Made by a program: the position numbers and the translations under genes
In this document: in pieces, positions 1 to 64,000 of the stretch
Numbering within the stretch: position 1 is the stretch's first letter
How the letters are laid out: every line of letters starts with the position of its first letter
The notes under the pieces: generated by a model
What the model saw: only the letters and a program-made list of their open reading frames with translations
The model's database searches: none
Told to the model about the DNA's origin: nothing
IMG/VR virus record: IMGVR_UViG_3300012016_000003
Coordinates: 1 to 64,000 of that record
Reading direction: 5' to 3' (one strand)
DNA length: 64,000 nucleotides
Origin: a virus
Lineage: Duplodnaviria > Caudoviricetes

Positions 1-803
1 GTTATATAATCCTCAAAATATTTAATAGCATTTTTACCTATTATAAAAATACCCCAAACATTCAAAGCACCACCTATAGCAGATCCTATAATGGGAATAA
101 ATTTATAAAATGATTTCAGGTAAGTATTAGATTCTGATGCTACTCTTGCAGTAAATTCGACACTTCTTTTTTTGCACATTTTTCTTAAGGTATCACCTGT
201 TAATTCAACAGTATTTTTAAAATAAGTTTCTCCTACCTTAGTACCCAAATTTTCCGCTGTTTTTTTAACACCATTTTCAACACCTTTTTTCATTGAAGGA
301 AATAATTGAATTATGGTTTCTATTAAAGAACTAAATTTTGATGATTCTTGGACGACTACTTCTTTTATTTCTGTTTTAAAAATTTTTCTACCTCCTTCTG
401 CTACAAAACGAAGATGTCTAACTCCCCAATCCTCAACCTTTTTAAGTCCTATGTTCTTGGCCAAATTACTCCCCAATTCATAACCTTTTTGTAATCCAAC
501 TGAATTTCCTACTACTCTAAAGGCTTCAACACTTTTTTCACAAACATTAATTGCAATATTGGTAGATTTGTTATCTATTACTTTTGATATTTTAGTATCT
601 ATACCCAATATAAGTTTTATATAATCTTTATTAGGAATTTCACTGAAATTAAATGAATAACAATTTCCAATTTTTATTATCATTATTGCATTTAAAGAAT
701 AAATTATAGGTATATCAACAAAAGGAAAAGGAATTAAACCAGCAGCAAATCCTCCTACCATAAAACCGTAGAGAAATTTTTCTGCTTTTTTTATAACTAA
801 CAT
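1..803 (-). CDS. Partial DUF697/YcjF-like membrane-associated protein, runs off the left edge; probably not phage (eukaryote-like, AT-rich)
   Basis: Manual translation is open from 803 to the edge: ..KKAEKFLYGFMVGGFAAGLIPFPFVDIPIIYSLNAIMIIKIG....FIPIIGSAIGGALNVWGIFIIGKNAIKYFEDYI. The IPxPxxD and PIIGxxIGG motifs are DUF697-like. Absent from the ORF track because it has no stop. Confidence 0.6.
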   Translation of the reverse strand, partial: MLVIKKAEKFLYGFMVGGFAAGLIPFPFVDIPIIYSLNAIMIIKIGNCYSFNFSEIPNKDYIKLILGIDTKISKVIDNKSTNIAINVCEKSVEAFRVVGNSVGLQKGYELGSNLAKNIGLKKVEDWGVRHLRFVAEGGRKIFKTEIKEVVVQESSKFSSLIETIIQLFPSMKKGVENGVKKTAENLGTKVGETYFKNTVELTGDTLRKMCKKRSVEFTARVASESNTYLKSFYKFIPIIGSAIGGALNVWGIFIIGKNAIKYFEDYI

Positions 804-1178
804 TTAACATTTCGGGCAAATGTGAAAATTAACACTTTCGGTGTTAAGATTTTAACGCTAGATTGTTTCACTTAAAACTATTTTTTCTTGGTCGGCAAAA
901 ATAAGGCTTTCAAATGCTGGAACAAAAACCAAAATAAAGGGCCTTTATTTTCGTATTATTATAGGTTAAAGGAAGCATGAAAGAAAGTATTTATATATAT
1001 ATATATTATATATAAGATTTAAGCACCTAAAACGTTATTTGTAAACAAGTCTTACAATATGTATATACACCTTTAGTTTTGCACAAATAAGCATTTTTGC
1101 GCAGTTTATAACTGCTTGTTTTTCAATGTTTTAAGAGAGCATAGAAAAATATATGTTAAAAGATGTTTAAAAAACACG

Positions 1179-1210
1179 AGACTTGTGTAAAAACCACTTA
1201 TATTTGCAAG
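1179..1210 (+). promoter_or_regulatory. Bacteroidota sigma-A type early promoter
   Basis: -7 box TATATTTG at 1199-1206 with TTG about 20 nt upstream. Confidence 0.7.
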
Positions 1211-1660
1211 TGAAAAGAACAAAGAACAACAAACAAACACGAAAACAAGAAACGGAAAGCAAACATTTTAAAGGTCGTGAAGGAAAACATTTTTAAACCA
1301 TCTTTTTGTAAAGCCTTACATCTTAACGGATGCAGCATTATTCCAAAGGAATAGACCTGATAAATAAAATCTTTCGGATGCTGAATAAAAGAAAAAGGTA
1401 CAAAAAAACGGCTGATAACATTCATCTGCGTGCCCTTAATAAATCGCAGCAATGTATCCGAACAGCTATAAACGGATTAAAATAAAATAGCCCCTTATAA
1501 ACGGATTTAAGGGCGAGACTCATGGTATCGGGGGAAAAGAAAAAGCGGTTTTTCTTTCCTTTAGCCGTACATACCAGTAGACCTCGCCTTTCCAGCCCAG
1601 CAAAGGTTTAATACATTTTCTTGCTGGCACTAAATTTAATAAGTTTAATTTAAAATTATA
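1210..1660 (+). ncRNA. Long structured 5' leader / candidate ncRNA
   Basis: About 460 nt without a credible ORF. Nested stems: AAGGGCGAG/CTCGCCTTT, TGGTAT/ATACCA, GGAAAAGAAAAA/TTTTTCTTTCC, GGTC/GACC, TATTCC/GGAATA. Confidence 0.45.
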
Positions 1661-1672
1661 GGAGATTTAATT

Positions 1673-2008
1673 ATGAAAATCAAGAGTCTATTAAGTGAAT
1701 ACAAGCGCATAGCAAAGGAAATGAAAGCAGAGGCACAGAATTATAATTACCTTTGTAATGCAGTAAGAACAAACTATTGCACAAAAGAAACCTTTGAAAA
1801 GTATCGCAATTCATGGAAAAGACTAATTTCTTTGAATGAACAAGCATATAATATCATGCATGAGTATAGAACTCTTTGCAATAGTTTGAAATATCGCTTT
1901 TTGTTCTTTGTGGGTATCTTACCAAAACAAAACACTTTCCGTTTTGTGAATGATAGCAAAACACAATTTAAATGCAACCAAATGATTAATTTACTTAATT
2001 TGAGATAA
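1673..2008 (+). CDS. Early hypothetical protein
   Basis: 111-aa ORF with AGGAG upstream; first ORF after the promoter. Confidence 0.75.
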   Translation: MKIKSLLSEYKRIAKEMKAEAQNYNYLCNAVRTNYCTKETFEKYRNSWKRLISLNEQAYNIMHEYRTLCNSLKYRFLFFVGILPKQNTFRFVNDSKTQFKCNQMINLLNLR

Positions 2009-2023
2009 CATTTTCAATATTTT

Positions 2024-2050
2024 AAAGGGGCTAAAATAAAGCCCCTTTTT
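2024..2050 (+). terminator. Intrinsic terminator
   Basis: AAAGGGGCT-aaaataa-AGCCCCTTTTT. Confidence 0.7.
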
Positions 2051-2118
2051 CATTCAATCAAGTTTTTATTTTATCTGTTTATTATAAGTTTAATTTAATT
2101 TATTAGGAGGACAAAATT

Positions 2119-3417
2119 ATGTTGTTTAGAAATTCAGTATCAGGGCAAGAAATGAACGTGACTAACTTAAAGTTAGTAAACGGCCGTATATTCTTCAGTG
2201 TTCGCAATAAAGGATGCGGTACGAAATTTTTCAATCGTAACGTATGCTTGGAACTCGACGAGAACGTGGAAAACGGAACATTTCTAAAGGTTGCAGCGGG
2301 CTGGGAACTAGCTAAAGCACCTAAAGAAAGCAAGCCCCGCACAAAGGCCGAAAGCAAGCCAGCACCAAAGGCAGAAAAGCCCGCAGAAAGCCCAAAGGCT
2401 GCGGAAAGTACACCAGCAACAGCAACAGCGGAAAAGCCCGCAGAAACGGCTGAAAATGCGAAACTGGGCGAACAATTAGCAAGCCTTATTTCTAGCATGA
2501 AAGGCGGTGTTATAGATTATAACAAAGTGCGTGAAATTGCAAAGGAGGAAGTCAAGGCCGAACTAAAGGCACAAAAGCCCGACAAGGTTGTAGAAATTCG
2601 GATATTAGGAAAAGAAGACACAAAGCCAGTTAGCAACCCGCACCCGCTGTTAGATAAAGTTCTCGCACTGGTTGTAAATGATAGGGCTTTAGGCCGTTAT
2701 CCTTGGCTATTTGGCCCTGCTGGTAGTGGAAAGTCTACAATCGCAAAACAAGTTGCAGAAAGCCTAAATCTGCCTTTTTACAGCGTTTCAGCTATTCAGC
2801 AGAAATACGAATTAGAAGGTTATACGGATGCTGCGGGCGAACTTGTGAAGACTAGCTTTTACCATGCAATGAACAAAGGCGGTATTTTTCTGTTTGACGA
2901 AGCAGCGAACACTGCGCCCGAAGTCCAGGTGGCCTTTAATTCAGTGGCCGCAAATTTGCTTTATAATTTCCCCAAAGAAGGAATGAAAAAAGCCCATCCC
3001 GATTTTCATATCATTGCTGCGGATAATACAACTGGGCGGGGTGCAAATTCCACATATAGCGCACGTTTTCAGCTAGATGCAAGCACACTAGACCGATACA
3101 TCACAATCAAAGTTCCTTATACTTTAGAACTGGATATGCTTAAAGCCGAAAACGATAAAGAATTAGTTACATTCATTCATGATATTAGGAAGGCTATAGA
3201 AAGCGCAAATTTAACATATACAGCCAGCCCACGAGCATTGCAAAGTATAAAGGGAATGCAAAAACTATCCCCTATTTTTACCGATTTAGAAGCCTTTTAT
3301 TTGGGCCTTTGCAGCGGATGGGATATTCAGGATGTTAAAACGCTTTCAGGGCTTTTGAACGGAAATAATAAATACTATGCGATGTTCAATCAAATTGCCA
3401 GCGGTAAAACTAAATAA
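2119..3417 (+). CDS. MoxR/CbbQ/CobS-like AAA+ ATPase with N-terminal extension and PAE/K linker
   Basis: Walker A GPAGSGKS, Walker B FLFDE, HPDFHIIAADNT and LDASTLDRY motifs. Confidence 0.9.
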   Translation: MLFRNSVSGQEMNVTNLKLVNGRIFFSVRNKGCGTKFFNRNVCLELDENVENGTFLKVAAGWELAKAPKESKPRTKAESKPAPKAEKPAESPKAAESTPATATAEKPAETAENAKLGEQLASLISSMKGGVIDYNKVREIAKEEVKAELKAQKPDKVVEIRILGKEDTKPVSNPHPLLDKVLALVVNDRALGRYPWLFGPAGSGKSTIAKQVAESLNLPFYSVSAIQQKYELEGYTDAAGELVKTSFYHAMNKGGIFLFDEAANTAPEVQVAFNSVAANLLYNFPKEGMKKAHPDFHIIAADNTTGRGANSTYSARFQLDASTLDRYITIKVPYTLELDMLKAENDKELVTFIHDIRKAIESANLTYTASPRALQSIKGMQKLSPIFTDLEAFYLGLCSGWDIQDVKTLSGLLNGNNKYYAMFNQIASGKTK

Positions 3418-3426
3418 AAAATAAAT

Positions 3427-4245
3427 ATGGATACTTTCAAAACTTATAATAGCGTAGCGGAACTTTCCGCTGCGCTTTCGGGTAAAGTTATAAACGAATA
3501 CACCGCAAAATATAATCGGGATTTTGCCAGCAGAACGGAAAGCGAGAATAAATCCTTTGCGGGCGTTTCGGGGCTTGCTGAAGCGCAAAAACTTTTAGTT
3601 TATGGGGATGCAAAGGCAGCCCAAAAAATAAAGGCTGTAGGCGAATTTAAAGCCCCTGAAAAGGAAAACAAGCCTATTCTAACAACTGGTGTCGTGGGTT
3701 GTCTGCCACATATCCCCAACTATTTGCGGGGCGTGCCTAATTCAATGATGCAAATAAAAAGCAATGCAAGGAAAAAGCCAATAATAAATATATTTGTAGA
3801 ATGCACTATAAATGATGGTATAAACACAACCGAACTCGCTAAAAAATGCGCTATTATTGCTAATTCTATAGCAGCTATAGAGCTAAACGGGTATAGGATA
3901 AATTTAAACGCAATTTGCGGTTCAGGGAACAGCAGAAATAAGGCGGGCTTTTGCGTAAACATAAAGAAAGCAGATGCCCCGCTGAACCTTTTAAATATAG
4001 CCTTTCCCCTAACAAATAAAGCCTTTTGTCGGGCTATCTATTTACGCTGGGCGGATACAAACGTAAAAAGTACGCTTGATTCTATTTGGGCGGTATATGG
4101 TTCTTTATTAGATAAAAGCGAATTAAAAAAGAAATTGAATATAGATGGCCTTTTTATTTCTATGGTGGAACTAGTAAGGCACAACACAACACAAAAAGAA
4201 CTAGAAACGGAAATAAACAAATACCTTTCCGAAAACAACCGCTAA
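3427..4245 (+). CDS. Probable VWA/CobT-like partner of the AAA+ ATPase
   Basis: Adjacent to the ATPase. GxLPHIPNYLRGVPNSMM motif and beta-alpha pattern typical of phage MoxR partners; no clear DxSxS. Confidence 0.55.
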   Translation: MDTFKTYNSVAELSAALSGKVINEYTAKYNRDFASRTESENKSFAGVSGLAEAQKLLVYGDAKAAQKIKAVGEFKAPEKENKPILTTGVVGCLPHIPNYLRGVPNSMMQIKSNARKKPIINIFVECTINDGINTTELAKKCAIIANSIAAIELNGYRINLNAICGSGNSRNKAGFCVNIKKADAPLNLLNIAFPLTNKAFCRAIYLRWADTNVKSTLDSIWAVYGSLLDKSELKKKLNIDGLFISMVELVRHNTTQKELETEINKYLSENNR

Positions 4246-4249
4246 AAGG

Positions 4250-4420
4250 CGGTCGGGGTGCTTGATACATAACCCGCCTATAATCAGGGCGGGCCGATTG
4301 TGGCAAATAGGGGCGAGCCCTATAGCACCCACAAATTTTTGATTTAAGCCCTTTAAATAGGGGCGGGCGGGGATTTATACCTCCCCGCCTTTTCCCCGCC
4401 TGAGACGCTTTTAAATCGGC
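4250..4420 (+). promoter_or_regulatory. GC-rich hairpin cluster (processing/termination signals)
   Basis: CCCGCC/GGCGGG, ATAGGG-GCGA-CCCTAT-type and GGCGGGGA/TCCCCGCC stems in an AT-rich intergenic region. Confidence 0.45.
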
Positions 4421-4464
4421 TTTATTTTAAAAACATTTTACGCTATTTATAAATTTATAGAAAT

Positions 4465-4932
4465 ATGAAAGCAGAAGAATTTGAAAAACGGCTGAATGAA
4501 ATCACACAGTCAGTCAGTTCCCGATTTGGCGGGATAACCTTAGAGCCAGTAAATGACTGGTTTGGCAAACATGTTGACGCAGAAACATACTCTGCGACCT
4601 CCGAGTACTACATGGAAAGACAGCTTGTTGATTTAGGGAAAGGCAAAAGGAAGACGGCTTTCATGTCCGACATATCTCATGCGGAATGTTTCGGTCTGGG
4701 TGCGTTGCTTGGCACATTCCGAAACGCCTCAATGTCTTGGTGCGATGATGTTGAATATGTTGCGGAGTTTATCCTTTGCCTGAACTGGAAGGCGTGGGAA
4801 CATGACGCAAGAAAGAAGAATAAATGGGCGACGGTCTATTCACTTTTATTCGAGGACTTTCGTGACCTGATGTATGACTATTACGAGGGCGATGATAAAA
4901 AGACCGAGTACCTTTGGCACTATCTAGACTAA
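4465..4932 (+). CDS. Conserved gut-phage hypothetical protein
   Basis: 155 aa; EFILCLNWKAWEH..Y...YLWHYLD pattern. Confidence 0.8.
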   Translation: MKAEEFEKRLNEITQSVSSRFGGITLEPVNDWFGKHVDAETYSATSEYYMERQLVDLGKGKRKTAFMSDISHAECFGLGALLGTFRNASMSWCDDVEYVAEFILCLNWKAWEHDARKKNKWATVYSLLFEDFRDLMYDYYEGDDKKTEYLWHYLD

Positions 4933-5081
4933 TACCCCTAATTATTAAATTAAACCCTTGTGCCCGTTGGCGTTATTAAAATGCGGCGGGCACTTTATAG
5001 GGGCGGGCTCTTTCAGGGGCTTGCAAGGCTTTAAAAGGGGCTTAAATTAAATTTAATTATATCACTTTAATTTTATATTTT

Positions 5082-5516
5082 ATGAGTTCTTTTATAATAG
5101 ATAAAAAAGAATACATTAAGGCTGCGGGCCTCATGTATGGACTTGAAAGTAAAAGAAAATGCCCGAACACTTATTTCTTGGAAAACGTGCGACAAAAGTT
5201 TGAACAGCTTTATAAATTAAACATTTTAAGCGTAGCCGAGCAATATGGTGACGACCCCGATACTATAGGCGAGGACGGGTGTAGTTATGACGGTGTTTTC
5301 ATTGCGTATAAGACCCGTGTAGAAATCATTGACGACATTGAATTGCTTGCTGTCAAGAACGGCCTCTTCCAGTTCTTTGAGTCTATTTTGTACCAAATCG
5401 AAAACCCCGACATGAATAAGGAGGCCAGCGCATTTCTTTATAAATGCACAGCTAAACTAATAGACATTTGCAATGAACATCCCGAAGTTAGCTGGTGGGG
5501 AAAAGTAGGCATTTAA
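5082..5516 (+). CDS. Early hypothetical protein
   Basis: 144-aa ORF with A/T-rich start context. Confidence 0.75.
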   Translation: MSSFIIDKKEYIKAAGLMYGLESKRKCPNTYFLENVRQKFEQLYKLNILSVAEQYGDDPDTIGEDGCSYDGVFIAYKTRVEIIDDIELLAVKNGLFQFFESILYQIENPDMNKEASAFLYKCTAKLIDICNEHPEVSWWGKVGI

Positions 5517-5530
5517 ACTAATTTAAAGAT

Positions 5531-5803
5531 ATGAATACGGACGACATTTATGTAAGGAATTTTGACGGTACGCTTGTACCGCTGAAGGAGAACGGGAATT
5601 ACAAAAAATACGAAGGCTGCGTGTTCTGCGGATTTTACGCAGCCTTGGCCGTATGGGGCGAGGATAACGCTGGCGACCTTTTCGCTGTATTCAGTACCCC
5701 GATACTAGTACCAGCCTATAACAAGAACGGCAAGCGTATAAACGTGGGCAAGGAAAAGGCTGGTATGACGTACACCGAAGGACGTGGATGGTATAACGAA
5801 TAA
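5531..5803 (+). CDS. Early hypothetical protein
   Basis: 90-aa ORF in a tightly packed run. Confidence 0.7.
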   Translation: MNTDDIYVRNFDGTLVPLKENGNYKKYEGCVFCGFYAALAVWGEDNAGDLFAVFSTPILVPAYNKNGKRINVGKEKAGMTYTEGRGWYNE

Positions 5804-5822
5804 TAAATAAATAAATGACGAT

Positions 5823-6023
5823 ATGAAAAGGACTTTTAATTACTTTGTATGTGCGGTGGCTATATTAGTAGCCATCACACTTGTTACGGCTGGCGGGCTG
5901 TGGTCGCTGGCTGGATTTGTTCTTGGTGCTCTGCTTTATGTTTCGGGGTTGAAATTCCCGACTTGGTGGCGAACATTCTACAAGACGAATCTGCGTATAT
6001 TGGCGTATTTTGACTTACTTTAA
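5823..6023 (+). CDS. Small membrane protein
   Basis: 66 aa with two hydrophobic segments. Confidence 0.7.
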   Translation: MKRTFNYFVCAVAILVAITLVTAGGLWSLAGFVLGALLYVSGLKFPTWWRTFYKTNLRILAYFDLL

Positions 6024-6037
6024 ATAAATTTATATAT

Positions 6038-6265
6038 ATGAAAGTTTTAGATTTTACCCCTTTAAATGAAGTTATAGAAGCGGGTGCGAAATTTCATCAT
6101 CAAGCATTCAGGCGGGGATACCACCCAGTATCAGCTGGCGTGACGAAAGAAACCTACGAGGGGCGTTTCGGACGTGGCTATATTGTAGCATTCCCATCGA
6201 CTCGTGTTGGCATCGGCAGAAAGATGTCAAATAACTATCACGTTATTGAATACTATTTGTTTTAA
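6038..6265 (+). CDS. Early hypothetical protein
   Basis: 75-aa ORF. Confidence 0.7.
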   Translation: MKVLDFTPLNEVIEAGAKFHHQAFRRGYHPVSAGVTKETYEGRFGRGYIVAFPSTRVGIGRKMSNNYHVIEYYLF

Positions 6266-6282
6266 ATTAAATAAAATTCATT

Positions 6283-6852
6283 ATGGAAATACTAATAGAC
6301 AAAGCGCCTTGGCGCACCGATTTATATACGATTTGTGACGAGTTCCCCGAAGGTTATATTGTTTGGAATATAGGACGTAAAAACTTCCCGCACCCAGCAT
6401 TTATTCCGCTGGCTATCCCGACCGATGAGTTTCATATATCCCTAAACGGATTGAAGGCCCTAAAGGTTGAAAGCGAGGAGGTCGCCTTATACATTTTAAA
6501 GGCTGCTGGGCGGGGTACATACGGCAAGATAGATAGAAACAACATCGGCAAAGTAATAGCCGATTACAAGCGAAATATGGATTATCTTGAAGAATTAAGA
6601 CAAAGGTACAATGAAGTGATGTACGATGAGCGTGACATCATCAAAAAGTTCTGCCAGCCTCATGACGGATTGCACTTTGAAACCGCCATCGAAATGATTG
6701 GCTACAATGGCGACAACATTTCAGTAACCGACATTAAGCTAGACAAAGATAGGGTTGTGGTATTTGTTGGACTTTCGCATGGCAAGCAAAATGAATACGA
6801 ATGCGGTGACTTTGCATACGGTGAGTTAAGTAAGGTCATCGAGGCAATATAA
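6283..6852 (+). CDS. Early hypothetical protein
   Basis: 189 aa; WNIGxxNxPxxxFIPLA motif. Confidence 0.75.
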   Translation: MEILIDKAPWRTDLYTICDEFPEGYIVWNIGRKNFPHPAFIPLAIPTDEFHISLNGLKALKVESEEVALYILKAAGRGTYGKIDRNNIGKVIADYKRNMDYLEELRQRYNEVMYDERDIIKKFCQPHDGLHFETAIEMIGYNGDNISVTDIKLDKDRVVVFVGLSHGKQNEYECGDFAYGELSKVIEAI

Positions 6853-6886
6853 TAATTAATAATATATAATTAATAAAGCGTTTATT

Positions 6887-7168
6887 ATGAAAAAGTATGC
6901 AATAACAATTTCCGCCATTGTAGGCGACAAAGCAATGATTATTTTTAGTCAAGAATTTGCGTTTAATATGATGACGCACGTTGAGCAATTCCTTGAAATT
7001 TTGCGAATCATTACCCCGACAGTTGACTGGAAGTTTGATGATGGCGACATAAAGCCTTATACTGAATACTTGCAGTACTCAACAAGTTCGGATGATGATG
7101 GAAATTATCTGCTGGCTACTTGGTGTAAAACCAGCGACTATAAAGAAGTTGAACTATTTAATAAATAA
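6887..7168 (+). CDS. Hypothetical protein
   Basis: 93-aa ORF. Confidence 0.7.
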   Translation: MKKYAITISAIVGDKAMIIFSQEFAFNMMTHVEQFLEILRIITPTVDWKFDDGDIKPYTEYLQYSTSSDDDGNYLLATWCKTSDYKEVELFNK

Positions 7169-7174
7169 TGCGAC

Positions 7175-7468
7175 ATGAAATCTGCTTGGATATTATTCAG
7201 TACAAATGACTACCCAGTCGGCATCTGCTGCGGAAGTGAAAAAGACGCAAAGGAACAGTTAAGGCTTTTAGCCGTGGCCGAAGCTGATAATTGCGACACC
7301 GAAATTGCCGAAGAAACATTTACTTACATACACTTTAAAGACGGAAGGCATGTAAGAATGATTAAAGCCCCGATTTGCAGCGGGCTAGAAGAATTTGCAA
7401 AGGCTTATGGCTGTAGCTATTTATTAGAAAATGAAAATTTAAAATATACAAATGTAACATGGAAATAA
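7175..7468 (+). CDS. Hypothetical protein
   Basis: 97-aa ORF. Confidence 0.7.
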   Translation: MKSAWILFSTNDYPVGICCGSEKDAKEQLRLLAVAEADNCDTEIAEETFTYIHFKDGRHVRMIKAPICSGLEEFAKAYGCSYLLENENLKYTNVTWK

Positions 7469-7619
7469 TTTTGATTTTAGGAATCTGCGGACTAATCTTC
7501 AGTGGTGGTTTGTTCCGCATGGGTGGAAAGTAAGGCGGTATAAATAAAATTGTTGTAGCCGTAGCAAAAACGGCTACCGCCACAAAGATATATATTACTT
7601 AATTTAATACTTTACAATT

Positions 7620-7841
7620 ATGACAAATCTAGAGGTAAGGTTTATGGAAACTGCAAGCAGTTTCTTCACAAGAAAAGTAAACTGGGAACAAGTACGGGTA
7701 GACGCAGCTATTGCAGCAATGCAAGGACTAATAAGCGGAAAGCCCGAAAGTGTAAGAATGAGCAACTGGCAAGCTGCGCAAATCGCAGTCGGGTATGCCG
7801 ATGCTCTAGTAGAAACGCTAAAAGAAAAATCAAGCAAATAA
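7620..7841 (+). CDS. Hypothetical protein
   Basis: WEQVRVDAAIAAMQG..AVGYADALVETLK motif; a similar motif occurs inside ORF 20865..22043. Confidence 0.75.
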   Translation: MTNLEVRFMETASSFFTRKVNWEQVRVDAAIAAMQGLISGKPESVRMSNWQAAQIAVGYADALVETLKEKSSK

Positions 7842-7868
7842 ATGTCAAACAAATAAAGTAGAAGAATT

Positions 7869-8192
7869 ATGGGAAAATTCGTTCCAATGAAGGCCGACAA
7901 AATTAACTTCAAACAAATGTTGTTATTCAAACAAATGTTGTTAAAAGGTTTCATCGTAAAGTACGATGGAGGTGGTCACGATTTTATAGAGGTCATAGAC
8001 CGCAATGCAGACCAGTGGCAATTAGACAAGAATGTTGGAAGCTGCGAGGGCTCACATCGTTACCCCTATGCGCCATACTTAGTCGAGAAAGCTATCGAAG
8101 AACTAAAGGCCGAGGGCTATGTGGTGGTAAAGAAAACGAGTGAGGCAAGTGGTTGTTGTCAATATCACGCAAGTTATTATTACCTTGCGTGA
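7869..8192 (+). CDS. Hypothetical protein
   Basis: 107-aa ORF. Confidence 0.7.
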   Translation: MGKFVPMKADKINFKQMLLFKQMLLKGFIVKYDGGGHDFIEVIDRNADQWQLDKNVGSCEGSHRYPYAPYLVEKAIEELKAEGYVVVKKTSEASGCCQYHASYYYLA

Positions 8193-8225
8193 CTGATTGT
8201 TTAATCAAAATTAAAAGATACTATT

Positions 8226-8411
8226 ATGAAAAATTTTCAGGTAAATGTAATTGGCTTTAATGTGCCAGTATTTATGATTAACTATGCAAGTTATATTACC
8301 AAGTGGGAGGAAGGCTGGTTTGGCGACCGCATATTTACGCTCGTTGCCCCGACCGAGGTGTATGACCAGATTAGCGGTCTTACCGAAGAATGTATTGAAA
8401 TTGTCAAATAA
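8226..8411 (+). CDS. Hypothetical protein
   Basis: 61-aa ORF. Confidence 0.65.
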   Translation: MKNFQVNVIGFNVPVFMINYASYITKWEEGWFGDRIFTLVAPTEVYDQISGLTEECIEIVK

Positions 8412-8432
8412 ACAAAATTAAGATATTAAGAT

Positions 8433-8663
8433 ATGAGAAATAAAACTTTAGCAGAACTTGAAGCACAGTACAAAAGACTTCTAGTAAAGGCATTTCCGAA
8501 ATTAAGATTTGTCGGAATCAGGTGGAACTGGTATAAGGTTTATAAAGATAAAGACCCGTTCAGTGACCCGACATTCCATCGCATTCACACTGCATTTGTG
8601 AGCACTGCGATAAAAAGAGGTCACCCATTTTACACAAACTTAAAAAATCACAGTAAGTCATGA
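8433..8663 (+). CDS. Hypothetical protein
   Basis: 76 aa; ATGA overlap with the next gene. Confidence 0.65.
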   Translation: MRNKTLAELEAQYKRLLVKAFPKLRFVGIRWNWYKVYKDKDPFSDPTFHRIHTAFVSTAIKRGHPFYTNLKNHSKS

Positions 8664-9469
8664 AAAAGTATGCGACATACATCCGTGTGTCAACCTTAAA
8701 ACAAGGTACAAGCGGACTGGGTCTTGAAGCCCAGCGAAAGATTTGCAAAGACTTTATAAATGCAAATGATGGCGAATTGGTTGCCGAATACAAGGACGTT
8801 GAAAGCGGTACGCATCGTGACCGAAAAGGTCTGCTTGATGCCATTGAATACTGCAAGCGAAATTCTTGTGCGCTTGTCATTGCAAAGCTAGACCGACTTG
8901 CACGTGATGTTGAGTTTTGTTTCAAGGTTGTCAACACTGGAATTGAAATTCATTTCTGCGACATGCCACAAATAAATACTTTGCTTTTGGGAGTGTTTGC
9001 CAGTGTTGCTCAATATGAGCGTGAACTGACAAGTGACCGTACAAAGAAAGCCCTTGCTGCAAAGAAGGAGCGTGGCGAGGTAACTGGCGGAGCCAGCCAA
9101 AAATGGCGGGATGCCTTTGAAAGCAAAAGCAAGGAACAAGTCGAAACGGAAATGAAAAAGCGGGGCACAACCAAAAACCGTAGGCACATCGAAAGCCGAG
9201 ATGTTCAGGCTTTCATAAAGGTGCTTAAAAACGTATTTCCTTTGGCTACAGCGGGCGATGATATGTGCGCTTGGGATTGGGATAGCATAGGAACAAAAGA
9301 GGGCTTTAAACAAAAGATAACGGCCCTTATGAAAGATTATAAGGATATAGACCCGACATTGTTTCCAAAGTGGAATTTCGAGGATTGTGAAAGTGAAGCT
9401 TTCAGGGTAAAGTTAGCCAGCTATATTTGCAACCTTAAAAAAGCTATATTCAAGTATTATGGAAAGTAG
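8660..9469 (+). CDS. Serine recombinase (resolvase/invertase family)
   Basis: YIRVSTLKQ catalytic motif, LVIAKLDRLARD, VFASVAQYERELTSDRTK. Confidence 0.92.
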   Translation: MKKYATYIRVSTLKQGTSGLGLEAQRKICKDFINANDGELVAEYKDVESGTHRDRKGLLDAIEYCKRNSCALVIAKLDRLARDVEFCFKVVNTGIEIHFCDMPQINTLLLGVFASVAQYERELTSDRTKKALAAKKERGEVTGGASQKWRDAFESKSKEQVETEMKKRGTTKNRRHIESRDVQAFIKVLKNVFPLATAGDDMCAWDWDSIGTKEGFKQKITALMKDYKDIDPTLFPKWNFEDCESEAFRVKLASYICNLKKAIFKYYGK

Positions 9470-9938
9470 CAAGAAAAACGTCATTGTTGAGCAGACCGAA
9501 AAGTTCGCTCAACTTTGTTCGGGTAGGCAGAAAGCCTTCTATCAAAGGATGCTATGTGACCTTGAAGAGGTTAAAATTAGTCCACTATGTGAAGTCTTTA
9601 CAAAAGACGAGATAGAGGAAATCAAAAGATGTGTAGCACCAAAGAAAAAAGAGTGTTATAGGAATGCGTTTGAGTTGGCACGGCTATTCCATGACCGTGT
9701 TCAATATGTCGAGGGATATGCTACCATAGCTGGTGTGCTACCTTTTGAGCACGCTTTCAACAAGGTTGGCGACAAATACGTAGATATAACCAAAGAGATG
9801 GCTTTGAAAGAAAAGCCTGACGAGGGAGAAATCTACATGAAACTTGGAACATACACAGTAGAGGAATGCCTCGACATAATGTATGAAACTGGTGTCTATG
9901 GTGGTATGTACTACCATACGTTTTTTCAAGATAATTAA
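9459..9938 (+). CDS. Hypothetical protein with possible Cys-His-Asp (transglutaminase/papain-like) triad
   Basis: KECYRNA..YVEGY..HAFN..YVDIT. Confidence 0.55.
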   Translation: MESSKKNVIVEQTEKFAQLCSGRQKAFYQRMLCDLEEVKISPLCEVFTKDEIEEIKRCVAPKKKECYRNAFELARLFHDRVQYVEGYATIAGVLPFEHAFNKVGDKYVDITKEMALKEKPDEGEIYMKLGTYTVEECLDIMYETGVYGGMYYHTFFQDN

Positions 9939-9957
9939 CAATCAAAAACTATTGACT

Positions 9958-10410
9958 ATGAAAACAAAAATTACAATTACTGAAATCAGCCACGAAGATT
10001 TAGTGGAGTTGTTATCCACTGCACTTTACGGTTCTGCGTGGTTGGGGTGCGACTATCGGGTCGGCTACAACAAAGAAACAGTCAAGTTTGAAGATGATAC
10101 TTGTTTTGAGGATAGGGCTGCACGTTGTCTGCTTCAAGGAAAGTACATTGAATTTCTTGATAGATTAGCCGAGGATAGTGATGAAGCCTATGGAAACCTT
10201 CCACACTATTGGGACGAGGACGAGTGCTGCATGGTCTACAAAGTAACCCTAAAGGATATAGAGGATGGACTGGCTCGTATGCTTGAATGTAATGGGTGGT
10301 ACTTGGAGTGCGCCACAGCTTTTGTGCAGTACGAAAACGGGAATTTCGACTACACCTATGCAGATGTTATTATCCAGTTTATTCTTTTTGGAGAACAAGT
10401 TTATAGTTAA
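9958..10410 (+). CDS. Hypothetical protein
   Basis: ORF 9883..10410; likely ATG at 9958 (MKTKITIT). Confidence 0.75.
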   Translation: MKTKITITEISHEDLVELLSTALYGSAWLGCDYRVGYNKETVKFEDDTCFEDRAARCLLQGKYIEFLDRLAEDSDEAYGNLPHYWDEDECCMVYKVTLKDIEDGLARMLECNGWYLECATAFVQYENGNFDYTYADVIIQFILFGEQVYS

Positions 10411-10420
10411 ATAAATTACT

Positions 10421-10666
10421 ATGGCAAAGATTTACAAAGTGAGTGGTTCTATTACCATTCAAACCCCTGACTTGGATGGGGTATTAGGAGATGAAGATGT
10501 GGATACCTATAATAACTTATATACTTCAAAAGTAAATGCCATTGCAATGGCACAAAGGCTCTTTGCAAAGGGTATCGCAAGCTGGGTTTATGTACTGGAG
10601 TTGACTATAGGTGAGCATGGGGTTGAAAACAGCATACGCATATATAAAAAATATAAAAAATCTTAA
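10421..10666 (+). CDS. Hypothetical protein
   Basis: 81-aa ORF. Confidence 0.7.
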   Translation: MAKIYKVSGSITIQTPDLDGVLGDEDVDTYNNLYTSKVNAIAMAQRLFAKGIASWVYVLELTIGEHGVENSIRIYKKYKKS

Positions 10667-10670
10667 TACT

Positions 10671-10901
10671 ATGGCAGACATTAATTTAAATGAAGAAAAA
10701 AGCAAGTCACAATGCGATATGATTGCCGACTGGCTGGCACAAGGTTATTCCCTGACAAGCCTTGATGCTTTGAGGCTTTTCGGGTGCCTTCGGCTAAGTA
10801 GCAGAATTTGGGATTTAAGAGAGAGAGGTATGAATATACAAAAGAAAACGGTAGTCCTACCAAACAAAAAACGTGTATGCGAATACTTTATACCAAAATA
10901 A
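10671..10901 (+). CDS. Small winged helix-turn-helix protein
   Basis: LTSLDALRLFGCLRLSSRIWDLRERGMNI; ATG at 10671. Confidence 0.8.
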   Translation: MADINLNEEKSKSQCDMIADWLAQGYSLTSLDALRLFGCLRLSSRIWDLRERGMNIQKKTVVLPNKKRVCEYFIPK

Positions 10902-11081
10902 TTTGGTAATTCATCTTATTTTTTGTATTACCGAAACGCATGAGATTGATTTAAGCCACTTTTAAGGCGATTTAAGGCATTTTCTTTAGTGTTGTGGGAT
11001 AGTTACCCACCCACACAAAGAAAGTGGCTTAGAAACAAAATTAGATAGGAAATTCAAGTTTAATTTAAAAATATAATAACT

Positions 11082-11390
11082 ATGGGATATAAAGTAAAAA
11101 TTGTTGAGCCATCCAAATATGCGATGGAAGAGGCAAAGAATGCTCCTAGCCAGTACAATGAAATAAAGAAGAAACATCCTGAATGTGTAATCTTGTTCCG
11201 TGTTGGCGACTTTTATGAAGCCTATTGTGAAGATGCGGAAACTTGTTCCGAGGTGCTTGGAATTACGTTGTCCTACTTTGGGGAAAATCGCCTATATCGT
11301 ATGGCTGGTTTCCACCATTATAACCTTGACATCTTTCTGCCAAAGCTAATACGTGCTGGAAAGCGAATTGCGATATGTGAAAAGGAATAA
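11082..11390 (+). CDS. Stand-alone MutS N-terminal (mismatch-binding, domain I) protein
   Basis: QYNEIKKKHPECVILFRVGDFYEAYCEDA..LGITL..MAGF. Confidence 0.88.
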   Translation: MGYKVKIVEPSKYAMEEAKNAPSQYNEIKKKHPECVILFRVGDFYEAYCEDAETCSEVLGITLSYFGENRLYRMAGFHHYNLDIFLPKLIRAGKRIAICEKE

Positions 11391-11410
11391 CAACTTAAAA
11401 CTTTAATGAT

Positions 11411-11743
11411 ATGACACAAGTAGAGTTTCATGACCTAGGAAATTTAGGTCGAAAGATTAATGAGTATTGCCGTGCAATGGAGAACTTTCGTGCAGTAAAG
11501 GAAGGTAGAACGATGCTTGCCAAAGGCTTGCATGTTGAATACCCCAACATGCCAATAGAGAACATCCGTAATAGTCTATGGAAACAAGAGGAGGATTTTG
11601 CAAAGACTGCTCAGTTGGCTTTTGATGAAATGCGCTCATGTGCCTATAGCCTTGGCTGGGACATTGATTATAAAGACGTGCGTAATGAACTTGATGGCAT
11701 ATTACGCAAGCCTATAACTAATTTAAATGACATAAATGTTTAA
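11411..11743 (+). CDS. Hypothetical protein
   Basis: 110-aa ORF. Confidence 0.7.
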   Translation: MTQVEFHDLGNLGRKINEYCRAMENFRAVKEGRTMLAKGLHVEYPNMPIENIRNSLWKQEEDFAKTAQLAFDEMRSCAYSLGWDIDYKDVRNELDGILRKPITNLNDINV

Positions 11744-11745
11744 CT

Positions 11746-11934
11746 ATGGTAACTTGGAAAGCAACAATTAAGGAGCGTGGCAATGATAACCTCCTTACAC
11801 CTTCGTACACATTTGGCGAGAACTTGGATGAGCAGAATGAAGAACTGACAAGAAAGTTCCTTATAAAGTTTTGGGGACTTGAAGAACCAGATGTTGAATG
11901 GTACGAGTTGGAAAGAATTGAAGTAAAGATTTAA
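11746..11934 (+). CDS. Hypothetical protein
   Basis: 62 aa; FWGLEEPDVEWY motif. Confidence 0.7.
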   Translation: MVTWKATIKERGNDNLLTPSYTFGENLDEQNEELTRKFLIKFWGLEEPDVEWYELERIEVKI

Positions 11935-11936
11935 AA

Positions 11937-12140
11937 TTGATAAAGATTATGAAAAAGATTTTATTCAAGAGTGCCGAACTGGAAAAAGAAATCCTAGTTG
12001 GCGAGGTCGGTGAGTTGGTCTATGCACTATGCAAGAATGTTGATGAAGTGAATAATGCTATCCGTTGGTGTAATGCACACAAGACGGGTGAGGTGTTCAA
12101 TAGTGAGTTATATACAATGGAAATTCTTAATGATAAATAA
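11937..12140 (+). CDS. Hypothetical protein
   Basis: 67-aa ORF. Confidence 0.65.
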   Translation: MIKIMKKILFKSAELEKEILVGEVGELVYALCKNVDEVNNAIRWCNAHKTGEVFNSELYTMEILNDK

Positions 12141-12149
12141 TAGTTTAGT

Positions 12150-12404
12150 ATGGAACTACAAAAAGACTCAAAAGGTCATAATCTTGTGACCTACTTCATG
12201 TGGTACATGATGAACGAGTGGTGTTTAAAAGAAGCACAAACTGTATTTGGTGATGACTTAGGTCAGCACGTTTATTTGAAATGGGTTGAGGTTGTTAGAT
12301 ATGGTAGTGGTGACCAGCTTCGATTCTATTCAAATCTTGACACTATTTGCAGAAACAAGTTGGTTGCGAGGGCACTTGAAATCTATGACAAAACGGAGGA
12401 ATAA
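12150..12404 (+). CDS. Hypothetical protein
   Basis: 84-aa ORF. Confidence 0.7.
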   Translation: MELQKDSKGHNLVTYFMWYMMNEWCLKEAQTVFGDDLGQHVYLKWVEVVRYGSGDQLRFYSNLDTICRNKLVARALEIYDKTEE

Positions 12405-12407
12405 CCT

Positions 12408-12602
12408 ATGGCAAGACTGGATTATGACATTGATAATTTCAGCGGTAGGCATTATCGTGGTACTAGATATGACATCGTTGCAGACGGGGATATTGTGTAC
12501 CACGATATTCCAGAGGAAGCCGTTGATAGGCTTGTAGAGGAAATGGAACGCAAGCCTTGGTTGTATAGTAACATTGATGTTGTTGAACTTAATCGTAATT
12601 AG
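12408..12602 (+). CDS. Small acidic protein
   Basis: 64 aa, D/E-rich. Confidence 0.7.
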   Translation: MARLDYDIDNFSGRHYRGTRYDIVADGDIVYHDIPEEAVDRLVEEMERKPWLYSNIDVVELNRN

Positions 12603-12604
12603 AT

Positions 12605-12799
12605 ATGGCACTTGTATTAGATGACTTTCAGTTGGAAAGGATATGTGACCGTTCCGCTGATTTTTGTGGTTTGAATTGTAGGCAGTGTGAGGCTTTTATA
12701 GCAAACCTACGTTATCATGGGGATATAGTAGATGATGATGATGAAGAAGACCCCGATAGTTGGAATGATGATGAATATGTAGAATGTGATGATGATTAA
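12605..12799 (+). CDS. Small Cys-containing protein with a highly acidic tail
   Basis: CGLNCRQC then DDDDEEDPDSWNDDEYVECDDD. Confidence 0.7.
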   Translation: MALVLDDFQLERICDRSADFCGLNCRQCEAFIANLRYHGDIVDDDDEEDPDSWNDDEYVECDDD

Positions 12800-12942
12800 C
12801 AATCTACCACCCCTATACCCAAAATTCACACTTTTGCCCTTGAAAAGTGGCTTAACATTTATTTATCAAAATATATTGTCTATATTATTTATCTATATTA
12901 TTTATCTTATAAGATATACTGTGTATATAGTATATTTTATAG

Positions 12943-13043
12943 TGTTAGAAATTTAATAGGATTTTGTTAGAAATTTAATAAAGAAATGTTAGAAATTTAA
13001 TAGGCATGTTAGAAATCTAATAATTTTTGTTAGAAATTTAATA
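12943..13043 (+). repeat. Five 16-bp iterons; probable replication origin
   Basis: TGTTAGAAAT(T/C)TAATA at 12943, 12965, 12987, 13007 and 13028 (spacing 22, 22, 20, 21), next to a very AT-rich tract and directly upstream of a wHTH gene. Confidence 0.8.
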
Positions 13044-13073
13044 GATATGCCGATATTAAATTTTCCTAATTCA

Positions 13074-13105
13074 TTTGTTTGTTATAGATATTTTGTATAA
13101 TTTTG
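13074..13105 (+). promoter_or_regulatory. Bacteroidota promoter
   Basis: TTTG at ~13074-13081 and TAATTTTG at 13098-13105. Confidence 0.75.
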
Positions 13106-13107
13106 CA

Positions 13108-13230
13108 AGTGGAAAAGAAAGGGATAGGATGGAAGTCATGAGCCAACCGAAAAGACCTCCTTGCACCCGTTTAGGTCTTCCCTTTTTTCCACTTTTTAAT
13201 GGGTGCAGAATTTTTTTAATGGGTGCAGAA
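13108..13230 (+). ncRNA. Three-way-junction leader RNA whose loop is complementary to two downstream start-codon sites (copy 1)
   Basis: P1 13108-13123/13180-13193; P3 AAGACCT/AGGTCTT with loop TTGCACCCGTT; targets AATGGGTGCAG at 13198 and 13218. Confidence 0.7.
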
Positions 13231-13779
13231 ATGAAAGTGGTTTATTACAAAGGGTTGATTACCCACAGTCTTGGTTTAACTCCAACTGAAAGAATTTTGT
13301 ATTCTTTTTTGTTGAGGGTTTCAATTAACAATTCGGGTTTGGTGTTTGATGAAGAGGACGGTACTTACATAAGTGATGCCATTGAAGGTCTTGAAGATAT
13401 TCCAGTCATTAAAATAAAAAATCAAATCCAGCTTGCAATGAAGTTAAAGATAATGTCGCAAGGTGCTATTTCACTTGCATATCAAAGCTTAAAGGATAAG
13501 GGTGTAATAGATACTGGTTTTGACACAATAAAATTAAACAACCTTCCTTTAGGTGGGTATTTTGAACTGCAAGTAGAAAGCAATCTTCGTGGCGAATTGT
13601 TGATTTTCTATTCTTGGCTTAAAGACCTTGGGAAAGGAAGACCAATCTCTGCAAAGATGAAAAGGCTTGCTGAATTGTACGGTGGTATGCCAATGGCTAA
13701 CATCCGTGACTACCTTTTTCGGTTAAGGTCAAAAGGACTTATAGAACGTGATGAAAAGAATAATTTAATTGTCAAATAA
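13219..13779 (+). CDS. Probable replication initiator / two-wHTH DNA-binding protein
   Basis: LTPTERILYSFL, ISLAYQSLKDKGVI and IRDYLFRLRSKGLIER wHTH-like segments; follows the iterons; ATG at 13219 or 13231. Confidence 0.6.
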   Translation: MGAEMKVVYYKGLITHSLGLTPTERILYSFLLRVSINNSGLVFDEEDGTYISDAIEGLEDIPVIKIKNQIQLAMKLKIMSQGAISLAYQSLKDKGVIDTGFDTIKLNNLPLGGYFELQVESNLRGELLIFYSWLKDLGKGRPISAKMKRLAELYGGMPMANIRDYLFRLRSKGLIERDEKNNLIVK

Positions 13780-13787
13780 TAGATTTT

Positions 13788-14375
13788 ATGAAGTACAAGA
13801 TTTACACCGATGGTGCTTACAGCCAAAAGAACAATGAAGGTGCTTTTGCCTATGTTATCCTTAATGTTGAGGATGCCGAGGTAGAAAGAAAGGCACGTGT
13901 CATAAAGAATGAAACCAACAATCGTGCTGAACTTAAAGCTATCATTTCTGCGGTGCATCGTCTACCGAGTGATGCAACAAGTGTTACTGTATATTCCGAT
14001 TCACAATACGCATTGAAAACACTTTCAGGAGAATGGTCGCATTCCAACAATCATGACATCTTTAAAGTGTGGTACAATGTTCTTAAAGAACATCCAGACC
14101 TAGATATTTCCTATGAATGGGTAAAAGGACACAATGGGAATGTCTATAATGAACTTTGCGACCAGTTATGTAATGATGCACTTGGCTATGATGCGAACAA
14201 GGAATTTGAAAAGTACAAAAAGTACAAAAGGAAAGAAAAAGAAAAGGAAGAGCCAAAGATTAGGATTACATCCGACTTGGCTTGGAGGATATATAACTTT
14301 ATAGAATGCTACAAGGCTGGCAACTATGGCGAGATGACCTTGCAAGAAGCCTTGGATGCAGACTTTGACTATTAA
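13788..14375 (+). CDS. rnhA: Ribonuclease HI
   Basis: YTDGA, TNNRAELKAI, YSDSQY, WVKGHNGNVYNELCDQL. Confidence 0.95.
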   Translation: MKYKIYTDGAYSQKNNEGAFAYVILNVEDAEVERKARVIKNETNNRAELKAIISAVHRLPSDATSVTVYSDSQYALKTLSGEWSHSNNHDIFKVWYNVLKEHPDLDISYEWVKGHNGNVYNELCDQLCNDALGYDANKEFEKYKKYKRKEKEKEEPKIRITSDLAWRIYNFIECYKAGNYGEMTLQEALDADFDY

Positions 14376-14670
14376 CTTTAATTTAACTGTAACTATGGGA
14401 CTAAGAGCAAAGTGGTTGGAGTTCCGAAAGAAGGAAACCAACAAAAGACGTGAGGATTTTCGGCAGTATGCCATCAAGGAGGCTAATAGAAGATTTAACC
14501 TTGTGAACAACGGCTACAACATGATTACCTTTGACGGGTATGTTGTAAGCCTTAGTGTTGACGATGCCGACCAAAAGCAACTGTGTGAAAGACTTTGTGA
14601 ACTTCGTGAAGAGTTTATTCGCAAGCTGATGGATGAGTCAGGTTTGTGGAAGCATACTGAAAACATTTAA
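14356..14670 (+). CDS. Hypothetical protein
   Basis: ORF 104 aa; a later ATG (MGLRAKW) is the likely start. Confidence 0.65.
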   Translation: MQTLTINFNLTVTMGLRAKWLEFRKKETNKRREDFRQYAIKEANRRFNLVNNGYNMITFDGYVVSLSVDDADQKQLCERLCELREEFIRKLMDESGLWKHTENI

Positions 14671-14690
14671 CTTTTTTTAAGGTTTTCAAT

Positions 14691-14721
14691 TTTGCATATT
14701 GAAAGGAAAGTGGTAATTTTG
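14691..14721 (+). promoter_or_regulatory. Bacteroidota promoter
   Basis: TTTGCATA..TAATTTTG. Confidence 0.75.
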
Positions 14722-14724
14722 CAA

Positions 14725-14907
14725 TACATATAATGATTGAACGATTAGCATTTACAATTTAACTCCTAGATTTAGATTAGACATGCTGCACAGCGGTGCA
14801 GTGAAAAAAAGTAACCCGTGACGGGCGAAAATCAAACTCATAACTTTAGAATTAATTTTATTTGTTTCCATGAAAGCAAGGTGTCCGTGAGGACGGTACT
14901 TGCTTTT
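14725..14907 (+). ncRNA. Candidate small-RNA cassette (antisense-to-start-codon segments plus GNRA hairpins)
   Basis: Non-coding region after the promoter. Hairpins CTGCAC/GTGCAG, CCCG/CGGG and AAAGCAAG-GT-GTCC-GTGA-GGAC-GGTA-CTTGCTTT. Confidence 0.5.
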
Positions 14908-14965
14908 AACCTTGGGCGGTTTGTATAATGTAGTTTGCATCGTAAAAAAAATAGAAAATAGAAAA

Positions 14966-15451
14966 ATGGATATACAATTATCAACAAGAACACAAGCAAT
15001 ACTTGTGGCATACAAAAGAGGGTATCGTGTTGTGGATAACAAAGTTCTTTCCCCTAATAAGAAGGAAAGGACTTTAACGAATCATCACGGTTATTCTTCG
15101 TTTTGTATTACCTTTGGTGGGAAAAGTGTGCAAGTCGCTGTACATAGACTTGCAGCGTATCAAAAATTTGGCGACTTATTGCTTGCAGCAGAATGCGTTA
15201 GGCATTTGGACGGCAACCCATCAAACAATAGACTGGAAAATTTAGAAATTGGTACGAACAGTGACAATATGATGGATATACCAAAAGAAAAGAGGAAACA
15301 ACATGCAAAAAGAGCAAGTTCTTTTTTGATTAAATATGATAAAGATAGTGTTATTGAATTTTACAACAAAACAAAATCTTATAAAGAAACAATGAAACAT
15401 TTTGGCATTACATCAAAGGGAACTCTTTATGCAATAATACACAGGAAATAA
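14966..15451 (+). CDS. HNH homing endonuclease
   Basis: VAVHRLAA..CVRHLDGNPSNNRLENLEIGTNSDNMMD; ATG at 14966. Confidence 0.9.
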   Translation: MDIQLSTRTQAILVAYKRGYRVVDNKVLSPNKKERTLTNHHGYSSFCITFGGKSVQVAVHRLAAYQKFGDLLLAAECVRHLDGNPSNNRLENLEIGTNSDNMMDIPKEKRKQHAKRASSFLIKYDKDSVIEFYNKTKSYKETMKHFGITSKGTLYAIIHRK

Positions 15452-15466
15452 AAACATAAAGAAAGT

Positions 15467-15808
15467 ATGCTTGACAAGAATTTTGTTATACTGGAAGGAC
15501 TTGTGGGAGATGATGCGAAGTTTGGAAGGACGCAAGAAGGTAAGGATTTCTTTACCTTCTCGCTTTGCATAAACTCCTTCATGAAGGAAATTGCCGACAG
15601 TACCGAAAGAACCCATTCCCAGACCTATGTCAGGATATTCGTTTATGACAAACGCCAGCTTGAATATCTTCACAAGGTGGATGTTCATCGTGGGCAAAGG
15701 GTTTCAATTCTTGGTCGCCTTTCATCCTACAAGGCAGAATACAAGGGAAATACCTACATAACTTGCAACGTGGTTTGTAGGGATATTACGGTGATAAAGA
15801 CTAATTAA
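15467..15808 (+). CDS. ssb: Single-stranded DNA-binding protein
   Basis: NFVILEGLVGDDAKFGRTQEG..GQRVSILGRL; OB-fold pattern, upstream of YqaJ/RecT. Confidence 0.75.
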   Translation: MLDKNFVILEGLVGDDAKFGRTQEGKDFFTFSLCINSFMKEIADSTERTHSQTYVRIFVYDKRQLEYLHKVDVHRGQRVSILGRLSSYKAEYKGNTYITCNVVCRDITVIKTN

Positions 15809-15830
15809 CTATTTTATTTATTTTATTTTT

Positions 15831-16832
15831 ATGGAAGAATTAAAAGACTACAAGCAAGAGATTACCCAAACCCGTGTCGGTTGCTTGGGTAGTAGTGATG
15901 GAAAGATGTTGGCGCAGATTGCCACATTGGGTAAAGTGCCAAAGAGTGCATACAAGCGGTTGGCAGTGTGCAAGGGGTTGATACCACAAGAGGAAATTCC
16001 TACAAGTGCAGCGATGAAGGCTGGCGATGACATTGAGATGGCAGTGTACCGACACATCATGGCTATAAAGCGTGACCCACGATATGAAAGCAATCCATTG
16101 TGGGTTTCCGATAAGTATTCAAGAAAGAATGTAAAACTCATTTCACACCCCGATATAGTCAAGAGGGATGATGCCCGTAAGATGTTGTTTGTGTATGAAG
16201 TCAAGACAACAAAGTTTAGTTTTGAGGACACAAGGGATGAATACAAGACGCAGCTTTATATTCACTATATTCTCGGCAAGGAAATGGCAGCGAAGTATGG
16301 CAAGGGTTGGGGTGTAAAGGTGTTCTTGGTACACTATTCAACCACTGGGCTTGACTTGGAGAATGGCATTGAGTTTGATGTTTCACGCCTTACCATAAAG
16401 GAAATAAGCTTTAACGCACAAGTGTTTAGTGTTAATCGTGCTATGGATGTTGTTGATGAGTTCTTGGAAGGGTTTAACGAATACTACGAGGGGGATGATA
16501 TTAACGCTGACTTGTTGCCTGCAAAGATAAAGGAGGAATTTGACCTTGTGGCAGCTACCTTGGTTGAAATCAAGGAACGTGAGAATATGGTTGATGCTTT
16601 CAAGAATAAACTGTATGAATTTATGGTTTCCCATGACATCAAGTCTATAAAGAATGATGCCTTTTCTATTTCCCGTGTTGACCCTACCGTGAGCAAGTCT
16701 TTTGATGCAAAGAAATACATGGATGACTTGTCAAGGGAACATCCGAGAAAGGCTAAGAAAATTATAGATACATACACCAAGGTCACAAAGCGGAAAGGGT
16801 ATTGTACGATAAAGGTAAAAGAAGAAAAATGA
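15831..16832 (+). CDS. YqaJ/lambda-type exonuclease
   Basis: RVGCLGSSD..AMKAGDDIE..ISHPD..VYEVKTT..YKTQLY. Confidence 0.85.
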   Translation: MEELKDYKQEITQTRVGCLGSSDGKMLAQIATLGKVPKSAYKRLAVCKGLIPQEEIPTSAAMKAGDDIEMAVYRHIMAIKRDPRYESNPLWVSDKYSRKNVKLISHPDIVKRDDARKMLFVYEVKTTKFSFEDTRDEYKTQLYIHYILGKEMAAKYGKGWGVKVFLVHYSTTGLDLENGIEFDVSRLTIKEISFNAQVFSVNRAMDVVDEFLEGFNEYYEGDDINADLLPAKIKEEFDLVAATLVEIKERENMVDAFKNKLYEFMVSHDIKSIKNDAFSISRVDPTVSKSFDAKKYMDDLSREHPRKAKKIIDTYTKVTKRKGYCTIKVKEEK

Positions 16833-16858
16833 TGTTTAACAAATAAAAAAGAAAGACT

Positions 16859-17707
16859 ATGGCAAACGAAGTAGTAACCCAGAAAGCCTATGGCTTGAAG
16901 GCTTTCAATCAAACAATAACAAGTCCTAGTACACAAAAGTATCTTGCAGATGTCCTTGGCGAAAGGAAAGGCTCTTTTGTCAACAACATTACCGCACTTG
17001 TGGCTAACAATGCGCTGTTGCAAGACTGCGACCCATACACCATCATGTTCGCTGGAATGAAGGCAACGGCACTTAACCTCCCGCTTGACAATTCACTTGG
17101 CTTTGCCTATGTGTTGCCTTACAAGGACAACAAGCGTGGCATTACGGTTGCCCAGTTCCAACTTGGCTACAAGGGTGTAAAGCAACTTGCTTTAAGAAGC
17201 GGGCAGTTTTCAGTAATACCCAATGCAACCGATGTCCGTGAGGGCGAACTTGTATCAAGAAACCGACTTACTGGGGAATGCAAGTTCAACTTTGTTGATG
17301 ATGATGAGGAACGTGAGAAATTGCCCGTAATAGGCTATGTAAGCTATTTTAAGCTACTCAATGGTGCTGAAAGTACATTCTATATGTCCTTAAAGGAAAT
17401 GGAGGCACACGCATTGCGGTACTCACAAACCTATCGTTCATCCAATCCAAAGGTAAAGGCTGCATCCAAGTGGACTACCGATTTCGGGGATATGGCAAAG
17501 AAGACGGTTGTAAAGCTGAACCTTTCAAAGAACGCCCCGTTGAGTGTTGAGATGGCTGATGCAATGAAGGCAGACCAAAGTGTGATGTATAGTCAGGATG
17601 AATACTCCTATGTAGACAATGAACAACCAGAGGTTGACATGGCTGCTGCACAAGCCGTTGCCGAAAAGTTCAGCGACTTTGGAGAACCTCAAGATGAAAA
17701 TAAATAA
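16859..17707 (+). CDS. recT: RecT-family single-strand annealing protein
   Basis: LNLPLDNSLGFAYVLPY..AQFQLGYKG..MAKKTVVK. Confidence 0.92.
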   Translation: MANEVVTQKAYGLKAFNQTITSPSTQKYLADVLGERKGSFVNNITALVANNALLQDCDPYTIMFAGMKATALNLPLDNSLGFAYVLPYKDNKRGITVAQFQLGYKGVKQLALRSGQFSVIPNATDVREGELVSRNRLTGECKFNFVDDDEEREKLPVIGYVSYFKLLNGAESTFYMSLKEMEAHALRYSQTYRSSNPKVKAASKWTTDFGDMAKKTVVKLNLSKNAPLSVEMADAMKADQSVMYSQDEYSYVDNEQPEVDMAAAQAVAEKFSDFGEPQDENK

Positions 17708-17727
17708 CTTTAAAAACATTTAAGCGT

Positions 17728-17868
17728 ATGAGCGTAGATTTTATTGTTGGATTTATCCTTGGTGCTGGCATTACGGCACTTGGATTTAAGGGTAAGCTGG
17801 ATGGCTTCAAGGATTTGTTTGTAGAACTTTGGGAACGTATCAAAGGTAAGAAAGGAGGTGACAAATGA
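17728..17868 (+). CDS. Small membrane protein (46 aa, not in ORF track)
   Basis: MSVDFIVGFILGAGITALGFKGKLDG..; ATGA overlap with the next ORF. Confidence 0.6.
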   Translation: MSVDFIVGFILGAGITALGFKGKLDGFKDLFVELWERIKGKKGGDK

Positions 17869-18206
17869 CACTTTTTGCATTACCCTATTGGCTGGAGTGG
17901 CGATTAATTATAATCTTATTCGTTGGAGTCTTTTTAGCCGTGATATGGATTGACCAAGGTAGTTTGAGGATTATTCCAGAGTCTATTTGGGAGTTTATAA
18001 AGAGATTGTGGGATATGTTCTTCCACAATATCGAAGACCGTGAGGCTTATGATGCAAATGCCGAGCAGCGCAAGGCTGACGAGGAGTACAAGAAAGCCTT
18101 AAAGAACAAGAAAGGTTCAAAGGGTGGAAAGGCTGGCAATGAAACCGAAAGTGAAACAAACAAGGATAACAAGAAAGGAAATGAAGTTAGTGACCGACCT
18201 TATTGA
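17865..18206 (+). CDS. Membrane-anchored hypothetical protein
   Basis: N-terminal TM segment and K-rich tail. Confidence 0.65.
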   Translation: MTLFALPYWLEWRLIIILFVGVFLAVIWIDQGSLRIIPESIWEFIKRLWDMFFHNIEDREAYDANAEQRKADEEYKKALKNKKGSKGGKAGNETESETNKDNKKGNEVSDRPY

Positions 18207-18480
18207 AAAGCATGGGGTTGACAAGATGATGCACTTCTTTGTAGGTGCATTGATGGTGGCTATGGCATCCGTATTCGGTATCGTATTCTTTGGATATACT
18301 GGCTTTCTTGTAGCCACATTCCTTATGATACCAGTTGCCTATATAGTTGCCTATTTAAAGGAAAAACTTGATGATGGCTTTGACATTCTTGACATTAAGG
18401 CTACAATGCTTGGAGTCGGGGTTATAGTCATTTCAAATGTTTTCCTTTTTGGTGTTAATGCTATTATAAAGGGATTATGA
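18181..18480 (+). CDS. Membrane protein
   Basis: DKMMHFFVG..KEKLD..DIKATMLG; three TM segments; the internal ATG MKLVTD is the likely start. Confidence 0.7.
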   Translation: MKLVTDLIEKHGVDKMMHFFVGALMVAMASVFGIVFFGYTGFLVATFLMIPVAYIVAYLKEKLDDGFDILDIKATMLGVGVIVISNVFLFGVNAIIKGL

Positions 18481-19232
18481 TAGAAGAAGATATGGAGATT
18501 GTCGGTGGTATGGAAATAGCCACCGACATTAAGAAAAAAATAGAAACAAAAGGCATCCGCAGCCTATCCATTGAAAAAGCTCAGGAACTTGGGGTGTTCC
18601 AACGTATCGCAAATCTTATTTGTGTGGTGCATACAAGCATTATGGCTGCATTTCATGTGTATGGTAGGATAGAAACCATTATAGGGGAATTACAAGCCCG
18701 CAGAAACGAAATTGCAAGGGAAATGAACCTATTTGAAAAAGCCTATGAAAGATTTGTAAGGTTTTGGACTGGATATTATGCAGACAAAAGTTCAGCCGAT
18801 GATGTGGAACAGCAGACCGAGAACCTATATCACAAGATAATGGACTGGATGCAAGTTCCAGAGGAATGGCAGTTGGGTGGTGCGCAAAGAACCGAGCACA
18901 ACAAGGAACTGGCTATCAAGATAGAACAAGGCGAGAACTTCTACACCTTCTGCAAGTCTTGCGTAGACCAAGAAACATTGGATAGCCATGAAACATGGGG
19001 TGTTGTAAGGTACGATATAGAGAATGGTACGCAAAAGTGCATACACCCTGATATGGATAAGGCAAGTGCCTTGATGGTGGCAAAAAGACTTTCCGAGGAC
19101 AACCCCGAATACTTCTATTTTGCAAGTATCATCCGTGAGGTTACTGAAAAGCGAACCGAGGTTACTCCATACAAGGCTTTTCATGTAAACAAGACGATAG
19201 GAAAAGTAACTAACATAACAAAGAAGGAGTAG
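18477..19232 (+). CDS. Hypothetical protein
   Basis: 251-aa ORF. Confidence 0.8.
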   Translation: MIEEDMEIVGGMEIATDIKKKIETKGIRSLSIEKAQELGVFQRIANLICVVHTSIMAAFHVYGRIETIIGELQARRNEIAREMNLFEKAYERFVRFWTGYYADKSSADDVEQQTENLYHKIMDWMQVPEEWQLGGAQRTEHNKELAIKIEQGENFYTFCKSCVDQETLDSHETWGVVRYDIENGTQKCIHPDMDKASALMVAKRLSEDNPEYFYFASIIREVTEKRTEVTPYKAFHVNKTIGKVTNITKKE

Positions 19233-19238
19233 TGTGAT

Positions 19239-19481
19239 ATGTCCTTGAAAATAACTGGTGAGATGGCTTGGGTTGATGAACGTAGCATAGTCACACAAGC
19301 TGCCGTAAATGGAGTAAAGAAAGGCGCAAGGATAGAAAGGGAACGCATCGCTAATGGTTGGCGGTGGGTAAAAGTGGGGAAAAGAACCCAGATACTTATT
19401 CCTTGCGACAGTGAAGGAAACCCGACAAAGGATGGGTTGGAACGTATAGAAAGAATGAAAAAGACTTTAAGTGTTTATTAG
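19239..19481 (+). CDS. Hypothetical protein
   Basis: 80-aa ORF. Confidence 0.7.
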   Translation: MSLKITGEMAWVDERSIVTQAAVNGVKKGARIERERIANGWRWVKVGKRTQILIPCDSEGNPTKDGLERIERMKKTLSVY

Positions 19482-19483
19482 AT

Positions 19484-19714
19484 ATGGAACAGTTGGATAT
19501 TAAAAGAATAAAGCGTGTCCGTGACTTGTATGGCAAGATAGCCGAGGTATTGGGCAAGTGTGGGGAAAAGAACCAGATACTTGACACAATGATGGCTGAT
19601 GCAAGAGCTAGCAAGGCTTACTTGGAGGGATATTTGGATGAAGTGACCAAGAATGAGATTATCAGGAAATACGGCAATGTGCAAGGAATTGTAGACACCT
19701 TGCCTAATGATTAG
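19484..19714 (+). CDS. Hypothetical protein
   Basis: 76-aa ORF. Confidence 0.7.
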   Translation: MEQLDIKRIKRVRDLYGKIAEVLGKCGEKNQILDTMMADARASKAYLEGYLDEVTKNEIIRKYGNVQGIVDTLPND

Positions 19715-19723
19715 AATTTAACT

Positions 19724-19930
19724 ATGCCAAAGGTAAAAGTTGATTTCGATGTGATGATTAACAATGGCGAAACCTATTACGGAACTATCCGTGGAATGGT
19801 GGAAGGTAGTTGGAAAATTCTTGATGGCGAACTAAAGAATGTTCTCACAACCGAGGATATATGTAACATCGTCCTTAAAAAGTTTCCTACATTAGAGGGG
19901 CGTGAATGGAACGTTGCATTCAATAAATAA
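19724..19930 (+). CDS. Hypothetical protein
   Basis: 68-aa ORF. Confidence 0.7.
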   Translation: MPKVKVDFDVMINNGETYYGTIRGMVEGSWKILDGELKNVLTTEDICNIVLKKFPTLEGREWNVAFNK

Positions 19931-19932
19931 CT

Positions 19933-20217
19933 ATGAAATACATCGATAAGATAGACTATGAATGGCATTCGGTAACGGAAGCGATGCCAACAATGACCGC
20001 CTATGTAGAATTGCTAGGCAAGGATGGAACAATTTACAAGGGAGAGATTGTTGTTGAGATGTCTGGTTTCTACGTCTATGACTATGTTAATACGGGTTGG
20101 GGTAGTTTTGATTATTACACTCATTGGAGATTTGACAAGGAAAAGAACCATTATTGGGAAGAACAAGTGAACTATGGAAGAGAATATAACAATGGAAGAA
20201 AGGCCAGTAAACAATGA
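19933..20217 (+). CDS. Hypothetical protein (DUF551-like)
   Basis: WHSVTEAMP..THWR pattern. Confidence 0.6.
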   Translation: MKYIDKIDYEWHSVTEAMPTMTAYVELLGKDGTIYKGEIVVEMSGFYVYDYVNTGWGSFDYYTHWRFDKEKNHYWEEQVNYGREYNNGRKASKQ

Positions 20218-20476
20218 ATTGGCTAAGTTTTCTACCGAGGCATTGCGGTATGAACTTAAACGAAGAAATGAGGCTGAAAAGGCTAAAAGGGAATTGGAAC
20301 GTAATACTGCACTTAGGTGTAGGAATTGCGTTCATTGTGAGGAAAAGACTGTTAGCGGTTTTCACACTTTCTATCAATGTGCCGTTAGAACTTATACAAG
20401 GAAAAAGGTAGAGTGGCATTATGTTGTTACCCCATCCCAAAAGGCTTGTGAACTTTTTGAACTTAAAAATCGGTAA
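20174..20476 (+). CDS. Zn-binding hypothetical protein
   Basis: CRNCVHC..C..ACELFE. Confidence 0.7.
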   Translation: MEENITMEERPVNNELAKFSTEALRYELKRRNEAEKAKRELERNTALRCRNCVHCEEKTVSGFHTFYQCAVRTYTRKKVEWHYVVTPSQKACELFELKNR

Positions 20477-20478
20477 CT

Positions 20479-20853
20479 ATGGAAGAACTTATTAGAAGAA
20501 ACATATCGGGTATTTACATCTTTGACAAGTTTCCCGATGAGGATAAAAGGCAACCCACTTGCATTGAGGATTGCCAGCAAGAAACAAGAAGAAAGTGGTG
20601 CATGGGTGTTGATGAAACTGCACTCCGTAACACTATAGAAAAGTTGGCAGAATCATTCAAGGAATTATGTAATTTTCTTGTAGATGAAAAATGCGTAAGT
20701 ACTGGTACAAGGGATGAGTTCTTTGAAATGATTGATAGAAATGTGAAAAAATCCAAGTGGAAGTGGGCTAAGAATGAACTTCCCGACCAAGTGGATTTCT
20801 TTTGTGAGAAGATACGGCTACTTGCCGATGCTTGTAATGTAAGAAAAGAATAA
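20479..20853 (+). CDS. Hypothetical protein
   Basis: RRNISGIYIF..PTCIEDC motif. Confidence 0.75.
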   Translation: MEELIRRNISGIYIFDKFPDEDKRQPTCIEDCQQETRRKWCMGVDETALRNTIEKLAESFKELCNFLVDEKCVSTGTRDEFFEMIDRNVKKSKWKWAKNELPDQVDFFCEKIRLLADACNVRKE

Positions 20854-20864
20854 TCTAAATAACT

Positions 20865-22043
20865 ATGAAAGCGAAAATAAAGAAAACTGGAGAAATTGTT
20901 AATGTGTCTTGTATGATGGCAGATTATGGGCGAAGCCAACAAGATATGTTTGATATATATATAGAAGCAACATTTTTAAATGCCCGAACATTTACAAAAG
21001 ATGAACTTGAATTTATTTCAATGGAAGATGAACATTGGCAAGATATTCGTGAAAAAGCAATTATTGCAGCATTACAAGGCGCAGTTTCTAGAAGCCATTG
21101 TATTGAACATTGTGTAAAATTTGCAGTTGATTGCGCAGATGCTCTTATTGAAAAACTTAAAAAGCAAGACGCAATAAAGGATGGTAATTCCATTGACCCA
21201 CACTTCGGGAAGCCTATTACAACTACTGAAACAAAATACCCAAAGTTCAAGATTGGAGATTGGGTTGTTGATGAAGAAGATAACCATGTGTACCAAGTAA
21301 AACGTGTTGTTACAAATGTTTCAAATGGATTATCCTCATACGATTTGACTGATAATGGGTATTTTTATTCCACAAAAACTAATTACCATCTTTGGTGCAT
21401 TGAAGATGCAAAGGATGGTGATGTTTTAGATGCAAATGGTGCTCCTTTTATATATAAAAAGCACGATAAAGATTATGTATATTGCTACTGCGGTGTTAAT
21501 TTGGCAGATGAATTTATAGAGGCAAATGGGATTGATACTTGGAATAATAACAACAAAGTTTATCCTGCCACAAAAGAACAGCGTGATACTCTATTTGCAA
21601 AAATAAAGGAAGCAGGTTATGAGTGGGATGCTGAGAAGAAAGAACTGAAGGAAATAGAAATTAACCCTGATGACCTTATTGAAGAAAGCTATCAGCAACA
21701 AGCAGATGACCTTATTGATATAGTCACAGAAAAGTCTACTTGGAGTGAAGATGATGAGAGGGAAAGAAAACGAATTATTGGTCTTCTTGAAGGATGGTTG
21801 TCCACATTCAAAGAAACGTGTTATGCCGAAGATTGTAAATGTGGTATTGTATGGCTAAAATCCATCAAAGACCGTGTTCAACCTCAGCCAAAGCAAGACA
21901 GTAAGTGGAAATGGGAAGAAGAGGATGAAAAATTTTTTAGAGAAAACATCTTGATAGGACTTGGCAACATAGATGATGTTAATCCAGAACTTTATAGTAA
22001 AATTATTGATTGGATTAGTTTAATCAAACGAAGGCTATCATGA
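20865..22043 (+). CDS. Mosaic modular hypothetical protein of Prevotella-type phages
   Basis: Recurrent modules KFKIGDW, HLWCIEDAKDGDVL, PATKEQRDTLF, WSEDDE. Confidence 0.8.
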   Translation: MKAKIKKTGEIVNVSCMMADYGRSQQDMFDIYIEATFLNARTFTKDELEFISMEDEHWQDIREKAIIAALQGAVSRSHCIEHCVKFAVDCADALIEKLKKQDAIKDGNSIDPHFGKPITTTETKYPKFKIGDWVVDEEDNHVYQVKRVVTNVSNGLSSYDLTDNGYFYSTKTNYHLWCIEDAKDGDVLDANGAPFIYKKHDKDYVYCYCGVNLADEFIEANGIDTWNNNNKVYPATKEQRDTLFAKIKEAGYEWDAEKKELKEIEINPDDLIEESYQQQADDLIDIVTEKSTWSEDDERERKRIIGLLEGWLSTFKETCYAEDCKCGIVWLKSIKDRVQPQPKQDSKWKWEEEDEKFFRENILIGLGNIDDVNPELYSKIIDWISLIKRRLS

Positions 22044-22210
22044 AACTAAGATTAGAAATCATTTGGCAATCGCCAAACAAGACATGGCATCTTCTGCCCA
22101 CTGTATGCTTTACTTGGTATGGAAGGAATTCCTATCTTGTGTATCCATCATGGAGTATGGATATAATATGGCTAAAACTATATATAACCATTTCACATAT
22201 TAAGAGATGA
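22040..22210 (+). CDS. Small hypothetical protein (56 aa, not in ORF track)
   Basis: Fills the gap with ATGA overlaps at both ends. Confidence 0.55.
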   Translation: MKLRLEIIWQSPNKTWHLLPTVCFTWYGRNSYLVYPSWSMDIIWLKLYITISHIKR

Positions 22211-22422
22211 CACGCAAAGAAAAGATTATCGCAACCGCCTATACGGGAATCATGTTCATTGATGGAAGTGAGTTAGGCGAATTATACAAATATGAGGAAG
22301 AGAAAATTGGGCATACCGTCATAGACATTATGCACGCCGATGAATCTTTCGTCAAAAAACTAAAGGATGCGGTAAAGAGTGATTTTATTGAAATGCTGAA
22401 AGGCAAATACAAGGAGGAATAA
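22207..22422 (+). CDS. Hypothetical protein
   Basis: MTRKEKIIATAYTGIMF. Confidence 0.7.
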   Translation: MTRKEKIIATAYTGIMFIDGSELGELYKYEEEKIGHTVIDIMHADESFVKKLKDAVKSDFIEMLKGKYKEE

Positions 22423-22423
22423 T

Positions 22424-22717
22424 ATGGAACTGATAGACAAAGTTGCAATAGTGGCAGAGATTGAAAAAAGGATGCAAGAACTACATCCAACTGACACACA
22501 TAAGATGCAAACTGGAGAAAAGATAGATAGGGATGTACTTATGTGGTTAAATGCGCTAACTTGGGTTAAAGATGTTCTCAATTCTATCGAAACAAAAGAG
22601 GTGGACTTGCAAAGCGAAGTTTCTAAATGGCTTAGGAACAATGAAAATGTAATTCACATGGAATTTGCAAGACATTTCTTCAATCTTGGACTCAAAGCAA
22701 AGGAGGGTAAGAAATGA
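22424..22717 (+). CDS. Hypothetical protein
   Basis: 97-aa ORF. Confidence 0.7.
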   Translation: MELIDKVAIVAEIEKRMQELHPTDTHKMQTGEKIDRDVLMWLNALTWVKDVLNSIETKEVDLQSEVSKWLRNNENVIHMEFARHFFNLGLKAKEGKK

Positions 22718-22914
22718 AGAGGGATGAACTTATTGCTCATTGGAAGGAAATAGCCAAAGCGGTGTTTGTAGCCGAAGCGAATATCATTGACAAGTGGAAG
22801 CCAAGACTTCGCAATGCAAAGGCTAATGGTGACGAAAGTGTTGCCGATGAATATCTTGAGGCAATAGCCAAGGAGATAATTGGCAATAGCAATGTAAACG
22901 AAAAGGAGGAATAG
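22714..22914 (+). CDS. Hypothetical protein
   Basis: 66-aa ORF. Confidence 0.65.
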   Translation: MKRDELIAHWKEIAKAVFVAEANIIDKWKPRLRNAKANGDESVADEYLEAIAKEIIGNSNVNEKEE

Positions 22915-22916
22915 AA

Positions 22917-23120
22917 ATGAAATTTACAGTAACAAGAACAAGCGACAGTCAGGCAAAGCCTTGTGATGAAGCTTCCATTGAAGGTATGGATATGTGGAAT
23001 GAGCCTATCTACTGGGTTGAAATCAATACACTTGAAGAACTGATGGCATTCATAGCTAAGTATGGTAGGATAGTCCTATATGATGGAAAGATTGAAATCT
23101 ATGATGATTATAGAGAATAA
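22917..23120 (+). CDS. Hypothetical protein
   Basis: VEINTLEELM..IEIYDDYRE. Confidence 0.75.
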   Translation: MKFTVTRTSDSQAKPCDEASIEGMDMWNEPIYWVEINTLEELMAFIAKYGRIVLYDGKIEIYDDYRE

Positions 23121-23130
23121 GGATTGAGAA

Positions 23131-23289
23131 ATGAATAAGACTTGTAGGACTTGTTCAAACCGCCAACGATGGGAATGTGGTGGTAGGGTTATACAATACT
23201 GTGGCGTACGCAAGAGCAAGCGGACATTTAACCGATTACTAAAAATCAAAGTTACTAACCAAGCTTGTGAATTATATAAGGAGGAATAG
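23131..23289 (+). CDS. Small Cys-rich protein (52 aa, not in ORF track)
   Basis: MNKTCRTC..C..QYC..KIK..ACELY. Confidence 0.65.
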   Translation: MNKTCRTCSNRQRWECGGRVIQYCGVRKSKRTFNRLLKIKVTNQACELYKEE

Positions 23290-23292
23290 ACT

Positions 23293-23523
23293 ATGGAAAT
23301 AATTGACAAAGCGACTCTTAAAATGGCAAAGGAAAAGGCAATAAATGCCTTTAATTCGCTCCCTTACGAAACAAGAAGTGTACTTGCAAACGGCTATGAA
23401 AGATTGATAGAGGTGGAACTTTTGCTAAGCAAAGGTGATAATCTTTCCATTGCTTATATAAAGAAAAGAAAACAAGAACTTGAACAATGGTTATTGGAAT
23501 GGTATAACGATAATAAAGAATAA
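23293..23523 (+). CDS. Hypothetical protein
   Basis: 76-aa ORF. Confidence 0.65.
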   Translation: MEIIDKATLKMAKEKAINAFNSLPYETRSVLANGYERLIEVELLLSKGDNLSIAYIKKRKQELEQWLLEWYNDNKE

Positions 23524-23527
23524 GAAT

Positions 23528-23806
23528 ATGGCACAAATAGCTTATAAAATTGAAATTAGAAAACCAGCAATAAAAGTTGCATCCGAATTATTACTAAAGA
23601 TGTATCATGATGATAACGATGCTGAGGCAATGGAATTAATGGGGCTTATACTCACCGCAGCAGCCGATGAGAATGCAGATTTTTTCCTTTCAGCTTTAGA
23701 CGAGGTTGTAAATTTTTGCAATGAATTAAAGCAAGATATAATTGATGAAAGTAAAAAAGTAGACTATGACACTCGAAGAATTTACGAAAATACCATTCCA
23801 CTTTGA
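23528..23806 (+). CDS. Hypothetical protein
   Basis: ORF 23480..23806; likely start MAQIAYK. Confidence 0.65.
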   Translation: MAQIAYKIEIRKPAIKVASELLLKMYHDDNDAEAMELMGLILTAAADENADFFLSALDEVVNFCNELKQDIIDESKKVDYDTRRIYENTIPL

Positions 23807-23970
23807 ATGCCACCTATGCAAGTGATGATGGTCGGATTAAAATATGCGACCATGTTCCTTACAAAGATGGAGAACCAAAAGGCAAGTCATATAGGCATTA
23901 TATGCTTGATGGAAAGGTGTTTAAAAAGTGGGATAAGTTTGTTGAGGCATTAAAGGATTTTAAAATTTAA
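23766..23970 (+). pseudogene. Frameshifted small gene
   Basis: MTLEEFTKIPFHFECH in one frame; TYASDDGRIKICDHVPYKDG..FVEALKDFKI* continues in another; span of 205 nt is not a multiple of 3. Confidence 0.5.
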
Positions 23971-23983
23971 AATAGAAAACATT

Positions 23984-24274
23984 ATGGAGTGTAAAGTAAG
24001 AAAGTACGTTAAGAAACCCGTAGTAATTGAGGCAATACAGTGGGATGGCTTGAACTGGCAAGACATCACAAACTTTGCTGGCAATGCCGTGAAATTTGAA
24101 GAAGTGGTAGTACCAATATCCGAAAGTGCAAATGCCAGTCGTGTGGATTTAATCATTCATACTCTTGAAGGGGACATGACGGCAAGAAGAGGCGATTATA
24201 TCATCAAAGGTGTAAAGGGCGAGTTCTATCCTTGCAAGGCTGATATATTCGATGAAACATATCACGAGGTCTAA
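23984..24274 (+). CDS. Conserved phage protein (KKPVVIEAIQW..GDYII family)
   Basis: YVKKPVVIEAIQWDG..TLEGDM..GDYIIKGVKGEFYPCKADIF. Confidence 0.85.
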   Translation: MECKVRKYVKKPVVIEAIQWDGLNWQDITNFAGNAVKFEEVVVPISESANASRVDLIIHTLEGDMTARRGDYIIKGVKGEFYPCKADIFDETYHEV

Positions 24275-24276
24275 AA

Positions 24277-24471
24277 ATGACAAGAGAACAATTTGAAGAA
24301 CTAAAGGTGGGTGACAAGGTTATCCATGCTTTCGGAGGTATAGGTGTAGTCACCGAAAAGAGTGATAATGGATATGTAGTCAAAGACAAAGGATTTGATG
24401 CTGGAGATGGTATGTGCGAGGTTTCATTTGCATGGAATGAAGGCGAACCGATAAAAGATAAACAACAATGA
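24277..24471 (+). CDS. Small SH3/KOW-like protein
   Basis: LKVGDKVIHAFGGIGVV. Confidence 0.6.
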   Translation: MTREQFEELKVGDKVIHAFGGIGVVTEKSDNGYVVKDKGFDAGDGMCEVSFAWNEGEPIKDKQQ

Positions 24472-24908
24472 AAACAAAAATCTTTGAATTTAACCCAATA
24501 ATATATCCAAGAAAACTTTGGATTACCTATGAGGCTACAAATGATGAGTTGAACGAAATGTTTCCATCGGGAGATGACGGAGGAAATAGGTTCAAGGATG
24601 AGCAAGGGTATTACGGAATAACATACCGAACGGCGGACAAGAACAATCTTGGAGGTGTTCTTATAAGGTTCGAGAACAACAAGGAAGCCATGTCGCCTTG
24701 GAACATAACACACGAAGCCATCCATGCCGCTGGCGCAATATGCAAGTATGTAGGAATAGAACCAGACTTTGAAAATGACGAGGCATTCACATACCTTGCC
24801 ACATGGATTGCAAAATGTTGTTGTGAGGTAAAAGACAACCATGTGGGAAATGATGACATTGATTATGATATGCTTGTAAAAGAAAAGAAAGTTGAAAGAC
24901 TATGCTGA
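24468..24908 (+). CDS. HEXXH metalloprotein-like protein
   Basis: ITHEAIHAA..EAFTYL. Confidence 0.7.
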   Translation: MKTKIFEFNPIIYPRKLWITYEATNDELNEMFPSGDDGGNRFKDEQGYYGITYRTADKNNLGGVLIRFENNKEAMSPWNITHEAIHAAGAICKYVGIEPDFENDEAFTYLATWIAKCCCEVKDNHVGNDDIDYDMLVKEKKVERLC

Positions 24909-25099
24909 CAAAACAAGACCTTGACGAATACACAAAGCCTAAACCAAAGGGCGAGGGGTTTGATGACAATGATACCAGTGGAAGATACATTTGCTACAAC
25001 TGTGTGTTTATGAACACAAGCCATAGCGAAATGGAATGGTGTGAAAATGATTCTTGCCGAAACCATGACAAGTTTGTGGAAAGGAAATACAAGAAATAG
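24902..25099 (+). CDS. Small Cys-containing protein
   Basis: CYNCVF..C..C..H. Confidence 0.6.
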   Translation: MLTKQDLDEYTKPKPKGEGFDDNDTSGRYICYNCVFMNTSHSEMEWCENDSCRNHDKFVERKYKK

Positions 25100-25199
25100 G
25101 CTATGGAAAGGAAAGACCGCCCGATTATTGTCAAACAATAATAGTGTTAGTTTAGTTTCAAAGGCGGTCTTCCCCATACCTACACAAAGCATAAAGGTT

Positions 25200-25385
25200 A
25201 TGCCATACAAAGACATAGAAAAAAGAAAGCAATGGGCGCATGAATACATCCGTAGGACTGATATTAAAATCAGGCGTTCTGCGATGAAAAACAAGAAATA
25301 TGCCGAGGATGAGGAATACCGTGAAAAGATAAAGAAAACGGCACGGGAATGGCAACGAAAGAAAAGACAAGAAAAAAAGATGTAG
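25200..25385 (+). CDS. Small basic helical protein
   Basis: MPYKDIEKRKQW.. within ORF 25041..25385. Confidence 0.55.
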   Translation: MPYKDIEKRKQWAHEYIRRTDIKIRRSAMKNKKYAEDEEYREKIKKTAREWQRKKRQEKKM

Positions 25386-25509
25386 GGTTGGTGTAAGTGG
25401 TTGCATAGGCAGCAAGAAAGAGTTGTGGTGACTGCGCATATATCCACGTAAAGAAATCCTCTTTGGTAAGTCTGCAAGGAGTGGGGTTCAAATCCCCATA
25501 CCCTACCCA
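25382..25509 (+). ncRNA. tRNA-like RNA with a ~50-nt insertion in the anticodon arm
   Basis: Acceptor GTAGGGT/ACCCTAC, D-arm TGTA/TGCA, T-arm TGGGG-TTCAAAT-CCCCA, CCA at 25507-25509; 59 nt between GCAG and CTGC. Confidence 0.65.
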
Positions 25510-25534
25510 AAATGTGTTAAATGACTTTATTTGT

Positions 25535-25565
25535 TTTGCATATTTAAAAAATGTTGGTATATTTG
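25535..25565 (+). promoter_or_regulatory. Bacteroidota promoter
   Basis: TTTGCATA..TATATTTG. Confidence 0.75.
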
Positions 25566-25596
25566 CAAATGTTTACAAACTTAAACAATTAAGATT

Positions 25597-26127
25597 ATGG
25601 TTATTTTTGAAAAAGAAGTGCTGGCATACCTTAATCTGCCAAGCATACCTAAGAAAGAATGGGATGGCAAGAGCGCATTCGACAATGGTGTTGCAGTTGT
25701 TTCTTTGATGACTGGGCACAAGGGATATGCCGTGGCTTCCTACAATCCAGAAAAAGGCGACATTAAGCCAAGAATAAAGAAAGTGTTTGGTAGCGAACCT
25801 TTCAGTGATGTTGAGAAGGTCTACCTAGTTCCCAACTATATGGAAACCGACATGACTGATGCAGACCTTGATGCCGAGTCAAAGAAAAAGGCTAATGAAA
25901 TAATCAATGAGGCTGCGGAGATAGAGAACGAGGGAGTTGAACTTGAAACCCCTACGATGCCAGAAAATGAGTATCTCTTTGACTTTTTGCATAGTGATGA
26001 AGAAGCTATGGCATTCATCGAGGCTTACAACAAGAAAAACAAGATTAATGCTCGTGTTCCACAAAAGCATGATTCCATACTTATGCGTTTGGCGGTTATC
26101 TATGCAGATGAAAACAAGAAAAAATAA
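25597..26127 (+). CDS. Hypothetical protein
   Basis: 176-aa ORF. Confidence 0.8.
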   Translation: MVIFEKEVLAYLNLPSIPKKEWDGKSAFDNGVAVVSLMTGHKGYAVASYNPEKGDIKPRIKKVFGSEPFSDVEKVYLVPNYMETDMTDADLDAESKKKANEIINEAAEIENEGVELETPTMPENEYLFDFLHSDEEAMAFIEAYNKKNKINARVPQKHDSILMRLAVIYADENKKK

Positions 26128-26141
26128 AGCATCATACCATT

Positions 26142-26828
26142 ATGAAACAGCAACAAAAGAAACTTTCAAATGCACAGCTTGAAAAGAGAATGCAAAGTGC
26201 TATAGTCCTAGTTCCAAAGGACAAGGACACAAAATCGGTGTACTTTGATGACAAGGGGTTGAGAATTACTGTAACAAGTGACTATGCAGTTATAGGAACT
26301 ATGTTCCACCGCCATGTTTTCAATGCAATCACTGCAAGCGGTGCAAGCCGACCATACCTATACACAAAGAACTTTGTGGATATAGCACTTGCACATGACA
26401 ATGATATTATTGTCAAGAATGAAAAGGGAGGTGTTGTACGTTCCTATGCCAGATTGTTTGATGTGTTAAGCAAGGAGGAAAACAAGATAAACTATAATCT
26501 GGCTTGGTTCTATGACCTATGGCTGAACAATATCTTCCAGCCATTGTATAGCATTGGGGAAACCGAAAGCGAGGCATTCTTAGTCTATGAGCAATACTTG
26601 CACAATGTGGCTAGAAACCATATCGTGTTAAGCGAAAAGCCACAAGGTATGACTAATATCCAGTTCGTCAAGGAAACTATGGCAATGGTTGAAAAGTTCA
26701 TTGATGGCATGAAGGAAAGCCAAATCTTCGAGCCTATGACCGATGAGGAAAGGGTAAAGGCAGAAGCCGATGCACTTAATGAGCAACAACAAGAAAAGTT
26801 TATGGAGGAACAAGCCAATGCAAACTAA
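26142..26828 (+). CDS. Hypothetical protein
   Basis: 228-aa ORF. Confidence 0.8.
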   Translation: MKQQQKKLSNAQLEKRMQSAIVLVPKDKDTKSVYFDDKGLRITVTSDYAVIGTMFHRHVFNAITASGASRPYLYTKNFVDIALAHDNDIIVKNEKGGVVRSYARLFDVLSKEENKINYNLAWFYDLWLNNIFQPLYSIGETESEAFLVYEQYLHNVARNHIVLSEKPQGMTNIQFVKETMAMVEKFIDGMKESQIFEPMTDEERVKAEADALNEQQQEKFMEEQANAN

Positions 26829-26997
26829 TGAAAGCAAGGACATGGAATGGGTAAGCGTAAGTGAACTTGCTGAATTGTTGAATGTTTCCAAACAAACAAT
26901 CTACAACTATATCAGGCAAAATTTGTACGAAACAATGGAGTTCCGAAGAGGAAAGATGATTGGCATTCTTGTTAAAGTTCCTAAAGAGATAGAGTAA
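26818..26997 (+). CDS. Small HTH DNA-binding protein (excisionase-like)
   Basis: WVSVSELAELLNVSKQTIYNYIR. Confidence 0.75.
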   Translation: MQTNESKDMEWVSVSELAELLNVSKQTIYNYIRQNLYETMEFRRGKMIGILVKVPKEIE

Positions 26998-27225
26998 ATG
27001 GAAATGGAATTTATAAACAACAATGAAAATAAAGAATTGGTAACAGTTACAAAAAAAAGAATGGAGGAACTTTTGCAATACGAAAGATTTGCCATGTGGG
27101 TATTAAATGGTGTTATCATTTCTTCATTGCCAGATATAGAGTTGACAAGTGAAATATACAAAGATGCCCCAATAGAGGAAAAGAAAAAAGTCTTTGGGGA
27201 AATCCTTAGAGCATTTAATAGATAA
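26998..27225 (+). CDS. Hypothetical protein
   Basis: 75-aa ORF. Confidence 0.6.
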   Translation: MEMEFINNNENKELVTVTKKRMEELLQYERFAMWVLNGVIISSLPDIELTSEIYKDAPIEEKKKVFGEILRAFNR

Positions 27226-27229
27226 GTCT

Positions 27230-27406
27230 ATGAAAAAATTTGTCATTACAATATCCCCATTGTTGTTATCTGCATTCGCACTTGTTTGGGCAAGTGAAGG
27301 TTTTTTGTTTGCCTTGGAAGGTTTGGGCATTACACTAGGTGCATCAGCCCTATGGATTGCATGGATAAACTTTGTAGACTATATAGACAACCATTTAAAT
27401 GATTAG
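27230..27406 (+). CDS. Small two-TM membrane protein
   Basis: MKKFVITISPLLL.. within ORF 27194..27406. Confidence 0.6.
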   Translation: MKKFVITISPLLLSAFALVWASEGFLFALEGLGITLGASALWIAWINFVDYIDNHLND

Positions 27407-27409
27407 CCA

Positions 27410-27601
27410 ATGCCATCTCCAAAGCCGAAAATTAGGCGCAGAAAGGCGAAAAAGCGCAAGGGTAAGGTAGTTATCAAGGAACGTGTTAAATTGCGTTCTA
27501 AAGCCACTAAAAGGGCTAATAGGGATAGTTTGCAACGTATAGAGGCAAGACCACCAGCAGATGTTGCTCCAACATTTAGAATTAAGATAAGAAGGAAATG
27601 A
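27410..27601 (+). CDS. Small very basic protein
   Basis: K/R-rich, 63 aa. Confidence 0.6.
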   Translation: MPSPKPKIRRRKAKKRKGKVVIKERVKLRSKATKRANRDSLQRIEARPPADVAPTFRIKIRRK

Positions 27602-28017
27602 AAATTATACATAATACAAGGGTTGCTTTAATTAGAATTGGGAAAGTGTTACCTTTTGTTATATGTTTTATTATCCTTGTTTCTTATGCTGAAAGTTGTA
27701 TTGGGTTGTATTGTCAAGACTTTGTATTGTATGATAATTATACTATAATAAAGAAACCTATAACATTCTTTATTGGTAATTATTTTGAATACAACTTACA
27801 AACTCTTATAGTACTAACAATAATAAGTATTGCCATTGAAACTTGCATCTATAATAAGATGGCTTGTGGGTATCTAGGCATAAACCTTGTAGAGAAATCC
27901 TACTTTAACTTTGAGATGGATGAGTGGCTTATCTATGCAATATGTTTGGTAAATATAGTAATAGCAAGCTATTTAACATTTAAAGGACTGGTTATTGTTA
28001 CTAAAAGTAAAATATAA
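27598..28017 (+). CDS. Multi-pass membrane protein
   Basis: Several hydrophobic segments; AT-rich gene. Confidence 0.7.
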   Translation: MKIIHNTRVALIRIGKVLPFVICFIILVSYAESCIGLYCQDFVLYDNYTIIKKPITFFIGNYFEYNLQTLIVLTIISIAIETCIYNKMACGYLGINLVEKSYFNFEMDEWLIYAICLVNIVIASYLTFKGLVIVTKSKI

Positions 28018-28289
28018 TGACACAAGAAGAAATAAAAGAAATCCTTTCCGTGCATGGTCTTGATGAAACACTCTTGTTTGAAGACCCATCCTATGAAACT
28101 GCATTCATAGGCATATCACACGATGACAAGGCGGTGTATGACTATGACAAGATGGTTGAATATCTGGTTGAAAAGGATGGCATAACGGAGGAAGAGGCAG
28201 CAGACTTTGTGTGTTACAACACTTTAAGGTCTTTGTCTTATTGTGAAAACTCGCCTATAGTTGTGTTTGACTATAACAAGTACTTTTAG
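28017..28289 (+). CDS. Conserved phage hypothetical protein
   Basis: AFIGISHD..AVYDYDKMV..DGITEEEAADFV.YNT. Confidence 0.8.
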   Translation: MTQEEIKEILSVHGLDETLLFEDPSYETAFIGISHDDKAVYDYDKMVEYLVEKDGITEEEAADFVCYNTLRSLSYCENSPIVVFDYNKYF

Positions 28290-28322
28290 TATTTAATTTT
28301 TGCTAAAATTTCAATCCAAAGT

Positions 28323-28353
28323 TTTGCATATTGAAAATTAAGCACTAAATTTG
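28323..28353 (+). promoter_or_regulatory. Bacteroidota promoter of the sRNA/tRNA cassette
   Basis: TTTGCATA..TAAATTTG. Confidence 0.8.
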
Positions 28354-28356
28354 CAA

Positions 28357-28459
28357 GTGTGTTTAAGGATGGATATTCATAGTTATTAGTTTTTTGGTTA
28401 CAAAAGTTACTACTAGGGTAAAAGGGAAGCCAAATCCTTGTGAAAGGCGGTAGGCTTCC
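28357..28459 (+). ncRNA. Candidate sRNA unit (anti-start-codon segment plus GNRA hairpin)
   Basis: GGATATTCATAGTTATTAGTTTTTT, then GGAAGCC-AAAT-CCTT-GTGA-AAGG-CGGTA-GGCTTCC. Confidence 0.55.
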
Positions 28460-28464
28460 AACAT

Positions 28465-28535
28465 CACGGCAGCAGTGTGAAAGTCGCATAGTGGGTTCAT
28501 TGCCCAAAGGTGGGGTGCAAATCCCACTGCCGTAA
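28465..28535 (+). tRNA. Divergent tRNA-Met(CAT), initiator-like
   Basis: C1:A72 mismatch, ACGGCA/TGCCGT acceptor, GGG/CCC in the anticodon stem, loop TTCATTG; aberrant D and T loops. Confidence 0.6.
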
Positions 28536-28539
28536 CAAA

Positions 28540-28645
28540 GTTTTGCATACTTTTTGAATACTCATAGCTATTTATTTATTTAGGTCATGGATTGATTAGT
28601 TTGACACAATGAAAACCAAGGCGTTGGGAAACGTAGTAGGTTTTC
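28540..28645 (+). ncRNA. Candidate sRNA unit (three anti-start-codon segments plus GNRA hairpin)
   Basis: CAT at 28546, 28563 and 28586, each followed by a U-rich run; then GAAAACC-AAG-GCGTT-GGGA-AACGT-AGTA-GGTTTTC. Confidence 0.55.
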
Positions 28646-28649
28646 ACAT

Positions 28650-28721
28650 TGGGGCTTGGTATAGCGGTTCGTACACAAGATTTTGGCTCTTGTCAGGCAT
28701 GTTCGACTCATGCAGTCCCAA
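28650..28721 (+). tRNA. tRNA-Gln(TTG)
   Basis: TGGGGCT/AGTCCCA acceptor, CAAGA-TTTTGGC-TCTTG anticodon arm, GCATG-TTCGACT-CATGC T-arm. Confidence 0.9.
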
Positions 28722-28766
28722 CAAGATACATATTTTTTTTGTTTAATCAATTTATAAGAGAAACTT

Positions 28767-29924
28767 ATGAAGATTATTAGATTTAATTCCGATGAACTTA
28801 CTCCTTCACTGGCACTTGTAAGTTCAGTAGCACCCATCAAGAGTTCCTTGCCTATACTTAATGACGTAAGGATAGAAACAAAGCAAGGGCAAGAGGGTGG
28901 TGTGATTGTAGAACTAACCACAAGTGACGGGGAAACATGGCTGCAATGGCAGACACCTATTACGGAAGCCGAGGTTGGCATCTTGCTTTGCATCGAGGCA
29001 AAGGCATTGTTGCAGGCATTGAAAAACCTTAATGGAAAGACCATCACAATGAACATTGACGAGGAAAAGCACATTGTTGTATGCAAGTATGACAACGGAA
29101 AGTTCTCACTCCCCTATGAAAAGGCAGATGATTTCCCTACACCGTCAAGCAATATGGATGGGGCAAAGGAAATGAAGGTTGATGGCAAGCGAATACGCAC
29201 GGCTATGGAAAGGACTGGCTTTGCATCATCAAGTGATGAACTTCGCCCAGTAATGACTGGTGTTCGATTTGAGTTCTTCAAGGACGGGATGGTTACGGTG
29301 GCTACGGATGGTCACAAGTTGGCAAAGTACAAAGACCTTACCATTACAAGCAATGAGGAAGAGATGTTTGGCTTTACAATGCCAAAAAGACCTTGTGGCA
29401 CACTTATGAACGTGTTGGCTAGCACCATAGACAGTAACATAGATGTTATGTTCAATGATAGATGCCTTGTGGTAACAAACACCCAGTTTAAGATGACCGC
29501 AAGACTCCTAGAGGGTCGCTACCCTAACTATGATGCCGTAATCCCAAAGACAAATGACAAGATTGTGAACATTGAAAAGGCTGCATTCATTACCGCCTTA
29601 AAACGTGTCCTCCCTATGGGTAGCCTTACATCGGAACTTGTGGCACTTACTTTCTACAATGGCGAAATGACCATTTCGGCAGAGGACTTTGAGTTTAGCA
29701 AGTCGGCAAGCGAGGTGGTAGGATGCGACTATAGCCCCGAACTTCCATCTTTCTCCATTGGTTTCAAGGGTAGTTCCTTGTTGCAGTTGTTGCAGAACAT
29801 TGATTGTGATACGGTAAAGATTTCACTTGCCGAGCCATCCCGTGCTGGTATCATTACCGAGGGCGAGGAAAACAACACCTATGACTACACATCATTGATT
29901 ATGCCTATGCTTTTGGCTAACTAA
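28767..29924 (+). CDS. dnaN: DNA polymerase III beta sliding clamp
   Basis: LPILNDV, ELRPVMTGV, VATDGHKLA, RLLEGRYPNYDAVIP, SLIMPML. Confidence 0.97.
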   Translation: MKIIRFNSDELTPSLALVSSVAPIKSSLPILNDVRIETKQGQEGGVIVELTTSDGETWLQWQTPITEAEVGILLCIEAKALLQALKNLNGKTITMNIDEEKHIVVCKYDNGKFSLPYEKADDFPTPSSNMDGAKEMKVDGKRIRTAMERTGFASSSDELRPVMTGVRFEFFKDGMVTVATDGHKLAKYKDLTITSNEEEMFGFTMPKRPCGTLMNVLASTIDSNIDVMFNDRCLVVTNTQFKMTARLLEGRYPNYDAVIPKTNDKIVNIEKAAFITALKRVLPMGSLTSELVALTFYNGEMTISAEDFEFSKSASEVVGCDYSPELPSFSIGFKGSSLLQLLQNIDCDTVKISLAEPSRAGIITEGEENNTYDYTSLIMPMLLAN

Positions 29925-29939
29925 TAAAAACTATGACCT

Positions 29940-30386
29940 ATGTACGATAACTATAGCTATCCATGCGGAGCAGACACACCCGATGCTCCTTGGAATCAAG
30001 AAGATGTTCCTGAAAAGGAATTTGAAATACAAGTATCACAAACACTTGTCAAGACTTGTGATGTTATTACCGACAAATATATCCCAGGCCCGTCTGGAGT
30101 TGATTATGACTCCGATGATGAGGGTGGATGTGTTGCAATCGGTTGGAATGAACCAGATGACACAAGCGATGTGGATTGGGAGAAAGAGTTTTCCGAAAAC
30201 TGGCACTACACCCCATTGGAACTCATAAACAAGTTCAAGGAACACCTCGAAAGGGAATGGGATGCGATAAAGGATGTTGAAGATGCGAAAGATGCTGAAA
30301 CAAGGAGAAAGAAACGTGAAATCAAGCATCTTATTGAAGAGTGCGAGGGATGGGAAAATGATGATACCGAATTTGAAGAAGTGTGA
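29940..30386 (+). CDS. Acidic hypothetical protein
   Basis: YPCGADTPDAPWNQ; strongly D/E-rich. Confidence 0.8.
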   Translation: MYDNYSYPCGADTPDAPWNQEDVPEKEFEIQVSQTLVKTCDVITDKYIPGPSGVDYDSDDEGGCVAIGWNEPDDTSDVDWEKEFSENWHYTPLELINKFKEHLEREWDAIKDVEDAKDAETRRKKREIKHLIEECEGWENDDTEFEEV

Positions 30387-30389
30387 TGA

Positions 30390-30821
30390 ATGAATGACTT
30401 TGGCGACTACATAAACGGACACATACAAAGAAAGGCTGGTGGAAAATACGAGGGGCAAATCATCGTTGATGGCGTTGACTTGTCCCCCATTGAAGCCACC
30501 TATTTCACTAAAGACCACAAGAACTACCTTTGGATAAAGAGAAAGCCGATAATGGAGTTTGACATTGAAAGCGGCAGCTTTATCACAAGAAAAAGAAAGC
30601 CAGACTTTGAATGCTACCTTGAAAAGCAAATCAATGGGAATGTTGTAGAATACAAGGGTGTGTTCACATTCCTACGCTTTCGGTATTCCATCATTGGTGT
30701 GTGGGATAAGATTCTTGGCAAAGACCTCCAAAGGCTTAACCTCTATGTGGAAAGGCTTCCGTTGAAGGAGCAGACAATCCTAAAGGGTATTAACGAAAGG
30801 AAACGCAATAATGGAGGATAG
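30390..30821 (+). CDS. Hypothetical protein
   Basis: 143-aa ORF. Confidence 0.8.
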   Translation: MNDFGDYINGHIQRKAGGKYEGQIIVDGVDLSPIEATYFTKDHKNYLWIKRKPIMEFDIESGSFITRKRKPDFECYLEKQINGNVVEYKGVFTFLRFRYSIIGVWDKILGKDLQRLNLYVERLPLKEQTILKGINERKRNNGG

Positions 30822-31293
30822 GGAAAAGGTTTTAATGGATTGGGATGCCTTGGATAACAAGGATATAGACGAGGTATGTAAGATATTGCAAAGGCATGAG
30901 ATACGCATACAAGACTATCTTCTTGACCTTGTGGCATCATTGTGTAATGTAGACAAGTCAAAGGTAATAACCGAAACTAGGGATGTAAGCACCATTCATG
31001 CAAGGTGGTTCTTTTGGTATGCCTATAGGTATATGACCAATGAGCCTTTTGTCAAGATTGCAGAGTTCACATTGAGGTATGGCAGACGGTTTACCGAACA
31101 AAGCATATCAAACAGCGTGAACAAGATGGCGAGGATGGTCACAAAGGAAACACTATGGGCAAAGCGTTGGGTTATCATCCGTAGGATTATAAAGCTGAGG
31201 GATGAAGTTCCCAATGGCATGGTTGAAGAACCTATAAGGGTTGTTGTTCATCATCCAAAGAATGTAGAAGTAAAACTTAAAATCGAACAATAG
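30811..31293 (+). CDS. Protein with a DnaA C-terminal-like HTH
   Basis: VASLCNVDKSKVITETRDVSTIHARWFFWYAYRYMT..IAE resembles DnaA domain IV. Confidence 0.55.
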   Translation: MEDREKVLMDWDALDNKDIDEVCKILQRHEIRIQDYLLDLVASLCNVDKSKVITETRDVSTIHARWFFWYAYRYMTNEPFVKIAEFTLRYGRRFTEQSISNSVNKMARMVTKETLWAKRWVIIRRIIKLRDEVPNGMVEEPIRVVVHHPKNVEVKLKIEQ

Positions 31294-31294
31294 T

Positions 31295-31708
31295 ATGATT
31301 TATGAAATTCAGGTACAATACACAACGATAGACCCTAAGAGCGGCAATGATAAGATTGCTAGGGAAAAGTATCTTGTGGAGAATGTGGAAACCTTTGCCG
31401 AAGCGGAAGCAAAGGGTTATGAATGGTGTGATGGGGAAACCAACTTGGATGTCATTGCAGTAAAGCGTTCCAAGGTTAAGGAAATCATCAACACAAGGCA
31501 AAGCAATGAGGACTTGATTTGGATAGCCGAGATGCAAGACGTGTTCACTACCGATGACGGGGATGAGAAATACATTAAGTACAAGGTCATATTGTTTGCA
31601 AAGACAATAGCAAGTGCCCATGCAATAATGGAGAACTATATCAAGCAAGGCTACAATATGGAACTTATAGGAGTCAAGCTAACTGGTTTTGAAAATTTGT
31701 TGAAATAA
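31295..31708 (+). CDS. DUF4494-family protein
   Basis: EKYLVENVETFAEAEAK..IAVKRSKVKEI..YKVIL..A. Confidence 0.75.
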   Translation: MIYEIQVQYTTIDPKSGNDKIAREKYLVENVETFAEAEAKGYEWCDGETNLDVIAVKRSKVKEIINTRQSNEDLIWIAEMQDVFTTDDGDEKYIKYKVILFAKTIASAHAIMENYIKQGYNMELIGVKLTGFENLLK

Positions 31709-31709
31709 G

Positions 31710-32237
31710 ATGGAAAGTAAGCTATATATTGGAATAGACGTAGGTAGCAAGGGCTTTATATCCATGCAAAAGGATGGCAAGTGGCAGTTCTTTTCCATTG
31801 AGGATAATGACTTGTACCAACTTAGCCAGATAATGATGAATGCAAGGGCAGACAACTTGAACATTGCTTGCGTTATTGAGGATGTTCATCCAGTGTTCGG
31901 GAGTAGTGCAAAAGCAACCTTTGCATTTGGTTTTAATAAAGGGTATCTAATCGGCTTGCTAGCTGCAAACCACATACCCTATGTACTTGTTCAGCCAAAG
32001 GAGTGGCAGAAAGAAATGTGGGGAAATTCCGACATGGTTGTAACATACAAGGAAGTGGTGGTAAAGGGAAAGAAAATGACAAGGAAAGAGGTAAACACAA
32101 AGCAAACCTCAATAAACTGTGCCAAAAGGCTTTTCCCTATGATGGACTTCCGTAAGTCGGAAAAGGCAAAGAAGGTGGATGATAACAAGGTCGACTCCGT
32201 ACTGATGTGCGAGTACGCAAGAAGAAAAAACCTATAG
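31710..32237 (+). CDS. RuvC-like Holliday junction resolvase
   Basis: YIGIDVG, VIEDVH..AFGFNKG, VQPKEWQK, DNKVDSVL. Confidence 0.88.
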   Translation: MESKLYIGIDVGSKGFISMQKDGKWQFFSIEDNDLYQLSQIMMNARADNLNIACVIEDVHPVFGSSAKATFAFGFNKGYLIGLLAANHIPYVLVQPKEWQKEMWGNSDMVVTYKEVVVKGKKMTRKEVNTKQTSINCAKRLFPMMDFRKSEKAKKVDDNKVDSVLMCEYARRKNL

Positions 32238-32239
32238 GA

Positions 32240-32863
32240 ACTATGCTGAATTATCTTGATGCAAAGAACGTACTTTTTACACGTGGAATTACCTTTGACC
32301 TGAAACAATACCTATTTGTTGCACAAGTGGTGTTGGGCGAGGACAAGGGTACTGCCTATGCCATGATATATGACCGTGAGAACTTTGTAAAGGAAACGGG
32401 TACGGAGGATGAACAAGAATACCTTTCAAAATTCATCAAGGATGCAGATGTGATGCTACAGCAACAAGAGTGTCAGCATCTAAGGGATTTTTTGGATGAG
32501 AACTACCAAATGGATGTTCAGCAAAGTGCAAGTACATTGAAGGACTACAAGTTTACTGGTTCGGAGGTTCAGCAACTTTTGGCAAACCTTCTTCACAACC
32601 GTTCAAAGGAACTTGACGATGCAAGTGTAAAGGATATTCTAAGCCTTATCAAGACAATGTATGAACAAGGTGCTCTTGATTCGGGCGACACGTTCCAGAA
32701 GCACTTCATAACGGTAATGCCCAAGTTTAATGCCTTGTGCCCTGCTTGCAATCATGAGATGGATATTGTGATGGGTGTTGATTGCATTTGCCCACACTGC
32801 AAGCAGGTCTTTAAGTGGAGTGAACAAGAGAAAAGGTTCTACCCCCAACCATCCAAACTTTAG
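32240..32863 (+). CDS. Hypothetical protein with a C-terminal double Zn ribbon
   Basis: CPACNHE..CPHC; likely start MLNYLDAK. Confidence 0.75.
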   Translation, partial: TMLNYLDAKNVLFTRGITFDLKQYLFVAQVVLGEDKGTAYAMIYDRENFVKETGTEDEQEYLSKFIKDADVMLQQQECQHLRDFLDENYQMDVQQSASTLKDYKFTGSEVQQLLANLLHNRSKELDDASVKDILSLIKTMYEQGALDSGDTFQKHFITVMPKFNALCPACNHEMDIVMGVDCICPHCKQVFKWSEQEKRFYPQPSKL

Positions 32864-32868
32864 CACCT

Positions 32869-33108
32869 ATGGAAACCGTTTGGCATGACCTACGAAAGAA
32901 ACCAAGACCATACGAATATCTGCTTGTTGAAACATACACCGAGCATTATCCGTATAGGGTTTGTTTCTACATCGAGGAAGGGTATTGGAGGGATGCGTAC
33001 AAGACATCATATTTCCATCCAAAGCCATATAAGTTGCAGCACCCTAATTGTGATGATGATTTTAGGGTAAAAAGATGGGCTTATATCAATGATATAAAGA
33101 ACATATAA
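32869..33108 (+). CDS. Hypothetical protein (DUF551-like)
   Basis: VWHDLRKKP..VKRWAYINDI; last plus-strand gene before the convergence point. Confidence 0.7.
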   Translation: METVWHDLRKKPRPYEYLLVETYTEHYPYRVCFYIEEGYWRDAYKTSYFHPKPYKLQHPNCDDDFRVKRWAYINDIKNI

Positions 33109-33231
33109 CTTTACTTAATAAAGCAAATTGTTGTAGGAAAGCCACACAAAGCATTTTAAAGCTTATGGGTGACTTTTTATGTTCCTTCCCTTATAAGTTA
33201 TCACACAAAGCAAAATAGCCCCTTAGAACGG

Positions 33232-33618
33232 CTAAAAACAAGGTGTTCCGATTTCCTCCACCGCAAGACGCATAAGTTCTCCATGCAAGTAAGCCGCTGG
33301 CTCTTGGTCATAGGGCTCTCCATAGTAGTCTATGATTGCCGTTGTGGCATGGTAGAGTTCGTGGTTCAGGGAGTCCCAAAACTGGCTTGGAGATGTAGAA
33401 TGCCCTATGTATATTGATGTCATCTTTAGGTCATTGTTGGAAATAGCCATCCCCGTATTCGGCCCAGATAAAATCCACATTGCCTTGTTTATCTCACGTT
33501 CCCTCATCCCAAAGGATTTCATTACCGCAGCCATGTCATCCCAATCGGTCATGTCAAAGTCATAGTTGACCAAGACACCCCAATCATTGTGCCCGACCTT
33601 TAGATATTTTGTTACCAT
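33232..33618 (-). CDS. HEXXH-containing protein of the low-complexity module
   Basis: MVTKYLKV..SLNHELYHA..EPAAYLHGE. Confidence 0.75.
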   Translation of the reverse strand: MVTKYLKVGHNDWGVLVNYDFDMTDWDDMAAVMKSFGMREREINKAMWILSGPNTGMAISNNDLKMTSIYIGHSTSPSQFWDSLNHELYHATTAIIDYYGEPYDQEPAAYLHGELMRLAVEEIGTPCF

Positions 33619-34037
33619 GCCTTGTTTACCATTTGTTCCCAAAAAATTATAGTACCCTTTGCACTGCAATCCGCAAGGAATCGGCAAAAGACGATACCAT
33701 CATACCCGTCTGGGTCACACAACACATCATAGATGTACTTTGCCATGTGTGCCTCATCCTCTATACTGCTTCCCCAAAAGTCAGCCTTTACCATGTTTGC
33801 CAAATACAAGGCATCATAGATATTGTTTGTTTCTATATTAACCTTGTGCTTTTCGAGCATGGTTTTTAGTTCATCAAGAGTTACTGGAGTTATCTTTTTC
33901 ATCATGCCAGTAGTCTTGTCCTCACGTTTCATCTTTCCAACTGCAAATTCACAAAGGTTCTTGTTGAAGTGCATTCCATAATAGGAAAGATATTGTTCCA
34001 TGTCCTCTGGAACTAGATAGTTCAATAGATTATCCAT
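33612..34037 (-). CDS. Conserved module protein
   Basis: YLSYYGMHFNKNLCEFAV..YLANMVKADFWGSSI..DPDGYDGIVF. Confidence 0.8.
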   Translation of the reverse strand: MDNLLNYLVPEDMEQYLSYYGMHFNKNLCEFAVGKMKREDKTTGMMKKITPVTLDELKTMLEKHKVNIETNNIYDALYLANMVKADFWGSSIEDEAHMAKYIYDVLCDPDGYDGIVFCRFLADCSAKGTIIFWEQMVNKAW

Positions 34038-34133
34038 ATTTTCTTTATTTTTTTTCTTGTTTAAGAATTAAGAATTAGGGGTGGAATGACCCTTTGTAGA
34101 AGAAAGCCACCCACCCCTTACCATGCCTAGCAA

Positions 34134-34391
34134 TTACATATATCGACCTCTGCTGTCACGTTGTCTGCGGAACTGTTCCTCATTCATTTCATCCTCGGAA
34201 TCCTCCCATCCCTCACGATAGCCTTGACGATAGCCCTCACGGTACATTTCATCATCACGATAGCTTCCACCACTGTTTCCACCACGGTAATAGCCACCGC
34301 CACTACGCATTTGTGTTCTCATGGCACGCCTCATCTGCTGCTTGCTGCTGCCACCACTGCTTTCCTTGTCATCAATAAAGATATATCCCAT
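34134..34391 (-). CDS. Small disordered R/G/Y/E-rich protein
   Basis: RSGGGYYRGGNSGGSYRDD..RRQRDSRGRYM. Confidence 0.8.
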   Translation of the reverse strand: MGYIFIDDKESSGGSSKQQMRRAMRTQMRSGGGYYRGGNSGGSYRDDEMYREGYRQGYREGWEDSEDEMNEEQFRRQRDSRGRYM

Positions 34392-34417
34392 AGTTGTTTG
34401 AGTTGTTTAGACGGTTT

Positions 34418-34963
34418 CTAAATAGACGTTGAAGAAGGCGACCCATTCAAGGAACGTAGTATCGCCAGCATTTCTGCACTTTGGCTTTCCAAGGCAGAAA
34501 GTTTCGCCTCCGTTGCCTTTTGCTTTTCCTCCAATGATTGTATGGTTCTTGCCTGACGCTTGTTGTCGGCATATTGCGGGTTCAACACCTCAAGCATCTT
34601 TTCACTTTCCGAAATGACGCTCTTGTGGTATGGTATCTGGTCAAGTGCCTTCTTTGATGTCTGCAACATAGCATCAACGGCTTGCAGCATAGCTTCTCTG
34701 CTACCACTGAATGTGTCATTGCCCTTTGCGGCTATCTCCACATTGACGGGTATCTCACTGAATGTTTCATCCTTGCCGTTGATTGTTGCCACCAAATCCA
34801 CCACTTGCTGAATAGGCATACCAGTCATAAGGTTCGGTGTTTGGGTTTGAAACTTTGCACGAGGCTGTGACTTTGACTTTACTACACCAACCTCAAGCAC
34901 TGGCTTTTCCCCTTTTCGGAGTATGTAGAACGGATTGCCGTTCCCAAGACTATTAAAATCCAT
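34418..34963 (-). CDS. Conserved module protein with a C-terminal coiled coil
   Basis: MDFNSLGNGNPFYIL..LNPQYA.. Confidence 0.85.
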   Translation of the reverse strand: MDFNSLGNGNPFYILRKGEKPVLEVGVVKSKSQPRAKFQTQTPNLMTGMPIQQVVDLVATINGKDETFSEIPVNVEIAAKGNDTFSGSREAMLQAVDAMLQTSKKALDQIPYHKSVISESEKMLEVLNPQYADNKRQARTIQSLEEKQKATEAKLSALESQSAEMLAILRSLNGSPSSTSI

Positions 34964-34974
34964 GTGTTTTACTT

Positions 34975-35006
34975 TTTTGTTAATTCACTTTTTTGTTGTA
35001 TATTTG
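34975..35006 (+). promoter_or_regulatory. Bacteroidota promoter for the HNH gene
   Basis: TATATTTG at 34999-35006. Confidence 0.65.
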
Positions 35007-35010
35007 CATT

Positions 35011-35110
35011 GGGAATAGTTCGGAGTTGCAAACCGAATGACAAGAGGTAAGTCAACACCTCTTTCCCGCTTTTTTCATCGTTGACATCATTATAAACAAA
35101 GTTGACAATG
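35011..35110 (+). ncRNA. Three-way-junction leader RNA with loop/target duplication (copy 2)
   Basis: P1 GGGAA/TTCCC, P2 TTCGG/CCGAA, P3 AAGAGGT/ACCTCTT with loop AAGTCAAC; GTTGAC at 35080 and 35101; ATG at 35108. Confidence 0.7.
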
Positions 35111-35566
35111 ACAAACGAGGAATTTATTGAGTTTATAAAACTCAAAGGCGAGAATTGGAAACCAGTTGAAGGATGGGAAGGGTGGTATTCTATATCTTCT
35201 TTTGGTCGTGTTGTTTCCTTGGAAAGAACAATACAATTAAAGAATGGAAAGAATTATCACATAAAACAAAAGCTACTAAAGCCTAATAAGACTATTCACA
35301 ATGGAATATGGTATAATTATATATGCTTTCGCAAAAGTTGCAAAAAGTATGTATATGGAATACATAGGCTTGTTGCTGTTGCTTTTATCCCCAACCCAAA
35401 TAATTACCCTGAAATTGACCATATAGATAGAAATGGGCTAAACAACCACATAAACAACCTACGATGGTGCAATCGCACTATGAACATGAGCAATAAAAAC
35501 ACAAAGCAAGCAGTAATTAATGCTCAACGTAAAAGGCGGCTGGCTGAATCTCTTGCCAATCAGTAA
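35108..35566 (+). CDS. NUMOD4-HNH homing endonuclease, inverted inside the module
   Basis: ENWKPVEGWEGWYSISSFGRV; IHRLVAVAFIPNPNNYPEIDHIDRNGLNNHINNLRWC. Confidence 0.93.
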   Translation: MTNEEFIEFIKLKGENWKPVEGWEGWYSISSFGRVVSLERTIQLKNGKNYHIKQKLLKPNKTIHNGIWYNYICFRKSCKKYVYGIHRLVAVAFIPNPNNYPEIDHIDRNGLNNHINNLRWCNRTMNMSNKNTKQAVINAQRKRRLAESLANQ

Positions 35567-35597
35567 GTCAAAGAACTATTCCCATTTGTTTGGGTTA

Positions 35598-35936
35598 TTA
35601 GACAGTTGTACGTGACATTAGTTGCAATATGCCATCAAACCGATTGTTGAACACAAGGAAAACGCCAGTGCCACCAATCAAGTCTGCAACCGTAGCTGGA
35701 GTACCATCAAAGAGTGTTAATGCTCTTGTTGTTCCATTTAAGGTTATCGTGATTGGTAGTGTGGAAGTTGTTCCAGTGGGGATTGCATCGGAAAGCCGAA
35801 CTGTAAAATAACCTATCGGTTGTATTCTGCGAAACCCCAAAGCAATGTCAACTGACTCCGTTCCAACTGTCACATTTGTTGAAGGTAGGTAGGCTATACC
35901 ACCTGCATTCGTTGTTATGTTGTTAAAACATCCCAT
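35598..35936 (-). CDS. Small beta-rich protein of the module
   Basis: 112 aa, T/G/V-rich. Confidence 0.8.
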   Translation of the reverse strand: MGCFNNITTNAGGIAYLPSTNVTVGTESVDIALGFRRIQPIGYFTVRLSDAIPTGTTSTLPITITLNGTTRALTLFDGTPATVADLIGGTGVFLVFNNRFDGILQLMSRTTV

Positions 35937-35957
35937 ACAAAACCTCCTTTCGCCTAC

Positions 35958-36947
35958 TTAAAATACGATATTACCTCCGAACCCATTGCCACCGTACCAT
36001 CCGTTATATCCATTGGGGTAAAAACCACCACTTACATACGGTGTTGCGTTAAACACCTGCAAGTTTGGATATTGAACGCTAACAGTTTCGGGCATACGAC
36101 ACTTGATGTCATCCACCTCGCGGGCGAGTGCGGAAATCTGACCGATAACGGGGGCAACTGCTTGCTGAACAACACCAGTGGTGAAGTTCTGGGACTTCAG
36201 TGTTGCTACCTCTGCCGTAAGAGCCGTAATCTCCCTATCCTTGCGGTTAGACTCCAACTGGTCTATCTTGTTGTCAAGAGCAAGATAGTTACGGTTCATC
36301 GTGTCAGTCAATGCGTAAGTTTGTTGACAATCAGCCAACTGCTGTGCTGCACGTGTTGCGGTAATGTTGTCATTTACGCCGTTGATGCTGTTTTGGAGAG
36401 CATTTGTTTGTTGACAAAGAGCCAACTGATTGTCGCAGCAGCACTTCTGAATGATGCTTGCAAGGTTAGCATCACCTGCCTGTACTGCGTTAATCAGTTG
36501 CAAGGTTGACATACCCTGTGCGTTTGCAATCTGATTGAGGGTGTTCTGTGCCGACTGAATACCTGCATTTGTTAAGTTGAAGTCCTGACCAAGCATTGTG
36601 CTCAATGTCTGGATTGCAGTTCTTGATGCCTCACCTTGGTTTGTGATTGCATTCATGATAAGTTCCCGACCCGAATCATTGGATAGCTGATTAGCCAAGA
36701 AAGCCGCACCAGAGTTTCCTCCGCCAAAGCCTCCATTGCCAAATCCACCACCGTTCCAGCCGAACATTGAAGCAATGATAGCAAGTCCAAACAAGTCAGC
36801 AATCCCGTTCATTCCATAACCGAAACCGCCACCAAAGCCAAAACCATTACCCATACCGAAACCACCGATAGGGATAGAGAAAGGGATGTTACCAAGTCCA
36901 CTATTGCCACCGCCATTATTGTCTGGTAACTGATAAATTTCTGCCAT
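35958..36947 (-). CDS. G/N/F-rich low-complexity protein with a CCC-motif coiled coil (so-called spike-like family)
   Basis: GFGMGNGFGFGGGFGYG N-terminus, QKCCCDNQL, DREITAL..LKSQ, NGYNGWYGGNGFGG C-terminus. Confidence 0.85.
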   Translation of the reverse strand: MAEIYQLPDNNGGGNSGLGNIPFSIPIGGFGMGNGFGFGGGFGYGMNGIADLFGLAIIASMFGWNGGGFGNGGFGGGNSGAAFLANQLSNDSGRELIMNAITNQGEASRTAIQTLSTMLGQDFNLTNAGIQSAQNTLNQIANAQGMSTLQLINAVQAGDANLASIIQKCCCDNQLALCQQTNALQNSINGVNDNITATRAAQQLADCQQTYALTDTMNRNYLALDNKIDQLESNRKDREITALTAEVATLKSQNFTTGVVQQAVAPVIGQISALAREVDDIKCRMPETVSVQYPNLQVFNATPYVSGGFYPNGYNGWYGGNGFGGNIVF

Positions 36948-37446
36948 AATAATTTCTTTTGTTTTGAATTGTTTGAAAAAAAGTTTTTCTACTCACTTGT
37001 GTAACCGATTACGCTTGTAAATGTATATTCAAAACAAATGAATTGCTAGCAATACTTATTTAAGTTCATTTCAAAGTTCTAATGAACTAATACACAAATA
37101 GTTACAAGGCTATTTTATGGCAAGTTGATATTTTTTTTCAAAAAACAAAAAAAAGATGGTAACATTACATTACCACCTTTTCTTCTTAATTTTCATCTAT
37201 AAACAACTTGTATTCAACAAGTTATAGATTCTTGTCAAAATAAGCAAAAATTCTCATGCTTAATTTTCCCCAATTTATTTTTTTTCACTTTTTATAGTGC
37301 ATAGAGGTTGACCGTAATCATCCATTGCACTTTTTATCCATCCTAATTGTAGCGAAATCGCCATAATTAATCAAGGTCATCCCTCGGCACTCCCAAAAGT
37401 GTCATCAAGGGGTAGACGATGTATAGTAATATCCATTCCATAACTA

Positions 37447-40425
37447 TTACGAATTAGGTGTTGATTCCTCACTTGAATATGTTAGCCATGCGACCTTATT
37501 TGTAGCAGCATTATACCTTCCATATCTAGGAATGTTAGTATATTCTCTTACGGTGCCACCCTTCCCATCTGGAATAAGATTATAAACAGCTGCATCAATG
37601 AATGTGAAATTAACACCGCAACATCCAAAATCTACTTGTTCGTAATCTATATCTCTAGCAGGAATATTTGAAGGAGGAACTGTGAATACAGTGTTATCAA
37701 CAGGTAAAACTTTTTCTCTACTATTAAAATACATATGACATCCAACACTTTCGTAGTAACGTCCAGATGTTCCAGAAATTGAATGCACAAACGTATTCCC
37801 CCTTAATACAACCATACTTTTAACTTGGTCGTCTGTGAGAATGACTTTATTCGCTGCTCCATTATCATTAGGATTAACTGTTCTTATGGCAAAATGTGAA
37901 TAAGGGCGATAAGAATACCCCGATATTACAGTGTCGTTTACCATTATCCTATTATTGTATAAATACAACTTGAAATCCCAAGTTGCGCCATCTGCAAGTT
38001 GCACATCACCAGTACCACTTGTAACTATACTTGTCGGTGGTGCTATGGTAATAATTGCGCCAAGATAAGGTGGATAGGTGTAACCCTGCGGATAGGATAT
38101 ACCATCTTTCACAGTCACTTCTGGGTCTGTAAAGGATGTATTATTGAAAGTACATCCTTCAAATGTAGCTGACTTGATGTTCCAAAAACTAAATGGTCCA
38201 GCATCAGTCATACCTACTTGATAACCAAATATATCAAACCAACAATTCCTGTATGTTACTGTACCTATACATGATGTCTTCCAAGGCAAGTCGCAAGTTT
38301 TGAAATGACAATCCTCATAGATTACATCAGTTATTCCTCTTGTCTTTTGCGAATTATTAGTGGTAAATGTTACTAATTCGCAGTTATGGAACTTCATATA
38401 GCCGTAGCCATTCACAACCCCGTCTACCTTAGTTCTGTCACCTACTTCCCAAACACCGCCTATATAGGTATCATAGGCTTCTACATTGCAATTCTCAACC
38501 AATGCTGGATTTATATATGCACCTATTGAAATCAGTTCATAGTAATGCCGTACTCGTGGGTTCAAGTATCGTAGCTGGGAATTGTAGAACCTTACTTTGT
38601 TGTAACTGTTTTCAAAGATGAATGACGTTGCCCTCAAGTCACAGTTATGCAATTCCAAGGCAGATAATGAATAATCATCATTGTCCCAATTAGCAGCAAG
38701 TCTTGAATATCCTCTATATACCACATTTTTCATAAACACATCCGAAGATACAATTATAGAGTCGTAAGTTTGGATGGTCTTGTCTACAAGTTCGATAGTC
38801 AAATCATAAATAGCTATGGCACTGCAACCAAATAACCGACTCCAACTTGTTGGATACTTTTTATTTACCAACCGACCTGAACTTGGTCTATAAGTGTTAT
38901 CTATTGTAAGTTTATTACCATTCCCATAAATGGTAAGTTTACGGGCGGGTTTATCTCTCACGGCTATCTCTCCGTGCTTGAAATCTACTTTATGGTTTTT
39001 ACTTAAACTTATTGCAGTACAAGAAAATAAAGAAGCATCTGGGTTTACTGTCATTGCCATCCAAATATCATCGAACCACACGTCCTTCATCACTTGGGAA
39101 AATGACTTGATTATTTTCACATTCTCAAAGAATTGCACATCGGGACAATCAATAATGACTGGATTGCTTGTATCAATAGATGAATTACTAAAATCTATTG
39201 TTCCATTCTTAATCTTACCTCCAGCATATTTAAGGACAACTCCATTGGCGGGCTTTATTGTGCCACCGTTCAAATCCATGTCATAGGCAATCTCATAGAT
39301 TGTGTTTGGCGTGTTGAAAGCATCGGATGCAAGATAGTTTATCGGCAGACTTTCCGTTGTGTCGGTTTCCCATGTGTTTCCATTTCTTTTTATGTAATGG
39401 ATAGTACCTTTATCCATATAGGCAAATACCTTTCCATCTTCTACGCCAAAATTCACATCACTAGGCTTCTCTGCCCAGCCATCATAGTAGATGTCACTGA
39501 AAGCCCAACTTCCAGTATTCCATTGCCACTTAAAATAAACTTTATTTTGAGTTGTATTAAGCACAATAAATGGCGCAGACTTCCTGACACTCTTATACAA
39601 TCTTGCTGGTTCGGAAGACGTTGCTGGCTTTGTGGCAAACGGGAATCTCTCTTCCTTTCCGTATTGCGACTTTCCACTTGGGTTTGTAGATGCATCGTAT
39701 TCGGATGGGTTTCCCACAAAATACTCCGTAGCATAATCATACCCGTCTGGGTTAGAGTCCGATTTTGCAGAGGTTTTTTCAACTGATGTTCTTGTAACAC
39801 TTTCAACGCCATGTATCCATGTAACATTGGAGTAGGTCTTTACCACATCCTTTTGAACAAGGTTTAAAGGCACATGAGCATAGCCTTTGGATGAATTGGT
39901 GGTATCATGGTCACTTCCACCGCTACCACCTCCTTGTATCTGGATATTGCCTTCGCCCAGCAATGAATTTCCGTTTATGGTCTTGATGTTCGTTCCACTT
40001 TGCAAAGTTGCTTGCTTGCCATCCAAGGCTTGCTTGATGACCTTGTTTTGTACTGGGTTCGTACTAGTGGCACTCAATTCCGAGTCGACAGTATAACTTC
40101 CCTCACCACCTTCACCACTTGTCCTTCTTGTGGCTTCGCTCACGGGTACTAGCCTAAAGTTCAACAATGCAAGACTTTCTTGTCCGCTTGCCCCATAGTT
40201 CTTGTAAAGCACAAGCCTATGAACACCAAGGGATTTTTGTTCTGATGCGTAGAACTTTGTGGTAACATAATCTCCATCCCTTGTGAACTCCATCGTCCTA
40301 GTAGTAGTACTTGAAGGATTCTCTGGGTCTGGCATCGTCATTACCAATGTAAGGTTTAAACCCTCCAAAGCCGTATCACTATGCAAGGTCAACGTGGCAT
40401 TCTTGTTAATGGTTAATGTTAGCAT
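37447..40425 (-). CDS. Tail fibre/tailspike with a probable beta-helix (depolymerase-like) region
   Basis: VDSELSATSTNPVQNKVI and KQATLQSGTNIKTING tail motifs; YDMDLNGGTI and repeated short beta strands. Confidence 0.75.
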   Translation of the reverse strand: MLTLTINKNATLTLHSDTALEGLNLTLVMTMPDPENPSSTTTRTMEFTRDGDYVTTKFYASEQKSLGVHRLVLYKNYGASGQESLALLNFRLVPVSEATRRTSGEGGEGSYTVDSELSATSTNPVQNKVIKQALDGKQATLQSGTNIKTINGNSLLGEGNIQIQGGGSGGSDHDTTNSSKGYAHVPLNLVQKDVVKTYSNVTWIHGVESVTRTSVEKTSAKSDSNPDGYDYATEYFVGNPSEYDASTNPSGKSQYGKEERFPFATKPATSSEPARLYKSVRKSAPFIVLNTTQNKVYFKWQWNTGSWAFSDIYYDGWAEKPSDVNFGVEDGKVFAYMDKGTIHYIKRNGNTWETDTTESLPINYLASDAFNTPNTIYEIAYDMDLNGGTIKPANGVVLKYAGGKIKNGTIDFSNSSIDTSNPVIIDCPDVQFFENVKIIKSFSQVMKDVWFDDIWMAMTVNPDASLFSCTAISLSKNHKVDFKHGEIAVRDKPARKLTIYGNGNKLTIDNTYRPSSGRLVNKKYPTSWSRLFGCSAIAIYDLTIELVDKTIQTYDSIIVSSDVFMKNVVYRGYSRLAANWDNDDYSLSALELHNCDLRATSFIFENSYNKVRFYNSQLRYLNPRVRHYYELISIGAYINPALVENCNVEAYDTYIGGVWEVGDRTKVDGVVNGYGYMKFHNCELVTFTTNNSQKTRGITDVIYEDCHFKTCDLPWKTSCIGTVTYRNCWFDIFGYQVGMTDAGPFSFWNIKSATFEGCTFNNTSFTDPEVTVKDGISYPQGYTYPPYLGAIITIAPPTSIVTSGTGDVQLADGATWDFKLYLYNNRIMVNDTVISGYSYRPYSHFAIRTVNPNDNGAANKVILTDDQVKSMVVLRGNTFVHSISGTSGRYYESVGCHMYFNSREKVLPVDNTVFTVPPSNIPARDIDYEQVDFGCCGVNFTFIDAAVYNLIPDGKGGTVREYTNIPRYGRYNAATNKVAWLTYSSEESTPNS

Positions 40426-40429
40426 TTCT

Positions 40430-41083
40430 CTAATTGTTTAAGTATTCCGTAGGGTCAAAGACTAACTTTTCTGGATAACCTTGAGTAAAGTCATAACCCA
40501 TTATTTCTTCTTCACTATTTAACCCACTTATAGCCATCTTGTGAGTAGCCGTTACAATGGCACAAGCATCGGCATACCTTTGTATCTTCGCCAAGGCTAT
40601 CTTTCCCTTTTCAATAGGGATATTGAGTATCATACCCAAGATAGGCACGATGATTGATGTTTCGCCAAGTAGTTCGGCAGCTTCAATACTTGCCTTGTAG
40701 GTGTTCCGTGTGTCCCTATCTATCCAAGTAAGTTGCTCTCCAACAAAAAAGCCGTTTACATCAATAGAGTTGTCATACTCCACAAGTTGCTTTAGCTTAT
40801 CTTCTTTGTATAGGTCTAGCATACTTGTAGGTTCTTCTTCGGGAATGTCCTCTGGTGTTTCGGCTTCCTCTTGCTCCCTTTCCCACCTTTCAAGTTCTGC
40901 AAGGTAGACCCCACGCATTTCCTCGGTAATCTCATACCAGTTATTCACGGAGTCATTCTTGCCAAGATAAAGCCTATTGGATATGATTCTATCACTTATA
41001 GGTACACTAGCCTTTTGCGTTATCCAATACCCCGTAGATGGGGTAAGGATTCTCAGTCCGTTATCTTTCTCTATCAGTTCCAT
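40430..41083 (-). CDS. Tail fibre-associated chaperone (DUF4376-like)
   Basis: YDNSIDVNGF..WIDRDTR..YADACAIVTATHK..YDFTQGYP. Confidence 0.7.
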   Translation of the reverse strand: MELIEKDNGLRILTPSTGYWITQKASVPISDRIISNRLYLGKNDSVNNWYEITEEMRGVYLAELERWEREQEEAETPEDIPEEEPTSMLDLYKEDKLKQLVEYDNSIDVNGFFVGEQLTWIDRDTRNTYKASIEAAELLGETSIIVPILGMILNIPIEKGKIALAKIQRYADACAIVTATHKMAISGLNSEEEIMGYDFTQGYPEKLVFDPTEYLNN

Positions 41084-41087
41084 ATCT

Positions 41088-44000
41088 TTATGCTATTGTA
41101 TATCCCTTTGCCGTTGCCAATGCAATGTCAGCCTCGGTCAATAAAGCCTTTGTAGCTGATGCAAATGTTATCGTATAGGTAGTACTACCTTCGGAATTGT
41201 CACCACATTCGTTAATCACATTTAATGCTGATTGTCTTGTAAGTTTTGATGCACTTGAACAAGTTATGTTACATTTACATCCCCTAAATCCACCAAAATC
41301 GGTAATGTTTGAAACTCCATAGTATTGCCCATTCAAAGTACAAGAAGTAGCATTTGGGCATATAATAACACCAACTTTTTTTAATTTAGTAGTACCAGTA
41401 AAATTGTTCAATGTTGTTACTGCCCCATTGTAACTTGAAATGTCTATATTTCCAACTTCTGCCAGATTGGTGCATCCTTGAAAAAGGTAAAGATTTCCAA
41501 ATACTCCTTTTGATGAATATGGAACTTCGGAAAAATCCAAATTACCGACTTTAGTTAAATTTGAGCAATAACCAAACATTCGATTAGCACCGTGGTCGCT
41601 CTGCGAACCACCAATTTGCGCCTTCTTAACGAAAACATTTCCAATCTCGGTAAATCCAGTACCTCTAAACATTTCTGCTGCATTTGTGACATTTGTCAAG
41701 GAGTCGAGAAAGCTTTGTGATACGGAAGTTAATGCTGAACAACCATAAAACATATTTTTTGTAGTTGTAACCTTGCTGAAATCGGCATTAGAAGGAAATT
41801 CAATACTCGTTAATGCTGAACAACCATAAAACATTGATTGCATTGATGTGACCTTGCTGAAATTTATAGATTCCAAGAAACTGACATTATTTAAAGATGA
41901 ACATCCTTGGAATGTACTTGTTAAACCAGCAAAATTAGAAAAGTCGCTTTCTTGGTCAAAGGTTATTGTTTGCAATGATGAACAATTTTGAAAAGCACGA
42001 GCAAGTGATGTGCATGAACTTGTAACTTTTAATGGAGCAACTGTAGTTAAAGCCGTACAACCGTTGAACAAGTCATACGGAGCACCTTCTAGCAAGAAGT
42101 CGCCTTGCACATTGAAGCTTACCAAAGACTTGCAGCCAGCAAATGTGTATTCATCATTTACAGTACAATTCTTGTTAAATGTAAGACTTGTAAGAGAAGA
42201 ACAATTCCTAAATGCTTCGGCATCTATTGTAACATCATTAACAAATGGGTTATTTATTATAAGCTTCGTGCATCCAGAGAAAGCACTCAAATAAATCCTA
42301 GTTGCATAACTTGGTTCTGCATTCACTAGTGCCGTACACCCTTGCAGGCATTGCCTACCATAAATAGTGACTGTAGATGGAATATCTAAAGTCACAAGAG
42401 CCGTACAACCGATGAATGCAGTAGAACCAAATGTTGTTGGAGTAGACCCATTAAAATCAATGGTTGCAAGTGAAGTACAATGATAACAAAAACCTTGGCT
42501 AGCATTACCAATCATTGATGGGTCAACTCCTATCACGCCAGTAAATGTACTTGGAAACTTAATTCTTGTTAGTTCAGTGCATCCAGTAAACACACCTCTT
42601 GTTTCTCCAACCTCATTCGTGCATCGGTAGCTTACAAAGTACTCAAATTCATCAAATGAAGTTAGTGCAGTCTTGTTTTTTAGGTTTCCATTAAACCTTG
42701 TCACTTTAGCAGCCTCACGAGCGTAAAGTAGTGTTGCACTTTCGGACACTTTCAAGGTGTTATAGATAAAGCTTAACAAGCTTGCAAATCCAGCGTTTGT
42801 TTCGGCATTTATAAGAAGCAAGTCATTAAGGTAGATACGCACCGTATTGGAAAATATGGTAGGGTCATCACTCAACCTTGCATAAACATCCGTATAGCCA
42901 TAAGTACTATTTATTGGAGATACCACATTGTTTAGAATAGAAATCTTTTGGTTATCATACACATATTCCACAAATCTTGACTTTGTGTTCTTTGGCGGGT
43001 TGAGGGTATAGGAGAGGGTGCAGGTAGTACCTTTCTTGTAGTCTATGGCTTCATTGTCAACCACAAGGTTTTTTATCTGCAATATCCTAATCCTCGCAAG
43101 CGCAATTTCCCTAGTCACCCTAACCTGATTGTTCCAAGTTGATGTGGCAGTAACGGAAAAGTTTTCGGTAGTTCCATTCTTTGAGCCGCTAGGTTCAAAG
43201 TTTGCGAAGTCAAGTGTTGCCGTGTAGTCGGTTGTTCTAAGTGCTATCGCTGCTGGAATACTATCACTGCTCCACTTTACTGACTTGTAGGCAAGAGTGT
43301 TTGCACCTACCTCATAGGTTCTAGTGATACCAACGGCTTCATCCTCATAGATGGTTTCTATATCTTCTTTTCCAGTCAAAGTAAGTCCAATAGCGTCCTT
43401 GCTAGGGATAACCGTCTGCCCAGACTTTATCGTAAGGTAAGGGAAGTATGCTTGGATGGCTTCTGCATAGCCACTGACAAGTGTTTCAAACTCTATCGTT
43501 CCACTTATGTAAGCCGTATCGCTTGTTTCCCTTCCTTGTGCATCAAGGGCATAGTAGTTCTTTTCGTTTGCATCGGCATCAAGACCTTTGGCTATTCTAT
43601 AAAGCATCTCGGCAACTTGTCCGTTAGGGTCATCGGCACTAGTGACCGTTTCGTCAATATCAGTAATCCTTATGTATGTCAATGCGTTCTTTCCTTGCGT
43701 ATCGTTGGAATAGTAGATGTCCTTCAATATCTGGAAACTCCTTAACATTGAACAACCCTCAATATCAACACTCTTTACGTTTGGTGCGCAAGCCGTAACA
43801 TCAAGGCTTGAAAGGAACTTTAGGTTCTTCAAGGAAAGGGCGGTCATTGTGGATGGCAAAGTCAATGTTTCAAGTTTAGAACCCTCGGCAAAGGTAAGAC
43901 CAGCCACTTGTGTACCCGTAAGATAGACAGTCCGTATTCTAGGGCAATTACTCAAATCAAGAGAACCACTAAGGTTTGTGGCATTCCTTGCATCAATCAA

Positions 44001-47000
44001 GGTAAGTGAAGGGCAATTAGAGAATGTAAGCATAGCCACTCCATTTGACACCTTGGTTGCATCCTCATCACCAATCTTCAAGGTTTCAAGTCGCTTGCTT
44101 GAAATCTGCAAGTTTGTTGCACTTGACCTATCAATGTCAAATGCTGCAAGGTCGCCAATGGAACGGAAGTAATCGGCAGCCATAATATACACTGTTGTAT
44201 TGTTACCACCGATACCATCCATTGTTCCAACCTCGCCATCCCATGTGCGTGAAAAATACCTAACACCTTGACCAGAAAAGACGCAAGGGTACAAGTCCAT
44301 TGCAGGTGTAAGGCTGAACCTTTGTGGATTTTGGGTACGGAATGCTATTCTACCGAGCGACACATCGGTATAGCTTGCAAACGGCCCGTAACGGAACTTA
44401 CTCATGCAATACACCAACCTTCTTTCCACCCAATACATCTCGCTCTCCAAGCTATCTCCGTGTGACTGTGCCGTAGGCAAAACATCCACATTGTATTGTC
44501 CTTGCAAGGTGGCATAGTAGGCATCCTCGTATGAATATCTTGCATCGTGGTTGTATGCGCCCTTTGAGAAGTAGTTTTGCGCCTTATTCCAATAGTATTC
44601 CTTGAAGAATGCCATAAGTTTATCGAACACACCACCTTCACTAGAGCCGCCAAGGGAAATCATCGCATCAAGAATATCCCTACCCATCTTCCTTATCTCA
44701 TCCTCAAAGCACTGGTCTACCAAAGTCCAAAAGGCACTATCCTCGCCCTTGAACACCCTAGCAACCTTATCCGAACTAGTCCAGTCCTTGAACTCAATGG
44801 AATACTTCTTTGCCGAGTTACCTTGGTTGTCAATATCAAAGATGGTATCAAGGTCATCTTGCCGCCATCTCCACTTGCCACCATCGGAAAGGCTCTTGAA
44901 CTTGTAGGGGTAGGAGTTCTTTGCATGGTTATCAGTTGCACCGAACATCACAAGGAAGGTATGGCAAAACAAGGTATCATTCAAGTTCCAAGGGGAATCA
45001 CTTGCCAGCATAGCCGTTCTAAACCTACGTCTACGCATTTCACGCAAGTATTCATCCTTCTTTGCAAGCGCAAGGTCTTCAATGGTGCTTATGCTTAAAA
45101 GCCCCATAGTGGTAAGAATAGCCGCATCCAACTCATCCTCATTACCCATTGTTTCCACCTCCTTCAAGGAAAGGTATTGGTTCTTTTGCGTATCGGTGTT
45201 AAAGTCACCGAACACACCGTATGTGGATAATCCAAGTTTCTTTAGGATATTCGCATTAAGGCTTGACGTGGTGGTCATATCAAGATTTTCAAGCACGTTC
45301 ACACCCGATGCCTTGTAGCTATTGTCCTTTATGTCGAGGTAGTATAGGTTGTAGTCACCATCAAAGTAGAACTCATAGTATAGGAATGGTCTATCATCGT
45401 CATCCTCATTAGGGGTAGAACCGAAACCAGTAACATCGGAATTTATCTTTGTCAATGCAGCTGCTACCGTCTGCACACCGAACCTCGATGTGGTCAAACC
45501 CATAATGAAAGGAGAATTGAGGTAAGCCAACTCGTATGCAGGCTTGAACTCTTCGACCAACTTTGCCATTATTTCCGTACCATCCTCTTCGGTGTCTTTG
45601 CCATAGCAGTTACCAACTTCCCATCCAGCTTCATACTCATCATTGTTTATTCTTATGGAAAGGCTCTCGGCATTGAACACCACGTCATTGTTCCAAGGGT
45701 AACGGAACACAGCAAGACGCTTATCATGGTCAAGACCTTCCATTGTTATCAATGATTTCTTTAGGTCTACATTGTTTATCTTGGCATTGTACTTGAACGT
45801 AGGCTTATCCCCTTTATCTGGACCGATTGTGAACAATCCTATAAACTCATACTTTTCATTACCAAGGTCATCGTATGTCCTTACAAATCCGTAGGCTGGG
45901 TATTGGAATACAGCCGTTCTACCACCACCTTCGTTTGTACCCGCGCACATATCGTGAAGGTCATTGTAGGCACTTGTAGTACCCATCTTGTGTGATTGTT
46001 GGCTAGAGGCATAGTTCTTCTTTGCCGTTATTCGCATTACGGGGGAATGAGTATCGCCATCAAACTTGACGGTTTTGGAAAGTGCGGCATTGCCCCAAGT
46101 ACCCGTAGAACGATTATAGCCATATTGAACATATACTTGCTTTTCATATTTTGAAGAGCCTACCTCGGTTGTGGTCTTGTCAATTCTGTCACGGAAGTTC
46201 CAACGGAAGTAGTTCATAGAGGTTGTACCTTGTCCCATGTGCTCCACGTCATTGATTTTCCAATCCCAAGTAGGATGAGCACCAAAGTGCATTTCAAGGT
46301 TTGCCCTACCGACTTCCTTCTTAGTCCAGTCGGAATATGAAGGTATGGTAGGCTTTACCCAAGGCTTTATTGCCTTACCATCGGCATCTTCCTTGTAAAT
46401 CATCTCCACAATAAACCAGTTAGCCGTGGTGGATTGGATAACCTTTTCATAGCTTACATCACCATCCTCATTCATCACATCATTTTCCCTTGCGTTTGCA
46501 GCCCTCTTTTCCTCTATGGTGGGCAATGATGCTACATAGTTGGTTGTAGCCGCTAGGAAGCCAAATGCTTGGTTGTAGACCCTTATTCCGTACACATATA
46601 GGTTAGCCGAATCGCTGCCCAAGATGATAGGTGCGCTAGTGATAAAGTTGTCATTCCCTTCAAGCGCGAACTCACACTTTATTGTTCCGTTCACGAAGAT
46701 GTGGCAGAACCTTTTCCCCCAATTCTTGTAGTCTTGTGAGAACACGATGATTAGGTCTATGTCATCCTCATCTCCAGTATGGTAGCTCTGCACGTTGTCG
46801 AAAGTGCTCTTTCTTTGGCTTGAATGCACGCAAACCTCATCGGGTCTAATCCTTATTCCAGTAAAGTTGTCAGGGTTGTCTTGCGGCATTGAAGCGATGG
46901 TTATCACATTCTCGTTATAATTGGAAACAACGGATGTCTTGTAGTTTATCTCAATGGCTATGTAGTTGCTCGTTATATTCAAAGGCGCATAGTTTATCTG

Positions 47001-48341
47001 GCACTTTGAACCTGCATTGATAGCCAAGCAACTTCTTCCGTTGTCATCAACAGTCCACCCGTCCATACCATCCACGAAAGCCATCTTAGTCCAAACGGCT
47101 TGAACATCGGTTGAGTCACTTGCATTCTTGATTACATCCCTATCGGCTTGCGCATTACTTCTTGTGGAAGGGTTCATGTAGAATACCGCTCCATTAGTAG
47201 CAGGAAAGCTTGCACTTGTATCTACAAGGAATGATGCCGAAGGGTGCGTATCTCCATAGGTTAGCATGGCTATAAGTGTAGGGCTCTCGGCATTTATATC
47301 CACATTAAAATAAAGGCTGTTCTTTTGGCTTGCAGCCACATTGGAAAGCAAGGCATCATAGATAGGGTGTGAAACACCGCTATACGTTGCGCTTATGGTC
47401 TGCCGTACATTGCTTGTGGTAGATGTACCGCTCGTTGAGTTACCCCCATTGTAGATGGCATAGTCAAAGAGTCTGGCACTTGTTCCGTTGACAACTTGCG
47501 TACCCACATTGTTGATACAAACAAGTTGTGCCGTGGCAGCTTGTGAGGAAGCAACGCACATCACATTGTAGGCGTAGTGGGTAGACTCCAAAGTGCCGCT
47601 AGCCACCCATATCTCAAACTTGTAGACTCCCGTTCCCGTAGTTGGAAAATCGGTAAGCACAAAGTAATAGCCACCATTGGCAAAGGTGGTAGTACCTATA
47701 TTTACTGATGATGTGTGGTCATAGGCAAGGTCGGCATTGGAAACACGGAGATAGACGGTCTTGTCAAGGTTGCCAGTGATGGCGAAAGCACCAAAGGAAT
47801 AGCCGTTGGGGTTATCCACATAGGCATTTTCCCAAAGCACGTTTGATGGGGTCAAGGACATGGTGGTAAGCATTGCACTGCCCACCCAAGCATCCGTTGC
47901 ACTCAATGCAGTTTCCGTGAACTTTACCCTTACGTTCCTTGCCGTAGTGGAAAGGTAGGACTTTATATCTACGGAGATTGAGCCGTTACCACTTACGGAG
48001 ATGCCATCCACAACCGTAACATAGTTGCCGTTTGCATCTGCCACCTCTACACTAGCCTTGTAGTTCGTATCTTGAACCACTTGACGTGAACCATCCACAA
48101 GAACCTTTGTGGTTGTTGCAGAAGCCTTTAGCAATGCCGTTGCATCGGAACGCTTGAAGTATAGGCTGCTACCGCTAGCCCCCTCGACACTTATCGTTAC
48201 CACATAAGTAGCACCTTGAATGCCTGGGCTGCTGTTTACTGCACCGATGATTTCATCTATCTTTGCCGTGATGTCATTCATCTCGGCAGATTGTAGAACT
48301 TGCTCTTGTTCAAATGTCTTGTTTAATAAATCAATAGCCAT
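41088..48341 (-). CDS. Large multidomain tail/receptor-binding protein (LamG-like, CotH-kinase-like, LRR/BspA and DUF285-like repeats)
   Basis: 2417 aa; GATDNHAKNSY..WRQDDLDTIFDIDNQG; repeated FxGCxxL and NMFYGCSALT. Confidence 0.8.
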   Translation of the reverse strand: MAIDLLNKTFEQEQVLQSAEMNDITAKIDEIIGAVNSSPGIQGATYVVTISVEGASGSSLYFKRSDATALLKASATTTKVLVDGSRQVVQDTNYKASVEVADANGNYVTVVDGISVSGNGSISVDIKSYLSTTARNVRVKFTETALSATDAWVGSAMLTTMSLTPSNVLWENAYVDNPNGYSFGAFAITGNLDKTVYLRVSNADLAYDHTSSVNIGTTTFANGGYYFVLTDFPTTGTGVYKFEIWVASGTLESTHYAYNVMCVASSQAATAQLVCINNVGTQVVNGTSARLFDYAIYNGGNSTSGTSTTSNVRQTISATYSGVSHPIYDALLSNVAASQKNSLYFNVDINAESPTLIAMLTYGDTHPSASFLVDTSASFPATNGAVFYMNPSTRSNAQADRDVIKNASDSTDVQAVWTKMAFVDGMDGWTVDDNGRSCLAINAGSKCQINYAPLNITSNYIAIEINYKTSVVSNYNENVITIASMPQDNPDNFTGIRIRPDEVCVHSSQRKSTFDNVQSYHTGDEDDIDLIIVFSQDYKNWGKRFCHIFVNGTIKCEFALEGNDNFITSAPIILGSDSANLYVYGIRVYNQAFGFLAATTNYVASLPTIEEKRAANARENDVMNEDGDVSYEKVIQSTTANWFIVEMIYKEDADGKAIKPWVKPTIPSYSDWTKKEVGRANLEMHFGAHPTWDWKINDVEHMGQGTTSMNYFRWNFRDRIDKTTTEVGSSKYEKQVYVQYGYNRSTGTWGNAALSKTVKFDGDTHSPVMRITAKKNYASSQQSHKMGTTSAYNDLHDMCAGTNEGGGRTAVFQYPAYGFVRTYDDLGNEKYEFIGLFTIGPDKGDKPTFKYNAKINNVDLKKSLITMEGLDHDKRLAVFRYPWNNDVVFNAESLSIRINNDEYEAGWEVGNCYGKDTEEDGTEIMAKLVEEFKPAYELAYLNSPFIMGLTTSRFGVQTVAAALTKINSDVTGFGSTPNEDDDDRPFLYYEFYFDGDYNLYYLDIKDNSYKASGVNVLENLDMTTTSSLNANILKKLGLSTYGVFGDFNTDTQKNQYLSLKEVETMGNEDELDAAILTTMGLLSISTIEDLALAKKDEYLREMRRRRFRTAMLASDSPWNLNDTLFCHTFLVMFGATDNHAKNSYPYKFKSLSDGGKWRWRQDDLDTIFDIDNQGNSAKKYSIEFKDWTSSDKVARVFKGEDSAFWTLVDQCFEDEIRKMGRDILDAMISLGGSSEGGVFDKLMAFFKEYYWNKAQNYFSKGAYNHDARYSYEDAYYATLQGQYNVDVLPTAQSHGDSLESEMYWVERRLVYCMSKFRYGPFASYTDVSLGRIAFRTQNPQRFSLTPAMDLYPCVFSGQGVRYFSRTWDGEVGTMDGIGGNNTTVYIMAADYFRSIGDLAAFDIDRSSATNLQISSKRLETLKIGDEDATKVSNGVAMLTFSNCPSLTLIDARNATNLSGSLDLSNCPRIRTVYLTGTQVAGLTFAEGSKLETLTLPSTMTALSLKNLKFLSSLDVTACAPNVKSVDIEGCSMLRSFQILKDIYYSNDTQGKNALTYIRITDIDETVTSADDPNGQVAEMLYRIAKGLDADANEKNYYALDAQGRETSDTAYISGTIEFETLVSGYAEAIQAYFPYLTIKSGQTVIPSKDAIGLTLTGKEDIETIYEDEAVGITRTYEVGANTLAYKSVKWSSDSIPAAIALRTTDYTATLDFANFEPSGSKNGTTENFSVTATSTWNNQVRVTREIALARIRILQIKNLVVDNEAIDYKKGTTCTLSYTLNPPKNTKSRFVEYVYDNQKISILNNVVSPINSTYGYTDVYARLSDDPTIFSNTVRIYLNDLLLINAETNAGFASLLSFIYNTLKVSESATLLYAREAAKVTRFNGNLKNKTALTSFDEFEYFVSYRCTNEVGETRGVFTGCTELTRIKFPSTFTGVIGVDPSMIGNASQGFCYHCTSLATIDFNGSTPTTFGSTAFIGCTALVTLDIPSTVTIYGRQCLQGCTALVNAEPSYATRIYLSAFSGCTKLIINNPFVNDVTIDAEAFRNCSSLTSLTFNKNCTVNDEYTFAGCKSLVSFNVQGDFLLEGAPYDLFNGCTALTTVAPLKVTSSCTSLARAFQNCSSLQTITFDQESDFSNFAGLTSTFQGCSSLNNVSFLESINFSKVTSMQSMFYGCSALTSIEFPSNADFSKVTTTKNMFYGCSALTSVSQSFLDSLTNVTNAAEMFRGTGFTEIGNVFVKKAQIGGSQSDHGANRMFGYCSNLTKVGNLDFSEVPYSSKGVFGNLYLFQGCTNLAEVGNIDISSYNGAVTTLNNFTGTTKLKKVGVIICPNATSCTLNGQYYGVSNITDFGGFRGCKCNITCSSASKLTRQSALNVINECGDNSEGSTTYTITFASATKALLTEADIALATAKGYTIA

Positions 48342-48342
48342 T

Positions 48343-48570
48343 CTATCCCAATGTGTTTATATCAAGTTTGCCAATATCAAGTATAAGATGACCCTCCAAG
48401 TCGCCACCGCCATGAATATATCCGTACCCATCCTTTAGCCTAAGTACGTTCATTACGGTGTCCCAAGGGTCTTCAACAATGTTATTCCCCTCTCTAAGGA
48501 CTTGCATTGAGGTGACGTGTATCAATCCGTCAACCTCGCTTGCCTTTGTGTTTATCTTTAGTACCCTCAT
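48343..48570 (-). CDS. Small tail-module protein
   Basis: 75 aa between the large tail genes. Confidence 0.65.
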   Translation of the reverse strand: MRVLKINTKASEVDGLIHVTSMQVLREGNNIVEDPWDTVMNVLRLKDGYGYIHGGGDLEGHLILDIGKLDINTLG

Positions 48571-51500
48571 GCCAGTTGTTCCTCACTTTCATTATCCCAT
48601 ACCGTACCATCTATGCAAGCAAAGTACGCATCGGGAGCATCACAATAGCCATCATTGTAAAAACCGAAATGGTAGCCCTTGCGCATTTGTCCCGAACTAT
48701 TCACAAACCTTGCATCCGTTTGTACGGTTGTTTCATAGGCTACATAGCCAGTAACGTGGTTTGCAGCTACGGTGGAATCGGTAGGCGACTCATTTTCATA
48801 GTTTCCATAGCAAGTCAAGCCATCATACTGCCGTATGGTTGATGGGTTGGTGCTATCGGCATGGAATACGGAAATCTGCCTTGCACTTGTAGTAGGCACT
48901 CTCGTTGCCCATTGTCCGTTGCTAACCGTATTTGCCAAGGTTGAATAAGCCGTGGCACTTGAAACCACAACCACACCTTTAGAGCCAAGCGACTCCCAAT
49001 AGTAGGCTAGTGTGTTTGTTATCACACCAGTTTCGGTTATGTACCAAGCCACCGAACCATCGGGGTTATAGTAGTATGTCCTCATGCCCGTAATCACACC
49101 GCTTGAATTGTAGATGAACACATCTTCCTTCATCTTTGTGCCATCGGGGTAGTAGTACACAACAGTTCCGTTTCCATTTCCATTGTACTTTGAAAGCACC
49201 CTCCCATTCACATCCGTAGCGATGACAGTTTGGGTAATCAATTCACTAGCCTTAATCATGTCGGTACGGATATACCCATTGCCATCTGCATCCTCTTGGA
49301 TAATGGCTATGTCTTTAGGGTTGGTAGTGTTCCTATTACGGAAGAAGAACTTATCGGCATAGAAGTGAAACTCCCTTGCATCCCAATCAAAACCAGCTTC
49401 ACGAAAGACTTGCTTATCCCCATCACTCATTCCGTTGGTGTAGCAGTCCTTCTTTGCCCAATGCGCTTCATTGAAAGTGCTACCATTGTTTGATGTGGTG
49501 GCAACCATGATAGTGCCCTTTTCATACAAAGTGCCGTTCAAGGTTGTGTCTGCACTTAATATCCAAAGGTCATTCTTCCTATATAGGTAGCCATCATCAA
49601 TGATTTCCCCGTCGGCATTCGTGCGCTTGTTCTCTGGTTTTGCAATGAATATGGTAGCCTTTCCATCCGTCTTGTCCGTAAGTTCTTCAAGGCTTATGGA
49701 TGATTGAATCCATTTCTCCCCATTCCAGTAGTAGCTTAGACCAGTGTCCTCATTAACCCAAATATCGCCCTTATGGTTGGCTTTCAATTCTGGAGTAGTC
49801 CAAGCAAGGCTAGGGTCTGCATCGGAAGTGGTAACAAAGCTTTCGGCTACACCATCAAGTTGTTCGGAAATTTCTTGCACGAAAGGAGTGTAGGTGTTCT
49901 CAATGAACACTTGCAATGCCTTTCCATCAGTGTATTTCAAGATGTCTACCCAATCGGTATCATAGAACCTATCCGTTCTAGTAGCAAGGGAAACAAGGAT
50001 AGTTCCAGCCGTATAGGTCTTAGAGCCATCTTGATAATCTATCTTTACTGTATCATCCAAAATCCAAAAATCATGTGCATTGTATGGCACTGTAGGTGTA
50101 CCATAGAATATACTAGCCTTTCTATCATACTTTTGCGTGAAAGGAGTAAGGTCTACACTACTTTCCACCCATTCCTCTCCATTCCACACACTAGAGGTTT
50201 TATCATTTGTGTTGTACCACAAATCTCCAACGTGTTCGCTAGGTTCAGTCCAACCCTCGCTTGGGTCATCGGCTTGGTAGTAGGAATCAGCTTTTCCATC
50301 CACTTGCCTTTGAACCTCGGTCTTGAATGTGTTGATAGCCGTTAAAGCATTTTGTATCTGGGTGGAATAGTTAGCCGCCAATGCCCAATCAGCAATGTTA
50401 AAGCTATCCCAAGAACCATTCCTAATACATACCAACAAGTCATTAGTATAGCTATTTTGGTACGTTGCTTTTACCCAAAGGTCATTCTTGGAGTAGTCAC
50501 CACTTGTAGGGGTGTCAGTGCCGTAAGTGCCAGCAAAGCAACGTGCCTTTTCCCTAACTAGACGCAAAGACTCAATCAAGTACTGGTCGCTTACCTCTTG
50601 CCAAAAATATCCCGAAACGGGGTTATACTTGTATTCCCAAGCCAAACCATCTGCACTAAGGTAAATATCTCCAACGTGTTCATCCCTTACCTCATCGGTA
50701 GTCCATTCACTTTCGGGTTCACTATCGGCACTAGGCTCTCCGTATGTTTCACTTCGCCAAACGAGGAATGAACCATCGCTTTGGGATGCTATTTCCTCTA
50801 TTACCTCATCAATGGTCTTGTAGCTAACTTGACCATCCTTTCCAGTGTGTCTAAAGTCAAAGTGGTTGGCACGGATATTCAACCCGCCATCTTGGTCATA
50901 CTTGATGTAGTTCGTTTGCAGCCTATCCCCAACGTACATATCGCCATAGACCACCATCTTCATCCTACCAGTAGTAGGGTCATACTCAAAGCTAGTGGCG
51001 TCCTTATCCACAAGGGAATAGTCATTGATGCCGTGATATATCTTTATCGAAGGACTTGATGAGCCAGTAGATGAAATCTCTATGAAATTCTGCCTTGTCG
51101 CATCGGTCTTGTTACCTACAACAACAAGTACATCACCACGCTTAGGAATGCCCGAACCAGCATCGCAATCCTCGATAGACAAATCCACATAACCATTTTG
51201 GTAGTCCACATTATCCACGGCACGCCAATAGTAGGTAGCTTGGTTCACGTTGAAGGTTTGGCATCTCGCAAGGTCGCCCACTTGCCAATCATTGATGTTT
51301 ATCGTAGAATGACCATCGGTCAAGTCTACATAGCACCTATAAACATCATCAAGAACCTCCACGTTGGAAATCGTAAGGTCTGCTGGGCTGACACCTATAC
51401 TTCCACCCACATGGTCCAACCTCTTTATAGCCAACTCTATGAAATAAGCCATCTTTCTAACCATAAGACGGTCTATCTCCAAGTAGGAATCGTTGGTGTT

Positions 51501-53747
51501 ACCATATTTTCCCATGTGGTAGCCGCTTCCAAGTTCGCCACTTGAAAAGTTGTCACTACCAAAGCCATTCCTAAAGGTTGTTTCCTTGTCAAAGGTTATA
51601 TAACCATAGGCAGTATCATTGTTTGTCTTTGAAAGTTTCTTTGCAAGTTCAGCCCATACATTCCTTGAATAGGTTTCACGGAGAATGGATATTACGGAAG
51701 AAAGCCTTTCAACATCATCTACAACTTGCCCAATCTGGTTAAGGACAACCTCGATATTGTCGGTAAGTGTTATGTCATATTGTGGCAATACACCAGCACC
51801 ATACTTGATAGTCAGTTGCTTTACATACAATTCAAGCGGTTGTGCCATGTTCCCAAATGCAAAGTGAACAATGGCATTAGGCTTTATTTGTGAAAGTATG
51901 TAAGTATGGGTTGCCAAGAAATACTCGTCAAACTTCAACGGATAGTCATAGTAATGCACATTGTTTTCAAGCATATATGACTTTGCAGCATCATCAAGTG
52001 CTTGCTCAGCACCCGTGATGTATTCCACTGGCAAGGATATGCCAAGTACCACAAACTCATCGCCTTGCGTTGGAACTTGGTACACATTAGGCATTAGAGT
52101 GCCGAATGTTTCATTGTCCTTTTGAACTATAAGGCTTATTTGTGTCTGGCTGCTATCGGGATATTTCTCCCCATCCCTTACATGACCATCCCCACTAGTG
52201 GTGTGGATAACTGGGTCGAACACACCATCGGAATTGTAAAAGTTTTTCTTATAGTCCTCCCAATCCACTTGAACATTGAACGTACAACCTATGCAAGCAC
52301 CTGAACGCATATTAATGCTCATCTGCTCCGTTATGGATGCACAAGCATAAATATCGAATGATAACAAAGGCAAATCCACCCTAAAGTAGCTTTGCAAGTA
52401 GTTCCCGTCATCATCCATTGTGTCATCCCAAGCATCTGCTGGAGTAAGGTCTGCATTCAAAGGAACTGCACCTGCAATCTCCACACCACTGCCACTTGTA
52501 TTCATTTCGGGCTTGATGTCCTCAAACTGGTGTATCTCATAGGAAGGTGCGGTTGTGTCTATGGCATTAGGGTATGGGTATTGCTCCGTAGGAACTGCAT
52601 CGTAATAGTCTATGATTTCCCCATTAGGGTTGTAGTTCGGGTTCAATGGGTTTACCTTTCTATCCACTGTTTCCCTATATACCGTAGGCATAAGGGTAGA
52701 CCTTGTGAAAGGGTGCTTGATAAGCCTTACCTTTCTACCACCTACAATGCCATCGTAGATAGGATAGGAAACCGCTTGAACGCTTTTCCCATTAACGGTA
52801 ATGGTTTGTACCCCACTTGCATTATTAAGCGTGTAGTCCCATTCTTGGTTGCCTTGCCAAACAATTTGTGGATAGCCGTAAGGAATGTTACTTTCACTTC
52901 CATATCCACTTATTCTTGTAACTATCTTGTTGTTCCTAGGTGTCCTAGAATTGTTCTTCAAGCCAACCCCTTTGCCCATCCTAAAGATGTAAGGCGTTGA
53001 CTCATCCTCTTGTGTGTGGATTTCATTGCTAGGCAATCCAAGGACAACCTTAAACCTCTTGCCATCTGCATACCCTTGTTCGCCATTGCCTATAGCATCT
53101 ATGACATAAGGAATCTCCCAAGTGTCATACCAAGTCTTCAAGGCATCTGCAATGGTGTTCTTGCTGAATGTAAGCACACCGCTCAACTGGGTGTCCTTAT
53201 CCGTAGGAAACCTTGAACTTTTTTCCACCATCCATTGCGTTCCTTGGAGGTTCTTGTTCAGCTTTGCTATATAGCCGTCAGGGTAGCCAATCCAAGAAAA
53301 TTCCTTGTCTTGTGACAAGAACCTTTCCTCATTCTCCGTTACGGCTACATCAGTGAAAGGCAAGTTACCCAAGGCATACATGGGGTGGTAGAACACAAAG
53401 GAGTATTTTGTCATGCCCTTTAGTTCGGAATTGTCCGAAACCATACCCTCACGAACTATGGTAGGCGGGCTTACAAGAACATACCTCACGGCATCCTCAT
53501 TCTCATCCTCTGGGTTTCTCTTGTAGATGATGTATTCCTTCATCGTCACATCAAGGGTGTTGTCCTTGTAGTACACATCGCCAGTAATCTTGTCACCAAG
53601 CGACATGACAACACTATCCACAACGGCTTTCCTCAAGACAAGCCCGTGGAATGATGTGCCATCCTCATTGTATATCGGGAATGTTATGTTTCTGCCTAAT
53701 TTCTCTTCAGCCATCTTGTAAGTTTGATAAATACAAAGATAATACAA
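48567..53747 (-). CDS. Large tail protein (hub/host-specificity type)
   Basis: 1726 aa; EIDRLMVRKMAYFIEL, RCQTFNV..YYWRAV, GDVLVVVGN..RQNFIEIS motifs. Confidence 0.8.
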   Translation of the reverse strand: MYYLCIYQTYKMAEEKLGRNITFPIYNEDGTSFHGLVLRKAVVDSVVMSLGDKITGDVYYKDNTLDVTMKEYIIYKRNPEDENEDAVRYVLVSPPTIVREGMVSDNSELKGMTKYSFVFYHPMYALGNLPFTDVAVTENEERFLSQDKEFSWIGYPDGYIAKLNKNLQGTQWMVEKSSRFPTDKDTQLSGVLTFSKNTIADALKTWYDTWEIPYVIDAIGNGEQGYADGKRFKVVLGLPSNEIHTQEDESTPYIFRMGKGVGLKNNSRTPRNNKIVTRISGYGSESNIPYGYPQIVWQGNQEWDYTLNNASGVQTITVNGKSVQAVSYPIYDGIVGGRKVRLIKHPFTRSTLMPTVYRETVDRKVNPLNPNYNPNGEIIDYYDAVPTEQYPYPNAIDTTAPSYEIHQFEDIKPEMNTSGSGVEIAGAVPLNADLTPADAWDDTMDDDGNYLQSYFRVDLPLLSFDIYACASITEQMSINMRSGACIGCTFNVQVDWEDYKKNFYNSDGVFDPVIHTTSGDGHVRDGEKYPDSSQTQISLIVQKDNETFGTLMPNVYQVPTQGDEFVVLGISLPVEYITGAEQALDDAAKSYMLENNVHYYDYPLKFDEYFLATHTYILSQIKPNAIVHFAFGNMAQPLELYVKQLTIKYGAGVLPQYDITLTDNIEVVLNQIGQVVDDVERLSSVISILRETYSRNVWAELAKKLSKTNNDTAYGYITFDKETTFRNGFGSDNFSSGELGSGYHMGKYGNTNDSYLEIDRLMVRKMAYFIELAIKRLDHVGGSIGVSPADLTISNVEVLDDVYRCYVDLTDGHSTININDWQVGDLARCQTFNVNQATYYWRAVDNVDYQNGYVDLSIEDCDAGSGIPKRGDVLVVVGNKTDATRQNFIEISSTGSSSPSIKIYHGINDYSLVDKDATSFEYDPTTGRMKMVVYGDMYVGDRLQTNYIKYDQDGGLNIRANHFDFRHTGKDGQVSYKTIDEVIEEIASQSDGSFLVWRSETYGEPSADSEPESEWTTDEVRDEHVGDIYLSADGLAWEYKYNPVSGYFWQEVSDQYLIESLRLVREKARCFAGTYGTDTPTSGDYSKNDLWVKATYQNSYTNDLLVCIRNGSWDSFNIADWALAANYSTQIQNALTAINTFKTEVQRQVDGKADSYYQADDPSEGWTEPSEHVGDLWYNTNDKTSSVWNGEEWVESSVDLTPFTQKYDRKASIFYGTPTVPYNAHDFWILDDTVKIDYQDGSKTYTAGTILVSLATRTDRFYDTDWVDILKYTDGKALQVFIENTYTPFVQEISEQLDGVAESFVTTSDADPSLAWTTPELKANHKGDIWVNEDTGLSYYWNGEKWIQSSISLEELTDKTDGKATIFIAKPENKRTNADGEIIDDGYLYRKNDLWILSADTTLNGTLYEKGTIMVATTSNNGSTFNEAHWAKKDCYTNGMSDGDKQVFREAGFDWDAREFHFYADKFFFRNRNTTNPKDIAIIQEDADGNGYIRTDMIKASELITQTVIATDVNGRVLSKYNGNGNGTVVYYYPDGTKMKEDVFIYNSSGVITGMRTYYYNPDGSVAWYITETGVITNTLAYYWESLGSKGVVVVSSATAYSTLANTVSNGQWATRVPTTSARQISVFHADSTNPSTIRQYDGLTCYGNYENESPTDSTVAANHVTGYVAYETTVQTDARFVNSSGQMRKGYHFGFYNDGYCDAPDAYFACIDGTVWDNESEEQLA

Positions 53748-54094
53748 AGGATTGAAAGTAACAAGGAAAACTTGTAGATTTTGGGAACTCTTGTAACCTC
53801 CTTCACATTTTCCTTATATTCCACAACAATGCTGTCACGCCAGCAAGTGTCATGCCTTTCAACCACACGGTCACGCCACCTTGTCTTTTCTACATATTTA
53901 GTCCTCCATATTGTGTCGCCCTTTGCAAGAACCTCCAAATATATACTATCCCTTGTGTTGTTTATCAAGGTGTCATGTATGGTGTTCGTTATATAGCGGT
54001 TTACATCTCGGTCACGATACTCAATCCTTGTCCTTGTGGCACAAGCGGCCAGTAAGAACAAGGAAAGAAAAGCTATAATGGTGGCATTCCTCAT
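53696..54094 (-). CDS. Probable unimolecular spanin
   Basis: N-terminal lipobox LLAAC and C-terminal TM helix; directly downstream of the endolysin. Confidence 0.65.
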   Translation of the reverse strand: MRNATIIAFLSLFLLAACATRTRIEYRDRDVNRYITNTIHDTLINNTRDSIYLEVLAKGDTIWRTKYVEKTRWRDRVVERHDTCWRDSIVVEYKENVKEVTRVPKIYKFSLLLSILCIIFVFIKLTRWLKRN

Positions 54095-54103
54095 GGTATC
54101 ATA

Positions 54104-54256
54104 TTATTTTATGGTTATATGCACACTTTCCCCACGTTTCTTTGCTGGGGTGAAGTATTTGTTCATTAGCATTATGAATGTGGTCTTTGATTCAGTAACC
54201 ATGCCCTTTGTCGTGTTTTTTCCAACCAACAAACAACCTTCGGTATCGTCAATAAC
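54104..54256 (-). CDS. DUF5675 endolysin, exon 2
   Basis: VIDDTEGCLLVGKN..HITIK* completes the HxGNxxxDTEGC motif. Confidence 0.8.
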   Translation of the reverse strand, partial: VIDDTEGCLLVGKNTTKGMVTESKTTFIMLMNKYFTPAKKRGESVHITIK

Positions 54257-55243
54257 CCTATTTATAGTATAGCTGCCATATTGTGCTTTGATACTATACT
54301 TTCCTCTTGGCAGTGAGATGCCATATTTACTTTCTAGTTCACTTCTGCTTATTTTCATTACGCATCTTTTTTATTTCACATATTGTTTTACCTAGAACAA
54401 GCATTTCATGGTATGAAAAGTTGTTACCTCTTGCGACATTGCAATCATAACAACAAACAACCACATTGTCTTTTGTATGACCTCTCGAATTGTCAATTCT
54501 ATCAAGCCCAAGTCTTGTAGTGTCGCCACAATAATGGCATTTCCCATTCATTATTTTTTCTTGTAGCCATTGATTGTCTATATCACACTCAAACCCTTTC
54601 TTTTTGTCTTTAAGCCTATATTGAGAAAGCATTTTTGAAACTTTGTCTTTCCTTTTTTGCTCGCTAGACAATTCATTTATGTCGGTTATAACACCTGCAA
54701 GGTTCTTATTCTTTCCGAAAAGAATTTGTTCTATGGTATAGTTCTTTCCCTTAAAGAATCTTTGCCTTACGCCTTGGTAGTTTAAGTCATATTGCTCACA
54801 CCATTCTACAAGGGTTTTAGTTTCTCCATTATAGGTTAGCTTAGCAAGCTTGCTAATGTTTTCAAGACCTTTCTCCACCCATTCACAATTATCCTTGCTA
54901 TATGGCTTTGATTTGTCCTTTCTGCATAGAATCATACCTTTAGACCAACCTGCGGAAGTGTCCTTGTCAAAGTTTTCAAAAAACTTCCACTCTTCGGGAA
55001 AACCTATAGACTGCCCTTTCTTTGTATTAACAACGGAACGCCAAGAGTTGTATTTACTCCCTTTGCTCCTATCATAGCCTTTATAGTCAGCCCTTGATTT
55101 CCAAGATAAAGACAAGGCTTGTGATTTCGTTAATCCTTCATACTTTTTTGCTGTCATATAACTTCTACATATTCTTCCGTTTGTAACAATGGCTTTCCGC
55201 TTGGAATGTTTAACCTTTTGTAAAATTCCTCATATCCAGCCCT
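54257..55243 (-). mobile_element. Predicted 987-nt group-I-like intron carrying an HNH endonuclease
   Basis: Removal restores HIGN-VID-DTEGC in frame (147 aa); 5' exon ends in U and intron ends in G; AATAGGG at both junctions. Confidence 0.7.
54339..55157 (-). CDS. Intron-encoded HNH endonuclease (degenerate N-terminal HNH, HTH, C-terminal HNH)
   Basis: CHYCG..LGLDRIDNSRGHTKDNVVVCCYDCN; N-terminal YNSWR..CRKDKSKPYSKDNCEW. Confidence 0.88.
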   Translation of the reverse strand: MTAKKYEGLTKSQALSLSWKSRADYKGYDRSKGSKYNSWRSVVNTKKGQSIGFPEEWKFFENFDKDTSAGWSKGMILCRKDKSKPYSKDNCEWVEKGLENISKLAKLTYNGETKTLVEWCEQYDLNYQGVRQRFFKGKNYTIEQILFGKNKNLAGVITDINELSSEQKRKDKVSKMLSQYRLKDKKKGFECDIDNQWLQEKIMNGKCHYCGDTTRLGLDRIDNSRGHTKDNVVVCCYDCNVARGNNFSYHEMLVLGKTICEIKKMRNENKQK

Positions 55244-55534
55244 ATTCCCGATATGGATTCTTACACCCTTGAAGTTAGGTACATTGTTTATCAAAGGCAC
55301 ACACCCCTTGCAAACCGTCTTGTAGGGTTCTTTTGCACCGAATCTTTGTGAATAGTTGTTCAACAAGACTTCATATCTGCCGCAAGGAATGGCAGTCTTT
55401 CCAGCCACTTTTGAACCACCGAAGTAAATCCTATCGTAGTCCTCAAGTACATCGCAAACATAGATGTTGTCTATATATAGCCTACCTATAGTATAAGTAG
55501 GCTTTCTTGCTATACGTTTAAGTACGAGTTCCAT
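55244..55534 (-). CDS. DUF5675 endolysin, exon 1
   Basis: MELVLKRIA..YTIGRLYID..CDVLED..KTAIPCGRY..VPNFKGVRIHIGN. Confidence 0.85.
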
Positions 55535-55536
55535 TC

Positions 55537-55908
55537 CTATTCCTCCTTTCCGTGTTTCTTGCTTTTGTTCGTCAAAGACTCAATCCTTCTTCCTTGTCTA
55601 GCCATCTCTTTCCTTATGTCAAGTATGGTGTTTTCAAGTTCGTTTATCTTTAGCCTAAGTTCACGGTTTTCCTTTCTTAGTTCCTCATTTTCCCTTCTTA
55701 GCAAGTCCCTATCATTCCTTATGAACTCACAAGACTTTTCAAGGTCTGCTATGGTGTTTTGGTACACGTGTTGTTGTGCCTCCCACCCTACTGCTTCGGC
55801 TTGTGTCGCCTCACCCTCATTCTTACGTTTGTAGGCACGATAGGTAAAAAGCCATCCAGTGCCTAGAATGAGTGTTGCCATTGAAAGTATAAATTCCAAC
55901 CATCCCAT
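55537..55908 (-). CDS. Probable holin-like protein (TM plus coiled coil)
   Basis: N-terminal TM segment; directly upstream of the endolysin. Confidence 0.55.
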   Translation of the reverse strand: MGWLEFILSMATLILGTGWLFTYRAYKRKNEGEATQAEAVGWEAQQHVYQNTIADLEKSCEFIRNDRDLLRRENEELRKENRELRLKINELENTILDIRKEMARQGRRIESLTNKSKKHGKEE

Positions 55909-55928
55909 ATTTTTCCCTCCTATACTTT

Positions 55929-57452
55929 CTATGACATTCCAGTCTTTACTCGGTTATCAACTATCTCGTCACTTCGGTTTACACTTATATTGTTTGCCGT
56001 TTGTGCATTGCTTTCTATCTGGCTGGAGTCTAGAGGTATCAAAGCACCCCGTTCTTCCATGATACGCTCAACCTCATTAGGTGCTGCATCAGGTGACTTT
56101 TCAATGATTGTCTTCATAGACAGCCACTTGGCTTCCATTGAAAGGTTGGTAATCTTTGTATTGTTTGTTTCAAGTGACCAAGGAACAATCTTTGCACCTA
56201 CACGCAACTTTGCATACTTGTTCATTCCGTTTGTTTCCAAGTCCAAACCCTCTTGGAACAAGTAGAACATATCATTGACGAACTTTTTCCAATCCATAGC
56301 CGATTGTGTTGCAAGTGCATAGTCATTAGACATGGCAAGCGCAATACCATTTCCGCCACTGTTTGTAGTGGTTATATCCTTCGGTGTGATGAACGATGTA
56401 GAACTGAAAAGAGAAATCTTTTCTTCCAATGTCTTGAGGTAGCCATCCATTGTCTGCGGCTCTGGGAACTGCAATACCTTTGCATCTTGCTTTCCGTTTG
56501 TTGTATCGCTTGAAAGGTTTATGATAAGTGTGGAACTGTCACGCTTGAAGCTGTCACTATCCATCTCACCCCAAAAGGCAAGTGCGAATGTACCGAACCT
56601 CTTCAATGCTATTGCAGCAATGTTTGCCATAAGTTCCCACATCTCTATGCTTGTTTCGGCATACTCCCAAGCAACCTTTCCACGCTTTGTAAGCAAAGGA
56701 CAGCGTGAAAATCCGTGCAGTTCACTTGTAATCTCCCAACCAGTGCCGTTTGTTTCACTTTGCACAATCCTATAGTGCTTGCGCTTATCGTATGTGTCAA
56801 TGACCGTCTTGTCATCAACTTGGTAAGCCAAGGAACGTGCAATCTCTATCCCATACTCATCATAGTTAGGGATTATTTGATACCCGTCCTCATAGCTGTA
56901 GCTTGTTACCACACATTCATTTGCGCTATTGTCATAGCTGAAAAGAATGCCGCAGTTTCCCGTTTGCTTGCAGGCATTGATGGCACGTGCAAGCCAATAG
57001 TCCATATTGCGCCAAGCCCAAGCAGCCTTGGCTTCCTCAAAGGCTTTCATGCCGCCTTGCTCTACATCAGGTAGGCAAAGGTTAAACTCCAATGGGTTGT
57101 TTGTCAGTGAACGCACATGGGCGGAGTGTATCAACTTTTGGAATGATGCGGTCTGGGTCAACTCAATCATCCCGCTTGGCATCTCACATCCGTCAAAACA
57201 AACCTTGATGTGCGGTATGGTCTTGTTCATTATGATGTGGTGCAAGCTAGGGTTGTATTCCGTAAGATAGGTGTCTTGCGAAATAGGGTGCAGTTCCAAA
57301 TTGGTAAAGCCTACGTCAAGCATGGTGTTGCACAAGATACCATCCGACTCATACCCTTGTGGATTCTTGTGCCCCCCACGTGTGAAGGGTTTCATCTTCA
57401 AGAGCCTTGTAGGGTCACTTAGATACCAATTTATGTTCTTTTTCCTAATCAT
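55929..57452 (-). CDS. Portal protein
   Basis: 507 aa, directly after terL; helical, with C-terminal TNLSMEAKWLSMKTIIE. Confidence 0.75.
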   Translation of the reverse strand: MIRKKNINWYLSDPTRLLKMKPFTRGGHKNPQGYESDGILCNTMLDVGFTNLELHPISQDTYLTEYNPSLHHIIMNKTIPHIKVCFDGCEMPSGMIELTQTASFQKLIHSAHVRSLTNNPLEFNLCLPDVEQGGMKAFEEAKAAWAWRNMDYWLARAINACKQTGNCGILFSYDNSANECVVTSYSYEDGYQIIPNYDEYGIEIARSLAYQVDDKTVIDTYDKRKHYRIVQSETNGTGWEITSELHGFSRCPLLTKRGKVAWEYAETSIEMWELMANIAAIALKRFGTFALAFWGEMDSDSFKRDSSTLIINLSSDTTNGKQDAKVLQFPEPQTMDGYLKTLEEKISLFSSTSFITPKDITTTNSGGNGIALAMSNDYALATQSAMDWKKFVNDMFYLFQEGLDLETNGMNKYAKLRVGAKIVPWSLETNNTKITNLSMEAKWLSMKTIIEKSPDAAPNEVERIMEERGALIPLDSSQIESNAQTANNISVNRSDEIVDNRVKTGMS

Positions 57453-57459
57453 TTTTCTT

Positions 57460-59235
57460 TTATATGTTGCTTAATATGTTCAAAATGTCACTCGCATTGC
57501 GTATCTTCTTTACACGATGTATTCTTGTGTCAACCATATCTTGACCACCGTTCACATTTAACAATACAAGCATGTCATCGGCTTGCACACGCTTTCGCAT
57601 TATTCCAGCATCCTCCTTTAGCATCCTATGGCAATCATAGATAAAGCCACCGCAGACAAGGATTATGTTATCCATAAGGTCGGGTGACATTCCCTTCAAA
57701 AGCTGCTTCATCTTTTCCTTTGCCATCATCTCCAGCCTTCCATTTGGTGTCTTTGTGAACTGGAATATCTTGCTTTCAAAAATCATGTGCTTTAATATCG
57801 TTGTACCGCCTTGCCTTTTCATGTTCTTGTGGTTGTAGTGCATCTCTGCCAACCTCGGTTCATAGTGTATCAACCCCGATTGTATCATTTCCATAGCCAC
57901 ATGACCAGCCTCATCCTTCATTGTCTTAAACTGAGCCTTACCTCTATTTGATGGTGTAGTAGCACCACTGAAGTGCATCGCACGTGGGAAACAGTCACTC
58001 AAAAAGCCAAATCCTTGAACATCCAAGACCATCTCTTTTTCTTGCAATCGGTGCTTGTCACGGAACTGCATAGCCATTATCACAGCATCACGGTTGTTAT
58101 TGTGCATGGAGTATTTTATATCACGGCAAAGGAAACCATATCCAGACCAAAGTTCCCAATACTTGAATATGAGGTTGTCAAATCCAGTAGTAGCCATATC
58201 CATAGTCATGAACCTCTTCAAAAGTTGGCTGTCATGGGGAACTTCACTAGGTCGGAACATTCGTTCTATATCCATAGTTGTAAGTTCCACATTGCTTAAA
58301 TCTTCCTCTTCTTTTTCATCCTCAATGGAATAGTTCCAGTTCACTTGATATGCAGACGCTGCCGTAGCTGCATTTGCAGCAAGTCCTCGGTAGCTTTTGT
58401 TCTTTGCCAACATCTTCTTGTTGTCACGCACATCAAAGGTAAAGAATGCCATAGAAAGAATGAAGTCCTCATAGGACATATCGGGGTCTACACTCAAAAG
58501 GCTGTCTATATGGTCTTTGCATTTCTCATAGACCTCCTTCTTTGTCCTTCCCCATACGGCTTTCTCGTAGTCACCGTTAGGCATGCAGAAGAACATGACA
58601 ACGCCATCCATAGACTTGTCTACAGTACCGTCATCATTTATCCATCCACCGCCATGTGCCCCTTTACCACACATTTTGCGCATAAAGCATTCACGCTCAG
58701 GGTTTTGTGCAAGGAATATCTGCGCCTTGCCCGATGTGTCACTACGAAGACGTGGGAAGAATGAGGAAATGGTGCGCCAAAGGAACTTGTTGCACTCATC
58801 AAATATAAGTTTCTTTGCTTGAAGACCCTTTGCAATCTTATCAATCACGATTGGGCTTTCATTGTCTAGCTGCTGGAACTTTATTTCCGAACCATTGTAT
58901 AGCTTTAGACCCATATCCGTCTGGTTACGGATGATTTCGCCTATAGGGTCATGGGGCTGCCTTTTGATTGTTCGGTCTATCAAAGGGTACATTTTCTTTA
59001 GCGTATCGTTCACTTTTCCAGCACCCCAGAAGTCACTCACGTTACGCATGAAGCAGACAATCTTTGCATTGTCATTGCCAGCCAAGTATTCAATAGGGGC
59101 ATAGTATAGGGCTACGGACTTACCGCCACCAGTACCACCCGTGAAGCACACGATGTCGGCATTTGAACGGATAGCTAGCCTTTGGTTGCCATCCTCAAGC
59201 GGTGCTAACACTATGTCATTCCTTTTCCTTGCCAT
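57460..59235 (-). CDS. terL: Terminase large subunit
   Basis: FTGGTGGGKS, LIFDE, MTMDMATTGFD nuclease motif; likely ATG at 59235. Confidence 0.92.
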   Translation of the reverse strand: MARKRNDIVLAPLEDGNQRLAIRSNADIVCFTGGTGGGKSVALYYAPIEYLAGNDNAKIVCFMRNVSDFWGAGKVNDTLKKMYPLIDRTIKRQPHDPIGEIIRNQTDMGLKLYNGSEIKFQQLDNESPIVIDKIAKGLQAKKLIFDECNKFLWRTISSFFPRLRSDTSGKAQIFLAQNPERECFMRKMCGKGAHGGGWINDDGTVDKSMDGVVMFFCMPNGDYEKAVWGRTKKEVYEKCKDHIDSLLSVDPDMSYEDFILSMAFFTFDVRDNKKMLAKNKSYRGLAANAATAASAYQVNWNYSIEDEKEEEDLSNVELTTMDIERMFRPSEVPHDSQLLKRFMTMDMATTGFDNLIFKYWELWSGYGFLCRDIKYSMHNNNRDAVIMAMQFRDKHRLQEKEMVLDVQGFGFLSDCFPRAMHFSGATTPSNRGKAQFKTMKDEAGHVAMEMIQSGLIHYEPRLAEMHYNHKNMKRQGGTTILKHMIFESKIFQFTKTPNGRLEMMAKEKMKQLLKGMSPDLMDNIILVCGGFIYDCHRMLKEDAGIMRKRVQADDMLVLLNVNGGQDMVDTRIHRVKKIRNASDILNILSNI

Positions 59236-59280
59236 CCCTACCTTTGCATTAAAAACTCGGCTTATTAATAATTTCTTTTT

Positions 59281-59408
59281 GCAAAGATACACATTGAAAA
59301 TGTGTTACAAATTCACACTATAATTAAATGTTGTTTCAAACAAGGTGTTTTAATCTATAGTTCACTTATTAAGTATTTTTATAGTTTTTCTTTATTGTTA
59401 AATTTGTG
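59281..59408. promoter_or_regulatory. Divergent late promoters
   Basis: Minus-strand TATCTTTG near 59282-59289 and plus-strand TAAATTTG at 59399-59406. Confidence 0.6.
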
Positions 59409-59463
59409 CCCAAACAAAAAGAAATTTGTTTTAACAATTTTAAAAACTTAATAGTAGAAAACT

Positions 59464-60099
59464 ATGACAAAAGAAGAAGCTTTGCAGAAAGTAAATGACT
59501 ATTGTAACGAGAAAAGTTACACTAATGCGACACTCACGGATGGGTTCAAGGAAAAGTTTGCCGAACATCTAGCCAAGCGTTATCCTGATGCAAGTGCAGA
59601 TGATGAAACGGCTATCGGTGACATGAAGTTTGCACTTAATTCTGCTTTCAGTGGTGCAAGCCTTATCATTACCGAAAAGAACAACGCCTTTGCATCGAAA
59701 GAAAACGATTACAAGAACCAAATCGCTGAGTTGAACAAGAAGATTGAGGGAAACGTGACCCCACCGCCAACACTTGAACTTCCAAAGGATGTGAAAGAAA
59801 AGCTTGAAAGACTTGAACAGTTCCAGATTGCCGAGAACAAGCAGAAAAAATACACATCCGTAATGGAACTTGCAAAGAAAGGCGTAAGGGAAGACCTTTT
59901 GACAAGCTTTACGGCTTTCGTGAAGGACTTTGACGTAGACCTCAACAAAGAGGATAAGGAACAAGCTGACAAGTGGGTGGAGAAATTCCAAGAGGTAATG
60001 AAACCTTCCTTTGGTAGTATCAAGCCTCTAGCACCACAGGCAACGCAGAAACGTGACGAAGAGTTTGTAAGTTCCTTGCCTAAAATAAAGGTACAATAA
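59464..60099 (+). CDS. Capsid scaffolding protein
   Basis: Charged coiled-coil protein, first gene of the head operon. Confidence 0.6.
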   Translation: MTKEEALQKVNDYCNEKSYTNATLTDGFKEKFAEHLAKRYPDASADDETAIGDMKFALNSAFSGASLIITEKNNAFASKENDYKNQIAELNKKIEGNVTPPPTLELPKDVKEKLERLEQFQIAENKQKKYTSVMELAKKGVREDLLTSFTAFVKDFDVDLNKEDKEQADKWVEKFQEVMKPSFGSIKPLAPQATQKRDEEFVSSLPKIKVQ

Positions 60100-60124
60100 C
60101 ATTTAATAACTAAAAAGGAAAAAT

Positions 60125-60853
60125 ATGGTAACAAATCTTGCTTACTTTTTTGAAACCGCCAAGAAAGTGCGTGGCGGTAAGTGGGTTTGGGTAAAGGATA
60201 GCAACGGTGAGAACCGTAACAATATCCTCCTTGGCGGCACTATTGCCAACCCAAACAAGGGATTTGGTCATCTTTGGGCTGCACAGCTTATGCAATATAC
60301 CCCAGGCCAGCCAATCCTGATTTTCCGTTCATTTGCGGTTTCTAAGGCTTCCGCAGCCAACGCAACTACTATTTACATCAAGGGTGACGGATATTCCGAT
60401 GCGCCAGAGGTAGGTCAAATCATCATGATTGCACCAGACGCATTGACCGTGGAAACCGTAACGGCAGACACAACAACTGGTGCAGTAACCAAGACAGTGG
60501 CTGATTATACTGGTCAATCTGCAAAGATTACCAATGTGGTGTATAGCGAAGCTAACGAAGAGTTTACGGTCACTATCGACACTGCTATTGGCGAACTCAC
60601 AACCGATTCAATCCTTGTAGAAGCAAATGGCAGTGCAGCAAGCGCAACCGCAAAGGTTCTTTGCCCAAAGCCTAACATTTTCAATGAGGCAGACCGTGAG
60701 ATGCTCCCGACTGAGGGCTACGGCTTCCAAAATGCCAACTATAGCGTATCAGGAGTTTACAACAAGCAGGCTTGGATTGCACGCATGCAGCCACTGCCAA
60801 AGTATGTCCTTGCCTATAACCGTTCTCTTATTGACGGAATCTTTTGTATTTAA
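60125..60853 (+). CDS. Head decoration/structural protein
   Basis: A/T/V-rich beta protein between scaffold and capsid. Confidence 0.6.
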   Translation: MVTNLAYFFETAKKVRGGKWVWVKDSNGENRNNILLGGTIANPNKGFGHLWAAQLMQYTPGQPILIFRSFAVSKASAANATTIYIKGDGYSDAPEVGQIIMIAPDALTVETVTADTTTGAVTKTVADYTGQSAKITNVVYSEANEEFTVTIDTAIGELTTDSILVEANGSAASATAKVLCPKPNIFNEADREMLPTEGYGFQNANYSVSGVYNKQAWIARMQPLPKYVLAYNRSLIDGIFCI

Positions 60854-60899
60854 TGGATAGCCAAGTACTAACAACGTAATAAAAGAAAGGAAATAAGAT

Positions 60900-62177
60900 A
60901 TGGCAAACGCATTGAAATTCCAATTTACCCCTGATGAGGCAATCAACAAATTGTACCAAAGGGGCTTCATGGATGGAACTAACGTAGGTTTCCTCCAGTC
61001 TTTGATAGACAACACCATCGAAATCGAAGAGAATGCCTTCTTCTGGCAAGACCACTTCCGTGTCGAGGGTAATGAATACGATATTGACCGCAGCGACTTG
61101 AAGAAGAACCCAGCTTGGACAGTAAAGCAACGTGTTGCACGCACCGTTCCTATGGCTGATGCAATGGCTCCGCTGAGTGAAACCATGCAGCTTGATGCTG
61201 AGGGCTTTGAAGAGAAGACTGGCTCTATCTACCAATATGGTAAGGGCTTGTTTGAAACCTCTATGTCAAAGCTTGAACTTGAAGCACGCCTTCGTGAACT
61301 CGGCCCAGACCAAAACCTTGTTGTAGGCTTTGTCCGTGGCGTTGCAGACCTTGTAAAGACACACAACCTCCGTATCTCTAACATGGCAGCTATGACTTTG
61401 AGCCGTGGTGGTGAGTATGGCAATACCATTGCAATCGCTAATGTAGCTGGAGGTACTGCAACCACACAAGGCTTCAGCGGTGTAACTGCAAACCAAAGTG
61501 CATACATCCCAGCAACCAACTACAAGCATGCTGGTGCAAAGGTATGGACTGATGCAACCGCAGACCTTCCAGAGCAGATGATGAAGATTGAGTATGACTT
61601 CAAGCAAGCCAACAATCTTCCAGACACAATGGCATTTGAGTGGGATATTCCTTGGGATATGATGGTTACTGTTCTTATTAAGAACGCAGCATTCATCAAG
61701 GAAGTAAACCGCTACCTTGCACTTGGTGCTCCTGACAAGGTTATTATCGTGAACAACGGAACAAGCACTACCGATGTAGGTTCTATCACTGTAGACCAGT
61801 TGATTGCATACAGCCGTTGGGAGTTGTCTAAGATTTCTCCTATCCGTATTGTTCGTGAACAGCAGACCGTACAAAATATCACTACCTACACAACCGTCAA
61901 GGGTTGGAAGCAAGGTGTGGCAGTTCTTCGCCCACTTGGATATGCTGGTGTATTGGTACACGCAAAGGTTGCTGATGTTGAGTTGATGCGCAGTGGTGAG
62001 GTTAATCGTGGTATTGACTTCTCTTTGGCAAAGGTTCAGGGCTTCTTGAACGTAATCAACAAGGTTACTCCAAACGGAATGCTGAAGTCCTACCATACCG
62101 ATGTGATAGGTCGCTATGCAACCGTATTGAACGAAAGTAAGTATCACGTTATCGTAGACACTACTACCGCAGACTAA
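60900..62177 (+). CDS. Major capsid protein
   Basis: 425 aa, position in the head operon, and AKVWTDATADLPEQM-type motif. Confidence 0.75.
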   Translation: MANALKFQFTPDEAINKLYQRGFMDGTNVGFLQSLIDNTIEIEENAFFWQDHFRVEGNEYDIDRSDLKKNPAWTVKQRVARTVPMADAMAPLSETMQLDAEGFEEKTGSIYQYGKGLFETSMSKLELEARLRELGPDQNLVVGFVRGVADLVKTHNLRISNMAAMTLSRGGEYGNTIAIANVAGGTATTQGFSGVTANQSAYIPATNYKHAGAKVWTDATADLPEQMMKIEYDFKQANNLPDTMAFEWDIPWDMMVTVLIKNAAFIKEVNRYLALGAPDKVIIVNNGTSTTDVGSITVDQLIAYSRWELSKISPIRIVREQQTVQNITTYTTVKGWKQGVAVLRPLGYAGVLVHAKVADVELMRSGEVNRGIDFSLAKVQGFLNVINKVTPNGMLKSYHTDVIGRYATVLNESKYHVIVDTTTAD

Positions 62178-62242
62178 TCTTGATAGATTTTGTGTATGTG
62201 TGAATGGTTTACTTGATTTTTAGATAGAAAGGATTTTGTTAT

Positions 62243-62632
62243 ATGACCGTACTTGAATGGCTTGATTCATCAACGATGTATTCTTCTTTTACAACGAAGA
62301 ACTTCATCAAGATAGCAATGGATAGGGGTATAGACCCAGAAAGTGATGCCTATGCAGACATAACGGATAGGGAACGTGACCTTTTGACCGCAGACCTTAT
62401 CTTTATGGCAGTGTTGCTACGCCCGTCAAACACCGCATCCTTGCAGCAAAGTCACAATGGTTTCCAAAAGACCATAGGTCAGGAGCAGGACTTCTATCAA
62501 GACGAGAAAATCAAGTATGCCATCCGCATATACAAGAACTACAGTGACCCGAAAGGTGAGGAACTTGAAGAATACTTGAAAAATAGGAAAATCAAGTTCA
62601 TAAGGATTGAAGATGAACTATGTGCAAGATAA
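62243..62632 (+). CDS. Head-tail adaptor
   Basis: IAMDRGIDP..LLTADL..QSHNGFQKTIG. Confidence 0.65.
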   Translation: MTVLEWLDSSTMYSSFTTKNFIKIAMDRGIDPESDAYADITDRERDLLTADLIFMAVLLRPSNTASLQQSHNGFQKTIGQEQDFYQDEKIKYAIRIYKNYSDPKGEELEEYLKNRKIKFIRIEDELCAR

Positions 62633-62638
62633 AGGACT

Positions 62639-62974
62639 ATGGCACTGCACGATGGAATTTTGGAGTTCCCTTACAAGGGTGTAATTAGGAGAACCATCAT
62701 TGAGGATGGCAAGGAAGACCAAGTTGTAGAAATCTACAACGGGGTTATGGATGAAACGATGAAGATGGACGATGAGGGACGTTCATTGCAGACTTCAGCC
62801 CATGTTGTTTCCATGCCATTGACAAAGGATAGTGACGGTAACTACATCATACCCATAAGGGGTGACAAGATTGAATTGTTTCGCTTTGGTCAAAGACTCT
62901 TGCTCACGGTTGACAATGCAGAACCTTCCCAACTTGACGGTATAAGCGTATATTGCAACCGCAACAAATGGTAA
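62639..62974 (+). CDS. Head-closure protein
   Basis: 111-aa beta-rich protein in neck position. Confidence 0.55.
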   Translation: MALHDGILEFPYKGVIRRTIIEDGKEDQVVEIYNGVMDETMKMDDEGRSLQTSAHVVSMPLTKDSDGNYIIPIRGDKIELFRFGQRLLLTVDNAEPSQLDGISVYCNRNKW

Positions 62975-62984
62975 TAGGTATATT

Positions 62985-63527
62985 ATGGCTAACAAGGCAA
63001 ATATAAAGTTCGATGATAAGTCATTAAGGAAAAACTTAATGAAAAACTATGAAACTATGCAAGCTGAACGCCTTGTTGCCTATGCCATTGAACAAATGAA
63101 CCAGATGGGGAACGAACTAAAGCAAAAGATGCTATACAAGCCTAGTGACCGAACACATAATATGCTAAACAGCTTGGTTTGGGCGGTGTATTATGACGGA
63201 AAGGAAAAGAGGCACGGGTTCTACCGAAAGTCGGCATCTACAAAGGGAGATTCCTATCTTCATGAGTTGGATGAAAATCCTATACCAGTGAACGGAAGGG
63301 AACTTGCAAAGCAGTTCTTGGCAACACACATACCTAGTGAAAAGGGATGGGAAATTGTTTGGGGCGTTCTTGTGCCATACTACGCATATTGGGAGGCAGG
63401 GCATGTGAATATGTACCATTGGTCAAGGGTTAAGTTCGCAATGATGACGCAACACTATGACCAGATAAAGAACAAGCTTGGTTCTAAGGTTAATGTAACA
63501 ATAGAAATATCAGTACCTAGATACTAG
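62985..63527 (+). CDS. Tail-completion protein (HK97 gp10-like)
   Basis: DRTHNMLNSL..VPYYAYWEAG. Confidence 0.6.
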   Translation: MANKANIKFDDKSLRKNLMKNYETMQAERLVAYAIEQMNQMGNELKQKMLYKPSDRTHNMLNSLVWAVYYDGKEKRHGFYRKSASTKGDSYLHELDENPIPVNGRELAKQFLATHIPSEKGWEIVWGVLVPYYAYWEAGHVNMYHWSRVKFAMMTQHYDQIKNKLGSKVNVTIEISVPRY

Positions 63528-63528
63528 A

Positions 63529-63966
63529 ATGATAAACGATTCACGAATAGACATATACGAATATCTTACTAGCTTGATGAAGCAAGTAACGGATAATGTG
63601 TACCCTATGGGAGAACCGACCACAACAACGGAAAGTGATGTGGATAACGGCTTTATTGTAGTGCTTGTGGGTAGGCTTAATGATGATTCGGAGTTTACTT
63701 GTGAAACCTACATTTGGACTAGGTGCTATATTACGGCTTATGTGCCTAAGAAGAACCGAGGCATCCTAAACAATTCATTGTATAGGGAATATGAGGAAAG
63801 TATCAATGCCATCATCAAGGCTGAACAAGAAAAGGAAGATGGCAGCAGGTACTTCATTGTTCCAGATACGGTTATTTCTATGGATGATGATGAAAAGACC
63901 CAAAAGAACAACCAATACCACATCTTTACGAAATCTTTCATCGTGGGCACTGACTATCAAGAATAA
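63529..63966 (+). CDS. Tail terminator-like protein
   Basis: 145 aa, in position after the gp10-like gene. Confidence 0.55.
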   Translation: MINDSRIDIYEYLTSLMKQVTDNVYPMGEPTTTTESDVDNGFIVVLVGRLNDDSEFTCETYIWTRCYITAYVPKKNRGILNNSLYREYEESINAIIKAEQEKEDGSRYFIVPDTVISMDDDEKTQKNNQYHIFTKSFIVGTDYQE

Positions 63967-64000
63967 AGAGATTATAAACAAATAAACAATAGAAAGGAAA

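Follow-up and report, generated by a model that had tools for sequence, protein, structure and literature searches.

The predicted mRNA of a probable replication initiator in a rumen phage begins with a conserved three-armed RNA that makes up roughly its first 85 bases. By sequence, this RNA belongs, as a divergent and AT-rich member, to the large, uncharacterized int-alpA-type family of phage leaders, and it is invisible to Rfam. The loop of one arm is complementary to two boxes in the same transcript, and we consider it probable, though far from certain, that the leader and its boxes limit the initiator through dose-dependent repression of translation. Two observations on the leaders are new here, namely the rule that their P2 loops are palindromic and the presence of three leaders with private codes in one genome. 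All positions are those of the window, which is the whole 64,000-nucleotide stretch of viral DNA that was analyzed, and all features are on the plus strand unless indicated otherwise.

The leader RNA comprises a three-way junction that spans positions 13109-13192. Its P1 stem, as read from the sequence, pairs 13109-13124 with 13179-13192 to give about 14 base pairs and includes a 2-nucleotide bulge. The P2 arm (13127-13148) consists of a stem, 13127-13132 with 13143-13148, that contains one A.A mismatch, and of the loop AAGUCAUGAG (13133-13142), within which lies the palindrome UCAUGA (13136-13141). In the P3 arm, AAGACCU (13152-13158) pairs with AGGUCUU (13173-13179), and the loop includes the antisense segment UUGCACCCGUU (13161-13171). 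The same junction of P1, P2 and P3 had been drawn in a preliminary description of this DNA, and it is found at the coordinates given there. A U tract (13193-13197) is located directly 3' of P1 and is a candidate leaky terminator; a scan with consensus terminators did not call one at this site.

Folding energy by itself is weak evidence for the structure, with a z-score of -2.2 for the junction and -0.07 for the whole leader. Comparison of sequences indicates that the three-way junction and the box matches are more than chance, and this case rests on covariation and conservation, on the match to a covariance model that we call R1, and on counts of base pairs across the family.

Members of the leader family share an architecture in which P1 is followed by a UAG junction, P2, a GAnAAG junction and P3, and then by P1 again. 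An invariant P2 hairpin is found at more than 119 IMG/VR loci, where a 14-mer of the P2 loop is unchanged. The Rfam model for int-alpA (RF02996), whose gathering threshold is 35.8 bits, matches 11 of 12 GC-rich members at 28-36.5 bits, two of which are above the threshold, and detects no AT-rich or Bacteroidota member of the family. R1 was built solely from 23 GC-rich members of the class that scores in this range on int-alpA, and it aligns positions 13115-13188 of the window over its full length with a score of 53.6 bits (E 5.5e-15). Because the invariant P2 loop dominates the model, and two relatives that have the other P2 loop (L236 and L237) were missed by it, new varieties of P2 were sought instead by a structural regular-expression scan.

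Rfam searches of the window, conducted with 2.5 kb, with 166 nucleotides and with the whole sequence, reveal no match to c4, c4-a1b1, int-alpA or RAGATH families. Rows below threshold correspond to eukaryotic lncRNA and miRNA noise, and int-alpA has no match even at E<=10 in the 166-nucleotide search. Membership in the c4 or c4-a1b1 families, which had been entertained for this element, is not borne out by these searches, although the phage P1 positive control scores 68.8 bits; the C4 model (RF01695) likewise matches neither the window nor 19 loci of the leader family. In Rfam, int-alpA is an orphan that is filed as an sRNA. Literature searches with the motif sequence and with int-alpA returned nothing relevant and no published functional test of int-alpA, and the main text of PMC5737381 contains no mention of it.

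The P3 loop segment UUGCACCCGUU can form 11 base pairs, including two G.U pairs, with the sequence AAUGGGUGCAG, which is present at 13198-13208 (box 1) and again at 13218-13228 (box 2). Both boxes reside within an exact 18-nucleotide direct repeat (13193-13210 and 13213-13230). In the relatives L001-L004 and L235, box 1 is conserved in the form AAUGGGUGC. The 3' end of box 2 is 2 nucleotides upstream of the start codon, and this box covaries with the loop in relatives. The preliminary description had already proposed an 11-base-pair interaction of the loop with a duplicated downstream site, and the proposal is confirmed for both sites. It had also held that the loop pairs over two start codons, which is not supported, as the AUGs inside the boxes are not conserved: the AUG in box 2 is missing from L001, L002-L004 and L235, and both in-box AUGs are missing from L224-L226 and L237. 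Judged by conservation, the start codon is the third AUG, at 13231, which lies outside the boxes.

In the window, the first AUG (13199) does open a six-codon uORF, MGAEFF* (13199-13219), whose stop codon (13217-13219) overlaps the AUG at 13219, which is in frame with the gene. This part of the earlier account is correct, and closely matching contigs of three other studies likewise have the uORF with its UAAUG overlap. However, it is not conserved in relatives, being absent from L001, L224-L226, L236 and L237, and so is probably an incidental feature of the window type. The uORF might nonetheless be thought to couple the loop to the gene, such that the loop controls whether the six codons are translated and whether ribosomes re-initiate at the second AUG, which overlaps the stop codon, as in the case of repY and IncI-alpha repZ. 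Such coupling, which the earlier account had invoked, is very improbable for an uORF confined to one type, since L001 encodes a protein with 96% identity yet has no AUG in box 2, four other relatives have no AUG in either box, and the conserved N-terminus begins at AUG 13231.

At least 12 metagenomic relatives have the three-way junction upstream of an orthologous gene for a tandem-winged-helix protein; they were gathered by scanning DNA for patterns, by looking up contigs and from a database of protein clusters. A protein-based search for the locus in IMG/VR did not find relatives, and cultured phage genomes gave no blastn match to either the region or a proteobacterial member. The contigs that carry the element are DNA from bovine or other gut metagenomes, and the window type and other members of the clade occur in several studies (contigs from four runs). 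Among public runs, no RNA dataset was found to carry the element.

Within this clade, P3 loops have eight different sequences, each of which is accompanied by its own two matching boxes downstream, such as CCGCUUAUUU with AAAUAAGCGG and GUUUGCUUGGUA with UACCAAGCAA. Complementarity between loop and target is thus kept in homologues by compensatory changes. In a MAFFT alignment of the clade (A4), P1, P3 and the boxes are out of register between members, so duplex energies were calculated for each sequence in place of pair counts. Distinct loop types bind their own boxes with energies of -14 to -19.5 kcal/mol, versus -4 to -12 kcal/mol for foreign ones. Some boxes are imperfect, including box 2 of L002-L004, which has an A.C mismatch, and the bulged or mismatched boxes of L236. 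Leaders are 80-83% identical where the proteins have only 50-57% identity, and blastn matches end at the start codon.

The same relationships are apparent across the whole family. In a permutation test, a loop matches the region downstream of it with a best score of 17.5, versus 11.8 for foreign regions. Of 61 loops, 32 have an own site that outscores at least 95% of the foreign regions, and 31 have a second site that does so. In the family alignment, 97.3% of cells at stem positions are paired, compared with 83.6% after shuffling, and none of 500 shuffles reached so high a value. Ten of the 18 stem pairs are altered on both sides, and partners that are slid out of position are only 33-49% paired.

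Another explanation for the 11-mer, which occurs in two direct copies and one inverted copy, is that these three copies serve as DNA operators, for example for the winged-helix protein, and that complementarity at the RNA level is a by-product. The gene product has a DNA-binding fold, and the neutral count of G.U versus A.C mismatches (7 versus 5) does not discriminate between pairing of the RNA and a conserved repeat in the DNA. However, the inverted copy is always part of a hairpin loop on the coding strand, and this hairpin covaries; the winged-helix protein also already has iterons upstream. The design of a loop plus two boxes also precedes unrelated genes, including DUF1376 (42 members), HNH/NUMOD4 endonucleases, DUF723 and others. 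Operators are consequently a very unlikely basis for the repeats.

Family-wide, P1 is followed by 8 nucleotides, box 1, 7 nucleotides, box 2, a median of 4 nucleotides, and the start codon. This arrangement is suggestive of a leader RNA whose exposed P3 loop would pair with the two boxes in its own transcript. Because box 2 abuts the start codon, a ribosome could not load when this box is paired, and synthesis of the initiator would be held down. The presence of a single promoter implies that the RNA and its targets are part of one transcript. Copies that end at the U tract might, in addition, be present as free RNA with a length of about 85 nucleotides. Since the repressor and its targets would be expressed from one promoter, the amount of repressor would rise with the number of phage genomes, and the expected outcome is negative feedback on replication. 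Given that the loop and boxes change in step with the iterons from one relative to another, this feedback would be expected to be specific to the type of replicon. The fold, the homology, the covariation of loop and boxes, the placement of the boxes and the palindromic P2 loop are observed, whereas repression itself, an effect in trans, a 3' end at the U tract and dimerization are inferred.

Perhaps the leader functions only in cis, with the P3 loop of each transcript folding onto its own box 1 or box 2 to set a fixed low level of translation, and with no free small RNA, dosage sensing or dimer. In every member, only 5-40 nucleotides lie between the boxes and the base of P1, which would make intramolecular pairing sterically easy. 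A separate small RNA is only a proposal, and the terminator scan is negative. Nevertheless, a single loop cannot fill both boxes simultaneously, yet both are kept. A device of this kind also assigns no role to the palindromic P2 loop, and the U-rich tract 3' of P1 is conserved, with 51% U in the 8 nucleotides following P1 versus a background of 27% across the family. We therefore regard pairing in cis alone as rather unlikely, although it deserves serious consideration.

The sign of the effect is not fixed by the sequence, and the pairing might conceivably activate the gene. Box 1 could be a decoy that takes the loop in cis and leaves box 2 unoccupied, or the mRNA could be shielded from nucleases by the pairing. 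Box 1 is transcribed first, and in the Bacteroidota clade it is often the poorer match of the two. Across the family, however, the better of the two matches falls on box 1 just as often: box 2 exceeds it in 11 members, equals it in 10 and falls short of it in 21. Activation is quite improbable when almost every member has box 2 over the site at which ribosomes land, as occlusion of such sites is repressive in every characterized analogue, such as c4.

Alternatively, pairing of the loop and box in the nascent transcript might lead to premature termination, either intrinsic or Rho-dependent, with no direct block of the ribosome. Pairing by c4 of phage P1 also ends in Rho-dependent polarity, and the U tract 3' of P1 could be regarded as in keeping with control of elongation. 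The CI RNA of phage P4 controls the P4 replication genes by termination (PMC4825925). However, the location of box 2 at the Shine-Dalgarno or start position, a median of 4 nucleotides upstream of the start codon, points to translation as the primary target. A terminator was not found downstream of the boxes, and a search of the P4 genome with R1 gave no match. Control of elongation is thus unlikely, and repression of translation is the reading that we prefer.

Repression in trans could also make use of the P2 arm. Pattern and regular-expression scans reveal that P2 loops are U-NNNN-A palindromes throughout, with seven different hexamers, which suggests that the loops form kissing dimers. Two leaders might kiss through this palindrome, and the resulting dimer would present two P3 loops to the two boxes.

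The genome contains three leaders, each with its own combination of P2 palindrome and P3 loop: UCAUGA with GCACCCGU, UUGCAA with GUCAAC, and UGGCCA with CUUGCCC. The second of these is located within the window at 35010-35110, downstream of the promoter sequence TATATTTG (34999-35006). It has its P2 palindrome UUGCAA at 35026-35031, its P3 loop GUCAAC at 35051-35056, boxes with the sequence GUUGAC at 35080-35085 and 35101-35106, and an AUG at 35108. The gene behind it encodes a NUMOD4/HNH_3 endonuclease; the third HNH gene, at 14963, has no such leader. A tentative extension of these observations is that the leaders are modular, programmable dosage sensors, in which a private P2 handshake would select partners for dimers, a private P3 key would select targets, and the two loops of the dimer would clamp the two boxes. 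Several orthogonal circuits could then operate in one genome, and a circuit placed on the initiator might act as a determinant of copy number and incompatibility that diversifies together with the iterons.

The region upstream of the leader includes a predicted promoter of the Bacteroidota type (13074-13105), which we take to be one from its resemblance to the Bacteroides promoter consensus. It comprises TTTG (13074-13077) and a -7 box, TAATTTTG (13098-13105), and is separated from P1 by only about 3 nucleotides. A TAnnTTTG box followed by CAAGTGG is kept in every member of the clade. Five direct iterons with the sequence TGTTAGAAATTTAATA, identified by repeat analysis and spaced by 20-22 base pairs, are located farther upstream (12943-13049). 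Between this array and the promoter, an analysis of inverted pairs revealed an inverted half-iteron, TATTAAATTT, on the minus strand (13054-13063), which is a candidate autoregulatory operator. In L002-L004, L234 and L235, the leader is preceded by the same iteron array, and other members of the clade carry other iterons. Six types of iteron occur in the clade, and each is accompanied by its own variant of the protein; loop type and iteron type change together.

The gene behind the leader (13231-13779) encodes a tandem winged-helix protein of 182 amino acids, with a conserved start of MK(V/K)(V/I/L)(Y/F)YK. An AlphaFold model of this protein (pLDDT 86.8) has two winged-helix domains, and profile matches to winged-helix regulators cover residues 24-100 and 129-173. 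A fold search with the model returned tandem winged-helix matches that are generic, with no specific Rep family among them, and the best Rep-like match, 4pta (MDR plasmid initiator; Z 7.6), shares its rank with many generic winged helices. In Pfam, the protein has only weak wHTH matches below threshold, and in PHROGs it has none. The gene adjoins those for RNase H, SSB, a RecE-like exonuclease and RecT. The tandem winged-helix domains and the adjoining direct-repeat array that changes with the protein are as in iteron-binding Rep proteins. From its context and its generic winged-helix fold, the protein is probably an iteron-binding replication initiator, so the original annotation of the gene as a putative initiator is plausible, given the link to iterons.

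The leader resembles int-alpA in having a three-way junction with UAG, GAAAAG and CU junction sequences and a U-rich tail that precedes a purine box. The 3' end of the Rfam int-alpA consensus consists of a U run and AgGG, opposite a CCU loop, and the window has five U residues followed by the boxes. In contrast to the short P2 hairpin of the Rfam consensus, P2 is long here and has a palindromic loop, and the promoter type, the host phylum and the downstream gene, which encodes the iteron-linked winged-helix protein, are also different.

A parallel in layout that was proposed earlier is with RNAs that act on duplicated targets, and it holds for c4 of phage P1, whose mechanism is experimentally established. 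In both c4 of phages P1 and P7 and the present leader, a three-way-junction RNA is located upstream of its own targets in one transcript, and a few loop bases set a specificity that differs between related phages. The order in P1 is the RNA, a2, b2 at the ribosome site and the icd start, which corresponds to RNA, box, box and start codon here, and in both cases the first target directly follows the RNA on its 3' side. However, there is no similarity in sequence or model, as C4 has no match here and R1 has none on P1. c4 has two antisense segments for its two targets (a', within a junction, and b', in the loop of P3), whereas the present leader has one loop for two like boxes. In addition, P2 of c4 ends in a UUCG tetraloop, and its target is an antirepressor rather than an initiator. 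c4 is cut from a longer precursor by RNase P, whereas here the promoter abuts P1, so processing of the 5' end may not be needed.

With respect to the P4 CI RNA, the analogy is only partial. In that system, seqB pairs with seqA and seqC in its own transcript and limits the P4 replication genes, such that a single antisense segment serves two complementary targets, as here (PMC4825925). However, the P4 targets flank the RNA, with seqA upstream and seqC downstream, and the outcome is termination of transcription, whereas both boxes of the present leader are downstream of it, at the start codon.

Among plasmid systems, the RNAI-repZ/repY pseudoknot of IncI-alpha and IncB and CopA of R1 also involve pairing that is initiated by loops at the translation start of an initiator, and they serve as dosage-dependent brakes, as proposed here. 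These antisense RNAs derive from the opposite strand, and a conserved leader peptide is needed, in contrast to the present sense-strand mRNA leader, whose uORF is not conserved. The P2 loop itself is reminiscent of the dimerization initiation site of HIV-1, which is likewise a six-base palindrome flanked by purines within a hairpin loop of 9-10 nucleotides and whose hexamer varies by lineage while remaining palindromic. That site functions in genome packaging, whereas the P2 loop belongs to a putative regulatory leader of a bacterial virus and would dimerize only by analogy.

The orphan int-alpA motif, together with its much larger set of relatives missed by Rfam, thus gains a proposed mechanism, in which a leader on the sense strand would be antisense to its own translation start and would use a loop-and-box code that can be re-programmed. 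If dimerization through the P2 loop is real, it would explain the presence of two boxes. The element is compact (about 85 nucleotides plus 35 nucleotides) and orthogonal, and might therefore be adapted as a tunable limiter of expression. To our knowledge, initiation in Bacteroidota is not led by Shine-Dalgarno sequences, and very little regulation by RNA has been described in these bacteria. If the proposal is true, the leader would represent RNA-based control of copy number and incompatibility acting on a phage initiator, of a kind known from plasmids, P1 and P4, but differently built.

The leader RNA (13109-13192, + strand) is a three-way junction located 5' of a tandem winged-helix gene (13231-13779). 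As read from the sequence, the two strands of P1 are 13109-13124 and 13179-13192 (about 14 bp and a 2-nucleotide bulge), P2 pairs 13127-13132 with 13143-13148 around the loop AAGUCAUGAG, and P3 is formed by AAGACCU and AGGUCUU. The P3-loop segment UUGCACCCGUU (13161-13171) can pair over 11 bp (two G.U) with AAUGGGUGCAG, which occurs at 13198 (box 1) and 13218 (box 2), both within an exact 18-nucleotide direct repeat. A uORF encoding MGAEFF* and its UAAUG overlap are also present. The preliminary description had all of these sequence features right, and a structured leader with loop-complementary boxes is confirmed. By folding energy the RNA stands out only modestly (z = -2.2 for the junction and -0.07 for the leader as a whole), so the case for it rests on comparison with relatives.

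The winged-helix protein has 14 database relatives (36-96% identity), and a DNA pattern scan of metagenomes gave 8 further loci. Every relative contig with enough upstream DNA has the order iterons, TAnnTTTG promoter, leader, two boxes, and gene. Leader identity is 80-83% where protein identity is only 50-57%, and blastn similarity between relatives stops at the start codon. The window and locus L001 share the P3 loop UUGCACCCGUU, with box 2 being AAUGGGUGCAG and AACGGGUGUAA, respectively. In the other loci of this clade, the P3 loop and box 2 are CGCACCUGUU and AACAGAUGCG in L002-4 and L234 (one A.C mismatch), UGCACCUGUUU and ACAGGUGC in L235, CCGCUUAUUU and AAAUAAGCGG in L224 and L227-231, CCGCCCGUUA and UAACGGGUGG in L225, CCGCAUUUUA and UAAAAUGCGG in L226, and GUUUGCUUGGUA and UACCAAGCAA in L237; L236 has the loop CAACCGCCUUUA and imperfect boxes. 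Among distinct loop types, calculated duplex energies are -14 to -19.5 kcal/mol for a loop with its own box and -4 to -12 kcal/mol with foreign boxes, which bears out the loop-target complementarity expected of homologues. A reading of the boxes as DNA operators, acting instead of RNA pairing, is very improbable, although a wobble count (7 G.U against 5 A.C mismatches) does not tell RNA pairing from conservation of a DNA repeat. Iteron type and P3-loop type change jointly across the clade. The window and L001, L002-4 and L234, and L235 have the iteron TGTTAGAAATTTAATA in common, and their similar loops cross-react when duplexes are calculated.

The start codons had been proposed as the target of the loop, and the uORF as part of the design. 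Neither proposal holds, because the in-box AUGs and the uORF are not conserved across the clade; the second AUG is missing even from L001, whose protein is 96% identical. Coupling through the uORF, intact as it is in the window, is likewise a most unlikely explanation.

Five TGTTAGAAATTTAATA iterons (12943-13049) lie upstream of the leader. Between this array and the -33 region is an inverted half-iteron (13054-13063), which may serve the winged-helix protein as an operator for autoregulation. A Bacteroidota-type -7 box, TAATTTTG (13098-13105), is found three bases 5' of P1. The 182-aa protein encoded downstream has a conserved N-terminus from AUG 13231 and is modeled as a tandem winged helix (pLDDT 86.8). 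The genes that come next encode RNase H, an HNH endonuclease, SSB, a RecE-like exonuclease, and RecT. The protein's fold, the iterons, and this gene neighborhood lead us to infer that it is a replication initiator; fold and profile searches could name no specific Rep family. In public protein cluster P0001 (234 aa), the gene instead starts at TTG 13075 and runs through the leader RNA (13075-13779). Relatives begin at a conserved MK, and the reading frame through the leader seems to be an artefact of gene calling.

This virus genome record is 87.6 kb long, and matching DNA occurs in bovine and other gut metagenome runs. A 102-aa small ORF at 11082-11390 comprises MutS domain I only (Pfam E 3.5e-23); this mismatch-recognition domain is unusual standing alone in a phage early region. 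The noncoding stretch at 14780-14905, 5' of the HNH gene at 14963, has several G+C-rich hairpins and no leader of the int-alpA-like family. In L001, the closest relative, a tRNA gene (1886-1953; Rfam tRNA, 35.9 bits) lies about 1.1 kb 3' of the winged-helix gene, and Rfam gives no match at the corresponding window position.

A pattern scan for the P2 14-mer GGAAGUCAUGAGCC flanked by UAG and GA recovers more than 119 IMG/VR loci. About 100 distinct members share one order: P1, UAG, P2, GAnAAG, P3, P1, a U-rich spacer, box 1, box 2, and the start codon. Median distances are 8 nucleotides from P1 to box 1, 7 between boxes, and 4 from box 2 to the start codon, and the spacer after P1 is 51% U against a 27% background. 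Pairing in the three stems, measured on a clean alignment of 23 GC-rich members, is 97.3% versus 83.6% when shuffled (0 of 500 shuffles reach the observed pairing, and slid controls give 33-49%), with both sides changed in 10 of 18 stem pairs. Loops score 17.5 against their own downstream region and 11.8 against foreign ones; for 32 of 61 distinct loops the own site is better than at least 95% of foreign regions, as is a second site for 31. Members from Shine-Dalgarno hosts have GGAGG-like boxes. The genes behind 149 members include DUF1376 (42), HNH_3 (19), and NUMOD4 (14), followed by DUF723, DUF4379, GIY-YIG, antirepressors, and others, so the leader is a portable cassette not tied to one gene family.

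An Rfam search of the window, which had been proposed as a check for c4, finds no match. Of 12 GC-rich members tested, 11 match int-alpA (RF02996) at 28-36.5 bits (threshold, 35.8), and R1, a covariance model trained on the GC-rich members only, aligns with the window's leader over the full length (53.6 bits, E 5.5e-15). Because these members match int-alpA and their model matches the window, sequence comparison places the RNA in the int-alpA kind, as a divergent member to which the Rfam model is blind. Membership of c4 is ruled out: the C4 model (RF01695) matches no tested member and scores a P1 positive control at 68.8 bits. R1 finds nothing in P1 or P4. The likeness to c4 is functional, in that P1 has the same order of RNA, two targets, and start codon (in L233 coordinates, c4 744-820, a2 824-830, b2 853-860, icd AUG 871). 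In contrast, c4 has two different antisense segments and a P2 capped by UUCG. The earlier interpretation holds in part: on the probable initiator gene there is a real loop-target switch, with complementarity to the boxes kept in relatives, but it is not c4. A literature search found no paper testing int-alpA.

The P2 loop is palindromic. Two clade members (L236 and L237) and 51 further IMG/VR loci have (G)UAGCUA(C) in place of UCAUGA. In a scan with the hexamer left free, true members, recognized by a paired P2 stem, have TAATTA (26), TAGCTA (20), TTATAA (3), TGATCA (1), CGATCA (5), or TCATGA (1); coding matches such as AACACT have unpaired P2 stems and are unrelated. With UUGCAA and UGGCCA from the second and third leaders of this genome, there are seven different hexamers of the form U-NNNN-A, all self-complementary, the chance of a palindrome being 1 in 64 for any one. 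CGATCA is a one-base variant of TGATCA, and leaders with CGAUCA (L384, L394, L315, L363) are otherwise near-identical to one with UGAUCA (L388). CGAUCA, which retains only the central GAUC self-pairing, may be a naturally weakened form of the presumed kissing contact; otherwise it is an exception to strict palindromy. The simplest reading of the palindromes is loop-loop kissing between two RNA copies.

The genome carries three leaders, each with its own P2 and P3 code. The first (13109-13192), before the probable initiator gene, has P2 UCAUGA and the P3 loop and boxes GCACCCGU. The second (RNA 35010-35068, region 34999-35110, + strand) has P2 UUGCAA, P3 loop GUCAAC, boxes GUUGAC twice, and its own promoter, TATATTTG. 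Its second box ends 1 nucleotide before AUG 35108, and the leader directly precedes a free-standing NUMOD4/HNH_3 endonuclease gene that lies on the + strand while the genes around it lie on the - strand. The third (genome 71019-71090, outside the window; L397:70-140) has P2 UGGCCA, boxes GGGCAAG and GGGUAAG, and the P3 loop AAGCUUGCCC with pairing part CUUGCCC (fold z = -2.9). The ORF after its box-adjacent AUG begins MKKKTLEEV, and resembles at its N-terminus endonuclease-like genes behind other members; the gene call (314 aa) starts at a TTG further upstream and passes through the leader. P2 codes are not always private within a genome, since two leaders of one viral contig, L127 (matches at 6293-6318 and 9950-9975, - strand), share UCAUGA and differ in P3 loops and boxes.

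Bacteroidota ribosomes require an open A/U-rich region in place of a Shine-Dalgarno site. Box 2 lies at the ribosome landing site, and pairing of the P3 loop with the boxes would block translation initiation; activation instead of repression is improbable. Regulator and target depend on one promoter, and P1 is followed by a U tract; leaders that are terminated or in excess could thus act in trans. Termination as in P4 is rather unlikely, and a device acting only in cis somewhat less so, though still doubtful. If leaders do act in trans, repression would rise with genome copy number, which on an initiator gene would amount to replication feedback. The joint change of loop and iteron fits a replicon-specific determinant. 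Kissing of two leader copies, if true, would supply a reason for the two boxes.

What the first reader, a model, noticed from the sequence alone, without database searches (positions are those of the whole stretch)
28357..28724. tRNA-punctuated cassette of candidate small RNAs antisense to translation-start regions
Seen: after a strong promoter (28323-28353) the plus strand reads [segment A][hairpin][tRNA-Met-like][segments B, C, D][hairpin][tRNA-Gln]. Reverse-complemented, the segments look like Bacteroidota A-rich translation starts plus a few codons: aaaaaactaataact-ATG-AATATC (A), caaaaagt-ATG-CAAAAC (B), aataaataaatagct-ATG-AGTATT (C), caaactaatcaatcc-ATG-ACC (D). They do not head credible minus-strand genes, and I found no full match to a start in this window (best is 12 nt, aataactatgaa, at the 19933 and 20865 starts). 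The two hairpins differ in sequence but share a fold: a 7-bp outer stem, an internal loop ending in RGUA, a 4-5-bp inner stem and a GNRA loop. Inference: these are modular sRNAs (variable seed plus constant scaffold) that silence specific host mRNAs such as defence genes. Normal RNase P and 3'-end tRNA processing would release them, using the tRNAs as punctuation. I know of no described phage system with this architecture.
Basis: partly seen in the sequence, partly recalled or inferred. Interest (0 to 1): 0.78.

Follow-up and report, generated by a model that had tools for sequence, protein, structure and literature searches.

The report
Phage tRNA operon with conserved leader hairpins
This stretch is the start of a rumen phage's tRNA operon. 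A small, undescribed RNA hairpin sits directly in front of a decayed initiator-tRNA copy and again in front of a real tRNA-Gln. The idea that the spacers are antisense silencers of start codons has little support.

Summary
Comparison with about 30 related phage contigs changes its meaning.

- **Locus.** It is the variable tRNA operon upstream of dnaN in a family of ~80-kb Bacteroidota phages from bovine gut samples.
- **tRNA-Met-like element.** It derives from an initiator tRNA (C1xA72, GGG/CCC anticodon stem, CAU). In this phage it has lost the D/T-loop elbow, and neither ARAGORN nor Rfam calls it.
- **Hairpins.** Both are copies of one conserved motif with covarying stems, an invariant A and GUA resembling a bulged-G motif, and a GNGA loop. 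The motif is absent from Rfam. About 30 of about 46 copies end 10 nt or less before a tRNA 5' end.
- **Seeds.** The spacers are the least conserved part. Their four CATs are near chance. Antisense matches to gene starts are enriched only in this genome, and only one segment matches in register.

My best reading is a cis-acting, partner-recognised leader module that RNase P leaves at the 3' end of the released leader. Its function is unproven. A trans-acting leader RNA is not excluded. This scan had already reported what appears to be the same motif in another genome (e1-5870240).

The parts
28323..28353 (+). Bacteroidota-type promoter (-33 TTTG, 19-nt spacer, -7 TAAATTTG)
   Evidence: Pattern scan. 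The same promoter type occurs at 13074, 14691, 25535 and 34976. It is conserved in L001, L006 and L007.
28357..28423 (+).
   Evidence: Predicted to be unstructured (z = +0.55). Identity to L007 is 55% with gaps, with box A conserved.
28424..28460 (+). Leader hairpin H1: bulged-G-like internal loop plus GUGA tetraloop
   Evidence: Fold. Covariance models R1 and R2 score it 50.2 and 47.9 bits. Covariation.
28465..28536 (+). Initiator-tRNA-derived tRNA-like element. It has C1xA72, a GGG/CCC anticodon stem and a CAU triplet in loop UUCAUUG. The D arm is a 6-bp stem with a triloop, and the T arm is a 7-bp stem with a GCAA loop.
   Evidence: Not called. Its homologue in L013 is called tRNA-Met(CAT). 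Covarying cloverleaf across 12 relatives. Folds at -30.3 kcal/mol, z = -3.7.
28537..28609 (+). Box C lies at about 28558-28574.
   Evidence: Unstructured (z = +1.34). Identity to L007 is 46% with gaps, with box C and GTCAT conserved.
28610..28646 (+). Leader hairpin H2, of the same family as H1, ending 3 nt before tRNA-Gln
   Evidence: Fold. R1 and R2 score it 51.0 and 47.6 bits.
28650..28722 (+). tRNA-Gln(UUG)
   Evidence: ARAGORN; Rfam RF00005, 48.1 bits.
28767..29924 (+). dnaN-like sliding clamp gene, the conserved downstream anchor of the locus
   Evidence: Its homologues carry PF00712, PF02767 and PF02768. Used to fetch the related loci.

Best explanation
The stretch is the promoter-proximal part of a phage tRNA operon. 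One early-type promoter probably drives a transcript of about 370 nt. It contains a leader, hairpin H1, an initiator-tRNA-derived tRNA-like RNA, a spacer, hairpin H2 and tRNA-Gln.

The two hairpins are copies of a conserved RNA module, seen in about 30 contigs of this phage family and a few others, that sits directly against the 5' end of tRNAs. Its stems vary freely. Its unpaired A and GUA and its GNGA loop do not, so a partner (a protein, or possibly RNase P RNA) probably recognises its shape.

I infer that it acts in cis on the pre-tRNA. It would fix the geometry at the RNase P site and keep the tRNA folding apart from the AT-rich leader. After cleavage the leader would end in a hairpin with a tail of only 1-6 nt.

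- **Shown:** the promoter motif, the tRNA-Gln, the conserved covarying hairpin, its adjacency to tRNA 5' ends, and the initiator-tRNA ancestry of the second element.
- **Inferred:** co-transcription, RNase P cleavage, partner binding and the benefit to the phage.
For: - **The locus is a tRNA operon in every relative.** tRNA-Gln is nearly always kept, and Leu, Lys, Ser, Asn, Ala, Glu, Met and Phe come and go.
- **The head of the operon is conserved.** Promoter, leader, hairpin, then a gene starting CGCGG and ending CCGCAAC with anticodon arm UUGGGCUCAUAACCCAA. ARAGORN calls this gene tRNA-Met in L013 and L026.
- **The hairpin structure covaries.** In 30 distinct copies, 86% of cells pair, against 71% in shuffles. 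There are 47 double-sided changes against 15.5 expected. Sliding the partner columns collapses pairing to 22-52% (seed alignment).
- **All credible copies lie on the transcribed strand**.
- **The motif is confined to this locus.** Five complete genomes hold 1-3 copies each. Where I checked positions (G000, G009, G010), the copies lie within about 3 kb upstream of dnaN.
- **Most copies abut a tRNA.** By my count, about 30 of about 46 copies end 10 nt or less before a tRNA or initiator-like 5' end. These include Gln, Glu, Leu, Ser, Ala, Met, Phe and insert-bearing tRNAs.
- **Conservation ranks as expected for a cis module.** Against L007, promoter 94%, hairpins 81-86%, tRNA-like 76%, spacers 46-55%.
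- **No Rfam family matches**.
Against: - No transcript ends or processing sites were observed. The RNA-library runs are held as contigs only.
- A plain insulating or exonuclease-blocking hairpin would not need invariant loop nucleotides, so a specific partner is implied, and none was identified.
- About a third of copies do not abut a tRNA. They precede a second hairpin or an ORF and are followed by a U-run.
- One chromosomal Bacteroidales copy ends a noncoding stretch with U9. The module is therefore not strictly tied to tRNAs and may be primarily a 3'-end or terminator-type element.
- A hairpin 1-6 nt from the cleavage site could hinder binding of the RNase P protein to the leader rather than help it. 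This rests on established knowledge and was not tested here.
Confidence: 0.5

Rival explanations
1. The leader and spacer are trans-acting antisense small RNAs made of a variable seed plus a constant hairpin scaffold. tRNA processing releases them, and they pair with translation-start regions of host or phage mRNAs.
For: - RNase P cleavage would leave RNAs of about 105 nt (leader plus H1) and about 110 nt (spacer plus H2), each ending in a hairpin with a tail of only a few nt. This is inferred.
- Both spacers are predicted to be single-stranded.
- In this genome, antisense 11-mers from the spacers hit 5 start regions against 0.7 in shuffles.
- Segment A matches AATAACTATGAA in register at the 20865 start and TAATAACTATG at 11082.
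- A chromosomal Bacteroidales locus uses the same hairpin plus U9 at the end of a promoter-driven noncoding stretch. This fits a shared small-RNA 3' handle.
- Small RNAs derived from tRNA spacers have precedents (literature listed).
Against: - CAT count is near expectation: 4 observed against 1.5-3 expected.
- Only segment A is in start-codon register. Segment B matches codons 2-5, and the 13-mer is a low-complexity TAAA repeat.
- Four complete relatives show no enrichment.
- The locus was picked because of this resemblance, so the window's own P value is inflated.
- Segments A and C are paralogues, and segment B copies the promoter's -33 box.
- Some relatives have leaders of only about 30 nt (L018).
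- Host targets could not be tested.
Confidence: 0.1
2. The hairpin is a decoy or handle for a host or phage RNA-binding protein. The strongly transcribed phage operon supplies several copies, which would titrate or recruit that protein. The base sequence of the spacers would not matter.
For: - The loop nucleotides are invariant while the stems vary.
- Several relatives carry 2-3 tandem copies.
- The same motif occurs at the 3' end of a chromosomal noncoding stretch.
- A conserved 63-aa, highly basic protein (27410-27601) is encoded within 0.2-5 kb of the hairpins in all relatives examined. In L029 and L164 it lies directly downstream of a hairpin.
Against: - No partner is identified. The basic protein has no family match, and its linkage may be ordinary synteny.
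- Adjacency to tRNA 5' ends is not explained by a pure decoy role.
Confidence: 0.15
3. The hairpin is a transcription signal. It would act either as a weak or regulated intrinsic terminator (attenuator), or as a nut/boxB-like site that loads an antitermination factor onto RNA polymerase just after an early promoter.
For: - Copies that do not abut tRNAs carry an A-tract before and a U-run after the stem. Examples are GGCUUUUU in L025, L026 and L031, and U9 in L120.
- The first copy always lies about 30-180 nt downstream of a conserved promoter.
- Lambda boxB is also a small hairpin with a GNRA-type loop (from memory).
Against: - H1 and H2 in the window have no U-run after the stem, and the terminator scan finds nothing there.
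- Terminating in front of the operon's own tRNAs would be self-defeating unless it is regulated.
- Internal copies lie deep in the operon directly before tRNAs.
- No candidate antiterminator is known.
Confidence: 0.15
4. The hairpin acts at the DNA level. It would be a boundary or recombination site for exchanging tRNA cassettes between phages, possibly tied to the neighbouring HNH endonucleases.
For: - The module 28287-28645 is 99-100% identical in L006, whose dnaN is 91% identical. It is then replaced exactly after H2 by another tRNA-Gln allele plus an HNH gene.
- Contigs from runs X19 and X20 show the same junction at 28645.
- The tRNA content of the locus is highly variable.
Against: - A breakpoint at the edge of a conserved block is expected from homologous recombination or homing co-conversion without any special site.
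- Covariation that preserves RNA pairs, including G-U, together with strict strand bias, points to RNA.
- No integrase-type gene was seen near the locus.
Confidence: 0.07

Closest known systems
Phage tRNA gene clusters, such as the T4 tRNA region with its co-transcribed small stable RNAs C and D (from memory)
   Same: tRNAs and extra small structured RNAs are made from one phage promoter, and host tRNA-processing enzymes cut them apart.
   Different: This is a different phage lineage with a Bacteroidota host. A specific conserved hairpin sits against tRNA 5' ends, which I do not know of in T4. One 'tRNA' is an initiator-tRNA relic without an elbow.
Bulged-G (S-turn, loop E, sarcin-ricin) RNA motif (from memory)
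   Same: An internal loop has an invariant G-U-A on one strand and an invariant A within R-A-N on the other. This is the pattern expected for a bulged G, a U-A trans pair and a sheared A-G/A pair. As in the sarcin-ricin loop, a GNRA-type tetraloop lies nearby.
   Different: The strand order is reversed relative to the sarcin-ricin loop, and 3-4 base pairs separate the motif from the tetraloop. The three-dimensional fold is not shown, and there is no homology to rRNA.
Bacterial initiator tRNA(fMet)
   Same: It shares the C1xA72 mismatch, three G-C pairs at the base of the anticodon stem, a CAU triplet and the 3' end ...CCGCAAC. In relatives the anticodon arm reads UUGGGCUCAUAACCCAA, close to the E. 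coli sequence as I recall it.
   Different: All family members have a 6-bp D stem with a triloop and G8. The window copy also lacks the T loop (7-bp stem plus GCAA) and has U32, U37 and G38. ARAGORN and Rfam reject it. Whether it can be charged or used in initiation is unknown.
Small RNAs derived from tRNA spacers, such as E. coli 3'ETS-leuZ (from memory; literature listed), and the tRNA-linked small RNAs (TMERs) of murine gammaherpesvirus 68 (from memory)
   Same: Non-tRNA parts of a tRNA precursor are freed by tRNA-processing enzymes and can act as regulators.
   Different: No accumulation or activity of the spacers is shown here. The hairpin lies 5' of the tRNA, not 3'.
Lambda nut site boxB (from memory)
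   Same: A short hairpin with a GNRA-type loop lies shortly after an early promoter.
   Different: The internal loop, the repeats deep inside the operon and the adjacency to tRNAs have no counterpart in nut sites. No N-like factor is known.

Membership tests
tRNA (Rfam RF00005): element at 28650-28722 | Cloverleaf with canonical D and T loops, scored by tRNA models | tested here: met
   ARAGORN calls tRNA-Gln(UUG). Rfam scores 48.1 bits against a gathering score of 29.
tRNA (Rfam RF00005): element at 28465-28536 | Cloverleaf with canonical D and T loops, scored by tRNA models | tested here: not met
   No ARAGORN call, with or without introns allowed. No Rfam tRNA match at E up to 10. The D loop lacks GG, and the T arm is a 7-bp stem with a GCAA loop.
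Bacterial initiator tRNA | C1xA72 mismatch, three consecutive G-C pairs closing the anticodon stem, and anticodon CAU | tested here: met
   Read directly from the sequence and from alignment A7.
Bacterial initiator tRNA | Functional tRNA body (elbow, canonical anticodon loop CUCAUAA) that can be aminoacylated | tested here: not met
   The window's anticodon loop is UUCAUUG and the elbow elements are absent. Aminoacylation cannot be tested with these tools.
Bulged-G / loop E motif | Conserved G-U-A opposite a conserved A, in an asymmetric internal loop flanked by helices | tested here: met
   A10, G27, U28 and A29 are invariant in 15 seed copies, and the flanking stems covary.
Bulged-G / loop E motif | S-turn three-dimensional geometry | not testable with these tools
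   No RNA 3D prediction or probing is available.
   The runs are held as contigs only, so no ends or strand can be read.
   The window's genome is enriched (k=11: 5 observed against 0.7 expected), but four complete relatives are not. Only segment A is in register. Host not tested.
Intrinsic terminator | G+C-rich hairpin immediately followed by a U-run | tested here: not met
   No terminator-like site is found at H1 or H2. The sequence after the stems reads AACAUC and ACAUU. Some copies in relatives, and the chromosomal copy, do carry U-runs.
Any Rfam family | Covariance-model match to the hairpin or to the whole cassette | tested here: not met
   Only tRNA is found. All other matches are far below their gathering scores.

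The most novel reading that the evidence does not exclude
The hairpin is a specific 3'-end handle shared between a host small RNA and phage leader RNAs. RNase P cleavage at the abutting tRNA would then be a phage's way of making hairpin-ended regulatory or decoy RNAs without a terminator. These RNAs would either base-pair with targets or soak up the host protein that reads the handle. The elbow-less initiator-tRNA relic would be kept mainly as the cutting signal.
Probability: 0.2. Interest if true: 0.75.

Novelty: new variant of a known kind. Interest (0 to 1): 0.5.

Why it matters
Phage tRNA operons are well known. Two features here are not described, as far as I could find.

- **A conserved leader hairpin.** It is shape-specific and sits against the RNase P site of many different tRNAs in a whole family of rumen phages.
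- **A family-wide initiator-tRNA-like gene.** Some lineages keep it as a covarying cloverleaf after it has lost the tRNA elbow. One study reports that phages generally avoid encoding tRNA-fMet (PMC10264068).

If the hairpin has a partner, it points to an unknown step in RNA processing or RNA-protein recognition in Bacteroidota, a group whose RNA biology is poorly charted. It would also be a compact natural part for releasing RNAs from tRNA-punctuated transcripts.

Tried and rejected
- **Public phage records.** A DNA search found no match. The nearest DnaN in cultured or deposited phages is 36% identical or less.
- **Rfam.** Nothing but tRNA.
- **False pattern hits.** L003 and L016 are chance matches inside coding regions with no outer stem.
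- **Bacterial genomes.** Of 83 core-pattern hits, only 4 plausible loci have the full fold: the L120/L094 locus, L144 and L147/L101. A fifth full-length model match, L119, looks like a chance hit. None abuts a tRNA, and the three genomes with a model match each hold one copy. The motif is therefore not a general host tRNA-leader feature.
- **RNA-library runs X18-X20.** Contigs cover the cassette but cannot show transcription, ends or strand, so I draw no conclusion on expression.
- **Minus-strand genes.** ORFs 28363-28548 and 28286-28507 overlap the conserved tRNA-like RNA, and indels break them in L007. Rejected.
- **Second promoter after the tRNA-like element.** The -33 box is duplicated, but the -7 position reads TAGCTATT and L007 lacks proper spacing. 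Unlikely.
- **Kink-turn, 11-nt tetraloop receptor, and Cas13b or Cas12a repeat mimicry.** Compared by eye from memory; the sequence patterns do not fit.
- **Long-range pairing of box A with box C.** An 8-bp AUAGUUAU/AUAGCUAU helix appears in the minimum-energy fold, but no covariation is available to test it.
- **Plus-strand mini-ORFs over boxes A and C** (MDIHSY-type). Only one synonymous difference, too little to judge.
- **Neighbouring proteins.** Pfam and PHROGs give no RNA-related function.
- **Third look-alike hairpin at 14873-14906.** It has a similar fold but was not matched by models R1 or R2 at the thresholds used.

Full report
**What is in the sequence**

The window is the first 64 kb of an 87.6-kb viral record with 40% G+C. 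The finding lies in a 480-nt gap inside a long plus-strand gene block. The gap sits between a 90-aa ORF (28017-28289) and a sliding-clamp gene (28767-29924).

- **Promoter.** The stated promoter fits the Bacteroidota consensus: TTTG at 28323-28326, a 19-nt spacer, then TAAATTTG at 28346-28353. The same type heads other plus-strand units in this genome.
- **tRNA-Gln.** ARAGORN finds one tRNA in the window, tRNA-Gln(UUG) at 28650-28722. Rfam agrees at 48.1 bits and finds nothing else credible.
- **Hairpins.** H1 gives -16.0 kcal/mol (z = -2.7) and H2 gives -13.5 kcal/mol (z = -4.2).
- **Spacers.** The two AT-rich spacers are predicted to be unstructured, with z of +0.6 and +1.3.

**Relatives show what the locus is**

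The clamp protein has hundreds of relatives on contigs of about 75-85 kb. I fetched 10 loci by exact protein. A further 15 or so family loci came from IMG/VR, and more came from pattern scans.

In all of them the DNA upstream of dnaN is a variable tRNA operon. tRNA-Gln is almost always present. Leu, Lys, Ser, Asn, Ala, Glu, Met and Phe come and go.

The head of the operon is conserved: promoter, a leader of about 30-180 nt (about 30-90 nt in most loci), a hairpin of the H1 type, and 2-10 nt later a gene that starts CGCGG and ends CCGCAAC.

Runs holding the sequence are mostly labelled bovine gut metagenome.

**The 'tRNA-Met-like' element**

- In L013 and L026, ARAGORN calls this gene tRNA-Met(CAT).
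- It carries the marks of a bacterial initiator tRNA: a C1xA72 mismatch, three G-C pairs at the foot of the anticodon stem, and CAU.
- All family members have an odd D arm, a 6-bp stem with a triloop.
- In most members, including the window, the D-loop GG and the T loop are gone. In the window the T arm is a 7-bp stem with a GCAA loop, and the anticodon loop reads UUCAUUG.
- The cloverleaf still covaries. Twelve of 20 predicted pairs keep pairing through double changes.

So it is a maintained structured RNA of initiator-tRNA origin, probably not a working tRNA. One study reports that phages generally avoid encoding tRNA-fMet (PMC10264068).

**The hairpin is a conserved RNA motif**

- **Anatomy.** Aligned copies share a 5-7-bp outer stem, a 4-nt 5' loop whose second base is always A, and a 3-4-bp inner stem ending UU/AA. 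They also share a GNGA loop and a 5-nt 3' loop, N-R-G-U-A, with invariant GUA.
- **Covariation.** Both stems covary. In 30 distinct copies, 86% of cells pair, against 71% in shuffles. There are 47 double-sided changes against 15.5 expected. Pairing falls to 22-52% when the partner columns are slid (seed set). The seed copies were picked with a pairing descriptor, which inflates the paired percentage but not the variety of pair types.
- **Distribution.** Covariance models find copies only in the closer relatives (DnaN 43% identical or more) and a few other phage contigs. Essentially all lie on the transcribed strand.
- **Copy number.** Five complete genomes carry 1-3 copies each. Where I checked positions (G000, G009, G010), the copies lie within about 3 kb upstream of dnaN.
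- **Resemblance.** The invariant bases fit a bulged-G (loop E, sarcin-ricin-type) module. That is a resemblance from memory, not a structural test.
- **Earlier report.** This scan reported what appears to be the same motif in another genome and reached the same comparison (e1-5870240).

**Position of the hairpin**

By my count, about 30 of about 46 copies end 10 nt or less (mostly 1-6 nt) before the 5' end of a tRNA or of the initiator-like gene. The tRNAs include Gln, Glu, Leu, Ser, Ala, Met, Phe and insert-bearing ones.

The rest are the upstream member of a tandem pair or precede an ORF. Those are followed by a U-run.

A scan of about 186,000 prokaryote genomes gave 83 hits to the core sequence. 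Only four plausible loci have the full fold, and none of them is next to a tRNA. A fifth full-length model match, L119, looks like a chance hit.

One of these is chromosomal, lying between rex and a SUI1 gene in a Bacteroidales genome. There the hairpin is followed by U9 and closes a promoter-driven noncoding stretch of about 230 nt.

**The 'seeds'**

- The spacers hold four CATs where 1.5-3 are expected. The spacers are T-rich, so each CAT mimics an A-rich start on the other strand.
- Segments A and C are paralogous repeats that L007 also keeps. Segment B repeats the promoter's -33 box.
- Against L007, whose dnaN is 75% identical, the promoter is 94% identical. The hairpins are 81-86%, the tRNA-like element 76% and the spacers 46-55% with many indels.
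- Antisense k-mers from the spacers hit this phage's own start regions more often than shuffles do. At k=9 the count is 15 against 7.7, and at k=11 it is 5 against 0.7.
- Only segment A matches in start-codon register, at the 20865 and 11082 starts. The other matches are to codons 2-5 or to a TAAA repeat.
- Four complete relatives show no enrichment.
- The locus was chosen for this resemblance, so the single positive result is weak. Host targets were not testable.

**A mosaic module**

L006 has a dnaN 91% identical at the DNA level. It is 99-100% identical to the window from the stop codon of the upstream gene through H2. After H2 it carries a different tRNA-Gln allele and an HNH gene.

Contigs from three other samples show about 1% divergence over 28290-28645, against 4-8% in the flanks. 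Two of them (runs X19 and X20) have the same junction at 28645.

This may reflect selection, recent exchange, or both.

**Mechanism**

I commit, at about 0.5, to a cis-acting leader module recognised by a partner and placed against the RNase P site.

The transcript, RNase P cleavage and partner binding are all inferred. The rivals are:

- a protein decoy or handle (0.15);
- a terminator or antitermination signal (0.15);
- a DNA-level cassette boundary (0.07).

The short tail left after cleavage would protect the released leader from 3' exonucleases. This keeps the trans-acting readings alive. No available data show RNA ends.

**Verdict**

The locus is a phage tRNA operon, which is a known kind. 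It carries two apparently undescribed features, the leader hairpin and the elbow-less initiator-tRNA relic. Interest 0.5.

Noticed in passing
window 28646-28766; L006 1787-2500: The tRNA-Gln gene is swapped as a unit between close relatives (55% identity, while everything upstream is 99-100% identical). In L006, L012 and L018 an HNH_3 endonuclease gene sits between tRNA-Gln and dnaN. This looks like homing with co-conversion that ends at the hairpin.
   Followed up: partly
window 27410-27601 (+): A 63-aa, extremely basic protein (Lys/Arg-rich at both ends) has no Pfam or PHROG family. It is conserved in every complete relative within 0.2-5 kb of the hairpins. In L029 and L164 it lies directly downstream of a hairpin, so it is a possible RNA-binding partner.
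   Followed up: partly
window 14873-14906 (+), after the promoter at 14691: A look-alike hairpin (outer stem, GUG, UCC-GUGA-GGA, CGGUA) lies in the leader of an HNH_3 endonuclease gene (14966-15451). The fold is similar, but the covariance models did not match it at the thresholds used.
   Followed up: partly
L120 4040-4290 and L094 1776-1812 (Bacteroidales chromosomal contigs): A promoter-driven noncoding stretch of about 230 nt lies between rex and a SUI1 gene. It ends in a perfect copy of the phage hairpin followed by U9, so it is a candidate host small RNA sharing the motif.
   Followed up: partly
L147 268-304 and L101 7625-7661 (Muribaculaceae): A weaker copy of the hairpin (25 bits) lies about 80 nt after a Bacteroidota promoter and is followed by a second long hairpin. 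It may belong to another chromosomal noncoding RNA.
   Followed up: no
L011 537-643; L012 1384-1471; L171 2042-2144; L191 582-693; L010 about 2260-2390: Several tRNA genes in related phages carry inserts of 18-31 nt in or near the anticodon loop. ARAGORN calls them only when introns are allowed. Two of them directly follow a hairpin.
   Followed up: partly
window 28369-28389 and 28554-28583 (+): Boxes A and C can be read as plus-strand mini-ORFs ending ..D/N-I/T-H-S-Y (MDIHSY* and a TTG-started NTHSYLFI*). The same reading exists in L007. This is probably coincidence.
   Followed up: no
L176 2731-2765 (123.6-kb viral contig): The hairpin also occurs in a much larger phage, between a tRNA and what looks like the 3' half of another tRNA.
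   Followed up: no
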